From: Picochlorum sp. SENEW3
Taxonomy: Eukaryota
Length of the DNA: 64,000 nucleotides
Direction of reading: 5' to 3'
Assembly: GCA_034226945.1 (NCBI GenBank)
Contig: CP120462.1
Location: 372,001-436,000, forward strand
Position 1 is the stretch's first letter, and every line of letters starts with the position of its first letter. The translations under genes were made by a program, and so were the position numbers. Below are positions 1 to 64,000 of the stretch, piece after piece. The notes below the pieces were generated by a model, which saw only the letters and a program-made list of their open reading frames with translations, had not been told where the DNA came from and ran no database searches.

Positions 1-340
1 AAGCGCCAGAAAATTTTACACACAAGTGCTGAAGTGTCCGTTGCCAGGAGCAAACTTTATCACACATGTGGCACGCTTGGAACAGTCATTGCTCCACAGC
101 AATTCATCGGATGCTTTATCAATAGATGCAGTGAGGCATATTTATACAAGTGGAACCAATATATATGGGTCCTCGTCAATCAAGTTATGGTTGGACTACT
201 ATCTCTTTGAAGTCAGTCTCGGCAATCGTGGTAATTGTGGAATGGTTCATTGGAAGGCAAAGGAATCCTTGGATGATGCAGATGCTTTCATCACCGAATG
301 CCACATGACTGTTGAAAACATGTCCCTCACAAAATGGTAA
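1..340 (+). CDS. UTP6: 3' end of a U3 snoRNP-associated protein 6 (UTP6)-like HAT-repeat gene, truncated by the window start
   Basis: C-terminal segment KLWLDYYLFE..G.RGNCGMVHWKAKESL..ADAFI resembles the UTP6 C-terminus (LWxDY..E....G...G.vyWRAxk.L...F). Confidence 0.6.
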   Translation, partial: SARKFYTQVLKCPLPGANFITHVARLEQSLLHSNSSDALSIDAVRHIYTSGTNIYGSSSIKLWLDYYLFEVSLGNRGNCGMVHWKAKESLDDADAFITECHMTVENMSLTKW

Positions 341-362
341 ACGCAATATTGTAATATCAAGG

Positions 363-1088
363 TCACAATTCTTCTTCCTTTTTCACATGTTCTGTCTTGA
401 TGCCTGCTTGCTTCATTTTGGCCTCCACACTTGGGCTCCTTCTCCTTCTCCTCCTCCTGCTGCCGCTTCTACTCCTCCTTCTACTATATCTACGATATCT
501 ATACTCATCATCGTCATATGACTCTCTATACCGTCTTCCTGATCTATGATCATCGTATCTATCGTATGAGCGACTTTGACTGTCTCTCCTTCTCCTTCTG
601 CTCCTACCATCATCATAGCCATCATCTCTTCTTCTTCCTCTACCTCTATATTCAATGTCTCTTTCTCGATAGCCACCATCTTCCGGAGGCTCGTGTTTAA
701 CCTCTTGCACAAAAGCCTTCGGAACTCCAGTCTCAGAAGAAGATGCATCAATCAACAGAGTCCACAGCTCTTTCACAAATACACCAGTGTTCTGCTCTAA
801 AAACCCAGTCAATGATATATAAATTCTTCGAGGATCTAAAGTCTTCTTATTCTCCACCATATCGATGATAAAATTGATTAAAATGTCATCTTCCAAACCA
901 CCTAGCAACTCCGTTGTTCTCTTTGCAATCCAGGGCTTTATTGACTCCCATTGTACCTTTGATAGGTCGACCTTTTTTCTAACTTCGAGAGGAAACTCTT
1001 TATTCAATGATTTAAGCTGTCGCTCCTCTTTGTTGGAAAATCGAGAATCCTGCTCTGCAGAAGTTCCCCGAAACTGCCCACCAGACAT
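363..1088 (-). CDS. PWI-domain RS-rich splicing factor (SRm160/SRRM1-like)
   Basis: MSGGQFRGTSAEQDSRFSNKE start, PWI motif IKPWIAKRTTELLG.EDD, LTGFL...FVKELW, RS/RD-rich tail; ATG at 1088. Confidence 0.9.
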   Translation of the reverse strand: MSGGQFRGTSAEQDSRFSNKEERQLKSLNKEFPLEVRKKVDLSKVQWESIKPWIAKRTTELLGGLEDDILINFIIDMVENKKTLDPRRIYISLTGFLEQNTGVFVKELWTLLIDASSSETGVPKAFVQEVKHEPPEDGGYRERDIEYRGRGRRRDDGYDDGRSRRRRRDSQSRSYDRYDDHRSGRRYRESYDDDEYRYRRYSRRRSRSGSRRRRRRRSPSVEAKMKQAGIKTEHVKKEEEL

Positions 1089-1133
1089 TAGTTCCAACTC
1101 GTTCTTCTATGTACATAAATAAATAAACAATAT

Positions 1134-3293
1134 TTATATGTGCAGCTTGACGGACGCAATGTCACTTTGAGAAAAATCAATTCTCAAATTTAGCATCTGC
1201 CTGACATCAAGACTGGTGAGTTTCCATGCTATATTTGAATCTCCAATCAAGTCTGTCGCTTCTGCTGCGGTCTCTACACCCAAAACAGTTGCTATTTGCT
1301 GTAATCTAGAGAATTTGTCACGCATTGATACTGTGGTACTCTCAGAAAGACCGATGATGAGCGATCGCACATCCTTCTCCAACTGTAGGCCACCCAACTG
1401 GCTAAACTGTTTTTGTGCAACAGAGGCCTCCATTCGCGACACAATCTTATCGACCGACGATTCAACGACTTTATCATATAACTCGGGGGATAAAATGTTT
1501 TGTAACCAGGTGAATGCTTGCTCAAATGCCTGGATGAGGGACACACTCCACCCGTCATTGACTGCTTCGTCATCAGAGAGTTCGTAACTATTCGCTACGA
1601 ATGCATCGAGTATTGGTCGCAATTTCGACATGATTGATGTACTCAATTGCTCTGTCGCCTGCTCGGCCAATTTTTTCATATCAGCTGAGGTCTTGCTTAG
1701 ATCTGCCAGCACAAGTCGCACTCTTTCATAATCGTTGCTTGAAGATGCAAATACTCGCCCAGCAATGTCGTCCAACTGAGCCCGTAATTTATCAATATAC
1801 GATGCACTTAAATCTACATCATTCATGATGATGGCATACTTGTCTGCATTAGGATTGTATTTCTCTTGCTGTGAAGAGGGGGCACAGGATGCCAATTTTG
1901 AGGGACACCCTTGCAGCTTTTTCACCAAACTCGATCGGTACAATGAGGAAATGACAGTGTTAATCTGATTTAAGATTGCAACAGCAGAAGGAGCTCTACC
2001 GGTAGACAGTGCTCTTTTCCCTGACGACAACAGGATATAAAACGAATCATCCACCATGGAACTGGTCAAAGACCCATGGACAGCCTCATCAATCTCAATG
2101 GCTTTGCTGACACTCTCCTCAACATAATATTCTTCTAAAGAAATATAATAACTTAATATCTCCCTCAGCGACGATCCAAAGTCTCCTCCTCGAACAGATG
2201 TTTCCAACGACGGAGACACATCATTTGGTGCAGCAGCATCAGCCATACATTGCAGCACAAATTGAATATACTCTTCTCCTCTTGTACACATGACCAAGAG
2301 ATCCATCAACAGAGGCTCGACCTTCCTCGCATCAATCAATGTATCCTGAGTCATCGAACCATCTATCCTATTATTGATTTGGGAACACATCTTCACCAGC
2401 CCCTTCTCTTCAATAAACCTCTTCAACACTCGTGTTCCCCGAACATCAGCCTCTTTGTGGAGTGCATGCACTCCCTCAAGCGCATACTCTGGACCAAACG
2501 CATCCCGCATCACCTCAACATACTCATCGATACTCTGAGCAACATCCTTCAACACATTACTCAATGCATCCACATAGGTGACTTTAGCCCCTGTTAGTGA
2601 AAAACCATCCACCAATGCATCATACTCTTGCTGTGCTCGAGCCCCCACCAAACCACCAATGTACTCTTCTAAATACTTCAAACCCTCCTTTTGAAGCCGT
2701 AATGGACCAAACATCTGTACATATGTGGTGAACATATCGTGATTCTTCCCTTCCATAGCCTCTCTTGTCTTTTCCCTAACACGCTCCTCACATATTTTGG
2801 CGTATCGCTTCATCATTTCCCTCTGTTTCTCCATCTCCTCATCCTCACCACCTGATTCTTCAACAATATCCCAGAACTGCGACACACATCCCACCGCCAC
2901 ACCAACATCATCCGCATCTATTGCCTTTTTACACCCATCAATAGCCCGGACCCTGTCCTGTATCCCATCAATACGTCTCAGCGCCTCCCTCACCCTCGAC
3001 TGCTTCATATCGACATTTCTAATCTTAAAAGATACCGCATCAGCCATATCCGCAGTCTCCCGTGTCGTTCTACTCAACTCATGAACCCCCTCCAAAGCTT
3101 TACTGAGTCGATCTGCAGTCACCTGCTGCAACCGCGTTGTCACAGACTCTAGTACATCCTTCCCTTGACTCACAAGCAATTCTTCCAACTCCTCATCGAT
3201 TTTCTGCTCCGTCGCAACGGTCTCTCGCAATAATCGATCCACATCTGCCAGAGTTTCAATTTGGGCAGTCACTGTCGCCCGTGGATGCGACAT
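1134..3293 (-). CDS. COG4: Conserved oligomeric Golgi complex subunit 4
   Basis: 719 aa; SSMVDDSFYIL and C-terminal FSQLGGLQLEKDVRSL...RDKFSRLQQIATVL motifs. Confidence 0.9.
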   Translation of the reverse strand: MSHPRATVTAQIETLADVDRLLRETVATEQKIDEELEELLVSQGKDVLESVTTRLQQVTADRLSKALEGVHELSRTTRETADMADAVSFKIRNVDMKQSRVREALRRIDGIQDRVRAIDGCKKAIDADDVGVAVGCVSQFWDIVEESGGEDEEMEKQREMMKRYAKICEERVREKTREAMEGKNHDMFTTYVQMFGPLRLQKEGLKYLEEYIGGLVGARAQQEYDALVDGFSLTGAKVTYVDALSNVLKDVAQSIDEYVEVMRDAFGPEYALEGVHALHKEADVRGTRVLKRFIEEKGLVKMCSQINNRIDGSMTQDTLIDARKVEPLLMDLLVMCTRGEEYIQFVLQCMADAAAPNDVSPSLETSVRGGDFGSSLREILSYYISLEEYYVEESVSKAIEIDEAVHGSLTSSMVDDSFYILLSSGKRALSTGRAPSAVAILNQINTVISSLYRSSLVKKLQGCPSKLASCAPSSQQEKYNPNADKYAIIMNDVDLSASYIDKLRAQLDDIAGRVFASSSNDYERVRLVLADLSKTSADMKKLAEQATEQLSTSIMSKLRPILDAFVANSYELSDDEAVNDGWSVSLIQAFEQAFTWLQNILSPELYDKVVESSVDKIVSRMEASVAQKQFSQLGGLQLEKDVRSLIIGLSESTTVSMRDKFSRLQQIATVLGVETAAEATDLIGDSNIAWKLTSLDVRQMLNLRIDFSQSDIASVKLHI

Positions 3294-3520
3294 CCTGGAC
3301 CACTATTATACCCCTAAAGTCTATAATTTGGTATAAAATCAACACGTGACCCAAGCAAGGCTCTGCATTGGTGGCATCGTCATAGCATTCGGTAAAGAAT
3401 GAATTGACTCGATCAAAGATCTTCTTTGATGGGACGCATGCACCCTTGTGTACCCTACCTCCATGAAACCCATCTACTGTACCCCACGCTGCATGGATTC
3501 AGTCCTAAAATACATTCAAT

Positions 3521-5072
3521 ATGACGGATGGTGATCAGATTGGTGCTACACCTCGCCTAGGTACGTGGGTTTATTGGGTTATTCATAGACATCGACCGTG
3601 GAGCAATCATCTTTTCTGTCTGTCGTAATGGTTTGGTATCGATGGTCCCTGATATTGATTATGTTGCTATAGAGTATAAAACTGTGGGGGGTGTGGCTGG
3701 TCCTTTGGTTGTGGTGGAGCGGGTGAAGAATGCCAAGTATGCAGAGATTGTGAACATTCGACTGGGGGACGGGAGTTCACGACGTGGACAGGTTCTTGAA
3801 GTGGATGGAGACAGAGCAGTTGTTCAGGTTTTCGAGGGCACGTCGGGTATTGATAATCAGTCGACGGTGTTGGAGTTTACTGGGGATGTGTTGAAGACAC
3901 CTGTTGCCAAGGATATGCTTGGGAGGGTATTCAATGGGTCTGGGGAGCCTATTGATGGAGGGCCTGCGGTGATGGCGGAGCATTATTTGGATATTAATGG
4001 TGCCTCTATCAACCCGGCGGAGAGGACGTATCCAGAGGAGATGATTCAGACTGGTATATCGACTATTGATGTGATGAATTCGATTGCCCGTGGTCAGAAG
4101 ATTCCATTATTTTCTGCAGCAGGGTTGCCGCATAATGATATTGCTGCTCAGATTTGTCGTCAGGCTGGTTTAGTGCAGCATGGTGGTGAAGAAAAGGAAG
4201 GAGAGGACTTTGCTATTGTGTTTGCTGCCATGGGAGTGAACATGGAGACGGCTCACTTTTTCAAGCAAGATTTTGAGGAGAATGGTTCTATGGATAGGAC
4301 AGTCTTGTTTTTGAATTTGGCGAATGATCCAACGATTGAGCGTATTATTACCCCTCGTATTGCTCTGACAACAGCAGAATATTTGGCATATGACTGCGGG
4401 ATGCATGTGCTTGTGATCCTGACGGATATGTCTTCGTATGCTGATGCATTGAGAGAAGTATCTGCTGCGAGAGAAGAGGTTCCAGGACGAAGAGGATATC
4501 CAGGATATATGTATACAGATCTCGCAACGATTTATGAAAGAGCAGGGAGGATTGAAGGAAGGCCTGGATCTATCACGCAGCTTCCGATTCTGACAATGCC
4601 TAATGATGATATCACGCATCCTATTCCTGATTTGACTGGATATATTACAGAGGGACAGGTGTATGTGGATCGTCAATTGCATAATCGTCAGATTTATCCA
4701 CCTATTAATGTGTTGCCTTCTCTGTCTCGTTTAATGAAGAGTGCTATTGGGGAGGGCATGACTAGGAATGATCATTCGGAGGTGTCTAATCAGTTGTATG
4801 CGAATTATGCAATTGGTAAGGATGTGCAAGCAATGAAGGCTGTGGTGGGAGAGGAAGCTCTTTCGCAGGAAGATCTTTTATACCTTGAATTTTTGGAAAA
4901 GTTTGAGGATGGGTTTGTGAATCAGGGATCCTATGAGAATCGAACTATTTTCGAAAGTTTAGACTTGGCATGGAGCTTATTGCGCATGTTCCCTCGTGAA
5001 CTGTTGAGGCGTATCACAGCAAAGACGCTTGATCAGTACTATGATCGAGAGGACACTCAGAATGATGCGTAA
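3521..5072 (+). CDS. VHA-B: V-type H+-ATPase subunit B; predicted intron 3561-3672
   Basis: [35 protein letters not shown]; splicing restores the conserved PRLEYKTV N-terminus. Confidence 0.97.
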
Positions 5073-5123
5073 TTTGTCGTCTAGATACCATTAATATTTC
5101 TGTAAGTTTTGTCTTATACATGT

Positions 5124-8035
5124 TCAAGCATACGTTACTTTTTTCCCCATGTTTTCTGATGGAACTTCGAGCGTTCCATCCCGGAATCTCTGGTAGATGG
5201 ATTCTAGCCTGCCCTTCTCAACTTGGGACACAGATGGCCTTGCATCATGCATCGACTTTTGAATGTGATCGTTTTTGATGCATAGGCTATCTTTGCTGTG
5301 GTTGTTGGTGTCCTTCTCTTCAAGGGCTTCGTGAGCAGCGTTCAGTTGTGCATCAGCCAAAAGGGCTCCCAAGTCTGCACCTGAAAAATCTTCAGTGGTT
5401 TTGGCAATCTCATCGAGGTCCACGTCATCCGATATTTTGAGATTTCGAGTCAACGAGAGCAATATTTCTTTTCTGTCTGAGATGGATGGGAAACCACAAT
5501 AGAGCATTTTATCCAGTCTCCCTGGTCTCAATAATGCAGCATCAATCAAGTCAGGTCTGGATGTGGCACCAATGACTGCAACACCTTTCAGTCCTTCTAC
5601 TCCATCTAATTCCGTGAGGAGTTGATTCACCACACGATCGCTCACCCCTGTATTATCATGTCCTCTTTTTGGAGCAATGGCATCGAATTCATCGAAAAAT
5701 AGCACGCAGGGTGCTGCAACAGCTGCACGCTGAAAGACATCCCGTACACCTGCCTCTGAAGCTCCAATGTATTTGTTCAAAAGCTCTGGTCCATTGACCA
5801 CTATACAGCGTATATCAGCAGCTGCAACAGCCGCAGCAACAATATGCGTTTTGCCGCATCCAGGCGGTCCATATAGGAGAGATCCAGTCTGAAGTCGAAG
5901 AGGAGCAGATGCTATCAAGTCAGGATAGTGCAGTGGTAGTTCCAACGACTCCTGCAGGGCTTCTTTCACATGCTTCATACCCCCAACATCTTCCCAACCT
6001 TCGATACCAGAATGGATCTTTTTCTTTGTCCGAGAGCCCCACATGGCAGCGGGAACCATGCCATGGACAGCATTCTGCAAGTCATTTCTGGATATTTTGA
6101 GGGGGAAATTCACCATAGCTGGCTCATTCTCGTTTAACCAATGCTCTGCAAGTGTTCTATTGAAGCTGACAGAAATTATACGTTCTACCAGAGTATCAAT
6201 ATCAGATCCATCAAAGCCATCAATCTCTGGACCAATGGATGTCAGGTCAGATGTCTGGGCAACTGCATCACGTTCTGCTATTCCTGCTGCAAGCATAGCC
6301 AGTCTACTGTTTAGATCGGGTGACTTCAAATTCAATACCGTATCAAATCTACCAATGTGTCGCAAGCATTTGGGCAATTTGGAAACCTGTTTGCATGTAG
6401 CTATAAAGACAATAGGAGCCCAGCTACCACAATTGTTGATGGATGAATCTCCTAGAACTTTCCATTTGTCGCCAGCCTTGGTCACAACATCCATTCCTTC
6501 ACAGAGAACCCTCACCAATTGTGTTATATCTGGATCCTGCGGAACTTCATGTCCTGTTTCGTCTTGGGCTGGCTGACTAAGTGCCACATCCAAATTATCT
6601 AGAACGATGACTGATGGGGCATTCTTTGCAGCCCAAGAAAATGAGTAATTTAGCATGGAGAAGAATGATTTCGGAGATACCACACTCCTACAATCAATAT
6701 ATTTCGTCGCGGCTTGTACATGTCCTTCATGGTGAAGTACATTGCACAGTGATTTCACCAAGGCTGTCTTGCCACTTCCTTGTGGTCCTTCAAGCAAAAG
6801 TCCACCTCTTCGAGGAGAGCCCCAATATTGTAAAACAGATCTGCACTTATCACTTAGAATAGGAAGAGCAAATTTCAAGCACTCTTGTAGGGTATCATCA
6901 TCGCACGGCATTCTTTTTATCACTTCATCAACTGGATCCTTGGTCACATTGATCTGTGAAAGAGGAGCAGAGTTCGACCTCCTCAGGTAATTCTCCATGA
7001 ACAATGGAGGAAAAGATTTCATATTGAAAGGCTTGATCTCTACATGCTGAAAATTTTGAATGCCGTGGCGTTTCAGCACGGATGAAAAACTTTTTGGGAA
7101 AACAGCATGTCCATTGGGCAGACTCTTGATAGTGCAAACACGTGCCAACATGTCAGTTTTGAATTTGGCCCCAGAACGCACCCCGACAATACTGCCGCTC
7201 TCAATTAATGAACGATTCTGTATTTGTTCAAGTGTACTCGAAGAGATATACACTCTTGGTTCACCATCAGGGTTGTCCTGGTCTCTGACATTGTCCAACA
7301 CAGATACCCGCAGCAGGACAGGAGCAGGTGTAGCCTCATCTTTTGAGGGATCTTCGGACGCTTTTTGTCGAGGTCGAGGTGCTATTGAAACTTCGGTTCC
7401 CGCTACAAGCCGTACCACATCTTGATTTGGGTCCGTTGCTGTGATCTTTAGTGCAATCATCTGTCCTTGTATCCAAATTGGCAACGACCTATGGACACTC
7501 ACCACACCGCATTGCTCCAGAAGACGACTCTCTATATCGTTCGCATTCAATTCTACTACTTCCCAATCATCAGAGGATGCCGGCTCAAGAGTAACAGTGT
7601 TGGCCACATCGACTGCTGAGAGTGGTGTCAGCATAACAGATGCACCCTCTGGTATGTGCAACAGCATCCCAAGTCTCGATGATATACTCACCTTTCCATT
7701 CTGAGACACAGATCCAGACCAACCAAGATAATGTGGAGCTCCAATAGGTACTCCTGGTCCGGCAAACAATTGCAATCGAAAGGTCAGAGGCAAATTTCCT
7801 TCACTCAGTAGCCTGCCTGCCAAAGACGGGGGTAAGCCGATCCACGAAGAATGCTCTCCATGATCATACTCAACAGTCAACCTGGGTTACAATACAATAA
7901 ATTAAATTCAATGAAAACGCTTCTCTGTCTTCTGTGGACACAATCAATACAAAAAGGGTGTCGTTTGAAATAGAAGAATTCGCACCTGTGCTCGGACCCT
8001 GTCGACTCAAATCCAACAAATTCATCCGTAAACAT
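5124..8035 (-). CDS. PEX1: Peroxisome biogenesis AAA ATPase PEX1; predicted intron 7882-7985
   Basis: N-domain EPASSDDWEVVELNA, D1 Walker A GPQGSGKT, D2 GPPGCGKT, GHDNTGVSDRVVNQLLTELDG. Confidence 0.93.
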
Positions 8036-8254
8036 TATTTATCAGGTAATATTTAATTTTTCGAGGGTTACTGATGAGCGCAGTCCACGTTAGTCAACGT
8101 GCTCCAAGATTTCCCCCTTCAAAATGCAGGCATGATGCCAGGCTGGTGGGTTGAGATTGTGCAAACAGCCGTGCTATTGGACTTGTTGATTTCATACAGA
8201 TTTCTTTACATGCGGATAGAGTACCTTTCAGATACTAGCGCTTTATCAACGGAA

Positions 8255-8262
8255 TTTGAATT
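8255..8262 (+). repeat. Left copy of 8-bp direct duplication TTTGAATT (putative target-site duplication of repeat copy 1)
   Basis: TTTGAATT at 8255-8262 and again at 9590-9597, abutting both ends of the region shared with copy 2. Confidence 0.65.
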
Positions 8263-8355
8263 CAATAACTGATCAAATGTATCTATGAAATAACCAATTG
8301 GTTGCAACCAATCAATCAGGAGGGGGTTGGGTATCAATCTTGTCCAGCCTCTGGA

Positions 8356-9096
8356 TCAACGCCTCGTGGCGCCTGGATCTGTGTCATTCTCGAACATATA
8401 GGCCTCCTCGGCCAGGGCATGCAGCATGGAGAAATCTGCTTGTGCCGGGTAGGAGAGAGATGATGATGCCCTTGTGGTTACCTTCTTGGCTCCTTTCGTG
8501 GATCTTTTCGTGGATCTTTTCGTGGATCCTTTCGTGGATCTTTTCGTGGATCGCTTCTTGGATCCTTTCTTGGGCTCCTGCTTGGGTGCCTGCTTGGGTG
8601 CCTGCATGACTACGAGTGTGGTATCGTGCTTGAGGGACTGCAGTATTGTGGCAGCTTCGCCCACTCCAATCTCCTTCTTTGTCTGGCACAGCCTCAAGGC
8701 TACCCTTGTGTCCTCCTCGTCCCTGACGTCGTACTTTGTCCTCCTGACTCTCTGTCTCTTTCTTGCTGTCGGTGGTGTGAGCTCCACCATGGCATATACT
8801 ACCTCCTCCTCCACTCTGGTGTGTGCTCCTTCCTCCTCCACTCTGGTGTATGGTACTTCCTCTTCCACTCTGGTATGTGCTACCTGTGTGGAGCACTGGT
8901 CACGTCCTCGCTTGTTGCTGCGTGTCGTCCGTGGTGGTCGAGTCTTTGCTGGAGAGGATGGCACGTCGGTGTGGTCCGGCACGCCCGGGGGCGATGGTGT
9001 CGGGGACACTGCTGCCTTGGCGGGCTGGCCCGTCGTGAGTCTCCTGGCAATTGATCGAGTGATCATCCTTGTGGGTGTTTGTTGCCCCACTCTCAT
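8356..9096 (-). CDS. Repeat-encoded basic, low-complexity orphan protein (copy 1); start uncertain, possibly spliced
   Basis: 258-codon open frame intact in both copies, with an in-frame 12-bp indel; first ATG gives MRVGQQ; no recognisable domain. Confidence 0.45.
   Translation of the reverse strand: MRVGQQTPTRMITRSIARRLTTGQPAKAAVSPTPSPPGVPDHTDVPSSPAKTRPPRTTRSNKRGRDQCSTQVAHTRVEEEVPYTRVEEEGAHTRVEEEVVYAMVELTPPTARKRQRVRRTKYDVRDEEDTRVALRLCQTKKEIGVGEAATILQSLKHDTTLVVMQAPKQAPKQEPKKGSKKRSTKRSTKGSTKRSTKRSTKGAKKVTTRASSSLSYPAQADFSMLHALAEEAYMFENDTDPGATRR
8495..8606. repeat. 12-bp tandem repeats (TTCGTGGATCYT, encoding KRST/KGST, about 5 units) followed by CCTGCTTGGGTG units (QAPK)
   Basis: Directly visible; copy 2 has one unit fewer. 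Confidence 0.85.
8801..8881. repeat. 27-bp tandem repeat x3 (encodes xxTRVEEEx)
   Basis: TCCACTCTGGT core recurs with a 27-bp period; same in copy 2. Confidence 0.85.
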
Positions 9097-9589
9097 CGTC
9101 CCAGTGCTGTCTCTGCACATACACACACACAATCATCCGGAATGAGATGTCAGAACATACAAGGCCAAGGTGACAAGCCCCGGTCCCTCCCTCTTCCCCT
9201 TGGGTACCTGGAGCCACTGGGAAATTCAAAATCCCACAGCGCCAGACGAGGAGGTTGGGTGGTCACGAGTCAATCTCGCATTGGTGGCGTTCCACCCAGT
9301 GGAGCATGCCATTGTATCACAAATGTACTTACTATTGCAAAGGATGTTGCTTGAAACGTACCCGCGTCAGCGTTTGGTCGATATCTTTGTTTTGCTTGCG
9401 ACGGAGCAGTGGTCTCACGTTGGGAGTAGATCTCGTGTACGTTTGCGTCTTTGCTCCTCGCAGTAGGCATAAATAATGTAAATAATTATTCTTTGATGTG
9501 TATTGTTTTGAATAGTTTGGTTCTGCGTCGATTTGGGTGATCGCCGTGTCATGTCGTCAGTTTAAAATTGGGTGGGTGAGGGCGCCACC

Positions 9590-9597
9590 TTTGAATT
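9590..9597 (+). repeat. Right copy of 8-bp direct duplication TTTGAATT
   Basis: Identical to 8255-8262. Confidence 0.65.
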
Positions 9598-9903
9598 TTG
9601 GCAGCCGCTGCACTGCCATTTACAGGCTGTAATGCGCTTCGTTCGTCACCTAGGAGAGGAGTGATATGTCTCACGGCTTTAAAGAAATAAAAGGGGCCTG
9701 TAAATACGCTTATCTTGCTATTATAATCGATTCAGTTCTTGAAAATTACTCATAGAAAACATCTTCTTCCACGTCGCTAGTATCTATCCAGAAGGTTGGG
9801 TTTGCCCGAGCAAGGTAATCTTCTGGACCCCTAAAGGGAATTTATTTCCTGTGTAGCAGGATTACAATATATTGCATAGTGCTTGGCTAATGCTGTGTTC
9901 CAC

Positions 9904-11574
9904 CTAGCACTTTCCGCAGGTTGCTTGACAGTATCCTTTCATCCAAGGCTCATTGCATTTGCCCCACCTCTTCTGCTGCTGGCAGGTGTACTGCTTACTT
10001 GGGGGCACATCGGTGCAAGGCTTTGTTGGAGGACTATTGCCTGGTTTCGGAGGTGGTGACTTTGGAAGCGAGCATTTTCCGCAGGTTGCTTGACAGTATC
10101 CTTTCATCCAAGGCTCATTGCATTTGCCCCACCTCTTCTGCTGCTGGCACGTGTACTGCTTACTTGGGGGCACATCAGAGCACTGATTCGTTGGAGGCTC
10201 AATGATTTCTTTTGGAGGAACTCGGCTCTCATCCAACGCATTCATATATTCATACTGTTTGACAACAGAAGCTTTGCCATCTGTATCTGGACCTGTGTAA
10301 CCAAAGACATATCCCTGTCCATCATTGTACCCATAATAGGTATATTGGTATGGAGTTGTTGGATAATGAGAAACCGCCCATACTAATGTGCAAGCATACC
10401 CTAATGAGTTCACCTGATCGTGAATATACGAGAATAATGTGTTCCTTGTTGGCAGATATCCACGTCTCATTCCGTACTCTTCCAAAATAATGGGCTTGTC
10501 CATTGAATGTGCAATATCTCTTCTATCTTTGTAATAATTCTCTCCAAGCCAAGTATATCCTCCATCCGCAGACATACCCCACGCATCGGGATAGGAGTGA
10601 ATGGTTGCAAAGTCTGCAAACTTCAGATTGCACACAAAATCAACACCTTCGTACCCAGTATTAATCCAAGAATGTGGCTCTTTCGTTGGCCCATCCGTCC
10701 TCATGCCTTCATCACCGATAGAAATCATATGATTTTTATCAAGGGATCGAATGTATGCAGTCATTTCTGCTGCCCAGGAGCAAATGGTCTCTCCAGGCTT
10801 CTTCCCAATCTTTGCATCATACCCCTGAGCCCTTGGTTCATTGGCTAATTCAAACGCAAAAATCGTCGGATCATCGTAATAATGAACTCCTGTGAAGACG
10901 TTTTTGCGATTGATAAGCATCTTTATGAACTTTTTCCATTCGGATTTAACGAATTCATCGGTATAAAACTCTTCCACAGGTCTGTTCTCCCCAGGATATG
11001 CTTTATTCATCCAGTCAGCGAAGCCTCCCAGGAATGGCCAGTAGTTGCTGAGAACGATGATACCTCGAATTCCTTTCTTAGCCATCTCTGCAAGGGTGAA
11101 ATCGAGCCTCACCAAAGCCTGCTCATTATATTCACCAAAATCTGGCATCATACTGTTTGGCACAGAGTCAAAAAAACTTGTAAATATTCTGAGGATTGTC
11201 GCCCCTTGAGCTGCTTGCGCATCCATCATCGCTACAACCTCATTTGCGCTCATGATGTAATCTAAACCAGCATAGAATGCATTTGTACCACCGCAGTAGT
11301 ATGGCTTTCCATCCACTGTAAAGTCAGTGCCATCGGGTTTGACAAAACCAACATTGTTGAACACCTTGCCAGGCTTTGGCTGAAGAGCTGGATTACTCTC
11401 TTTCTTGTACTCTTGTAAGTAGACGTCGTAGTCATCGACTGATGAGACTTGCGCTTGCGTCATGGGCAAGCCTAATTGGAACTTTTCTGCAGCATACTTG
11501 TACTCGTCGGTTCCTGGCTGCCCAAATGCCAACATTGCTGTCAGCAACAGCGTCGTAAAAAAGGAAAGCATCAT
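9904..11574 (-). CDS. Secreted GH5 endo-beta-1,4-mannanase-like glycoside hydrolase with two C-terminal ShK-like six-cysteine modules
   Basis: Signal-peptide-like N-terminus; GH5 acid/base motif DDPTIFAFELANEPR, HSYP, nucleophile KPIILEEYG; Pro-rich linker; two CxD..C..WGKC..WM..C...CGKC modules; intronless. Confidence 0.9.
   Translation of the reverse strand: MMLSFFTTLLLTAMLAFGQPGTDEYKYAAEKFQLGLPMTQAQVSSVDDYDVYLQEYKKESNPALQPKPGKVFNNVGFVKPDGTDFTVDGKPYYCGGTNAFYAGLDYIMSANEVVAMMDAQAAQGATILRIFTSFFDSVPNSMMPDFGEYNEQALVRLDFTLAEMAKKGIRGIIVLSNYWPFLGGFADWMNKAYPGENRPVEEFYTDEFVKSEWKKFIKMLINRKNVFTGVHYYDDPTIFAFELANEPRAQGYDAKIGKKPGETICSWAAEMTAYIRSLDKNHMISIGDEGMRTDGPTKEPHSWINTGYEGVDFVCNLKFADFATIHSYPDAWGMSADGGYTWLGENYYKDRRDIAHSMDKPIILEEYGMRRGYLPTRNTLFSYIHDQVNSLGYACTLVWAVSHYPTTPYQYTYYGYNDGQGYVFGYTGPDTDGKASVVKQYEYMNALDESRVPPKEIIEPPTNQCSDVPPSKQYTCQQQKRWGKCNEPWMKGYCQATCGKCSLPKSPPPKPGNSPPTKPCTDVPPSKQYTCQQQKRWGKCNEPWMKGYCQATCGKC
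9907..10182. repeat. Intragenic duplication of a 111-bp cysteine module (9907-10017 and 10072-10182)
   Basis: Only 4 nucleotide differences seen; 36/37 aa identical. Confidence 0.95.
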
Positions 11575-12108
11575 TTCCTGAAATCTACAAATAATGAATC
11601 AAATTCTGACAGAAATCAGTCCAAGAAGAAGGCTCTGAGAATAACCGTCGCCTAACAGGAATCTTTTATGTACAACAATAACGCCCTTTTGGGGTCATTC
11701 ACATGAATGTAATACAAAGAACTGATTAAAAATTCATTCAAACAAATAAATTTCGATGTGATTGGGCGAACTGGCCGAAATTGATAAACACGTGTGCATC
11801 AGCCGTTGCATCTGGGAAGATCGAACTCTGGTCAACGGACCCGTTGACCGATCCAGTTCTCAGCCTGAAGCAGAGAAAATGCTGCATGGAAATTGAGACT
11901 AAATTTGATACAAAACTATGGTATGATGACGCACAGGATTGTAAGTCTACGTCAATATATTGAATCAAAAACGCATTTACTGCGAGATTTGAATGTGAAC
12001 TGCCATTTGGGAATTCCATGCGCATATCTCATGTTCCAACATTACATCATGTTTCACATGTTGAATTTATCGAGCAAAAACAAATATTTTGATATTCAAT
12101 CGGACCAT

Positions 12109-13423
12109 CAATAACTGATCAAATGTATCTATGAAATAACCAATTGGTTGCAACCAATCAATCAGGAGGGGGTTGGGTATCAATCTTGTCCAGCCTCTGG
12201 ATCAACGCCTCGTGGCGCCTGGAGCTGTGTCATTCTCGAACATATAGGCCTCCTCGGCCAGGGCATGCAGCATGGAGAAATCTGCTTGTGCCGGGTTGGA
12301 GAGAGATGATGATGCCCTTGTGGTTACCTTCTTGGCTCCTTTCGTGGATCTTTTCGTGGATCCTTTCGTGGATCTTTTCGTGGATCGCTTCTTGGATCCT
12401 TTCTTGGGCTCCTGCTTGGGTGCCTGCTTGGGTGCCTGCATGACTACGAGTGTGGTATCGTGCTTGAGGGACTGCAGTATTGTGGCAGCTTCGCCCACTC
12501 CAATCTCCTTCTTTGTCTGGCACAGCCTCAAGGCTACCCTTGTGTCCTCCTCGTCCCTGACGTCGTACTTTGTCCTCCTGACTCTCTGTCTCTTTCTTGC
12601 TGTCGGTGGTGTGAGCTCCACCATGGCATATACTACCTCCTCCTCCACTCTGGTGTGTGCTCCTTCCTCCTCCACTCTGGTGTATGGTACTTCCTCTTCC
12701 ACTCTGGTATGTGCTACCTGTGTGGAGCACTGGTCACGTCCTCGCTTGTTGCTGCGTGTCGTCCGTGGTGGTCGAGTCTTTGCTGGAGAGGATGGCACGT
12801 CGGTGTGGTCCGGCACGCCCGGGGGCGATGGTGTCGGGGACACTGCTGCCTTGGCGGGCTGGCCCGTCGTGAGTCTCCTGGCAATTGATCGAGTGATCAT
12901 CCTTGTGGGTGTTTGTTGCCCCACTCTCATCGTCCCAGTGCTGTCTCTGCACATACACACACACAATCATCCGGAATGAGATGTCAGAACATACAAGGCC
13001 AAGGTGACAAGCCCCGGTCCCTCCCTCTTCCCCTTGGGTACCTGGAGCCACTGGGAAATTCAAAATCCCACAGCGCCAGACGAGGAGGTTGGGTGGTCAC
13101 GAGTCAATCTCGCATTAGTGGCGTTCCGCCCCGTAGAGCATGCCATTGTATCACAAATGTACTTACTATTGCAAAGGATGTTGCTTGAAACGTACCCGCG
13201 TCAGCGTTTGGTCGATATCTTTGTTTTGCTTGCGACGGAGCAGTGGTCTCACGTTGGGAGTAGATCTCGTGTACGTTTGCGTCTTTGCTCCTCGCAGTAG
13301 GCATAAATAATGTAAATAATTATTCTTTGATGTGTATTGTTTTGAATAGTTTGGTTCTGCGTCGATTTGGGTGATCGCCGTGTCATGTCGTCAGTTTAAA
13401 ATTGGGTGGGTGAGGGCGCCACC
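12109..13423 (-). mobile_element. 1315-bp dispersed repeat, copy 2, same orientation as copy 1
   Basis: Same termini (CAATAACTGATC...GGGCGCCACC) as copy 1; flanks CGGACCAT and CTTCCAAC do not form a duplication. Confidence 0.75.
12202..12930 (-). CDS. Repeat-encoded basic, low-complexity orphan protein (copy 2)
   Basis: 254-codon open frame; differs from copy 1 by one KRST unit and two residues (Y/N, D/A). Confidence 0.45.
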   Translation of the reverse strand: MRVGQQTPTRMITRSIARRLTTGQPAKAAVSPTPSPPGVPDHTDVPSSPAKTRPPRTTRSNKRGRDQCSTQVAHTRVEEEVPYTRVEEEGAHTRVEEEVVYAMVELTPPTARKRQRVRRTKYDVRDEEDTRVALRLCQTKKEIGVGEAATILQSLKHDTTLVVMQAPKQAPKQEPKKGSKKRSTKRSTKGSTKRSTKGAKKVTTRASSSLSNPAQADFSMLHALAEEAYMFENDTAPGATRR

Positions 13424-13600
13424 CTTCCAACCACAAAGCTTTGTGCTTAAGCGGGACCGAAGATGTGTCATCGTGCGTCTTTCACTACAATTACATTTGT
13501 GTCATTTATATATATGTCTCTCCCTTGTGCAAGGAGAAAAAACGCTCTACAAGACACTACAGTTTGTACCATCATAAAAACAAGGAAAATAGTGGTGGTG

Positions 13601-14671
13601 CTACGAACTCATCTTTTGTTGCTGAATAAGTTCAATCATGTCAAGAACCTCTGCCATTCCGTGCGAATGGTCAATCATCTGTGCTTCATATTCCACTGGA
13701 TCTGGTGGCACATCTCCGAGTTCATACGCCGTATATCCATTCACGGCAGGATCCAGCATCCATCCATTAACACCTTGTGCGTACACTGCCACCTTGCTAT
13801 AGCCGGCATCATGTGCCATTTGAGCAGCCCATGTAGCTCGAGCATGGGTCCTCGAACACATAATCAACAGCATATCGGAGGATGGTTTTGGAAAATGATA
13901 CATCTGCTCAAAATTAGAATCGCTATTGGACAGAGCGCTACATAATTCATCCACTGGAATATTTCTAGACCCGGCAATCCCACCAAAAAGTATAATTTCA
14001 TCTCTCCTCCTGACATCAATCAATACATATGACCCCTCCCTTCTCAGCACCTCCATCGCAGGATCAAAGCATTCTTCTGACAAAAGCAATGCTAATCCAT
14101 CCCTACTGATGTAATGCAAATTCGACTGCACCATGCTATCCTTGTAAAATGCACCCAATGATCCCTTCACACACATGGTTCTCTGATATCCCAAGGCATT
14201 CAATGCCGAGGCAGCTTGGAATTCTTCATACTCATTTGATCCAATCAACACGAAAATTTGAAATGTATCCGGGAACTTGACATGGGGAAATGTAGATTCC
14301 CATGCCTGAGACTTTTTCAAAACGTCTCCAACCAGATCAAATGGCAACCGCACTGCCCCATGCAACTCCCCAGGCAAAACCTCTTGCTCAGAATTCATAT
14401 CGTTATCATCTTCGCTCATCGATCCCATACTTGTAAAAGGCCTCACATCTATCAATATATATTTACAAGCCCTTGTTTCTATCAGTCCCAGCAGTGTCGC
14501 CACAGATACCTGGCAGTGGTACGGACTCAGATCATAATTCTCCTTGGCATCCAGCCCATCAGTATCTTTTCGCTTAATCATCTCCGATCGCACCCATCGA
14601 ACCCCCCATGCAAGCAAAGTAAGAATCACGGCACTCCCTAAAGACCCACCCGCATTTGAAAACGTTGGCAT
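13601..14671 (-). CDS. Tandem rhodanese-domain protein with N-terminal membrane anchor
   Basis: Two ILIDVR/VLIDVR starts, G.I.GS.NIP, active-site-like CSRTHAR, GVNGW; hydrophobic N-terminus. Confidence 0.8.
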   Translation of the reverse strand: MPTFSNAGGSLGSAVILTLLAWGVRWVRSEMIKRKDTDGLDAKENYDLSPYHCQVSVATLLGLIETRACKYILIDVRPFTSMGSMSEDDNDMNSEQEVLPGELHGAVRLPFDLVGDVLKKSQAWESTFPHVKFPDTFQIFVLIGSNEYEEFQAASALNALGYQRTMCVKGSLGAFYKDSMVQSNLHYISRDGLALLLSEECFDPAMEVLRREGSYVLIDVRRRDEIILFGGIAGSRNIPVDELCSALSNSDSNFEQMYHFPKPSSDMLLIMCSRTHARATWAAQMAHDAGYSKVAVYAQGVNGWMLDPAVNGYTAYELGDVPPDPVEYEAQMIDHSHGMAEVLDMIELIQQQKMSS

Positions 14672-15052
14672 GGTCGTCACTTCTTCTCCACTACGTGTCA
14701 ATCCATGTAAATTTAATTTAAAATTATGTTTTTAAATTCCTAGTCAGGTCAATCAATGTCACCGTCTCGTCTTGTCGTCGTCTCTGTTCAAAATTGTCAA
14801 CAAGTCCAGTCTTTTGTTTCATACGACAGCAACCATTCTCTATCAACATCACATGATCTCAATACATATAATGTATTTTTTTGACAACAGAAAATCGCAG
14901 CTAGATGGACTATTCATTCAGGGAAGTACATTGAGGATCTCTCGGGTCTCCTTAAAAAAGCAAAATGCACGAGACTCTTTCCCATCACGTGAACACACCC
15001 CGAGCATGTCACCGAGTCTAAAACTGAATTCAACAATACACGTTCTACGCTC

Positions 15053-16204
15053 ATGCCACGGACGAAACGACAACGGTCTGCTAGTCACAGCGGGTCTTGG
15101 TATAGCAACAAAGGTATGTTTTCGTGTACTCGATGATTCACTTGGGCTTCGACATGCCTTGGATTGTTTCTTCGAGCAGAATAAACCCACTACAGTCACG
15201 GCGAGACTGCGGATTCCCACTCTCTCAATTGGGTTCCCTTCTCTGTACAATAGAGAACTTTGACATACACAAAAGCTGCTACTTGTACTTTATAATTCCA
15301 TGTGTGTCGCAGGTGATGAACTGAGGAGGCAGATACAATCATGGATGAATGCATTGTCATCGGACGAGGGCGGGCGTGTCAAGGCAATCATCGCACCGCA
15401 TGCAGGGTATGCATACAGTGGCCCAACCATGGCATATGCCTACAAGCACATCAAGCCAGAGACCATGTACGTGTGATTTGACGATTCTCCACAACATGCA
15501 TGGCAACATCAATACACATATATTTTTTAATGATCTGCAGCAAACGAATTTTCCTGTTGGGTCCGTCTCACCACGTGTTCTCACGAGCCTGTCTCTTGTC
15601 ATCATGCACAGAGTACTCGACCCCCCTGGGCTCCATCCCGATCGACGAGGACGTGTACCGCGAGCTGAAAGAAACTGGCGCATTTCAGTTTATAGGAGTT
15701 GATGACGATGAGGATGAGCATAGTTTAGAGATGCATCTGCCCTACATTGCCGAAATCATGTCTGGTAGAGAATACACCCTCATCCCCATCATTGTTGGAG
15801 CCGTTGCACCAGACTCTGAAGCCCTATACGGAAGATTACTGCATACATACTTGGAGTCAGACGATTCGTTGTTTGTTATATCATCCGACTTCTGCCACTG
15901 GGGGTCGAGGTTTGGATACCAATTCCGCAGGCCAGAGGAAGAGATTCATGCCAGCATTGCATGGCTAGACTCAGAAGGCATGAAAGCTATTGAAACAAAA
16001 CGCCCGGAAGAATTTTACACGTATTTAAAACAATATGAGAATACCATCTGTGGTAGACACCCAATCGGCATTCTATTGCAAGCAATCAGTCATTCTAACA
16101 AAGAGTATTCCATCCAATTCACTCGCTATGATCGATCAAACCTGGTCCATTCCATGTCTGATTCATCGGTAAGCTATGCATCTGCTATCATCACCATGAT
16201 GTAA
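15053..16204 (+). CDS. MEMO1: MEMO1-family protein; predicted introns 15114-15312 and 15467-15540
   Basis: Spliced frame gives ASHSGSWY, IIAPHAGYAYSG, LLGPSHH, EHSLEMHLP, ISSDFCHWG, NTICGRHPI, SSVSYAS. Confidence 0.95.
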
Positions 16205-16217
16205 TATAAAATAAGCA

Positions 16218-16658
16218 CTATTTCTTCTTCTTCCCACCCGAAGGTTTCTTTCGAGCAGGCAATGATCCAACACCTCCAGCAGCTGCTGGCTCTTGACTAC
16301 TGCTGCCGCTGCCCCCCTCTTTTCCTTCCCTGGAGGGATGTTTGGGCAACAATTCGGCCACTTTGATCATCAGAGCTTTCCTTGAACATAATTCTTCCTT
16401 AATATACGAACCATTATCATCTTTCAGCGATACTCGGACTCTTCCCAGATATTTCCAATCTTTTGGATGCCTAGTCCGCTGCATTTCTGCCGGCAATTTG
16501 AGTATCTTATGGACAATATCGAATATTTGAGGTGTTGTTGGGTTCTCTACTGCCTTATCTTTGGGTATTTTCCTGCCTTTGGAGGCACTGACGGTGGAGT
16601 TTAAGTAACATGGGTAGATGCAAATTCTCGAGTCTTCTCCTGCACTGGCGGTGGCCAT
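16218..16658 (-). CDS. SRP19: Signal recognition particle 19 kDa protein
   Basis: ICIYPCYLNS...GRKIPKDKAVENPT, HPKDW...GRVRV, basic tail. Confidence 0.93.
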   Translation of the reverse strand: MATASAGEDSRICIYPCYLNSTVSASKGRKIPKDKAVENPTTPQIFDIVHKILKLPAEMQRTRHPKDWKYLGRVRVSLKDDNGSYIKEELCSRKALMIKVAELLPKHPSREGKEGGSGSSSQEPAAAGGVGSLPARKKPSGGKKKK

Positions 16659-17019
16659 TGTGTCATCTACAATTTTTTTTAAATCCTGATACACAGTGTT
16701 CGAGCAGCGTATTGATCACGCCTGAATTGAATACAGGCATCACATTTCCAAATGACCTTTCAAGGTCGTCCGACGACCGATGTCGCAGCGTCGATGTCGA
16801 ATGGTTTGAACGATGCGTACTCATAGACCCATGCAGCGAAGAGACAATGAATTTCAGGTCGAATTAATGATATATGTTTTTTACTGTGTGCGTACTGTGT
16901 CTTAAAGCACTGAAAAAGAGAGCACCGTCGTATTCCGTTTTCTAAACTAACAATCAACAACAACTGCGACTTTGGTTTTGTTTGGCTGTGTCCCCGAGTT
17001 CTGTTGATTCGATCTCACC

Positions 17020-19098
17020 ATGAGTTCAACAGTCATAGATAAATTGTTCGAGGGGATTGAAGATGAGGATGTCGTCGTTGAAGAAGACAACAAAGGAGGA
17101 CATGTGCTCGAGGCACGTGGGAATTCTACTGACAAGGAGCCTGTTCGACGACTGAAAAAGGCACGGGATTTGGTAGATCAGGTGGATACTCCACCTTCCA
17201 TGGGAGAAGGAAGGCAGCATGATGCTGATGATGCTGATGGTGAGGAGGAGCAGCAGCAGTATTGGGATGAGGAGGATGAGATTGAAGAGTACTTGCAACA
17301 CGGTGAAGGCGACGCGGACGATGGTCATAGTACGAGCGATGATGAAGAGAACGATACCAATAAGGAAGAAGAGGAGGATGTAGCGTTGATTGCCGGGGAT
17401 GGGACGACACGAGGAGATATGGATGCTGACACGCAGCGTTTGTTGAGAGAGGTGGCAACAAAGGATAGGCTCGGGAAGGGGCATAAAATTCAGATCAAGC
17501 CATTGGAAGGTATCGTAGAAAAGTTGAGGAAGAAGAAAGAGCAGGTATTGGATAGAGCAGCGGAGTTGAGGGCACCTTGTGCTCCAAAGTTTCATGATAT
17601 TTTGAACGAGGTTGGTCTGGGGGCCGATGACACAGTGCATCAAGATGGCAATGACGACACGGCACATCAAGATGGCAACGATGATGGAAACATCGTGACA
17701 CCTCGAAAGCAGAAGCACAATGCATTCTGTAACGATGATGACAATGATGATGACTTGGAGGTGATTTCTGATGATGAAGATGATGGAAATGAATTCAAGT
17801 TGATTGATGTTCCCAAACAGACTCCCCAGAAACCTTCACCATTGGCATTCAATCCATACAATGATACGCAGATGGAAGATTTTGAGGAGGAGAATATTCT
17901 CGATGATGGAGCAGAATCTGAGTCTGATGAGGAAAGTGATCACAGTTGGGCTGTAAAAGAAGGCGAAGAGAATGATGATGATGATGATGAGGACATTGTC
18001 TCGAGCAAGGAGGACTCTGCTGACTGCTCGATGCCCGCAGAAAATAAATCACAGAATCCTCTTGAAGAACTAATGAAACATAGGGAAGAGCCAAAGCAGC
18101 AGAAGGAAACAAAGCGATCAAATTTTGTGGATGAGGAAGCAGAGCTGAGTGACGAGGAAGGTATGGGCGCAGCTGTAAGCGATGATGAAGAGGAGGAGAA
18201 TGCTGATGTGGATGCAAATGGAGAGCTAAAAGACCTTATTGCGGAAGGTCATGAACATCACCAAAAGGATGATGCAACAGAGGAACTTCACATCAAGTGG
18301 GCCCGACAGCAGGAAAGCCAGCAGTTGAAGGATATATTACGAGGCCTTGAAAATGGATTCGGTAGACGCAATAGAGGAGCACTGGATGAATATGAAGGAG
18401 AGCTCACAGGTCGTCAACGACGAGCTCGACATGAGGATGGCGGTCTCGATGACTTTGGACTGGGCACATCTTGGCCAGATTTGTTTGGAAAGCCCAATAC
18501 TGTCGACGCAGATGGAGAAGAGTGCGAGGATGAAGCCATGCTGAGAAAAGCCCAGCAGCGAAAGTTAGTCGAGTCACAGCAATCAGATATCCTAGCTGGA
18601 TCTAAAGGGGTTCCCCTTGATGAAGATTCGCAGCAAATTCTGGAATTATTTGCAAACAGCGCATCTGAAAACCAAAACTCTGGTGGTTCCGAGACACTCA
18701 AGCGAAGGAGTAGAGATATGATGGCCGGTTCTGATGGGATTTCATTCATTGGAAGAAAGCAAAAGATTCACAGACATCACTCTGTCTCAAATCTTGGAAT
18801 ATCTGCTGGCAAATCCTTTGTGTTTGGAAGGAAAGACTCCTACAGTCGCCAAGGAACTGAGGAACAGGCAAACACAAATGACAATGCCAGCGCACCGGTT
18901 GATTTTTCAGATCTACAAAAGCTTACACAGCCTAGCTCTCAGGAAAACTCATGCTCTGTTGGAAATCAGCAGGCAGGCTCGCTCCTGCTCAAGAAACTTC
19001 CCCGATGGAACAAGCCATCCAATTTTCAGAAAAAAGGCAGTGCAAGTGTCATTGGAGCAGTATGCCAGCATATTGCTCCCAAAAAAGCAAAGCGATAA
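17020..19098 (+). CDS. Acidic disordered protein with Mrc1/Claspin-like C-terminal region
   Basis: FVDEEAELSDEE motif followed by DLI..D..ELH..LKDILRGLENGF.RR; very D/E-rich. Confidence 0.55.
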   Translation: MSSTVIDKLFEGIEDEDVVVEEDNKGGHVLEARGNSTDKEPVRRLKKARDLVDQVDTPPSMGEGRQHDADDADGEEEQQQYWDEEDEIEEYLQHGEGDADDGHSTSDDEENDTNKEEEEDVALIAGDGTTRGDMDADTQRLLREVATKDRLGKGHKIQIKPLEGIVEKLRKKKEQVLDRAAELRAPCAPKFHDILNEVGLGADDTVHQDGNDDTAHQDGNDDGNIVTPRKQKHNAFCNDDDNDDDLEVISDDEDDGNEFKLIDVPKQTPQKPSPLAFNPYNDTQMEDFEEENILDDGAESESDEESDHSWAVKEGEENDDDDDEDIVSSKEDSADCSMPAENKSQNPLEELMKHREEPKQQKETKRSNFVDEEAELSDEEGMGAAVSDDEEEENADVDANGELKDLIAEGHEHHQKDDATEELHIKWARQQESQQLKDILRGLENGFGRRNRGALDEYEGELTGRQRRARHEDGGLDDFGLGTSWPDLFGKPNTVDADGEECEDEAMLRKAQQRKLVESQQSDILAGSKGVPLDEDSQQILELFANSASENQNSGGSETLKRRSRDMMAGSDGISFIGRKQKIHRHHSVSNLGISAGKSFVFGRKDSYSRQGTEEQANTNDNASAPVDFSDLQKLTQPSSQENSCSVGNQQAGSLLLKKLPRWNKPSNFQKKGSASVIGAVCQHIAPKKAKR

Positions 19099-19141
19099 AC
19101 CATGTTAACGTGATAATAATAATAATAAAATCTATATACTG

Positions 19142-19648
19142 CTAAAAGGCAGAGTAAAAGCCTCCTCCAGACCTCTCCTCCTGGGTGACATCATATGCTA
19201 TGAGCGCACTGCCCATCAAAAACACTGCAATAATCTCCATCCAAAGAGCACCTAACGTAATCTTACCAGCATGGTATAATATAGAAGGAACAGCGACTGT
19301 CGCCACGCAACTTGACCCTGTTAAAAACTTGCCTGCATCCACCCACCCACTGTCAAGGCCTCCACCATATGAATCTCCTCCAAAAAAGAGATATGGCATG
19401 GGAACTAAAATATATGCAAACGCTGTCAACAATGGCCACCAATTGCTCCACAACCAGCATCCCTGCACCACGCATCATGACACATGAGTACGTACTCATG
19501 GAGTATACTCCATCCATAGATGTGTGTTTGAGAGACCAGACAGTCTCTGAGAACAGTATGCTTTACACATCCGTACCATGAACTGGAAAATCACTCCCAG
19601 GGCGAAAACCCCTCCTATTATACTAAATACTTTCCCATCAGAATCCAT
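19142..19648 (-). CDS. VPS55: Vps55/OB-RGRP family membrane protein; predicted intron 19463-19576
   Basis: NWWPLLTAFAYILVPMP, WVDAGKFLTG, P.IL.HAG.I. Confidence 0.9.
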
Positions 19649-19930
19649 AGTAAGATAAAACTACAAGCACGGCGACAGACTCGCTGTAATTCAAAGCGAC
19701 GTCTTGTGTTGGGTTCTTTCTCTAGAGTCACGCAATACACCAAGTACAGACACCTTTACTCGACTTTGTTCATTTCAAATTAAAGAAATTAGACTGTTTG
19801 GAACCTCATGGAAGGACCAGAATGTCATCGCTCACGGGATTCCTTAAATAAGCAACCATTTCTGCAGGAATCAGCTTTGACCCTCCAAATTTCCACGATG
19901 CGGCATAAAAATATTCTTTCAAATTACACC

Positions 19931-20830
19931 ATGCTTAGAAGAATTATTTCCAATCGCGCATTCGCCCCTCTGGCGACACTGAGTGGAGGAGCTTTTGCAG
20001 CCACTCAGACCTCCTTTGCAAGATCTACCGAAACCGCAGAGGAAATGAAACCAGATTCATGGGTTCCTTTGAGATTGATATCTAGAGAAGAATTGACATC
20101 GGGTGAAAGGCCGACTCATCTGTTTACGTTTGAACTCTCTTCAAAACAAGGTGACTTGCCAGTTGCCTCTTGTCTCTTAACCAGAGCCCCTGTAGGCGAG
20201 AAGAAGGAGAATGGCGAAAATAAAATGGTTATGCGTCCATACACGCCTGTATCTGCGCCTGATGCAAAGCAGTTGGATCTTGCAATAAAGGTATACCCAG
20301 ATGGGAAATTGACACAGCATTTTGCATCCCTCAAACCAGGGGACACATTAGACTTCAAGGGGCCCATCGTCAAGTTGGACGTGGCGGATGCTGCGAAGAA
20401 GAAGGCAGGAATTGGAATGGTTGCGGGGGGCACAGGAATCACGCCGATGCTTCAAATGGCAGAACAGCTTTTAAAGATTGGCTACACATCACCAATAAAC
20501 CTCATTTACTGCAATGTTTCTCCGTCTGATATCATGCTCAAAGATAAATTGGACAGTTTGGCAAAAGCACATGACAATTTTTCAGTGTACTATATGGTTG
20601 ATGCAATCCCTAAAGGCACGTCATGGAGCGGTGGAGTTGGATATGTTACCAAAGATATCTTGTCAAGCAACATGCCCAAGGCAAACAGCGACTGCATGGT
20701 TCTCGTCTGCGGTCCACCACCGATGATGAATGCCATATCAGGAAAGAAAGTGTCTCCAAAAGAACAGGGTCCTTTGTCAGGCCTGTTGAAAGACATGGGA
20801 TACACAGAGTCTCAAGTATTCAAATTTTGA
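19931..20830 (+). CDS. NADH-cytochrome b5 reductase (probably mitochondrial type)
   Basis: RPYTP, IKVYPDGKLT, KGP, MVAGGTGITPM, VCGPPPM, QVFKF. Confidence 0.93.
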   Translation: MLRRIISNRAFAPLATLSGGAFAATQTSFARSTETAEEMKPDSWVPLRLISREELTSGERPTHLFTFELSSKQGDLPVASCLLTRAPVGEKKENGENKMVMRPYTPVSAPDAKQLDLAIKVYPDGKLTQHFASLKPGDTLDFKGPIVKLDVADAAKKKAGIGMVAGGTGITPMLQMAEQLLKIGYTSPINLIYCNVSPSDIMLKDKLDSLAKAHDNFSVYYMVDAIPKGTSWSGGVGYVTKDILSSNMPKANSDCMVLVCGPPPMMNAISGKKVSPKEQGPLSGLLKDMGYTESQVFKF

Positions 20831-20861
20831 TCTTGTTACAAGCATTCATGTAATACTACCT

Positions 20862-21568
20862 TCATCGGCTCAAAATGAACAAGTTTCCCTTATTCCCTCG
20901 AGATATACGCAAGGTATCATCCAAGTACGTGACTGTCAGCCCTCCTCGTGCAGAATCTGGTGCCTTTATTGGAATGATGCTGCCAATGTAAAACGTATCA
21001 AACTTGACATTCACTTTGGATGAATTCACAGGCTCCAGCGTCGCCTCTACTGCATTAAAGAAAGGCCACGTCTCCTGATTTCTAGCCTCCAGCTTCTCAG
21101 CCCTAATCGTTTGAAATATGTCCCCAAAAGGCCTCAGGAATGGAGGCCTCTTTGTTCCCAGGATGGAATCTGATGTTGTGTACTCCAACTTCCATTTTGC
21201 ACTCAACTCGGGACCAAGAACATTTTTAGTAGGATTTATTCGTTCAAGATCCTTTGCAAGACTATTAATACGCTCCTTATCCTCATCAGAAGCTTTCAAC
21301 CCACGTCCAAGGCCTTGCAAGCTGGTTAGCAACTGCACACACGCACCCATTCTCCATGATATACTGACACCTTTTGATTCAAAGGCTGTCATAAAGCTTG
21401 GTATCGTACCTCTTGCTTCTTCTCCAACCTCTTTTCGACCGTCTTCTTTCCCATATTCAAACCGAACATGGACCTCACAGTCTCAGGTTGCCTTCGAGTG
21501 CCCGATCGTCTCCGAACAGGCCTGGATGTGATCTGAATTTGTGTTTTGCTATGGATAACAGTCATCAT
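20862..21568 (-). CDS. Plastid lipid-associated protein/fibrillin; predicted intron 21333-21409
   Basis: LERINPT, WKLEYTT, VTYLDDTLRISRGNKGNLFIL; transit-peptide-like exon 1. Confidence 0.9.
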
Positions 21569-21779
21569 TGTATTGCATTGTCACCCACGTCGAATAGACA
21601 CGGTGTTTTGTTTGGAACAATCTGTGATTAAATGTATCTAAATAAGGATTATTCGTTGTCTTTCTCGAAGCAAGAATACAGCTCAAGATCAGAAAGCATG
21701 CGCATTACTGAAACTATTGATAGAAAATTGTAGTGTCTGTGTAGCAGGTACCATCAGATACGAGTTCGGGGGTGGAACG

Positions 21780-24700
21780 ATGCAACAACAGATCCAACAG
21801 GTGTTGGGACAGACCCTTGCGCCTGATCCGGTGCGTTTGCGTGCTACTTATTTGATGCATATAAGTAAAAGTTTATTAAGAATGTGTTGAAGGCGGTACT
21901 GTGCGTGTGCTCATGTGTGCTTGCGTGGATGCAGAGTCAGATCAAGAGTGCAGAGGCTGCACTCAAGACATTCGAAGCGCAGCCTGGATTTGGGGTTGAG
22001 CTCTTGAAGGTTGTATCGCTGGATAGTGTTCCATTGGAAATACGGCAGCAAGGAGCTGTTCAATTTAAAAATTTGGTCAAATATAGCTGGGAAAAGATGG
22101 ATGAGACGAGTGGGGTGGAGCAGGTTCGTGTGCTTGGGGATGATGAGAAGGAGCAAATTCGCCAGCATATCGTGGAGCTCATGTTGAATGCTCCTGATAA
22201 AGTGAGAGCTCAAATCAGTGAGGCGCTGACGATCATTAGTGAGTTTGATTTCCCTGAAAGATGGCCTAGTCTGTTGCCCAGTATCAAGGACAGACTCAAG
22301 AGCAGTGATTTGAAGCAGTTGAATGGCGTGTTGACAACGACTGATTCTATATTTAAGAGGTTTAGAGGGCAATATATTGATAATATATCCAATGAATTGG
22401 CGTACTGTCAGTTTATTATCAAGCCCTTGCTTCATGTGGCGACCAAGTTGACTGGAGCATGTTTGGAGCTTGGACAAGCATCATCATTACCTGATACTGC
22501 CAATTTAACTCTGTCTAATGCTAGGCTTGTATTGAGCGTTTTTTATTCTTTGAATTCTCCTGGGTTGACGGATGAGTTTGAGGAAAATTTGAAAGAGTGG
22601 ATGGATTGTATCCACAAGTTGCTCACGTTGCAGGTGCCTGCACTTACGATGAGCGACCCTGATGAAGAATCTCCATTAGATGCGTTAAAGTCTGTGGCAT
22701 GCGAGTGTCTGTCTTTGTTTATGGAGATGAATGAGGAGGAATTTGCGCAGTATCTTGAGACCTTTGTTGGTGATGTGTGGAAGCAGTTGGTGGATGTGGG
22801 TGATGGTGTTGGGCAGGATGCCCTTGCAATGTCTGCTATTGCATTTTTGACGACTGTTGCTCGAAGTGTTCATTATAGTCTCTTTGCTGGTGAGGATATT
22901 CTGAAGCAAGTGTGTGAAGGTGTTGTGATTCCAAATATTAGGCTCAGAGAGGGTGATGTAGAGCTCTTTGAGATGAATTGGGTAGAATATGTTCGACGGG
23001 ATACTGAAGGGTCTGATTCTGATACACGAAGAAGGTCAGCATCCGAGCTGGTAAAGGCACTTGTAGAGAAATTTCCGAATGAGACGACACAACTGTTTAC
23101 TGGATATGTTAGTGCACTGTTGTCTGAAGCTGCCTCGGATCCCACAAATAAGTGGCAGGCAAAGGATGCAGCAATTTACTTAGTAACTGCTTTGGCAGCA
23201 AAAACAAAAACTTCGGCAGCTGGTGCAACGACCACGAACGAGCTCGTCAATTTGAATGAATTTTATGCGTCGCATATTGCTCCAGAATTGGAGGATAAGA
23301 ATGTAGAGCATAGGACAGTCATTAAAGCAGATTCCTTGAGGTTTGTCACAGTCTTTAGATCTCAATTGTCAAGAGATATATTGCTGAGCATGTTCCCCAA
23401 ATGCATCAATTTATTGTCTAGTCCAGATAACGTGGTGCATTCGTATGCTGCCACATTGATAGAGAGGCTCTTGGCAATGAAATCGGATGGAAAATCAGTG
23501 TTCCGTACGGCAGATCTGGAATCTCTTTTACAGCCAATTCTAGAAAAGTTATTTGGAGCACTCAAAATGCCAGATTCTGGAGAGAATGAGTACGTGATGA
23601 GGGCGATCATGAGATTTGTTGCATTTGTTGGGACTGCTGTTGGGCCGGTAACATCTGCAGCACTGTCAGAGCTCTCTGCTGTCTTAGGAGCAGTGGCACG
23701 CAATCCAACGCAACCTAGTTTCAATCATTATCTATTTGAGTCCATAGCTGCACTCGTGAAGTATGGGTGCGATGGCAGCGAAGCATCATGTAGCTCTGTC
23801 GAGTCAGTCATTTTCCCTCCTTTCCAAATCATTTTACAGGAAGATGTGCAGGAATTTCATCCATATGTGTTCCAAATCTTCTCAGAAATGATTGAGAAGA
23901 GAGGAGTTGGCGGTCAAAATATTCCAGATACGTATATGCAGTTGCTCCAGCCACTATTGACTCCTCACTTCTGGGAGCGCCACGGAAATATTCCAGCCCT
24001 GGGTAGGTTGCTCCGAGCGTACATTCGGACCTGTCCAAAGCAAATCGAGCCACATGTGCAAGGTATTCTGGGTGTCTTCCAAAAGCTTGTTGCCCTGAAA
24101 AGTCAAGATCACGAAGGAATGTATATTCTGGATTACTTGCTTGCATCATTGGATCCCAGCACCATGCAGCAGTATCTTGGGGCCATATGGAGTATTATTT
24201 ATCAGAGACTTCAGTCTGCAAAGACCTCAAAGTTCTGCAAGAGTTTCATGTATACTGGAGCTCTTTTTGCGGCACTGCGTGGTGGTGATATTGCTGGTCA
24301 GTCGATGGACTCTGTGCAACCTGGCATATTGCTCATGATTGTGCAGAATGTATGGTCCCCCGCTTTGGCAGCGCCAGGAGCAATAACAAGCGAAAAAATA
24401 GCCCTTGTAGGATCTACACGACTTTTGACAGAGTCTCCGGTGCTGCAAGGATCAAATGCGAATGCTGCTGGTGCATCTTTGCTCCAGGCCATTGCTGCTC
24501 GCATTGCTGGAGGGACACATGCCCCAATGCAATCTCTGGAAGATGGTGGCCAGGACGTTGAAGAATTCTCTGGATATTCTGCTGCGTATGCGAAATTGCA
24601 CTACGCGTCTACTGAAGAGAAAGACTGGCTTTCTAACGTTCCCGACGGCAAGGTCGATGTGGCCCAGCGTCTATTACAATACAACTCCCAATCCTCTGGT

Positions 24701-24784
24701 CGCCTTGCAGCGCTTGCAGCACAACTACCAGCAGACAAGCAAGCACCAGTGGCTCAGCTATTCAAAAACATTGGTTTACAATGA
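21780..24784 (+). CDS. CSE1: Exportin-2 / CSE1 (CAS); predicted intron 21831-21934
   Basis: IBN_N start, DFPERWPSL, EYVRRDTEGSDSDTRRR, NPTQPSFNHYLFE, EFHPYVFQ. Confidence 0.95.
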
Positions 24785-24839
24785 TTTCATTATAACACCA
24801 AACTATTTAAATTCCGTTATATCGACATTTGTGTAGATA

Positions 24840-27419
24840 TCAGTTTTGTAGATCCTTGATCATATCTTGGCATCTCTGAACGAGTTTACTCAAATGACGA
24901 TCTGTAGCAAGGCAAGGAATCACTACATCCTTCACCATGGATCGCTCAAATTCCTCATCTCCCATAAACGACCCTTCCAACAGCTCATCTGTCACATCTT
25001 TTAACCTTGATTCATCCTTATGTCCAACCAAGAGCTGGCAATAGGACTTCAAGAATGATTGAAACTCTGTCCTGGACTCAAGTACTGCTGCTGCAGCCAG
25101 GTTGCCCTCTAGATGACTCCGTGAAACGTAGTATCGAGCTGTATTTGATGCACTACTCCGTCCTAACAGTAGTGATGAATGTATACTAGAATCTTTCCTC
25201 GATTTGCTCTGCAAATCGCTCACATCTCCCTGTCCAGATACATTCGCCAACGGGTAAAAGTTGGACATGCACGTGGAATCATCCAAGAGTTTAGTCCACG
25301 ATTTCAATACGGGGTGCCAGATATATGCACTCGAGTCTGAGAGCGATATGAGTGGTGAACCAGAATTAGACAAAGATATATCAATCGCAACCCTTTTACC
25401 CTCAAGGATGGGAGCAAGGTCGGCAGCAATGACCTCTTTCATGTCACACGCATCGTACACCTTCAAGACACCAGAGGTACTGGCCACCATAAGCAGGCTA
25501 CATGTAACTTCGGAAACAGCCAAATTCGCAATACCAGATCCAAGACATATTGGAGAGCTTTTTCGCCGTCCATTAGGAGTGTACACGATCACATGGCCAT
25601 CGTCAGTGGCCACTGCACAGAAATCCTTGGAGCCAACCACACCAACAACACTCCCTGAGACCAAATCTTGCCAAGAGACATGTCGCCCTGTCGCTTTGAT
25701 TTGTGCAAACGAGTACCCAGAGACGCTTAGATGTGCATTTGTAACAGTAATATTGACCCTATCTCGTTGCATATGCTCAATACCCTCCGCAAAGTCCCTA
25801 GAAAATGATGCAGTCTCCTCCATGAGGGATCCAGCTGACTGCCAGGATGCGGTGATTGATGGTAACACAGGTATTGGTGGCAATCGATTCATCGTCACCA
25901 CTGATGATGAAACAGGAGGAATACCATTTTGTGCACCTTCTGCATCTTCCGCATGCTCGCCATTTCCTGTAGTCGTCATTGTCGTCTCCTTCCTCTTCTT
26001 CTTTGCAGGGGGTGGGCTATGCACCACTGCTGGCTCCTTAGGACTCGCTGGACCAAACCCAGTCTGCGTAATACCCGCAGCCCCGCTAATACGAGCATCT
26101 AAAGCCTCTATAGTAGATGCAATAGGTGTAGATGCCACGCCTGCATTCTTCTCCAATGCCAGATGATCTGCACTCTCAATCAACACTCTCTTTGTCTGCC
26201 TTCCACCACTGGAACCATACAGCGTCTTCATCACAGTATCCATTTCCTCTTTCGTTGCAATCAAACCCAACTCCCGCTCCTCAAATTGAAAACACGCAAC
26301 AGACTTGTCCGCAGAACATGCAAACAGGGTTCTGCCATCAGGCGTCCACGCCACATCAAGGACCTGGCTGTCAAAAAACTTCTTCCCAACAAAGTATGCC
26401 CGCTCTGTCGACGCTGCCCACACACTCACCTTACCATCCTGAGCTCCTAATGCAAACACAGACGTCAAACTCTCGGATGGTAAACCGCCGCCCAACGGAG
26501 GCACATGATATAACCGTGGAGCAAAGCATGGAGACACAACAGCACCACGATGACCACAGATCAACAGATAGTCCTCCTTTTCGTCCCATTTTCCCCGAGG
26601 CACAGCCACTGCTACATGTGTACTACCCTGATAACTATTTCCTGCCATTATATACTGGCCATCGGGCGACCACGACAGCCTCATGGAGAATGTTGTAGTC
26701 ACCATGGACCCATGAACTTGAAATGGACTGGTGACTGTCCCAGCAATGGACCAATCATCTCGTTTCAAAATCACCACCGAAGCATCTTCCGACTGTGTCG
26801 CCAAATATGTCCCCACCGGATCCCATGCGACCCCTTTCACAAAAGAGGAATGATGCACGAGCGTCTTGACAGCTTTGCCAGTCCCCATATCCCAGACTAT
26901 CACTGAATTATCCAAGCTCGCCGTCGCAAGATACGCCCCATCAGGAGACCAACTTAAATCCACAATATTACTGCTATGGCCTTTCAAAACATATTTCGTT
27001 CGCCAATTCTCCACATTCGCCTCGCCCCCCATCACACCCCCACCAGGGCCATTGTGCAACTCATATACACAAGCAACACCATCATCAGACCCAGACGCCA
27101 CCATGGACGCCACTGGAGAAAACCGAACCACATTCACAGGGCCATTATGGTCAGTCAGAGTTGCAAGCAACGTCGCACTCGAGGTATCAGATTCTTTGCG
27201 CACATTCACAGCGACAGCAAGACTCCAAATCTTCACACAGTGATCCCCACCTCCAGTTGCAAACCTGTTTCCGTTCTGTTGCGTATGGATTGAGAATATC
27301 AAACTCCCTGTAATAAGAAAGATCAGTGTATTCATCCATCACGAAGAAGAGAACCAACCAGCAAGACACAAAAAAAGCGCACCTCCATGACGACACCATG
27401 GGAGTTTATCCACGAGCAT
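24840..27419 (-). CDS. HIRA: Histone H3.3 chaperone HIRA; predicted intron 27308-27382
   Basis: WD40 repeats RFATGGGD, ANVENWR, VKGVAWDPVGTYLATQSED, RLSWSPDG; C-terminal Hira domain GRR...SHLE. Confidence 0.92.
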
Positions 27420-27795
27420 CGCACTAGTCGTTTATAGTCATTAATTAGATATCTATGAATGAATTCTTTCTTCTTCCTTAATCACAGGGAAGATGAATGG
27501 GAAGAGGAAGGGGAATTCAAATGAATTTTGAAAAATCACGACGTCTTTCTTCACCCGAGTGCATATATACCTAGATTTGTTTCTGTTCAAACTCCTACTA
27601 TATTTTTACTATGAAATAAGAAATGATGATACCAATCCGACCCTGTCTCAACGTCAGATCTTTCTTTTTTTTCAAAGAGATCTCATGAGATCTGAGATAT
27701 CAATCTAGCTTGATACAATATCACAGTGTGAAATATACTACTATTACATCCATCTATACATAGAGGTACATGAAAAAACGCATCTACTAGTATGC

Positions 27796-29055
27796 CTACG
27801 ATGAGTAGGTTGATTTCTTTGCAAGATCAAACACAAAGGCCACATTTTCCTCTGGTGTCCCAACCAAGACACCATGGCCAAGGTTAAGGACGTGTCCTCT
27901 TGGCCCTGCACTCTGAATACAGTCCTTCACAGCGGCTTCAATAGCATCCTGGGATGCAAACAGTACTGCTGGGTCCACGTTACCCTGCACTCCCAAGTCG
28001 GGTCCGAGGCGAGCTCGAGCATCTGCCATGTCAACAGTCCAATCCAGTCCGACAACATCCACACCTGAAGTGGCCATTCTCTCGAGAAGACCGCCACTTC
28101 CATTCGCATACAATGTCAGTGGAACATTTGGATACTCTGCTTTGAAGCTCTGAACGATTCGTTTGATATATGGGAGGGACCATTGCTCCCAGATTTTAGG
28201 TGGCAACTGCCCACCCCAAGAGTCAAACATCATGACACAGTCTGCTCCACTGGCAGCTTGATACTTTGCATAAACAGCTATTTGATCAGCTATGTGGGAC
28301 AATATACCATCCAGAAGATCTGGTTGGCTGTAAATCATGCTCTTGATGTTCTTATACAGGGCAGAGGATGCCCCCTCCACAACATAGGTTGCCAGTGTCC
28401 ATGGGCAACCGACAAATCCGAGCACAGCAGCCTGACCCTGCACTTCCTGCTTCAAAAGAGACAGGGATTCTCCCACGAAGGACAACTGGTCCAGATCGAT
28501 CGGGGTCAATTCCTTGAGACGATCCATAGATCTGAATGGAGCATCAATCAATGGACCCTTGTTGTCATCAATTTCAAATGGAACACCGCAGGCTGGCAGC
28601 GGCGTCAGGATATCAGAGAACAGAATAACGCCATCAGGCTTGAACGAATTCCATGGTTGCAAACTAATCTCAACGATCAAATCTGTCTGCTCAGAGCGAG
28701 CCCTGAAGGACGGATACTTCTCCGCCAAGTCTCTGTAGGCCTTTTGGTATCGCCCTGCTTGTCTCATCATCCAACATGGAGGCCTCTCAATTTTCTCTCC
28801 TCGAGCAGCTCTAACCATGAGTGGTACAATATCATCTGTTGAGGCAGCAGAAACAACGGGAGAAGACGATGCACGGATCGCACACGTGCTGCTTCTATCA
28901 CGACTCCTCCTCCTCAGGCTACTCCCATTCACACTACTACTGAGACTCCTTTGCCCAAAGAAAGAAGGCACTCCCATACGACGGGCTCCTCCTCCTCCTC
29001 CCACCTGAACACGATAGCCACAGGAAGAAGAAGAAGACGTCATCATCGGTATCAT
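27796..29055 (-). CDS. UROD: Plastid uroporphyrinogen III decarboxylase
   Basis: PPCWMMRQAGRY, ILFSDIL, QGNVDP, LNLGHG; Ser/Arg-rich transit peptide. Confidence 0.96.
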   Translation of the reverse strand: MIPMMTSSSSSCGYRVQVGGGGGARRMGVPSFFGQRSLSSSVNGSSLRRRSRDRSSTCAIRASSSPVVSAASTDDIVPLMVRAARGEKIERPPCWMMRQAGRYQKAYRDLAEKYPSFRARSEQTDLIVEISLQPWNSFKPDGVILFSDILTPLPACGVPFEIDDNKGPLIDAPFRSMDRLKELTPIDLDQLSFVGESLSLLKQEVQGQAAVLGFVGCPWTLATYVVEGASSALYKNIKSMIYSQPDLLDGILSHIADQIAVYAKYQAASGADCVMMFDSWGGQLPPKIWEQWSLPYIKRIVQSFKAEYPNVPLTLYANGSGGLLERMATSGVDVVGLDWTVDMADARARLGPDLGVQGNVDPAVLFASQDAIEAAVKDCIQSAGPRGHVLNLGHGVLVGTPEENVAFVFDLAKKSTYSS

Positions 29056-29667
29056 TATGACTCCTCCTGCTGCTATGAATGTGTTGGTCTATACACCAAA
29101 AAACACTGACAGAAGACGAGGAGCGACAATCTGCATCACCACCACCATCATTATGATGAGAAAAAAGCATAGAGTACAGCATAAGAGACAGATGGGCGCA
29201 GATCCGCCCGAGTATCCAACGGATAAGGACATGCCATCCCAGATAAGGATACGAAAACCACCCCAGCGATGATGGCCCCCTTCAAGAGTCATCATCATCA
29301 CAATAATCACACTAGTAGTAGTACATCCGTGGCCACATGCTCATATCGATTGCGCCGATCGCCATGTGACATGTCTAAAAAATCAACACAGAGAGCTGTG
29401 CAGACAAATACCCATTCCCATTAACATACCCCCTCTCTACTATAGTATACTACTGTATTAAATATAACAGCCACCCCGTGGCAGTCGCGCCTTGGTTGTT
29501 GTTGTTGTTGCTCTCCTTCTTGTCCCCCTGGTCTTGCTGCTGCTGCTGTCTTTGTCTCTGTAGAGAAAGACATGATTGGGAACACCAACGTCGTTGAAAA
29601 TACGTCAAGATGAGTACCAGACATCATCATCGTCATAGGCCTATTATTACATGGATCAATCAATGAA

Positions 29668-30324
29668 TCAGTCATTCTTTTTGGCAGTGGGAAACTTGGG
29701 TTCAACAGCAGGTTCTTCCTGTGGTACTGGAGGCTGTTCCACTATATACACAATGGTTGGATCGTTTGGATCAACCACAGCATTTGCCACAAACGGTGGA
29801 GGTTTATACATCTCATCCACCTTTTGCTCATCGACAACGGGCGCCTGTTGATGACTCTCTCCCCCTTGCCTCTGAGATGCCGTCCGAATATATGCTACTG
29901 TCGAGTAGAAGAGAGGCACCATGGTGCCCATACCCCCATTGATAAAGCGAAGCTTCCATTTCAGCATTGGACTCCCCATGGGATCATCTACCCTTCGACA
30001 GTGTCCATGCAGATAATTCGCCCCCAAGATGGGCTGACATACGTCGAAATCTTGAATAAACAGGAGAGGGAGCTCGATACCCCGGAACTCTCCCTGTGGC
30101 TTGTCTGGCAGATATATCATCCTATAATTCGTCAGAAACACCCTTCCTTTTCCAGAATGCTTGAAACGATCATCACCACCTCCTGATATAGAGACATGGC
30201 AGGTATCTCGAGAGGCGAAAAAGTATTCTCCGAGGTATGGGACTGGAGCGGGTTTTGGTCTGTCCCTCTCCCTCGTCGCATACGCCATGGCTGGAGGCAT
30301 GTACACATTCGGGTTTAAAGCCAT
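29668..30324 (-). CDS. WBP2-like PH-GRAM domain protein
   Basis: MALNP start, G.VFLTNYRMIY, QPILGANYLHG, F..GG, DPNDP. Confidence 0.8.
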   Translation of the reverse strand: MALNPNVYMPPAMAYATRERDRPKPAPVPYLGEYFFASRDTCHVSISGGGDDRFKHSGKGRVFLTNYRMIYLPDKPQGEFRGIELPLLFIQDFDVCQPILGANYLHGHCRRVDDPMGSPMLKWKLRFINGGMGTMVPLFYSTVAYIRTASQRQGGESHQQAPVVDEQKVDEMYKPPPFVANAVVDPNDPTIVYIVEQPPVPQEEPAVEPKFPTAKKND

Positions 30325-30513
30325 TTTAAACCTATTATTATTATTATTACCAAGGTTGAATAGAATGCTGCTCTTGTTGTTGTAAAAAACAAAAGAGAAC
30401 CGCGTTTTGAATCTCTTGTTCTTCCGTATATAGATAATAAGAAAAACGTGGCAACGATTTTAAAAAGGGTAGAAAGAGATGCTCTCGTCCTTGATGGTGG
30501 GACATGTAAAAGT

Positions 30514-32505
30514 ATGGGTCGGCGTAAGAAATACTATCATAGGTGGGATAGTGAAGGATCTATTGGGAAGAAAAGAGAGGGAAATGGGGAAGAATGGGCG
30601 TATGTAAAACCAATGCATGGCGGACCGACCATGCATCTCATGGTCACGGGTCCTCAGCCTTGGTTGACTCGAATACATGATATAGTGAAGGCTGATGGTG
30701 GATTGAATGCTGTGTATATATCTGATTTGATGAAGCCGGATGATGTGCATTTTTTTGTATCCTTTGATTCAGAAAAGGACTCAGTAGATGCCAAGGGTGT
30801 GCTGGAGGGAATGAATCAAGGGCTGATTGCTTCGTCTTTTTCTGCCGAAACGTTCCATGACGCAAGCAGGGAAGAACAAGAAGAAAAAGAAGAAGAAGAA
30901 TGTGAGAGTATGGCAACACAGGGTCAAAGGAAGAAGAAGAAGGCACGGATGCCCAGGATTGCTGTGCATTATGCAGAGGTTGAGGTGAGGCAGCAGGGAT
31001 CTCGTGATGGTGAGCCGGATATATGTAGGGCTGAGATCGACCCAGATGCGTGTGATATTCCAGGTCTGATTGTGGTGCATGATTTTATCACGGTGGAGGA
31101 GGAGCAGGAGTTGTTGGATCTGATTGATGGTGGTGTTTGGGATCGGTTGGCTCGTCGCCGCGTGCAGCATTATGGGGCAAAGTTTTCTTATGCCACGAGA
31201 ACGGTCGATACATCATCCAATGTTCCTCGCATCCCAGAACAGATGTCTTGTCTGTTGGATAGAATCACAGCACAGGGGAATATATTGGATACTCTTGATC
31301 AGATTACTGTCAATGAATATCCTGTAGGGGTGGGTCTGTCGCCTCATGTGGACACGCATTCTGCTTTTGGGGATGCGATAAGCTCGCTATCGTTATCTGA
31401 AGGGGTGACCATGGTATTTAGGGGAGATGGAGAGCAGCGAGCGGTGTATTTGCCTCGACGATCGTTGTTGGTGATGGGCGGAGAATCTCGATGGGCATGG
31501 GAACATTACATCCCACATAGAAAGTCTGATGTGCTGGTCGATGGACATCGGATACAGCGGCAGAAGAGGCGAGTGTCTCTTACATGTAGAAGTATACGAC
31601 ATGGGCCATGTCAGTGCCCTTTTCCAGAGTACTGTGATTCTCAGCTGGGTGAGATTCCACCCACACGAATAGGAATGAACCATGACAAGGCAGAAGACAC
31701 AGCATCAGTAGCAGAGCCAGTGATTGAAAAGGGCCATGTTCAACAGGTGTATAATGCTATCGCACCGCATTTTTCTGCGACTCGATTCGCGATATGGCCC
31801 CGAGTGAAAGAATTTATAGAATCGATCCAATATGGAGGCATTGTGGCAGATGTTGGGTGTGGGAATGGGAAATACTTTGGCATCAGACAGGATCTCTTTG
31901 TCTGCGGAAGTGATATTAGTCATGGGCTCGCCTCTCTAGCGTCCAAAAGAATAGCGCCAAACCACACATCTCATGGTATTGTTGCATGCCCAAAAGCTGA
32001 TGTATGCATCGCCGATGGATTGCACACACCCTACCGTGATGCCTCGTGCGATGCTGCCTTGAGCATTGCTGTCATCCACCACTTGTCCTCTGTCCAGCGC
32101 CGAGTAGCTCTTATCGATGAAATCACTCGAATACTTCGAGTTGGAGGCCGAGCCATAATCACTGCCTGGGCCACAGAGCAAGAGAATATGAAAAAGCTGG
32201 CAAAATGGGAACCCATTGATGCTCCAGATCCAGAACATGATATCGATGGATACACCACTGCCAACGATTATCTCGTTCCATGGCATGTTCCCATGCATAG
32301 AATCGAAGCATCGTCATTAAGAGAGACGGGAGAGATTGATCGCGATAGGAACTCTATTAAATTCAAGCGCTACTACCATTTGTTTGCCCCAGGTGAGCTG
32401 GACAGATTGGTGGAATTGAGTAAACAGTCGACGCTCGTGGATGCATTCTATGACAGAGACAATTGGTGCATTGTGATTGAAAAGAAACCGCCCACGTATG
32501 CTTGA
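30514..32505 (+). CDS. ALKBH8: ALKBH8-type tRNA wobble-uridine modifying enzyme (AlkB dioxygenase + Zn knuckle + Trm9 methyltransferase); start uncertain
   Basis: RRVQHYG, TVNEY..G.G..PHVDTHSAF, W.H.I, RVSLT.R, CQCPFPEYCDS, VYNAIAPHFSATR, DVGCGNGKY, RYYHLF, DRDNW. Confidence 0.93.
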   Translation: MGRRKKYYHRWDSEGSIGKKREGNGEEWAYVKPMHGGPTMHLMVTGPQPWLTRIHDIVKADGGLNAVYISDLMKPDDVHFFVSFDSEKDSVDAKGVLEGMNQGLIASSFSAETFHDASREEQEEKEEEECESMATQGQRKKKKARMPRIAVHYAEVEVRQQGSRDGEPDICRAEIDPDACDIPGLIVVHDFITVEEEQELLDLIDGGVWDRLARRRVQHYGAKFSYATRTVDTSSNVPRIPEQMSCLLDRITAQGNILDTLDQITVNEYPVGVGLSPHVDTHSAFGDAISSLSLSEGVTMVFRGDGEQRAVYLPRRSLLVMGGESRWAWEHYIPHRKSDVLVDGHRIQRQKRRVSLTCRSIRHGPCQCPFPEYCDSQLGEIPPTRIGMNHDKAEDTASVAEPVIEKGHVQQVYNAIAPHFSATRFAIWPRVKEFIESIQYGGIVADVGCGNGKYFGIRQDLFVCGSDISHGLASLASKRIAPNHTSHGIVACPKADVCIADGLHTPYRDASCDAALSIAVIHHLSSVQRRVALIDEITRILRVGGRAIITAWATEQENMKKLAKWEPIDAPDPEHDIDGYTTANDYLVPWHVPMHRIEASSLRETGEIDRDRNSIKFKRYYHLFAPGELDRLVELSKQSTLVDAFYDRDNWCIVIEKKPPTYA

Positions 32506-32744
32506 TCGACACCCGAATGAATATGCATCCACACACACCAGAAGAGGCACCAATAACAACACAGTCAGCAGATGATGCGCAGCATGATGATACTGGCACA
32601 TGCCGCGGGAAGAAGATCCTAAAAAATTCTCCCATCATCCGGCAGGGTACCTCTGGATCAAGGATACAATAGTATTATTTGTAATACATACGAGAGAGAT
32701 ACATATACAGAGAGAGTCTGAGAGAGTGAAAGAATCAATCAAAA

Positions 32745-33897
32745 ATGCAGATTGTCGCTCAGCGCTCACCATTGTCTTTGCAGATTGGAGCAAGCACGCG
32801 CTCCCAGGCTCATCGCAGATCTGCGTTGAAAACCTGCTCTATTTTTACAATAATTTCCAATGGATCAAGGTGTGTGGGAGGCGCAGTGCATCGTCATGTC
32901 CATATTCTTGTCTCTCTTGGTTTCTTCTTCTTTTTCTTCTTCTTCTTCTTTTTTATGACATGTTACAATCATGCACTGATGCAGTCAACACATGGGAATT
33001 GCGTCATCTAGAGCAAGGAATGCCGAATTCATTTTGCGAGCAGCATCAGGCGGCACTGGTGGAGGAGGTGATGGAGGCAATACGAATGGGGATGATGGCA
33101 ACAATGGAGACGATGGAGAAGATGCCAGCGAGGACAGCGGCATCATGTGGAAGGGATGGAAAGACCGCGTTGCTGCTGATCCTGAATTTGTGTATAAAGT
33201 ATTAGTGGAGCAGATCATTGGGGTTGGTGCATCCGTGCTCGGAGACATGAGCTCCAGGCCAAACTGGGGATTGAATGAGCTCGACTTTGTCTTTGCCACC
33301 TTGGTTGTTGGTTCCATTGTCAACTTTTCGCTCATGTACCTCTTGGCACCAACTGCCAGTGCCGCGGGATCCACTGGATTCATCTCTAAATTCTTCGGAG
33401 ACTACTACATGAGGCAGTGGGCTGCCCCTACAGGACACATGTTTGAACCAGGATTTTCTCTTGGAAAGAGAGCCGTCAACCTCTTGTACAAGGGTACTGT
33501 GTTTGCAAGCATTGGTATCACGGCTGGATTGGTCGGAACTGCCATTTCGAATGGATTGATCATTGCTCGAAAGAAGTTTGATCCAGAGTTTGTGCAGCAG
33601 AATGAATCTCCAAACGTCATTGCCAATGCCTCTTGCTGGGCTCTCCACATGGGTATCTCTTCCAATGTGAGATATCAAATGCTCAATGGCCTGGATATGT
33701 TGATCCAGCCAGTCATCCCTCAATCTGCATTCAGAATTGTGACCTCAGTGGTGAGAAGCGCAAACAATGTGATCGGAGGCATGTCTTTTGTCACAATCGC
33801 CAAGGTTCTCGGTGTCCAAAAGTCTGGCGATGCAGGCGCACCCGAAGCAGAGCAGACGAATGACGGAAAGAAGAAGACGTCAAAGAAGAGCAAATAA
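32745..33897 (+). CDS. RETICULATA-related (DUF3411) plastid envelope protein; predicted intron 32870-32984
   Basis: Gly-rich stretch, RVAADPEFVYKVLVEQIIGV, ELDFVF, HMGISSNVRYQ. Confidence 0.9.
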
Positions 33898-34004
33898 TAA
33901 TGCTTTTTATAGTACTTTTTTGAACACAACATATATACGGCAATTCTATTCGTAACATACCGATAGAGTAGAAAAAACGCATCACATTTTTTACTCTGCA
34001 TGGC

Positions 34005-34628
34005 ATGTCGAATGGACACGACGACGACGACGATGGTTGGTTGGAGGACGATACTGGGTCTTCATCGCATCATGAATTACATAGAGAATGGAATGCGAGA
34101 AGGAGAGAGTTTAGTACGAGTGGATTGAGGGATGGTTACGAGGCTGGGAAGGAAGAGAGCGTCCAGGAAGGGTTCAACCATGGTGGGTAGTGCTTCGTAT
34201 GTATTTCTTGTTTGGGATTACGACACAATTGATGGCATATCGCCTATGCAGGATATACTCTTGGAGCTACTGCAGGGTATGAATGGGGGTTGTTGAAAGG
34301 GGCAGCAGCTGCTGCCTTTGCCAATATTCAAGAGCAAGACACTAGTACTACTCAAGATGAGGAAGATGCCAATGCCAATGCCAATGCAGCTGAGATGATC
34401 CGAGTCGCGCATACTCTGTTGGAAGAATTGGACCAAAATGATATCAAGAAGCAGGAATGCGGGTCATTGTGGGAAGAGCATGGTGAAATGAAGGATCGAT
34501 TTCCAGAACGGGAGCCCCCATCTGTGGTCGCGGAAGCGTCTCGTCGGCAGGGCGAGATCAAGAGCAAGGCGGTCGCGGCTTTAGAGGATGCAGGGATACG
34601 GATACAGAGAATGGAATCCAAAAATTAA
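34005..34628 (+). CDS. Yae1-like (deca-GX3) protein; predicted intron 34183-34251
   Basis: Spliced SGLRDGYEAGKEESVQEGFNHGYTLGATAGYEWG GxxxG repeat. Confidence 0.75.
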
Positions 34629-34646
34629 TTTATAACTATAGTTTAG

Positions 34647-35669
34647 ATGTCTAGAGAAGATAAAATACCCTCCTCTTCGTCACAGGAGACTGTGACGTTG
34701 AAAATTAAATTCAAAAGCAAGGAACTCTCGGTTTCCTTATCTACGTCTGAGACGGTTGGTTCTGTGAAGAGAGTATTGGAGAGAGAAACTCATGTGAATG
34801 CAAAGAAGCAGAAATTATTGGGTTTAAAGGCGGTGCAAGGTCGCTTGGATGACGACACGTTGCTCGGCGACCTCCAGCCTCCTCCAAAGGTGGTGATGCT
34901 GCTGGGGTCTGTGGACTCTGAGCTGGCGCAGATGCGGCGACAGGAGGAAATATCACCTTATTTTCAGGATCCAGAAGAAGAAGACGTGGTGATGCCGGCG
35001 GGTCCTGTGGCATTGATGGACAGGCCAGAGATATTGGCAAAGCTTGAGCGTCGGGTACTGCAAGCAAACATAAAGGAACTTCATCCTCCGCGTAAAGGTA
35101 AGAAATGCATTGTATTAGATATTGATTACACATTTTTTGATCTTGGATCGTCGAGTGAGCGGCCTCGGGATTTGCTTCGGCCACATGTGGAGCTATTTTT
35201 ATCACGTGCATACGCTAGGTGGGACATTGTCATCTGGTCAGCAACGTCTATGAAATGGATTGATGTGAAGCTGAAAGAGCTCGGACTTATTGATCATCCA
35301 GAGTTTAGAATAACGGCGTGTATGGACTATACGGCAATGGTGACTGTGGATAATACAGGGATGACGAACAAAAAGGTGTTTGATTGCAAGCCTTTGCATG
35401 TGTTGTGGAAACGATACCCACAGTACACCAGCTCAAATACCCTCATGTTGGATGATTTACGGAGAAATTTTGTATTAAATCCTCAGAATGGCTTGGTCAT
35501 CAAGCCGTTCAAGCATAGCACAACAGAGCGTGGACGTTCTGATAGGGAGTTTTTGAAATTAGATTTATACCTGTCCAAGTTGGCTGAACTCGAGTCATTG
35601 GACCATTTGAATCATGATGAATGGCAAGATACTATACGGGAGGAATGGCGAGAGATTAAGAAGAAATAA
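34647..35669 (+). CDS. UBLCP1: Ubiquitin-like domain-containing CTD phosphatase 1
   Basis: N-terminal UBL (QKLLGL), VLDIDYT DxDxT motif, IWSATSMKWI, DDLRRNF.LNPQNGL. Confidence 0.93.
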   Translation: MSREDKIPSSSSQETVTLKIKFKSKELSVSLSTSETVGSVKRVLERETHVNAKKQKLLGLKAVQGRLDDDTLLGDLQPPPKVVMLLGSVDSELAQMRRQEEISPYFQDPEEEDVVMPAGPVALMDRPEILAKLERRVLQANIKELHPPRKGKKCIVLDIDYTFFDLGSSSERPRDLLRPHVELFLSRAYARWDIVIWSATSMKWIDVKLKELGLIDHPEFRITACMDYTAMVTVDNTGMTNKKVFDCKPLHVLWKRYPQYTSSNTLMLDDLRRNFVLNPQNGLVIKPFKHSTTERGRSDREFLKLDLYLSKLAELESLDHLNHDEWQDTIREEWREIKKK

Positions 35670-35673
35670 CGGA

Positions 35674-36918
35674 TTATTTTCTAGTCTTCTTCTGTCCACC
35701 GCCAAACCAACTGCCCAGGCCTGATGCCACTGCTATTCCCATCCTCTTTTCCTCTGCAATCTGTGTATCTACTATTCGACGCATCATATCAGCAATATGC
35801 GCAAACGAAGGCCTTTCGAGTGCATCAAAGTGAAAGCATTTCCGTAACAAATCACTCAGTTCAAATGGAATGATATTCTCAGGGATGTCTGGTCTGAGCT
35901 TCCCATCCATCACTTGTAATGCTATTTGAATAGGCGTCAAATTATATTTTTGGTAGGGATATTCTAGCGTCAAAATTTCTACAGCAGTTGTAGCATACGA
36001 CCAAACATCAGCCTGTGTTCCATAGACATCATGGGCAATTACCTCTGGCGCCATGTGTATATAGGTACCGCACTCTGGAGTCAACTGAAGCACTGCGTCC
36101 TGTGTTAATATTTTAGCCAGTCCCATATCGCTCACCTTGGCTCTCATAGAATCATCTAACAACACATTGCTTGGTTTGAGGTCTCTGTGAACTATGGGAG
36201 GGTCTTGCCTTTCAAGTGCTGCCATGCCACTGGCAATATCTGCTAAAATCTGAAATCTAACACTCATTGGTTTCTTTGATAGTCTCATGTTCCTATTATT
36301 CCCCCGAATAGCGGCACTCAAGTTTCCTCCTGGCATGAACTCTGTCACCAACCAACATGCCCCAATCTTTGGATCTACCACAGCACCTAAAAACCCTAGT
36401 ACATGGGGATGCCTCACTCGCTCCAATACCACCAACTCGCGTTCAAAATGGCTCTGCATATCCCGAGACACCTTGATCTTTTTCACTGCACAGACAGCCC
36501 CCTTCCAGTTTGCCTTCCATGTCTCCCCAAATGATCCTGACCCTATACAACTACCAAGCTCAATCTCGGCAGAATCAATCCTCCAATCCTTGTTCAGCAC
36601 AATCCTTTCCAAGCCCTCCCAATCGACATCGTCACCAGTCTCGCCACTGCCGCCCTCTTCTTCTTCTTCCTTGTCTTCTTCTTCTCCAGAAAGCAATTCT
36701 TTATTAGACTGCTTCTCCTTCTCCTCTCTCTCTAGAGCCAGGTATTTGGATAATTTCTGATTCAATCGCACCACATGCTGCTTATAGGACTCGTTCTCAC
36801 CCCCAAGCTTTTCCAACTGCTCTGCCAAATGCGAATTGACTTGCTTCGTCACGTCGAGTTCCTCCTCCAACTCATCAATCTTGGCCTTGAGAATATTCAA
36901 ATCCTCAAGACTCCCCAT
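35674..36918 (-). CDS. Raf-like (TKL) Ser/Thr protein kinase with N-terminal coiled coil
   Basis: IGSGSFG, AVK, HRDLKPSN, DMG (DFG variant), APE, DVWSY. Confidence 0.9.
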   Translation of the reverse strand: MGSLEDLNILKAKIDELEEELDVTKQVNSHLAEQLEKLGGENESYKQHVVRLNQKLSKYLALEREEKEKQSNKELLSGEEEDKEEEEEGGSGETGDDVDWEGLERIVLNKDWRIDSAEIELGSCIGSGSFGETWKANWKGAVCAVKKIKVSRDMQSHFERELVVLERVRHPHVLGFLGAVVDPKIGACWLVTEFMPGGNLSAAIRGNNRNMRLSKKPMSVRFQILADIASGMAALERQDPPIVHRDLKPSNVLLDDSMRAKVSDMGLAKILTQDAVLQLTPECGTYIHMAPEVIAHDVYGTQADVWSYATTAVEILTLEYPYQKYNLTPIQIALQVMDGKLRPDIPENIIPFELSDLLRKCFHFDALERPSFAHIADMMRRIVDTQIAEEKRMGIAVASGLGSWFGGGQKKTRK

Positions 36919-37127
36919 ATCAATCCAATATTCTATTCATCTACTCAGTATCCCTCCTTTCGAAACGGGTTGTTGTACATTATATAATATATCTAAATTG
37001 GGAGAATTTCATTCGACATGTCGCACAGTCAGTCTTGGCGCTGCTGTACCCCGCGCTATTATTATGTACAATTGGTTGGCGATCGATTCACCTCTCCTAG
37101 GCATTACAAATAAACCAAAGAATATCA

Positions 37128-37928
37128 ATGGCAGTCTTCGACGAGCAACGAGCGAAGCATTACACGCCATATGGTAAAAATGTGGTCATCACTGGCTGTA
37201 CCAAGGGCATTGGCAGAGCCACATGCATTGAAATGGCTTCCCTTGGGGCAAAAGTCCTCGGATGCGCCAGAAATGCAGAGGAATTGAAAGAATTTGTTGA
37301 TGAGTGTCAATCCAAAGGCATGGATGTGGCGGGCGTGGCAGCAGACGTCGCAACAGAGCAGGGAAGAGCAGTCCTCTTGGATGCTGCCACAAAGACATTT
37401 GGTGACCGTCTTGACGTCTTGGTCAATAACGTCGGCACAAACTTGCCCAGACGGACAACACTCGATATGACAGACGATGATTTCACAACCCTCATGGACA
37501 TCAATCTCAAATCCAGCTTTAGCCTTTGCAGACTCTTCCATCCAATGCTGCAAGCAGCAGATTCAGCCTGCATCTTGTGCAACAGTTCTGTCGCAGGCGG
37601 ACCCACCGCCATGAAATCTGGATGCCTCTATGGCATGAGTAAAGCTGGTATGAACCATTTAGTAAAAAATCTAGCATGCGAGTGGGGCAAGGATGGTATT
37701 CGTGCAGTCGCAGTTGCTCCTTGGTACACAGCAACCCCTTTGGCAAATAGAATATTGCAGAACAAAGAATACAAAGACACAGTCCTCGAAAGAACCCCAA
37801 TGGGTCGCATCGCAGAACCAGAAGAAGTAGCTCGAGTCTTTTCTTTCCTAGCATCCCCTGCCTCCAGCTACATCACTGGTGTGACAATCCCAGTGGATGG
37901 AGGATATTCCGTCATGGGTTTATACTGA
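37128..37928 (+). CDS. Tropinone-reductase-like short-chain dehydrogenase
   Basis: TGCTKGIG, NNVG, YGMSK, LACEW, SYITG..I.VDGG. Confidence 0.92.
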   Translation: MAVFDEQRAKHYTPYGKNVVITGCTKGIGRATCIEMASLGAKVLGCARNAEELKEFVDECQSKGMDVAGVAADVATEQGRAVLLDAATKTFGDRLDVLVNNVGTNLPRRTTLDMTDDDFTTLMDINLKSSFSLCRLFHPMLQAADSACILCNSSVAGGPTAMKSGCLYGMSKAGMNHLVKNLACEWGKDGIRAVAVAPWYTATPLANRILQNKEYKDTVLERTPMGRIAEPEEVARVFSFLASPASSYITGVTIPVDGGYSVMGLY

Positions 37929-38199
37929 TCAGTAGCCTCATGAGGCGGGTATTCCACATCCTAAAATACCGCAATGGGACATAGGTATTTTATACCCACT
38001 GACAACCCCCCAGATTCAATATAATTATTGTAATACTCATAATTTTATAGAAACTCAGCATGTTGGCATAGGTGGATACGACACGTTTGTGTTCGAGTGA
38101 ATGGCTGCTGTTGGTCCTCATCAGACACGTGACTCCGAGAAGCGGATACATCACTAGGCAATTATATCTGATACTTACAGTCATATTTATTGATTCATA

Positions 38200-41100
38200 A
38201 TGTCAGGTGGAGACCGATTTAGCTACTCGAGTGCTCCTGTTCGGAGGATTTCGTCCATTCAGTTTGGGATTCTGGATCCTGACTTTATTGTGCGTCACAA
38301 ACACATGTTTTTGATATATATTTTACGATACATGAATGGATGCGTTGTTTGGGGGTTGGGTCTGGTGGTGTTCTGTTATTGATCAATCATCATGTGGCGA
38401 ATGGCCTCATTTGTGTATATATCTGCGATTCTCGCCTGGAATATTGTTTTATATCGAAACATGTATCCTTGCAGAGGCGGTATTCTGTCGCAAAGATTGA
38501 TACAGCGCAAATATATGATAAAGGGAGGCCTCGAATGGGCGGTCTGAGTGACCCAAGGTTGGGTACGATGGATCGATCCTTAAAGTGTTTGACGGATGGT
38601 TGCGGTGTGCTGGATTGCCCAGGGTATTTTGGTCATATCGAGCTGGCAAAGCCAATTTTCCATGTTCATTTTTTGAAGACGGTGGTCAAGGTGCTGCGGT
38701 GTGTGAGTTATCGAACGTCCAAGCTGTTGGTGTCCAAGGAGGATCCATTGTATCGGAAATGTATGCGGATTCGCAATCCAGAGTATAGACAGCGGGCACT
38801 TTTGAAGCTGTGTCAGCCAAAGAGGGTGGATTTGGATGGGAATCCGCAGCCATCGTATAGGCTTGTTCCTGGGACGATGACCATCATGGCCGATCATCAG
38901 GTGTCTAAAAAGGTGCAGGAGATGGAAGGGCTTGAGGCATTGGAGGGTAAACAAGAGTTGTCTCCAACGGAAGCTCTGCGGATATTGAGGGGTATTAGCG
39001 ATGAAGATTGCGTTGCGCTTGGTTTTAATGCTGAGTTCTCGAGGCCCGAGTGGATGATTTTAACCGTGTTTCCAGTGCCTCCTCCTCCTGTGAGACCCAG
39101 TGTTGCTATGGATAGTTCCGCTCGATCTGAGGATGATTTAACGCATCAGTTGAGTGAAATTATCAAGGCGAATGTTCGGCTTCAAAAGCAAGAGGAAAGT
39201 GGGGCTCCTCAACACATCATATCCGAGTTTTGCCTTCTTCTGCAAATGCATGTGACTGGGTACATTGACAATTCGCTCCCTGGGTTGCCTACCGCAAAGC
39301 AGAGAAGCGGTAGGCCCATCAAGTCGATTGCGCAGCGATTGAAAGGAAAGGAAGGTCGCGTTCGCGGTAATCTGATGGGGAAGAGAGTGGATTTTTCAGC
39401 TCGTACTGTCATCACTGGTGATCCAAATCTTGCATTGGATGAACTTGGTGTTCCTTGGGCGATTGCTTTAAATCTTACGTTTCCAGAGGTCGTGACACCT
39501 CATAATATGGAAAAATTGCGCAAGCTTGTCGAGAATGGGCCGCATCCACCGCCAGGTGAGACTGGTGCCAAATATATTGTGAGGGACGATGGGTCCAGAT
39601 TGGATCTTCGTTTTCTGAGATCAGATAGGGATAGGCACTTGCAGCCAGGGTATACTGTCGAACGCCATATGATTAATGGTGATGTCGTTATTTTCAATCG
39701 ACAGCCTTCCCTTCATAAAATGTCCATGATGGGTCATCGAGTTCGCATCCTGCCATACTCGACGTTCCGTTTGAACTTGTCCGTCACCTCTCCATATAAT
39801 GCGGATTTCGATGGAGATGAGATGAATATGCATCTAGTGCAAGGTCAAGAACCTAGAGCAGAAATTAAAGAAATAATGGCTGTGCCACGAAATATTGTAT
39901 CCCCACAGGCAAATAAACCAGTGATGGGTATTGTGCAAGATTCGCTGCTTGCATCTCGCCTTTTCACAAAGAGGGACACATTCATTGAGTACGACGTACT
40001 CTGCAATCTTCTGATGTGGTTGGAAGATTGGAATGGATATGTTCCTGCACCAGCAATCATCAAGCCCCGGCCTTTGTGGACAGGAAAGCAGGTTGTGTCC
40101 TTGTTCCTCCCGTCAGTGAATCTCAGGAGAAATGCCGCCTGGTATAAAGATGGGGAGCCAGACAGCATGTCTCCTGTTGATTCTCAAGTCATAATTCATA
40201 GAGGGGAATTGCTTGCAGGAACTCTGTGCAAAAAGTCTCTCGGTGCTGCAGCTGGTGGGCTTGTCCATGTCATTTGGATGGAATTTGGTCCTGAAGCTGC
40301 GTGCGCATTTTTGAGTCAGACGCAATTCTCTGTGAATTATTGGCTTTTGCAGCACGGGTTCTCTATTGGTGTTGGTGATTTGATCGCCGATCCTAGAACA
40401 ATGTCCATCATTAATGAAATCATGAATAGAGCAAAATCTGATGTGAAGGGCCTGATTGAAAAAGTCCAGGGAGGAGATCTCGAGCAACAGCCAGGGCGTT
40501 CTATTATGGAGTCATTTGAAAATCAAGTGAATCAAGTTCTGAACAAAGCTCGTGATGATGCTGGAAATATGGCGCAGCAATCTTTGAGAGATACAAACAA
40601 TGTAGTTAGAATGGTGACTGCTGGGTCCAAAGGATCGTTCATCAACATCTCACAGATGATTGCTTGTGTGGGTCAGCAAAATGTTGAAGGAAAGAGAATT
40701 CCGTTTGGATTTTCTCAGCGCACCCTTCCACATTTCACAAAGGATGACTTTGGGCCAGAAAGTCGAGGGTTTGTCGAGAATTCCTACCTGCGAGGCTTGA
40801 CTCCTCAAGAGTTTTTCTTCCACGCTATGGGTGGTAGAGAAGGTTTGATTGATACAGCAGTGAAAACTGCTTCGACAGGATACATTCAAAGGAGGTTAGT
40901 GAAGGCTATGGAGGATTTGATGGTGCGCTATGATGGCACTGTAAGGAATGCCTTGGGTGAGGTTATTCAATTCTTGTACGGAGAGGATGGCATGGAAGGT
41001 ACATCTATTGAATCCCAGAGAATCGATCATCTGCGGTTTAGCCCGAAAAAGTTTGATCAAACGTTCAAATGGAATTTGGAAGATGAGAGATGGACTCCAG

Positions 41101-43649
41101 AGTGGATTTCGAGTGAGATTTTGGAAAAATTGAAGATGGATTTCGATGGCAAATCTTTGCTGGAGGAAGAATACGAACAGTTGAAGAAAGATCAAGCAAT
41201 ATTGCAAATGGAGGTGATGAAACATGGTGATCCAGGTTGCAAACTTCCTGTCAACTTGAAGAGACTGATTGAAACTGTGCAAAGAAAGTATGGCTGCAAA
41301 CCATACAAAGTAGGATACACTGATCTTAGCCCTCTAGTTGTTGCACAGCGTATTAAAGACATTTGTGCCAAGCTCACAGTGGTGGTGGGAGATGATGCTC
41401 TTTCCAGGGAGGCCCAAACAAATGCTACCTTGCTGTTCATGTCCTTCCTCCGGTGCACAATGGCTTCAAAACGTGTTCTCGCTGAATATAAACTGAATTC
41501 AAGAGCATTTGAGGAGATCGCAAGGGAAATCGAGCAGAGGTTTATGGCTTCCCTGGCATCGCCTGGCGAGGCTGTCGGAACTGTGGCAGCTCAAAGTATT
41601 GGAGAACCCACAACGCAAATGACATTGAACACATTCCATTTTGCTGGTGTGTCAGCAAAGAATGTCACATTGGGTGTTCCTCGTCTGACTGAGATTATTA
41701 ACGTCTCGAAGAATATTCGAACGCCATCTTTGACTGTCTATTTGCTCGGTGAAGCTGCTAGAGACAAAGAGGCTGCAAAATCGGTACAATGTTCGCTGGA
41801 GTACACAACTCTCAGGCGAGTAACTCATGCCACCGAAATATACTATGATCCAGATCCTAGAACAACGGTAATCGAAGAAGATAAGGAGTGGGTTGATAGT
41901 TACTACGATCTAAATGAAGGCGAGGTGGATCTCAACACACTCTATCCATGGCTTCTCAGGATTGAGTTGGCAAGAGATATGATGGTGGACAAAAAGCTGC
42001 TTCTCAGTGAAGTGGCCGAAAAGATTGGGAGCATGTACTCAGATGAATTGCACTGTCTATTCAATGATGATAATGCAGATAAATTGATTCTGCGCATCCG
42101 TGTGGTTAATGATGAGCCTATCGCAAAGACTGGGGATGGTATGGGCAGATATGGTGGTCCTGGTGGAGAGATGGGTGAAGATGAGCAACTCGCTTTCATC
42201 AAGAGGGTGGAGGGCAGTTTGCTTAGTCTTGTTGCTCTTCAAGGAGTGGACAATATTCGAAAAGTCTTTTTGCGTGAAGCCAAAAAGACTACGTTTGATG
42301 AATTGAAGGGAGAATTTGTCAATGATACTGAATGGGTCCTGGATACTGAAGGTGTCAACCTCATTGAAGTAATGACTCATCCGGATGTAGATCACACGAG
42401 AACGGTCAGTAACGATATCATAGAGGTTGTGAACGTGTTAGGAATCGAGGCGGGAAGGAATGCCCTTTTGAAGGAGCTTAGGGGAGTCATTGAATTTGAC
42501 GGCTCATATGTGAATTATCGCCACTTGGCTGCCCTTGTGGACTCGATGACTTCTAGAGGATCCTTGTTGGCTATTACGAGACACGGAATCAACAGGAATG
42601 AGACAAGTCCAATTCATCAGGCATCCTTTGAGGAGACTGTAGATGTATTATTCAGGGCGGCAACGTATGCTGAACGTGATTCCATGACTGGTGTCTCGGA
42701 GAACATCCTTGTTGGAGCTCTATGCCCAGTCGGAACAGGAGCGTTCGATTTGCTGGTAGACGATGAGTCTGTCATGAACGCTCAAGAAGTCGTTGATTTC
42801 TCAGAATATATGGCTGAGGGAATGGTCCCAGGTCTAATGCCATGGCAAGCCACTCCAGGGCGGTCTCCAGGAGCAGCTACCCCAGGAAGATTGATGAGTC
42901 CTTCGCAGCTCTTGTCGCCAACTGCCATGTCTCCGTTCAATGATGCTGTGCAATTCTCTCCTATTGCTGGTGGATTAGCATCACCCGGTGGCATGTATAG
43001 TCCGACAAGCCCTGGGTATAGCCCAACAAGTCCTGGGTATAGTCCGACGAGTCCGGCATATAGCCCAACGAGTCCAGCGTATAGTCCGACGAGTCCAGCA
43101 TACAGTCCGACGAGTCCGGCATACAGTCCGACGAGTCCAGCATACAGTCCGACGAGTCCGGCATACAGTCCGACGAGTCCAGCGTATAGCCCGACCAGTC
43201 CAGCATACAGCCCGACGAGTCCGGCATACAGTCCAACGAGTCCAGCGTATAGCCCAACGAGTCCAGCGTATAGTCCGACGAGTCCAGCGTATAGCCCAAC
43301 GAGTCCAGCGTATAGCCCAACGAGTCCAGCATACAGTCCGACAAGTCCAGCATACAGTCCGACAAGTCCGGCATACAGTCCGACGAGTCCAGCATACAGT
43401 CCGACGAGTCCAGCGTACAGCCCAACGAGTCCAGCGTATAGCCCAACGAGTCCGGCGTATAGCCCGACAAGTCCAGCATACAGTCCGACGAGTCCGCAGT
43501 ATAGCCCGACAAGTCCGCAGTACAGCCCAACAAGCCCACAGTATAGCCCGACGAGCCCAGAATATAGTCCATCATCTCCACAATATAGCCCAACCAATCC
43601 AGAATACAGTCCAACTGAGGATACTGCAAAAGGTGCAGAAGGCAAGTAA
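38200..43649 (+). CDS. RPB1: RNA polymerase II largest subunit; predicted intron 38290-38474
   Basis: CPGYFGHIEL, NADFDGDEMN, TQMTLNTFH, heptad CTD. Confidence 0.99.
42996..43616 (+). repeat. RPB1 CTD 21-bp coding repeat: 29 heptads plus a partial, mostly YSPTSPA
   Basis: Counted from coordinates and translation. Confidence 0.97.
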
Positions 43650-43988
43650 AACAAAACATATTTAAAAAACAAACACAAAATTTTTTCCCAATCCTGACTA
43701 TTGAAAGACTGTAACAAAGACTAACTTAACAGTGCATATGAAAAGATGTCGTTTGAACAAATTGGGATTCTCCAGCTCGCAAAATCACGCCATCTTGGCG
43801 CTTTGAGAAAAGATTGTCGGTTCGAACCGAACAAACCAACAACAGGTAGGGATTTTGCAGCCAACAACAACTGGCTGAAACCACAACTCGCCAACAACAA
43901 GAATTCAAATCCTTGTTGTTCCATAAATACCGTCCAGTGCCATTATTTCCCAAAATTAATGCCAAAAAATTTTAATTGAATAATAATA

Positions 43989-44410
43989 ATGATAATCCCT
44001 GTCCATCCGCATGGTAATTGGAACGAAACGCCCGAATGGGCCATGGTCGAGTTACAAGGAGAAATTGTTCGAAAAGATGGAGATCCCAACACGGGTGGAT
44101 ATGACGTCGGATCCTTTTCAAGATCAAAAACAGTGCGTATTTGTTTCACTGAGAGAGTCGCTATCCGCCCAGATCGAAGATGAAGCCATGAATGTATTTT
44201 GTCTTGCAGGGGGGGTTGGTATTAACTATTGGCTATCATCAATTGGAAGGGGCTGAGGAAAAGCTGAAGAAGCCATTTGCCATCATTCAAAAGAACACGT
44301 CAGAAGACATGGCACAAGAGCAGGCGAGATCATATCAAGTGATTGGATTCGTTACCAAAAAGTATCTGTTTAAACAGCGCCCCAGAGCTTTAATATCCAA
44401 ACCAAACTAG
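43989..44410 (+). CDS. CTF8: Chromosome transmission fidelity protein 8; predicted intron 44133-44209
   Basis: EWAMVELQG, L.IGYHQLEG...LKKPFA, KYLFKQRP. Confidence 0.9.
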
Positions 44411-44413
44411 TTG

Positions 44414-45155
44414 TCAGATTGACCGATGGATTCTGTTCATTCCTCGGATGAACTCCTCGAGGCATATATCGTACGGTCCCTGGCCAAATCCCTTGGTCAA
44501 AGCGAAGTCAACTTGATCCTGCATTGCACGGCAGGTGAGGTGTCAGTACACATGTTGAGGTATGATATGATGCTCTCTTGGTGAATGGAGCCGTACTTTG
44601 CCGTATCGCAGGTGAAGGAGTCTTCGGAGATCACTCTCTATTAGAATATTTGATGATTGTGAGAAGATCACAAATAGAATATAGTTGTACACTTGCTGTG
44701 GTTCTCTTGCCTGATTGTCAGAGATGCATCGTTCACATGCACTATGGAATTCTTTCCATGAGAGCTTGCCATCATGATCTTCATCAATTTCCCAAATTGC
44801 TTCTTGGATCTCTCCTGGCTTGGGCTTGTATTTCATACTACGCAAAAAGACATGGAGCGATGTTGGGTCAATTTTAGATGGACATGGAGTGGTGGTTGAG
44901 GAGCTTCGAATCCTGTCAAAGACTGTTTGAAGCTCTGAAAGGACTAGGCTGGAAAAATAAGAGTCCTGTATGGCAATTTACCAATTTTAATGCAAATATA
45001 TCCTCAGTACTGTGTGCATGGGACGTACTCGTGTTTCCTTTACAGCTGTGTGTGTCATTTGTTGACCAACAAGACGTCCTAAAAATTGTCAACCTTTGAC
45101 TCACTTGTATGTACGGAGGCTCTAGAACAACAAGGTCAGAGTATGTGCTATACAC
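44414..45155 (-). CDS. Multi-exon EF-hand protein; 5' exons uncertain
   Basis: IWEIDEDHDGKLSWKEF EF-hand in 44543-44845; donor after RYGK; last exon ends at TGA 44414-44416. Confidence 0.6.
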
Positions 45156-45286
45156 TAATAATTAAAAGTCGATATATGGTATCGTTACATATATAGTCTG
45201 TATGAGGCGCTGAAAGGATTCTGTTCTTGGACAGTTGTGTCTCCATCAGGAATCATGCCTCGATTGTAATTTCATGGAAAACATAT

Positions 45287-47440
45287 TCATACCAAAATTG
45301 CTTCGATATTTTCATATCCTGGAAAATTCTTTCTGTGTTCATTCCAAAGGTCTCTCGCGTTATTATAAAAGATCTCGTGATAATGAGATACCTGCTCCTC
45401 AGTTGGAAGCTCACCATGCAGACGTGGTGGTTTTATGGGCCTTCCTATGATGAATTTCAACCCGTGCCGAGATGGAAACGGCAAGACACCAAACTTCCCA
45501 CCAATTAAATATGGCAATGGAAATCCAAGTACTTTATACGTCCACCTATGCAGCCGTGGTGTATCAATAAAATTCCTTAGGCTGGTAACTTCTCCAAACA
45601 CAATGATTGGGACAAGATGTGCTCCTTCCTGTAATGCAAGCCTTACAAACCCCTTGTGTCCGCTATAAAATGCACAGTGACCTGACGTACTTGATGCTTT
45701 CAACCATGATTGTCGGGGGAATCTATGCGTCTCCACCAGCTCTGCTTGCCCTCCAGGAACAAGAATGAGAGACTTTCTCTCCCAAAGCGTTCTTTTGAAC
45801 GTCGACCTTGTCACTTCACGCAGTCCAGTCCATAAAAGCAAGTCTCGAAGTACTGGAAGCTGAAATACAATCGATGCTGACAGCGTGGCCGGTTTAATAT
45901 CCGGAAACAGGTTTCTAAAAGATGGTAGAATTGGTAGATATGCAGCACCCAAAGGATACAAACCATGCGGAAGATATCCAAACACGTATGATTGATCTGG
46001 ATGAAACGTTGCACCTTGTTCCACTTGTACGCTCAAACTACCAAACCACATGGGTAATACTCTCTCTGCCTCGCCTCCCAACCACTTTTGAAATGCAGGC
46101 CATTCTCGCGAACCAGTCTTTTCAGCAAACCCAATACCTGTTACCATGTAGTATATTGGCAGTATACCAATCCATAGTACTAGAGCAGTGAGTGGTTGTA
46201 CTATAAAGAAGGATGAAACAATCACAGCCAGCGTGATGTGCATGGGAATATACAGAATACTCATCACAAGAATATGTTGAGCACCCAGTGATACTCTGTG
46301 CCATATAGTACTGATTGGTTCCTTTCCTCTGACCAGGTTCCTTGCATTGAAAAATAACAAGGACAATGCTAGAACACATTCAGCAATAAGGGCAGTGACA
46401 CCCGCTGTTATAGTGAGGGAATGCATCTGGAAGTAGATGAAATTCTGGGCAAACTCTGCTGTCCGGGTGATTGCAACCGCAATCATAACGAACAATACCG
46501 CAAGCGCAGATGACATTAAAACCCACCCAGTCGCCTGAGTAGCAACAAAGATTGCTCCACCCTTGAATGGCATCCAGAACTTCCATTGGCCTTGTCTGCT
46601 CCTTGTCAACCTCTGAGCATCCCCAACAGGAAAGCTACCCGAGATATCATCCGACTCGGAATCCACCTTGGACGTATGACGTAACAATCCACCCAATCCG
46701 TGAATTGTAAATGCTGATAGGATGAAGCAGATGACAGAAAATATATAACACGCCGTACCCAACGGTGTACCCAAGCCACCATGCAAAGGCTGAGCAAACA
46801 GCAACCCTACGCCAACCAAGGACCACAGCAACCCAAGAATAACAACAACATACGATGCTGCTAGCTTTGAAGGAAGGCAACTCACATCCCATTCAATTGT
46901 CTGCTGTGCATCTTTCCACTGCCTCCACCACCATGCCCTGGTACCAGTCATACCTCTCCGATGCGATGCAGATTTGGGATCAAACACCAGAATAGACTTT
47001 ACCATAAATGCCACGCTCATTGGTGCACTAAACAAAGCCATCGCACCCAAGACATTGTATACATGCAAGCTAAAGATATCATCATCTGTCCACAACCCAC
47101 ACGGGGGAATCCCCTCTGAGTATCCATCCCAGCAAGGAATCTGAATCGCCCCCTTCCCGATCAATAAACTAATACAGAGCAAGATCCAGCTCAATGCCTG
47201 AAACACCAATGTCCTAGGCCCACCAGCAAAAGGAAATTGAAACCCAGCTTTCAACACAGTCAACCCCCTTTTGACAACACCCTCTGGCCCATGCTTTGGT
47301 GTCGTACACAGCGTCGCCAGCACATGAAGAATAGGAACCAAGCATAGAAACACCAGCCACACGACAGAGAGCTGGACTTTTTCATTCATCGCCAATGCCA
47401 CACACGTGTACTCTCGACTGAACAAAGACACGAAAGTCAA
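45287..47440 (-). CDS. Type-2 diacylglycerol acyltransferase (DGAT2/DGTT family) with long multi-TM N-terminal extension
   Basis: YVFGYLPHG, LVPGGQAE, KGFVRLAL..GA.LVP...FGE, IGRPI. Confidence 0.88.
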   Translation of the reverse strand: MTFVSLFSREYTCVALAMNEKVQLSVVWLVFLCLVPILHVLATLCTTPKHGPEGVVKRGLTVLKAGFQFPFAGGPRTLVFQALSWILLCISLLIGKGAIQIPCWDGYSEGIPPCGLWTDDDIFSLHVYNVLGAMALFSAPMSVAFMVKSILVFDPKSASHRRGMTGTRAWWWRQWKDAQQTIEWDVSCLPSKLAASYVVVILGLLWSLVGVGLLFAQPLHGGLGTPLGTACYIFSVICFILSAFTIHGLGGLLRHTSKVDSESDDISGSFPVGDAQRLTRSRQGQWKFWMPFKGGAIFVATQATGWVLMSSALAVLFVMIAVAITRTAEFAQNFIYFQMHSLTITAGVTALIAECVLALSLLFFNARNLVRGKEPISTIWHRVSLGAQHILVMSILYIPMHITLAVIVSSFFIVQPLTALVLWIGILPIYYMVTGIGFAEKTGSREWPAFQKWLGGEAERVLPMWFGSLSVQVEQGATFHPDQSYVFGYLPHGLYPLGAAYLPILPSFRNLFPDIKPATLSASIVFQLPVLRDLLLWTGLREVTRSTFKRTLWERKSLILVPGGQAELVETHRFPRQSWLKASSTSGHCAFYSGHKGFVRLALQEGAHLVPIIVFGEVTSLRNFIDTPRLHRWTYKVLGFPLPYLIGGKFGVLPFPSRHGLKFIIGRPIKPPRLHGELPTEEQVSHYHEIFYNNARDLWNEHRKNFPGYENIEAILV

Positions 47441-47805
47441 ACCTCACAACCCACTCAACCCGAACAGTTCTCTGGCTCTAATATCTCGTAAATCCTATAG
47501 AATGTCCCATATATCATTAAATAAAGCTTCAAAGCACCTACAGATCAGAGTCACGTGTCAGGAGTGGATCGGTCATGTTGGGCCCACCCTCGAAACGTCA
47601 CGTGTGATCTCATATCTGTTTCCCCTATTACAAAATCGCTGAAATGTAAGATATAGTCGATATCCGAGTTCATTGGCGTCATATTAGACATGTGCCACGT
47701 GGCTGATTGGTGTTCTATTTACGGAGATCTCTGGTCATGTTCCGATCCCAGGATACAGCAGGACGATGAGCTTCCACTATGCATGGAAAATTTGTCTTTG
47801 TAGAT

Positions 47806-50403
47806 ATGGATTCGAAACAGGTGGAAACTGCTGGTCCATCTGGGCCGGAGCAGCGAGTGGAACGAGTTGGAAAGAGAAATGCTGTGGTCCAAATGGAGAT
47901 ATTTCAACGTGATGACTACAGGAAAAAGTTGAAAGATGTTGTCGAGTTCTTGAAAGGTTCAGTGACCGAGTTTTCCTACGACGAGAGGAGTGTGGCAGTG
48001 TTGCTTGGGGGAATGCAGCAGTTTTTAGAGTCTGCTTACGGAAAAGATGCTCTCAGTAAACCTTTTCCGAAGCTTCCATTGAATTTATTTAGAGATATTC
48101 GTCCAGGTGGAGCTGTGGCTGCGATAGCGAAAGTATGTGCGGGGTCTTTGAAGCAGAAGAAGCAGAGAAGGATTGACTGGATGTCTCCAGCGAACAGGAA
48201 GGAGAATATGGAGCTGATATCCCGTGTGAGGCAGGAACTTTTACGTGGTGGATTTATGAGGAATCCAAAGGTGTATATGCATCCGAGTTTACGGCCGGAT
48301 TCGTCGTCGCGGTTGAGAAATATTGTTGTGAAGATGGGTGCTCAGTTGGCGCAGTCTGAAAAGGAGAGTGGTATTACTCATATTGTGTTTCCGAATTCGG
48401 AAACGATTGCGCAGGAGGACGGTGAAGAGTATTTACGGACAATTGAAGTGGATGGTGATCTTGCGAGAATTCATTGGTGGTTCCTTCCCGACTCGTATAA
48501 TGAATGGATTCCTGTTGGCTCGGCTCCAGGGGAGGTGGATCCGGATGAGCCTCCTCCGAATTCGAGGCCGTGGCAGGTGTATGAGCGCTGGTTGGTAGAT
48601 AGTGAGAAATATAACGAATGGATGAATGAGGGTGACTACGAGACTGAAGAATCAGCCGAGATGAATAAGAAGCTGAGAGAGCAGCAAGCTCAAGGGAAGG
48701 GAGCAGGTGAGACTGGACATGGGGACATGGGTGAGGGTCCTCAGAGAAAAAAGACGAAAAAGGAGATTCGATTGGCAGAAATTGCTGCCGAAGTGGCTCC
48801 TGGAGCGAAGCGTGTGATTTCAGCAGGTGTGATTGAGAGAGAGGTTGTGCATGTGAATAAAAAGGCTATTGAAGGGCAGGGACCTACGATTGATTTGTCT
48901 CATGGATATCGACAGCAATGGATGGGGACACCATGCACAGTGGAGGCGCAGGATACTGATGAGAAGAGACATGTCATTCCATTTGCTGCATCTTGGTTTG
49001 ATATGTCGAAGCTTGATCAGATTGAAGTGAGGGAATTCTTTGAATTTCGAAAGAAATTCTCAGGATTGTGGTGGCCAGAGTATTTAACCATTCGAAATGC
49101 AATCATCTCGCAGTTCCGCCAAAATCCGACACGAAAATTATCGTTCAGAGATGTATCGTCAAACTTCCACATGGATGCTTTGATTGTATTGAAAATTTTC
49201 AAGTTTCTAGAAAAGTGGGGCATCATAAACTACTTTGATTTGGGCGGTACAGGATATCATCCAGGAAAGAAATACGATATGTCACATCATGCAGGTATGG
49301 AAGCTCTTAAAGTCCGACAGCATCCAGTGTCAATGGAGTGGGCCCTCAGTACGTGGGTGTCTGGTGGTAGAAGCTCAAAGAGCAAGCTACGGCATGCTAC
49401 TCTGTCCCGGCAAAACATTCTTCCCACTGGCCAAATCATTCCTCAGGAAAAGGGCGTCTTTTGCGCTGTGCGCCCATGGGTAGATTGCACCTCGGATAGG
49501 TATGTATGCAAATCTGATGAATCGATATGCATATGCCCAGATGCGTTCCATAATGGCGAGTTTCCACCTGGGACATCAGCAAGGGATTTCACCAGGTGCC
49601 AAAACTCCAACACTCCAGCTGCCACTTCATCAGGAAGAAAGCCGTGGAGTCCACAGGACGACTACTTGCTATTAGAAGCAATTTTCAAGCATAAAGAAAA
49701 TCATAACAATACCACGCTATATAATTGGAAGGAAATAGCCAAGGCAGTCGGTGGAAAATCCGAGGCAGAATGTGTCCAACGGTTTTTAGAGTTTCCCATC
49801 GAAGAATCACTCATTGCTGCTGCGTTGGATCTTGAAGAACACTTTCCATCGCTTACATTAGGTTCTGATGGAACTCCTAGTATCCCCGAACGATATTATA
49901 GAGCTCCAATCAACAGCCGTGATATTGAAGGCACCAAGGATTTGAACCCATTGACCAGCAATCTCATCATCCTTCTCAACGTTATTGGTCCCGAGATTGC
50001 CAGTATAGCTGCTCATCAAGCCCTGGAAACAGTGCTCACATCAGAAGAAGCGCAGGATGGCGCATCTCCAGACACAAAAGAGAAAAAGAAGAGCATGCGA
50101 TTTGGTGTGAACATTGACATTCTTCGCAAAGCGAGCTTTGAAGGCATTAAAAATGCCGCCATCAGAGCGCAAGACCTTGCACACGAGAAATTCCAAGGAA
50201 TACAAACTGTTATTTTAGATATGGCAGATGTACAACTACAACGTCTGTGGGAAAAGTGTGACTATGCAGCATCTCTTGAACAGGTTATTGCAGAAGAAAC
50301 AGACATGGCTGTTGCCAAAAAATCAAAAGTCAAGGAAAAAGTGGCAGACTTGGACAAAGAATTGAGCAAACAGATTCATGCAGATATCAAAGAGGAACCC
50401 TAA
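47806..50403 (+). CDS. SWI3/SMARCC SWI/SNF subunit (N-terminal chromo-like module, SWIRM, ZZ-like, SANT, coiled coil); start uncertain
   Basis: HWWFLPDSYNEW, YNEWMNEGDYE, IPFAASWF..FLEKWGIINY, WSPQDDYLLLEAI..W..IA..VG.KS..ECV..FL..PIE. Confidence 0.88.
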   Translation: MDSKQVETAGPSGPEQRVERVGKRNAVVQMEIFQRDDYRKKLKDVVEFLKGSVTEFSYDERSVAVLLGGMQQFLESAYGKDALSKPFPKLPLNLFRDIRPGGAVAAIAKVCAGSLKQKKQRRIDWMSPANRKENMELISRVRQELLRGGFMRNPKVYMHPSLRPDSSSRLRNIVVKMGAQLAQSEKESGITHIVFPNSETIAQEDGEEYLRTIEVDGDLARIHWWFLPDSYNEWIPVGSAPGEVDPDEPPPNSRPWQVYERWLVDSEKYNEWMNEGDYETEESAEMNKKLREQQAQGKGAGETGHGDMGEGPQRKKTKKEIRLAEIAAEVAPGAKRVISAGVIEREVVHVNKKAIEGQGPTIDLSHGYRQQWMGTPCTVEAQDTDEKRHVIPFAASWFDMSKLDQIEVREFFEFRKKFSGLWWPEYLTIRNAIISQFRQNPTRKLSFRDVSSNFHMDALIVLKIFKFLEKWGIINYFDLGGTGYHPGKKYDMSHHAGMEALKVRQHPVSMEWALSTWVSGGRSSKSKLRHATLSRQNILPTGQIIPQEKGVFCAVRPWVDCTSDRYVCKSDESICICPDAFHNGEFPPGTSARDFTRCQNSNTPAATSSGRKPWSPQDDYLLLEAIFKHKENHNNTTLYNWKEIAKAVGGKSEAECVQRFLEFPIEESLIAAALDLEEHFPSLTLGSDGTPSIPERYYRAPINSRDIEGTKDLNPLTSNLIILLNVIGPEIASIAAHQALETVLTSEEAQDGASPDTKEKKKSMRFGVNIDILRKASFEGIKNAAIRAQDLAHEKFQGIQTVILDMADVQLQRLWEKCDYAASLEQVIAEETDMAVAKKSKVKEKVADLDKELSKQIHADIKEEP

Positions 50404-50422
50404 TCATGTACATTATACATTA

Positions 50423-51355
50423 TCATTCATCATCGCCTCTGTCTTCTTCTTCTTCTTCTTCCAGGACTGTCGTCTCCAGAACAGCTCTGGTATCAGCCGA
50501 CACCTGACACACCACACGACTACCCTTCCTCTCTGGTCTATTCAATGCATCTAAACCAACCTCAGACACCATCCACGTGTTCTGATGCACACTTCCATCC
50601 ACACACGGATAGCATCCATACATGGTATGCAACCACCGCTTCAACACATAATAAAACCTCGGAGGCTCTTGCATAGACTGTGACAAACACGTGGCTCCCA
50701 ACACCGGAACATCCTCATACCGTTCGTGATACGTCAGAGCATCGGCAACAATGGCCAATGCTCGACACAACAAAATCTCCACCGTCACAGCACTAGAATG
50801 TGCCCTATTCTCATTCCCACCACGCTGCCCAAGAAGCCTCGGAATAATCGCATGCGACGAATCAACAATACGCTCAAGTCCATGAAACAATATCATTCGC
50901 GGCATGGTCCCGTACTGCTGCACCTCCAACATGTGCAAGGCAGACCCCAACCGAATCACATCATACAATGTCTCCACATACTTGATCCTAACCCTATCCA
51001 AAATGCCCTCCCGCATCGACCCTATAATCCCTGAATCACTCTCTTTCATAATACTTTTCGAGGTAATGATCCAGATCAGCTCACCGCGACCTCCCCGCTT
51101 TCTCTCATATGACTGACACACCCTCACCAACAACCCCAGCAGCACTCTCCAATCAGACCCACACAGGACAAAGGAATCCATCCCATAAAATCCTGACGAT
51201 ACAGAACACGGTTCCTGAATATTGCTTTGATCCGTTCCTGAATCATGCTCAAGGGATGAGGGACCAAGAGCTCGAGCTTGCTTTCCTGTGGCAGACCCTG
51301 CTGTTGTTGTTGTTGTTCTTGTCGTTGTCGTCGTATCAAACCATGTCGCATCCAT
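50423..51355 (-). CDS. SWSAP1-like divergent RAD51/RecA-fold protein (tentative)
   Basis: LDRVRIKYVET....I....LH......PRMILFHGLE resembles the SWSAP1 core; no canonical Walker A. Confidence 0.5.
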   Translation of the reverse strand: MDATWFDTTTTTRTTTTTAGSATGKQARALGPSSLEHDSGTDQSNIQEPCSVSSGFYGMDSFVLCGSDWRVLLGLLVRVCQSYERKRGGRGELIWIITSKSIMKESDSGIIGSMREGILDRVRIKYVETLYDVIRLGSALHMLEVQQYGTMPRMILFHGLERIVDSSHAIIPRLLGQRGGNENRAHSSAVTVEILLCRALAIVADALTYHERYEDVPVLGATCLSQSMQEPPRFYYVLKRWLHTMYGCYPCVDGSVHQNTWMVSEVGLDALNRPERKGSRVVCQVSADTRAVLETTVLEEEEEEDRGDDE

Positions 51356-51825
51356 GCCTATATATCCTTCTCTCGCTCGCTCGCTCTATCATGAAATATT
51401 TAATACATACAATCATGATGAATGATAGTTTCTGGATATCTGGATGATTTGAAATCCCATGCTCGTACATTAATAAGACATTTAAAAATTCCTAATGCAG
51501 GTACCAACGTGGGTACCTCTGTCGCGCTCAATTGACCGACAGCCCCACCAATACCCATTGGGTTCACTCCCACCCCACAGCCATACCAATTTCTACATAT
51601 ACCGAATCAGGAGATACACGGACGTGATACATTGAGTAACAAGGTGACATTGTTGGTGTCGAAGAAACCCTGTCACTCACCCAGGCATTCGTTTCTTCCT
51701 TTTTTGGTGTACAGCGTATTCTACTACACACAGACGTCTTATCAAGCACTATAAAACGATTTAGTGGCACTGCTGTGGCGAGAACGACAGCATTAGAGGT
51801 GTACCTGACTGGAAGGGACAACAGT

Positions 51826-52242
51826 ATGCCAGTCGTGTTCAAACAGTTCCTGTCTGGGGACTCGATATACACGTGCGAATCATGTGGAACGCACACTGCA
51901 GATCACCAAGAGTTGGTGTCCAAGGCATTCCAGGGGAGGCATGGGAGGGCGTATTTGTTTAGTAATGTTGTCAATGTGACAGAGGGGACGGTGGAGGAGC
52001 GAATGTTGATTACTGGCTTGCACACCGTGTGTGATATTCAGTGTAGTACGTGCGGGAATGTGTTGGGTTGGAAATATGAGACGGCGTATGAGCAGAGCCA
52101 GAAGTATAAGGAGGGCAAGTTTATATTAGAAAAGGCCAAGGTGGTTATGGTGGTTGAGGAGGAGACTGCCAATGGGGATGGGCGGGTGCGCCGAGTGCTA
52201 CATCATCACAATGATGATGATGACGATGACGACGATTATTGA
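51826..52242 (+). CDS. Yippee-like zinc-binding protein
   Basis: [30 protein letters not shown]...[14 protein letters not shown]. Confidence 0.95.
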
Positions 52243-52383
52243 TTGTCATCGTTGTATACTTACAAAAGCACCTATATTCATATATTCATTCATTCATTGC
52301 TCGTTTTTTTCCTCATCATGTGTTTAATCAATACTACTACTACTGCTGCCCTGACTACAGGGCGTATTCCATGTGTGTTTATT

Positions 52384-52896
52384 TTATTGTAGTCTTTTTT
52401 CTTCCTGTTCTGATTGTTTTTTCGGCATGCGAAGAGACTCCAACTGCGCTTCCAACGCATTCATCCTATCTTCCAACCGAGCCAAAAGGTGATCAGAGTC
52501 TTCTGCCCTCGCAGCCTCCTTCTTCTTCTCCTCCGGATCGAGAGGCACTGCCGTCGAGTCATGAGGATCCTCATCATTGGCATTCAGCTTGGACTTGGAT
52601 CCATCACTATCCTGCTTGGACTCGTGTGTCGATTCGATATACTGTGCAGTCACATAGATGCCCAGAGCTGGAAATGTGGCAGCAATGCCTTGCCACACAT
52701 GCCATTTCCAGCTCTTCCACGGTGCCTTGCCTCCATCCTCAAGAACAATATCCAAACTCTTCATACCCCCATACAAACGTTCATCCCGTGCTTTAACAGC
52801 ATCATCATGTCCATTCCTAGACTGAGAACTCGTTCTCCGTGCAGACCCAGGTATGTGGACATATAACAATCGCCTCAGCGACCGATTGGATTGCAT
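52384..52896 (-). CDS. Hypothetical single-TM, coiled-coil protein
   Basis: 170-aa ORF with ATG, presequence-like start, hydrophobic segment and C-terminal coiled coil. Confidence 0.55.
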   Translation of the reverse strand: MQSNRSLRRLLYVHIPGSARRTSSQSRNGHDDAVKARDERLYGGMKSLDIVLEDGGKAPWKSWKWHVWQGIAATFPALGIYVTAQYIESTHESKQDSDGSKSKLNANDEDPHDSTAVPLDPEEKKKEAARAEDSDHLLARLEDRMNALEAQLESLRMPKKQSEQEEKRLQ

Positions 52897-53114
52897 TTGT
52901 TAATTCTTCAATGCTATAGTACGAATGAATGCATCCGGTAGTATTATTGTTATTGTTTCTGACTCCGTTCACTACCCACAGTGGAACGGGGAAGATGATT
53001 TTAATTTTCTACTTCTTTTTTCTTTTACACACAGCGAACAATATTAGCACTAATTATTTCCATACTATAATAACAATAATAATTATAATTATAAGTAAAA
53101 AACTACTACTGTAT

Positions 53115-54293
53115 TTACGATAGTTGAATACTGCAGATGCCGTCTTTGCAGGATTTCAAATTCTCATTCCACACCCGTTCCCAATTTTGATACCACCTGG
53201 TGCCATTGCCCATACCATACCGATCAATCAGTCTGACAAGTTCCAACACATCAGGTTTCACCTTTTCTATCAACCTTCTGTACACCTTTTCCCTCATAGG
53301 CCATCCTTCTGGCTGAATACGACAATGCCTACAATTAGCATCACCAAAATCAAGTTCATTGGGGAGTCCATCTACAGACACACCAATAAACTCCTTGAGT
53401 CGAATCAATTCCTCAGACTGCCTCTCTCCCACTAAATCTTCATACTGAACTAGATGAAGTTGCTCCTTGGGGAAATTATCCAGCCACGCTTTGAGCGGAT
53501 GAGAGTAGTATGATTTCTTTGGGTTGCCCATAATGGGGGTCTTGTCTCGAGTCAAACAATAGGTCAAGGTATTATTGGTCATGCAACTGTCAATCTGTTT
53601 ATCCCACAACATGACGTATTTGGATATAGAGCGACTAATTGGCTCTCTCATGCTCGAAATAAGCCTGACCCAAGGCATGAGATCATACATGGTTTCTGCA
53701 AACACTGGCCCAAGATCCATGATTCGTGGTGTTGCTTCAAACACGGCGCGCTGGCCGCGAGACTTTTGACTGAATCCTTTTGCTCTGAGAAAATCTTGAA
53801 TATACTCACGAACGCGTTCATCTGGGCAGTCCATTCGCTTTCCCTCGAAGGAACATCTGTCAGTAAACAGACTGGCTTCCTTCACCTTTGGCACAATCAC
53901 CTCTGGGTGGTGGATCAGATATTTGTACAGACTCGTACTCGCCGATTTTGAATACCCAGCAATAATAAAGTGAGGAAAGTTGAACCGCGCATCGCCGCGA
54001 GGCTGAAGGTGAGCATCGCGAACGCATTTCAATGTCTCACATGTTGGTAAAGCTTCCAAAAAGGGCAAATCCCGTGGAAACCTCCATGTCATATTCTTCC
54101 CTCGCGTGATATACTTTGTCTCATCTTCCTGTACTCGTCGTATAGAGGTATCAAATGTTGGCTTTGCATTCTTTGCTGGAGCATCCTCCAGGCGACTCTT
54201 GCTCTCTGTGTCGTCACTGAACGATGTAGACATGTATCGCCCAACCGTCTCTGTCCTCTCCAGAGTCAGCACCGACAACCTGCACGCATACAC
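53115..54293 (-). CDS. PAPS-dependent sulfotransferase (heparan-sulfate O-sulfotransferase-like fold); 5' exon(s) unresolved
   Basis: 5'-PSB-like PHFIIAGYSKSASTSLY..L..HP, FEATP, 3'-PB-like MREPISRSIS, YEDL. Confidence 0.82.
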   Translation of the reverse strand: MYACRLSVLTLERTETVGRYMSTSFSDDTESKSRLEDAPAKNAKPTFDTSIRRVQEDETKYITRGKNMTWRFPRDLPFLEALPTCETLKCVRDAHLQPRGDARFNFPHFIIAGYSKSASTSLYKYLIHHPEVIVPKVKEASLFTDRCSFEGKRMDCPDERVREYIQDFLRAKGFSQKSRGQRAVFEATPRIMDLGPVFAETMYDLMPWVRLISSMREPISRSISKYVMLWDKQIDSCMTNNTLTYCLTRDKTPIMGNPKKSYYSHPLKAWLDNFPKEQLHLVQYEDLVGERQSEELIRLKEFIGVSVDGLPNELDFGDANCRHCRIQPEGWPMREKVYRRLIEKVKPDVLELVRLIDRYGMGNGTRWYQNWERVWNENLKSCKDGICSIQLS

Positions 54294-54777
54294 ATCCTAT
54301 CATTGTGCTCTATATCGTTTAATAATGAATTAAAAATACTCACCATAGCACAATGATTGCCATGAAAAAGAACTGGCCCATACTTGAGCGAGCCGTTCCC
54401 GCCCCACTGGGAGACTGAGCACCCAATGGGGACCCGTATTTGGTCGGTGACCCCATGTACTATGTATATATACAATAAAGACTATATCTTGGTGGTATAG
54501 TCTCCAGAGAAGCAACCCGGATGCGTGACCTTGATAGTCAGATCTCCGTTGCGCTGAGGACCCCAGGTATCGTTTTCTCTGGTTGTATATATGGGGTTGT
54601 CTTCGTATTATTTTAAATATAATTTATATAGTAATAGTAGTAGTAGTGCGAATAATGCTATGAATGAGATGATGGAGCGCATTGGCATCATGGTGGTTGG
54701 TTGCGCCCTCTGTACTGCGAGCCAGGAGGTGGCGCCCATACATGCATAGGCTACTAATAGCACTGCTAGTACTATTC

Positions 54778-55533
54778 TCAAAATGGCGGAGGAGGAGGTG
54801 GCGGATCATAATCTGTCGCCGCAAATGTTGAATCTTTTACTTCTGGGGCTCCAGCGAACATTTCATCGAAACCAAGAATCCGTGGAATGGCAAACTGCGT
54901 CATCAAGGAGATGCAAAAGATGGGATTCATTCATCGACAATCAATCAATCTATATGGACATACCTGAAGAACCTGCTGGATGACTCGTAGTTCAGCATTG
55001 GATACTGCAGTATCATAGCGAGATGTCACCACACCACCAGCGGACTTGTCATTTACATAGAGACTGAAAAAGTATCCAGAGTCTCTCGCCGGTGAAAACT
55101 TGAGGGTCTTGGTCACAGCCCCTTGGGCAGACCCCATTCTGTTGGGGTCGTGGAAGAAGGATCGCTCAGTCGACGTCTCTATAGCCTCGAGAATATCACC
55201 ACACTCCACCGCATTCATAGCAAATGTGCCCTTGTTGTCCCAATCGTACACTCGCTCTCCCTTGGACTGGGCAAACTCTAGCAGCACTGTTCCTTCTCTG
55301 GATACTCTGATGCCACTCCCGGTCGATATTCGTTCCCAAGTGGGTTTGATAAGCTTGAGAGACATGGCACCTCGTCCTTTGTATACCGTGTATGCCGTGT
55401 ATACGTTGATCTTGCTTACATCAGCGTCGAATGCTGCTGCCCGAGTGGTGAAGAGTCTGGTCACCCTACCGACAGTGCGCTGAGCTTTGGATGGATTCTG
55501 TAATCGCAATCGCTGAATCAGTGATTGAGCCAT
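54778..55533 (-). CDS. Whirly organellar ssDNA-binding protein; predicted intron about 54895-54963
   Basis: YTVYKGRGAM, REG.VLLEFA, R.YDW..K..F, FFHDP; last exon FAIPRILGF. Confidence 0.9.
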
Positions 55534-55752
55534 ACCGATACTAAATATGTTTAGGCAATAATATTCCTATGTGGATGAAAGAAGACTCGCTGCTAAAGTG
55601 TTTGTTTCTGACGATTTCTTTTTCTTCCTTCTGACGAAGTCGTTCAAAACATGCTCCCGCTACTATCCTTTTTCTGGCAGATCTGAACAGTTTTATATTA
55701 CTACTATTTAATAAAAGATTAGTATGAGAATAGGGATCAGGTAAGATGATGG

Positions 55753-58434
55753 TTACGACTCTTGCTCAAACCATCGCTTTGAGGTTGGAGCAGCAGCAGA
55801 TTTCTTTTTTGAAGCTGCGGTTGTGGTAAAGGCCTTCATTCGTTTGGCAGCCAGGTGCTCAACAGCATCCATGTCACTCTTCTTTTTCTTCTTCTTCTTC
55901 TTCTTTGTGCTGCTGTCGTCCACGCCGGAGGAAGCGAGGGCGGTGAGGATGTCTGTGTCCTTTTTTCTCTTTCTGAGTTCTCTGCGGCGCTGGGATTTGG
56001 TTTTGCTCTCATCCTGCTCCTGCTGGGTGGAGTTTTTGCCCTGCATGGCCCTCTGGCGCTGTTTGAGCATGCTTCTTCGCTCCATACGAAGTTTTCGCTT
56101 CGATTTCGGAGCTTCTTCTCCTGGCTTGGTCGGTTTTGCTGCTGCCTTTGGGGCACGAGTGGAAGGGGTAGTAGCCTTGTTGTTCTCAGACTTTGAGACT
56201 CCGTTGTCTTCTTCTGCCCTCTTCCTCTTTTGCCTGTCGAGCATTGCTTCTCTCTTTTTCAATACCTGAACATTATCTATGGCGAATTCTACTATAGGTC
56301 GATGATCTTTCCCCCATATATCTGGGTTGTTGTTGAGCTCTCGAAGGGCACAGAGGGAATGGTCATGGGATTTGAACTCTATGAACGCAATACCTTTGCT
56401 AGGTCCCAAGGATTCAGTACTCTTTTCTCTCAAAATTTTGGCCTGGACTACCTTTGGGTTCTCTTTAGTCGCTCGTCTTTTGACGGCGTCGATGAAGAGT
56501 TTCTTCAGGCGGTCTTCATCCCATGATTTTGGAACGTTTCTCACATTGAGCCTGGTTGCCGAGACGGAAAAGTTGGGGCTCTTGAGCTTGAGCTCTGCTT
56601 CTTCCATGGCTCTTGCTCTCTTTGATTTGTCAGATGCCGATAATTCATTCCATGCAGCGCTTCCGATTGCTACGGTTCCTTCCTTTGACAGGTAGATGTT
56701 GCGCCGGTCTCCAGCGCCTTCCTGTTTCTTTTGGATGGCGAGGTTTCGAATATCATCCCCTCCCAAGGCAATGTGAATTTCTACAGGCATACCGGCGATA
56801 ATGACTGGTGGTCCTGTCTTTTCTTTTGCTTTACGTGACGCCTCGGCAGCTTTTTCTGCACATTCAACTGATTTGAAATCGACAAAAGCAGTTCCCTTGG
56901 GCTTTCTCGTGGACTTGTTGAGTACAAGTCGTGTGGATTGGACGAATCCAAACTTTTTCATGGCCAAAAAAACTGTTTTTTGCGTTGCATCTACTGGAAT
57001 GTTTCTGATAAAAACTGTGGCTCCGGGTTCTACATGGTATTCTTTCTTTTCTTTGCCTTGTGTCAAGGTGCGTTGCAATTGTTCCGCCTTCCTGTTCAAT
57101 TCCTCTACTGCGCTATGCTCTTTATGCTCTATTTCTTCTTCTCCTTTTGTTTTGATCTCATCATCATCATCATCGTCTTCTTCATGATCTGATGATGAAG
57201 TGGTTGCAGAGTCATCATGGGATGAGGATGGACCACAGCTCTCATCAGATGCTGATGTCATTTCATCATCTCTGACTTCCTCCTCTGCATTTAAAATACT
57301 ATCCAAGACATTGTTGACAATACTCTTTTCCTTTTCTGGGTCGAGAATAGCAGCCTCTTCCTCTTCTTCTTCTTCCAGCTCCTGTCCTGGTTTAATACGC
57401 ATCTCTGAAGTATCACCATCATCATTTGATGATGATACTGGTGCTACCGCCTTTGTGTCAGCTTCTTTTGACTGATAGTCTCTCTTGGAGACGGCCCAAT
57501 CAACAGCAACTGTCCTACCAGCTATATCAGTAGCATTCACCCGAGCAATGGCCTTTTCAGTATCAGCCTTTGATGTAAATCCTACGAATGCAAAACCCCG
57601 AGAATGGCCATCAGCATTTCTAGGAATAGTAACCTCCCACAAAGCACCGCAGTCTTTGAACGCCATACGAAGATCCTGTTCTGTCACATTGAATGGTATG
57701 TTTCTCACAACCACCCTCCACTTTTTCAAATGTTTCCCTTCACCAGACACTTGGCGAGCCCACAGAACAATACTCGCCGATTTTTTCCCTGGACCCAAAC
57801 GTCTCTCTGACCCATGCAACTCTTTCATCGCATGTAATGCCTGCTTCACAGTTTCATACTGTACAAGAATCACAGAGCCAGAACAACCATCCTGCTCCAA
57901 ATGATACTGTCTCACAATAGACGACGGTGCGGGATCCACAACCTCCTCAACAGTTCCAAGAGACTTTGCCAACGCAACAGCCCCATCAATATCATTCGGC
58001 CCCAGACCACCGACCGCAACAGTCTTGACCAAATTATGCTTCTTCTTGCTCTCTTCCACAGGAAATTGTCGTTTCACAGGAGCCTCTTCTTCCTTCTTGT
58101 CTTTATTTTCATTCAAAGACTTTTTAATAGACTTGCGCTCCTCAAATGATGCTCGTTTGTGAGCACTCTCAAGCTTCAACACCCTCCCAGCCAACCGTGT
58201 CCCACCAAGCTCTTGAATAGCCCTCACCGCATCCTCCTCCAACGCAAACTGCACAAATCCAAATCCCTTATGTTTCGTCTGACTCTCCTTCTTCTTCACT
58301 GTAAAAGCATGTTTCACTGGACCAATGGCACTAAACACCTCTGTCAATTCATCATCACCAACAGAAAAAGCCACCCCCCTCACAAACACTGTCCTCTTGT
58401 CCTCCTCTTTCACCCCAGACGCATCCCCATCCAT
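55753..58434 (-). CDS. RBM28: Nucleolar four-RRM protein RBM28/Nop4
   Basis: Four RRMs (KGFGFVQF, RGFAFVGF, KGTAFVDF, KGIAFIEF), DRRNIYL..EG, LRELNNNP, RPIVEFAI. Confidence 0.92.
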   Translation of the reverse strand: MDGDASGVKEEDKRTVFVRGVAFSVGDDELTEVFSAIGPVKHAFTVKKKESQTKHKGFGFVQFALEEDAVRAIQELGGTRLAGRVLKLESAHKRASFEERKSIKKSLNENKDKKEEEAPVKRQFPVEESKKKHNLVKTVAVGGLGPNDIDGAVALAKSLGTVEEVVDPAPSSIVRQYHLEQDGCSGSVILVQYETVKQALHAMKELHGSERRLGPGKKSASIVLWARQVSGEGKHLKKWRVVVRNIPFNVTEQDLRMAFKDCGALWEVTIPRNADGHSRGFAFVGFTSKADTEKAIARVNATDIAGRTVAVDWAVSKRDYQSKEADTKAVAPVSSSNDDGDTSEMRIKPGQELEEEEEEEAAILDPEKEKSIVNNVLDSILNAEEEVRDDEMTSASDESCGPSSSHDDSATTSSSDHEEDDDDDDEIKTKGEEEIEHKEHSAVEELNRKAEQLQRTLTQGKEKKEYHVEPGATVFIRNIPVDATQKTVFLAMKKFGFVQSTRLVLNKSTRKPKGTAFVDFKSVECAEKAAEASRKAKEKTGPPVIIAGMPVEIHIALGGDDIRNLAIQKKQEGAGDRRNIYLSKEGTVAIGSAAWNELSASDKSKRARAMEEAELKLKSPNFSVSATRLNVRNVPKSWDEDRLKKLFIDAVKRRATKENPKVVQAKILREKSTESLGPSKGIAFIEFKSHDHSLCALRELNNNPDIWGKDHRPIVEFAIDNVQVLKKREAMLDRQKRKRAEEDNGVSKSENNKATTPSTRAPKAAAKPTKPGEEAPKSKRKLRMERRSMLKQRQRAMQGKNSTQQEQDESKTKSQRRRELRKRKKDTDILTALASSGVDDSSTKKKKKKKKKSDMDAVEHLAAKRMKAFTTTAASKKKSAAAPTSKRWFEQES

Positions 58435-58824
58435 TATGAAATGACTCTATACTGATATATATATGTATTAAAAAATGATAATGCGCGCAGATAGGATGGA
58501 GAATACTGTTGTTCTAATTGCACATGCAAACTCTGTGCAATGGCATGCAACGATCCAAGATTCTTACACAAAAGCAGACACCGCGTACGTTCTTGTATTA
58601 TATGGGTGACATGATCACCAAATATACATATTGTGATGGACTATCCAGCCACCATCAGGACCTTGTACCATGAGAAAGTGAACCTGATATTTTTAATGTT
58701 TAATACGGAGTTTCGTACTGTTTTTTTAAGGACAGTGTCCAGATTTTGGTATAGCATCCATGGAAACCCTCAATTGATGTATTTAAATTTTTAATCTATG
58801 GAACTACCAGTCAATCGATGAGCC

Positions 58825-60965
58825 ATGGTTGGTGGAGAAGAGAATGGAACCGAACGAGCGAAGAAAAGGGACCATTCACCTAGTCAAGACAGAGCAGAGG
58901 CAGCTGGGAATAAAAGAACGAGAGAGCTGGTGGAATATGAAGAGGTTTGTGTCTTTTCTATAGCACTGCAATATGGGTTCATGGGTGTCCTTTGTCTTCT
59001 TCCTCTTCCTTTTCTCTCTGTCTGTGTTGCACTCAGTGATACTTTGGAGTGGATCTTGTATTGCAGGCATTGGTCCCAGAAGCAGGGATCCATGATGCTG
59101 TTGATGAGGAATTGGATTCGAGTGGAATGCCAGCAGGGTGGATCGCATGCCCGAAAATGGGCAAACCGATATGGAGGTTTATCCCCATGAAGGTTCCCTT
59201 GGGAGCAGCTTTCAATAGTCTCATTCCAAATCCAGAGGATCGGTTTAATGTTGAAGATGCTATCCAAGAGGCTAGACGTATATTGCAAGATGTGAAAATT
59301 CCGATGGTGGATCAGAATGGAGTGCAGGTTCAGGTGCCTGCCCAGTGTTCAATGGTTATTGACTTGACGAATAGCAATAGGTATTATCGACGCCAAGCGT
59401 GGGAGGATGCTGGGTTTTATCATTTGAAGATTCCTAATCGTGGTCGAGGGGAAGTGCCTGCTGCTCAGGCTGTCAATGATTTTGTGTTTGAGGTGCAGTC
59501 GTATATAAATTCGAACCCAGCGGGATTTATTCTTGTTCATTGCACGCATGGGTTCAACAGGAGTGGGTTTATGATTGTGTCTCATTTGATGAGGATATTG
59601 AGCAATGAGACGATGACTGTGGAAAAGGCACTGAAAATGTTTTCTGATGCACGAAGTCCTGGAATTTATAAGATGTATTATATTCGTCATCTGTTTCGGT
59701 ATTATCATATGAAAATGCCGGCGAATTTCCCTCACGTTGGTGTGCCAGAGTGGAAGGGTGGTGACGATGATGATGAGGACGAGGAGGACAATGCCGATGA
59801 GGGTCTTGAAGAAACATGCGAAGGAATGCACTTGAGCCATGATGATATTATTGGGGAGGCGGTGTGTGAGAGTGAAGCGAACTGGGTTCGGGGTCTGCTG
59901 ATGCAGTATGTGTTGGGTAGAGAGTGTGTTCATGGAGAGGGGGCCATGTTTCCTGGATCTCAACCAGTGTCTCTTGCTCGATCAAATTTACATTTACTCT
60001 CCGAGAGACGATATTGGGTGACGTGGAAAGCTGATGGGACGAGGTATTTGATTTTGTTGCACAGAGCGGGGACGTATTTGATTGATAGGAGTAATGCTGT
60101 TCGGCGGGTGCAGATGAGGTGGCCGAGCCCTCTCCCTCGGAGAGGGAAGAATGATCCTCAGCCTAAAGCTCCAATAGGAGGACTGCATCAGGGAACAATT
60201 TTAGATGGAGAGATGATTGTAGATGAAGATTTGGTGACTGGCAAGAAGACGAGGCGGTTTCTGGCATATGACATCTTGGTTATTAATGGGGAAATTGTCA
60301 CCAGGCATCCATGGAAGGAGCGATGGACATTCATTGATACATTTGTTGATCACCCAAGAAGGACAGAAATGGAAGAAATGTCGAATGGAAATTGGAAAAT
60401 GAGGTATGAATATGGCAAAGAAGCGTTTAGATTCCGAAAAAAGTTGTTTTGGCATCTCTCTCAATCAAAGCAGGTTATCGAGAATGTGATTCCCAGAGAC
60501 CTCTCTCATGAGGCTGATGGATTGATTTTACAGCCTTATGATGATCCATATGTACCATTAACATGTCATGAGTTGTTGAAATGGAAATTTGCGCATATGA
60601 ACTCTGTGGATTTCAAATTGAGGATTGGGCCTGGTGGAACCCTGCATCTACAGTTGCTTCATCCAACCAAACATGGTGCTGCTGTTGTTAAAGATCTTGA
60701 AGGTGCCAAAGTAACGTTTCCTGAAGGAGAAAGTCATTTGGCGTATGATGGGAAGATAATTGAGTGTACCTGGGACAAGGAGAGTCAGTCGTGGCACTTT
60801 ATGCGAGACAGAAGGGATAAGGCACTTCCCAATGCAGAAGCAGTGTATCATAAGGTTTGGGCATCGATTCAGGATGATATCCGCGAGGAAGATTTATTAC
60901 AAGCTATAGAATTGTCTTTGAAATCAGATATATATCGGGAAGGAAACAAACATACCCGCAATTAG
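58825..60965 (+). CDS. Bifunctional mRNA capping enzyme (cysteine triphosphatase + guanylyltransferase); predicted intron 58945-59066
   Basis: HCTHGFNRSG, FPGSQPVS, WKADGTRY, LDGEM, DGLI, LLKWK, NSVDF, IIEC, R.DK..PN. Confidence 0.96.
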
Positions 60966-63900
60966 TAAACATCGAATGATTTGTCAAGCTCTGTTGTGTT
61001 TGATGCAAGCAATGCACTTGCTCTTTGCGAATGCTGAGGAGGTGCAAGGTCCTTTGGCTGTAGATCGCTACCCATACAGTTTGATATTTTATGCTTGTAA
61101 AAGTTTTGGACGCAAGAAAGAGCAGCAGCAGCATTCTGCCTTCCTCTCCATGCATGGCCACCCCTGTGTCCCTCATCCTCTCTCAATTCCTCGGAAAATT
61201 GCAGGATTTGCTTTGCGGTCAAATCCCATAAGCCTCTTGCAAGTGCCACAAAAACCCTGCTGTCCAAAACAGAGGACAGTATCTGTATTGTAGGAGCTGT
61301 TTGGTCTAATGCTTTTTCAATTCTTCTCACAATGGCAGAATCAGATGCTTCCAATCCAGCTCTGCTGAGCACACTGTGAATTGATGTGCGGCTGGATGAT
61401 GATAATGCGCGAGATATGGATTCTGCCGTCAATGTAATGCTGGCGTAGTATTCTGTTCGTAATTCTTTCACAAGCTGTGCCCATTGAACTCCGAGCATTG
61501 GGGCTTCTTGAGCAATCCTATCTTTGTGATGCACAGGAGAAAATGCTCCCAATGATTCTCGGCGCAGTGGGCTTGGACCATTCGCTTGTGACTTCGTCAG
61601 AGGCGTCTCCTGACACCAAGAATATATAGATGACTCCATCTGCGGAATGACTGCCAATAGTCGCCTCAACGTGTTCATCAGCAGTGCCTGTGGTACGCTG
61701 GTCCCACTCCTGATGGCTTCTGTAACACTGCTGCCATCCTTTGCAGTCTCTCGTACGGCAGCCCATTTCCAAGCCGTACGACGCTTGCTGCTGTTTTGGT
61801 GCTCAGTTGTTTGAACGAGACCACAGTGGCTAGACGCTACAGATACTGCGGAGCGCAAGACATCCACACAGGCTGCCTCCACCTCAACAGCAAAACAAGG
61901 CCAGAAGCACAAAAGAGGCCTATACACCTCCATCTCTTTCTGTAACTCTCTCATGAGCACCTCAGCGAATGGCACAATCATATTACCTCCGTTGTCGTAC
62001 AGGTCTTTCCACTGGCTAATCTCACGAGGGCCAGAATCATCAATAATTTGGATGCCTCTCTTCAGGCTTGCAGAGCTTGATGCTATCCATCGAATGATAA
62101 AGTCTCTGAAGACGTCATATGCACTCAACTGGATGCCTGCATCAACATACCCATGCCTTTCAACAAAGTCCTGCAGACCACCTACTGCTTGCACAAGCAT
62201 GATTGCTGATGCTGTTGGCTTCTGAGGTGGATTTCGCGTAATCACGCTCTTGAGATGAGCGGCCAAGCCTTTGCAGTACTCTAAGGATGTTATGAAAGGA
62301 AGTCCAACATCTTTCGGGAAGGCTACAGAGTTTTGTATGGCTTCATCCGCCCGAACTTCTTCCATGATTGCTTGGCAGAGATCACACAATTTTTTGTATT
62401 TCTTTGGTTCTCTCTCATCTTCGCCCAGTTGAGTCTCTACTGCAGCCAAAATCGAATAAAATCTCTTGTTTGCTGCCTTCTTGAATCGTACAGATGCCCA
62501 CTGTATGGCACTATGCTCATCTCCAGCAAGCACAAGCTTGAGTAATTTGAATGCTGATCTCAACACAGTTGCTGCTTGAGGACCACGGATCGAGAGGTAC
62601 TCTTCACCGACGTCATCATCATACTGTTGTTTCAACGAATAATAATTCTCAAAGGCCTTGTTCAACAGAGTTTTGATATCCTGCCGCACGTTGGTGAACA
62701 TGGCAATCTCGTGAGATTCCAAGGCATGTTGACCGTTGTCAGCATGTTTAATGGCTCCATATTTTGCCGTGACCACCTCAAAGCACATCGAGTTGGGTCT
62801 GACAATATGCTTTTGTAATATCCATTGCAGATACGATAATGTTTCATATTCCTCCCGGATGCCATGTCGTCCAGCAAATGTTTTCAAAAGCCAGGACCAT
62901 TCTGGTTTGAGCTCCAAGGGCGATGCTGGTCTATCACATTCAGAAGCTCTCAGGGCGCAGTCCAAAAGGGCACTATACACATGTCGCACATTGATTTGAA
63001 GATATCCCGCCGAGGAATCTTTCCCCTTTGGCGCATCATCATGCAATGTCGCCGCAATGAGACCCTTCTCCTCACTCAAGGAATTCTCAAGTGAAGATGT
63101 GTGTCCATCATCAGCACTGTCAAGCTGCACCAATGGATTATTCTTCCATGCTGTCCCAATATCTTGTTTATAAGTTCCATCAATATCTGTTTCCGTCAAC
63201 ATAGGGGCATTGCCCGAGGTTCCTCCTCCACTGTGCCCCTGGGATGTTGGTCCCATAACCCCGGCTACTGTCAGGTCCCCAGGTATAGCCTTTGCAGACA
63301 ACAGGGTATGACCAGATGGGGACCCATTGTTTCCTGTCAACTTCACCCAGACCATGGATCCACCGGAATCCTTCCTTTTCCATCCACTCGGCTTGATTAA
63401 TTGCTTGAGCAAACTGGGTGGGGGTTCTTGCCCCAGTGCATCACATCGTGCTGCCAACCTCTGAAGTTCAGAAATCATAACAGAGCCACATGCAATCAAT
63501 TTTCTATCCATTGAAAACACATCAATCTTTACCGAAGAATGGGCCGATTTGTTCGACTGATTCGACACATAGAGAGTTTCCCCAGACAGCACCCCTCCTG
63601 TTGATCCAACCATGCTGGAAGATTTCCTGTCATGAGCAAGCGTCTGCACAACAAAATTTGCTGGAGATGTATCTGTGGATGAATCATGCTCAAAACTTTC
63701 CAAGAAAGGAGCTCCAACAATCCTCAGCACTTTGACTTGCACGCAAGGAACACGCCAGTCATAGTTTGCAAGATGCTCCTGTGCCATTGACACATCAGGC
63801 TCCCGAAAGGATTTGATAGTATCTTTGTTCCGCACAACTTTTTCTGTCTTCTCTACATCATGTTTTGGTACGCTTTTGCCAACCATGACAAATCGCTGCG

Positions 63901-64000
63901 CCTGCTGCTGCTCCACATCATCCCAGAAAATATTCACATTCTGACCTTGCTCCAGCAGCAGCTTCCTCACACCTAATCCATCCTTGAGTACTCGACAGCC
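60962..64000 (-). CDS. Large green-lineage protein with degenerate C2 and Munc13-homology-like helical C-terminus; 5' end outside the window
   Basis: More than 1000 aa open frame; WLL..FA..HGI...Y..L.YL and RVFVALARGLWD...DL.PP motifs recall an uncharacterised plant family (At4g24610-like, from memory). Confidence 0.6.
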   Translation of the reverse strand, partial: GCRVLKDGLGVRKLLLEQGQNVNIFWDDVEQQQAQRFVMVGKSVPKHDVEKTEKVVRNKDTIKSFREPDVSMAQEHLANYDWRVPCVQVKVLRIVGAPFLESFEHDSSTDTSPANFVVQTLAHDRKSSSMVGSTGGVLSGETLYVSNQSNKSAHSSVKIDVFSMDRKLIACGSVMISELQRLAARCDALGQEPPPSLLKQLIKPSGWKRKDSGGSMVWVKLTGNNGSPSGHTLLSAKAIPGDLTVAGVMGPTSQGHSGGGTSGNAPMLTETDIDGTYKQDIGTAWKNNPLVQLDSADDGHTSSLENSLSEEKGLIAATLHDDAPKGKDSSAGYLQINVRHVYSALLDCALRASECDRPASPLELKPEWSWLLKTFAGRHGIREEYETLSYLQWILQKHIVRPNSMCFEVVTAKYGAIKHADNGQHALESHEIAMFTNVRQDIKTLLNKAFENYYSLKQQYDDDVGEEYLSIRGPQAATVLRSAFKLLKLVLAGDEHSAIQWASVRFKKAANKRFYSILAAVETQLGEDEREPKKYKKLCDLCQAIMEEVRADEAIQNSVAFPKDVGLPFITSLEYCKGLAAHLKSVITRNPPQKPTASAIMLVQAVGGLQDFVERHGYVDAGIQLSAYDVFRDFIIRWIASSSASLKRGIQIIDDSGPREISQWKDLYDNGGNMIVPFAEVLMRELQKEMEVYRPLLCFWPCFAVEVEAACVDVLRSAVSVASSHCGLVQTTEHQNSSKRRTAWKWAAVRETAKDGSSVTEAIRSGTSVPQALLMNTLRRLLAVIPQMESSIYSWCQETPLTKSQANGPSPLRRESLGAFSPVHHKDRIAQEAPMLGVQWAQLVKELRTEYYASITLTAESISRALSSSSRTSIHSVLSRAGLEASDSAIVRRIEKALDQTAPTIQILSSVLDSRVFVALARGLWDLTAKQILQFSEELREDEGHRGGHAWRGRQNAAAALSCVQNFYKHKISNCMGSDLQPKDLAPPQHSQRASALLASNTTELDKSFDVY

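Follow-up and report, generated by a model that had tools for sequence, protein, structure and literature searches.

The question raised by this locus is what a pair of nearly identical 1.3-kb repeats, lying on the same strand around a 2.5-kb segment, is doing on either side of a single gene. The window (the whole 64,000-nucleotide stretch of Picochlorum sp. SENEW3 contig CP120462.1 that was analysed) had been described in an initial annotation as holding a composite-transposon-like, cargo-carrying or copy-number-variation unit, one whose layout could move, delete, circularise or amplify a lone GH5 gene. The layout itself was borne out: the twin repeats lie in the same orientation, the gene between them is a lone, intronless GH5 with duplicated cysteine modules, and PEX1 and a rhodanese-domain gene are its neighbours on the left and right. 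Each repeat also carries an uninterrupted ORF, about 246 aa long (hereafter ORF X), together with its own upstream and downstream DNA, and an 8-bp direct repeat flanks copy 1 alone; the initial annotation was silent on both. The coordinates of all of these features are collected in Table 1.

Table 1. Features of the twin-repeat locus, in window coordinates.
Feature	Position	Strand	Remarks
PEX1	5124..7667	-	left neighbour, outside the unit
8-bp direct repeat, left half	8255..8262	+	TTTGAATT; flanks copy 1 only
Repeat copy 1	8262..9589	-	1328 bp; spans orphan gene X from its upstream region through the coding exon to the 3' end
ORF X, copy 1	8356..9096	-	246 aa counted from the ATG at 9096; start at 9096 or 9066 in public models
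8-bp direct repeat, right half	9590..9597	+	within the 2x shared contig of run X16
Candidate secreted-type GH5 endo-beta-1,4-mannanase	9904..11574	-	556 aa, intronless; predicted catalytic E246 (NEP) and E366
Two tandem cysteine modules, GH5 C-terminus	9906..10218	-	89% alike in DNA
Unique DNA 5' of GH5 (presumed promoter)	11575..12107	-	abuts the 3' end of copy 2
Repeat copy 2	12108..13423	-	1316 bp
ORF X, copy 2	12202..12930	-	4 aa shorter, 2 substitutions
Rhodanese-domain gene	13601..14671	-	right neighbour, outside the unit

The two copies are separated by six substitutions (copy-1 coordinates 8378, 8451, 9283, 9294, 9298 and 9301) and one 12-bp indel, and the segment between them contains one long ORF, that of GH5. 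A DNA search of the 13.85-Mb genome placed the repeat in two places only, with no unit standing alone elsewhere, and a pattern scan with the repeat-end 24-mers, allowing up to three mismatches, returned the same two sites. Among 40 stretches of 10 kb taken at even intervals along the genome, none held a spaced pair of near-identical repeats with a gene between them (0/40), the one control stretch that passed the filter being a tandem array rather than a spaced pair. The spaced repeat pair at this locus is more than chance.

A pair of this kind could be written into an assembly by mistake, either because two haplotypes were laid end to end or because one repeat was entered twice, and Picochlorum genomes are in fact often diploid, going by the available text of PMC12636532. 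Contigs from four read runs (X1, X2, X11 and X16) of the 24 listed were compared with the window; X1 is perhaps the window's own sample, and X11 is too thin for depth ratios. Relative to the flanks, the depth of the repeat was 1.72x in X1, 2.32x in X2 and 1.95-2.27x in X16, i.e., about twofold against single-depth flanks. The right junction of copy 1 is bridged in X2 and X11, and the left junctions of both copies are bridged in X16. The junction overlaps in X1 are 30 bp long and were not counted as bridging, and no listed contig reaches 31 bases across the right junction of copy 2. In addition, the separate annotations of P. renovo and Picochlorum sp. BPE23 each have two X loci. The depth, the bridged junctions and these separate annotations refute the assembly artefact, a danger that the initial annotation had itself raised and to which we now give next to no chance.

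The protein encoded by ORF X is basic (pI 10.3, Lys+Arg 20%) and of low complexity, and it matched no Pfam family. Its composition and its short AA..L-type helices suggest that it may be a disordered nuclear protein. A word search returned five true relatives, while searching 1.84 billion proteins with a profile gave six matches, all of the X family; every relative bearing an organism name comes from Picochlorum (P. renovo or Picochlorum sp. BPE23). A search of the ESM Atlas with ORF X gave no usable match, and an Rfam scan of both repeat families gave 0 matches. A degenerate motif scan of the genome for extra members produced 31 matches against 61 in the reversed control, and of the 30 matches that were translated, the motif continues only in the five known copies, which are those in the window and on contig C7; genome searches found no X family member beyond these five. 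In run X16, the indels within the ORF among those listed are 12 and 27 bp long, both in frame, while those listed outside it are 10, 4, 3 and 3 bp long, and the reading frame is also open in a relative at 68% identity. Because the frame is conserved in this way, the repeat is a duplicated orphan gene and not a transposon end. A literature search found no published paper on the locus or on the X gene family, and the P. renovo orthologues of the window X genes (NNA_007037 and NNA_007040) are absent from an expression table that covers salt-responsive genes only.

The enclosed gene would encode a secreted-type GH5 endo-beta-mannanase, as judged from its domain (PF00150, E 2e-13), its signal-peptide-like N-terminus and its best solved relatives, 16/16 of which are mannanases or mannosidases. 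It has in common with known GH5 mannanases (PDB 3pz9, 1rh9 and 1qno; plant MAN9-like enzymes) the NEP and EEYG catalytic glutamates, but unlike them it carries two C-terminal cysteine modules. These modules show a weak ShK-like match, below the cut-off; the tandem arrangement occurs once in the genome and is present in GH5 relatives too. The clade is algal-looking, with matches of 50-72% to metagenome proteins and of only 30-36% to plant enzymes. In P. renovo the mannanase is NNA_007038/7039, and the rows of supplement file 3 of PMC6811619 give it as highly expressed (logCPM 9.1) and lower at high salt. The DNA immediately 5' of the GH5 gene in the window shares no homology with the flank of copy 1. 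A tandem duplication of X together with GH5, followed by loss of one GH5, was considered and rejected, as there is no remnant and the flanks are not homologous.

The likeness to a composite transposon is one of geometry. A bacterial composite transposon consists of two insertion sequences around cargo (as described in the available text of PMC1676026), and the window likewise has one useful gene enclosed by two 1.3-kb units that are nearly identical and lie on the same strand. In contrast to such an element, the X units encode no transposase and lack inverted ends and dispersed copies, nor does the whole unit show a flanking duplication or any sign of relocation. A comparison of the ends of the repeat units for terminal inverted repeats gave 0/10, 3/20 and 6/30 matches, and no target-site duplication of 4 bp or more surrounds the whole unit. 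No transposase was found in the flanking units, either by Pfam or by a profile search, the latter giving the X family only. The initial annotation had argued against a single LTR element, and this argument holds: there are no TG..CA ends at the repeats, and the other marks of an LTR retrotransposon, TRIM or LARD (a 4-6 bp duplication around the unit, gag/pol, a dispersed family) are absent as well.

The same interval was then compared across strains. In P. renovo, whose assembly was built from long reads at 270x according to the available text of PMC6811619, the gene order taken from the rows of supplement file 3 of that paper is COG4 (NNA_007033), X (NNA_007037), the mannanase, X (NNA_007040) and CBR2 (NNA_007048), which matches the window. 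In run X16, where the flanks are 1.6-2.7% divergent from the window (about 2%), both copies lie at the same left junctions. The BPE23 X genes, M9435_005935 and M9435_005937, are one locus number apart, and we assume the gene between them to be GH5; near-identical BPE23 GH5 proteins were absent from the searches for GH5 relatives. For the BPE23 haplotype M9434, a single X protein was returned, which a solo allele or a search gap could explain. When metagenomes were scanned with GH5 in search of outgroup synteny, 70 candidates and one locus emerged, the latter unrelated, and no relative having GH5 but lacking the repeats was recovered. Among the strains and runs compared, no loss, gain or relocation of GH5 was seen. 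The X-GH5-X layout is old and fixed at one site across the strains sampled.

Within this fixed layout, the two copies have changed together. The window copies are 0.5% apart, while the X16 repeat differs from the window repeat by about 2.7% (33 substitutions in about 1224 bp, plus indels). Despite these 33 substitutions, the X16 repeat contigs remained collapsed at twofold depth, so both X16 copies carry the changes. The proteins tell the same story, with two substitutions and one gap between the members of the window pair, one substitution and one gap between those of the BPE23 pair, and 7-11 substitutions and 2-4 gaps between the window and BPE23 pairs; in each pair, private changes are present in both members. 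Since copies within a strain are alike and strain-private changes occur in both of them, the two copies evolve in concert, and the repeats therefore recombine. The duplication itself is older than the split of the compared lineages, a point on which the X16 left junctions and the P. renovo gene order agree. Homogenisation may have proceeded either by gene conversion or by unequal exchange, with expansion and later contraction. Run X2 includes one 1x contig with six differences at 9120-9205, three of them common to X16; X2 looks mixed elsewhere too. The copies, or the haplotypes, thus differ in places. As in other local duplicates under non-allelic gene conversion, the X pair is old, stays at a fixed site and is closer within than between strains, and the X family likewise has a sharply bounded identical core. 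It departs from these local duplicates under concerted evolution in that what was duplicated is an orphan gene, in a streamlined alga, and in that the pattern is found in both subfamilies of X.

The claim of the initial annotation that the repeats recombine thus stands as far as exchange is concerned, given the strain-private changes in both copies. The further step, in which recombination would mobilise GH5 or change its copy number, does not: GH5 depth relative to the flank is 1.08 in X1, 1.05 in X2 and 1.01 in X16, i.e., close to single copy in 3/3 well-covered runs. The geometry does permit pop-out and unequal exchange, homogenisation means that the repeats recombine, and the single X protein of haplotype M9434 would suit a solo allele. 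Nevertheless, with the depth of GH5 at one, the unit at the same site in every strain compared, and neither transposase, inverted ends nor a unit-flanking duplication to be found, we regard a composite-transposon-like or copy-number cassette, with movement, pop-out or amplification of GH5 at a biologically useful rate, as very improbable. No recombination joints were present among the contigs listed either, which weighs little because contigs cannot reveal a solo-repeat path. A eukaryotic composite transposon is not supported.

A diverged paralogue of X on contig C7 (29% over 112 aa, E 7e-8 to ORF X) provides a second instance of the pattern. Here there are three same-strand copies of 1.65-1.7 kb that are >99.4% alike, two of them in tandem and the third 11.5 kb further along; housekeeping genes lie in between, and GH5 is absent. 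Because this cluster shows the pattern without GH5, duplication follows X and not GH5. Its P. renovo counterpart comprises NNA_003740 and NNA_003750, with PNG1 (NNA_003746) between them, and NNA_003740 is transcribed weakly (logCPM 0.6 in the P. renovo rows of supplement file 3 of PMC6811619). Outside their identical core, the tandem C7 copies retain diverged homology (1/500 shuffles scored as high), as would an old pair with a converted core. Promoter or 3' sequence shared between the units at this locus (contig C11) and those on C7 was not detected above shuffles.

The 8-bp repeat on either side of copy 1 is unusual, a flanking direct repeat of that length or longer arising by chance in 25/20000 random segments. 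On C7, copy C is flanked by a 6-bp direct repeat (chance 156/20000); the two motifs differ from each other, and each also occurs at the donor's own end. At both loci, then, it is the outlying copy that has short direct repeats on its two sides, which is what an insertion would be expected to leave behind, and this observation runs counter to a duplication view. A clean target-site duplication was rejected for the 8-bp flank, as the sequence that X16 shares continues for at least 43 bp beyond the 8-mer. We read the 8-bp and 6-bp flanks as probable microhomologies of the first copying event.

The same flanks can also be read as the trace of a selfish X, a non-autonomous copy-paste element with a Crypton- or Replitron-like terminal core that made local hops in one orientation and was later fixed and homogenised, GH5 being a bystander. 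There are precedents in the available texts of two papers, in which Cryptons insert by a terminal core that matches the target (PMC9977147) and Replitrons have short terminal direct repeats (PMC10288648). Like these Chlamydomonas elements, the X units are without inverted ends and have a short direct repeat at one copy; both subfamilies are multi-copy, local and same-strand, and the higher G+C content of the repeats (53% and 57%, against 46% in the window) would fit as well. Unlike them, the X unit has no recombinase gene and no dispersed copies, and its positions are fixed across strains. A genome search for the tyrosine recombinase PF00589 produced one match, on contig C5, which is below the cut-off and reads as a host gene with an N-terminal extension, and the Rfam scan offered nothing in favour of such an element. 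Short terminal direct repeats are present at 1/2 copies here and 1/3 on C7 and are not conserved among copies; the C11 and C7 units end in unlike sequences, the C7 copies differ in their ends too, and the sharing in X16 past the 8-mer also weighs against such an element. We consider this reading unlikely. A bolder version, in which X would be an undescribed transposase-free selfish gene that makes local copies in direct orientation and so sets up recombination cassettes on either side of host genes, with transient pop-out or amplification of the mannanase (e.g., in cell-wall remodelling) keeping the copies identical here, strikes us as distinctly unlikely.

It is also conceivable that X was single and that GH5 was the newcomer, either as a circle of GH5 and X that recombined into X or through an insertion with a very long target-site duplication. 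GH5 is intronless where some of its relatives read as split exons, no GH5 remnant was found outside the unit, and long duplications do have a precedent in Chlamydomonas, where those flanking Dualen LINEs have a median of 900 bp (available text of PMC9977147). A GH5 paralogue on C5 is likewise bracketed, by a 211-bp pair that is 98% alike and represents a duplicate of the neighbour's 3' end. It is, however, the only bracketed one among the paralogue loci (1/5 versus 0/40 control stretches, Fisher p 0.11), a difference that is not significant, and GH5 paralogues were rejected as general repeat cargo. Moreover, 530 bp of upstream DNA accompanies GH5, the junctions have no poly(A) or piece of a LINE, and the lack of introns is matched in the neighbours COG4, V-ATPase B and PEX1, which are also single long ORFs. 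The X family also duplicates on C7 without GH5, and we regard an arrival of GH5 as quite improbable.

The explanation that we favour, and hold to be probable, is a fixed local duplication of the Picochlorum-specific gene X that has been kept uniform by ectopic recombination. In this duplication, GH5 would be the resident and X the mover, X having been copied as a whole 1.3-kb gene unit across GH5 before the sampled strains split, perhaps by microhomology-guided templated copying or repair. The resulting same-strand copies, 3.8 kb apart, would then have been homogenised repeatedly by ectopic homologous recombination. Crossovers that delete or amplify GH5 would not have spread, as selection would keep GH5, which is probably retained because it is a highly expressed, useful gene. 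As for X, it may be a nuclear, chromatin-type protein held at two copies for dosage.

The locus adds a new case of local duplicates that evolve in concert, from an orphan family of Picochlorum not described before, and it draws attention to a genus-specific gene family, as yet unstudied, with duplications at both its loci. Homogenisation of the copies has outpaced the divergence of the strains several times over, yet the intervening gene survives. As such, the locus provides a natural and clean readout of ectopic homologous recombination in a green alga that is streamlined, poor in repeats and used in biotechnology, and the X pair offers a ready assay for the rates of conversion versus pop-out in Picochlorum.

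A diverged paralogue of ORF X, the Picochlorum orphan gene found in each 1.3-kb window repeat, is contained in each of three units on contig C7 of the alga's genome (G000), which are 1.65-1.7 kb long and more than 99.4% identical to one another. Two of the units stand in tandem, the third lies at a distance of 11.5 kb with a 6-bp direct repeat on both sides, and the layout is kept in P. renovo. The neighbouring 369-aa ORF, which belongs to no Pfam family, contains repeats rich in Pro and in Cys, and its sequence looks like that of a cell-surface protein.

Features outside the window (L-numbers, segments with local coordinates)
Feature	Segment	G000	Remark
ORF X paralogue units	L016, L017	C7:733906-735605, 735718-737417, 748960-750612	all same strand
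369-aa ORF	L016:4534-5643	C7:737534-738643	(-); directly adjoins tandem copies
575-aa gene	L063:127-1854	C5:576880-578607	weak tyrosine-recombinase match, below cut-off
211-bp pair around GH5 mannanase paralogue	L059:3786-3995, 6110-6320	C5, about 993.3-995.8 kb
Glycoside-hydrolase-like fragment, cysteine module as in window GH5	L022:2-751
Tandem array, period about 490 bp, about 95% alike	L093:2609-4510	C8, about 352.6-354.5 kb

As judged by comparing the window with X16, a run from a strain with diverged flanks, the repeat ends are altered between strains: the promoter-side ends of both window repeats (9604-9645, 13424-13431) have differing sequence in X16, where the stretch common to the two copies exceeds its length in the window by at least 43 bp. 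Elsewhere in the window, a 21-bp tandem repeat (42890-43693) is the ordinary heptad tail of the RNA polymerase II largest subunit.

The 575-aa gene on C5 has a transit-peptide-like N-terminus and may encode an organelle-targeted host protein.

The C5 duplicates bracketing another GH5 mannanase paralogue are 98% alike and derive from the 3' end of a putative aldo-keto-reductase-like gene, so labelled from its sequence appearance; the second copy carries a stop and a frameshift. The cysteine-module fragment, which is unrelated, is an open reading frame only if TAA/TAG encode Gln (table 6), and the module is therefore common to a distant eukaryote.
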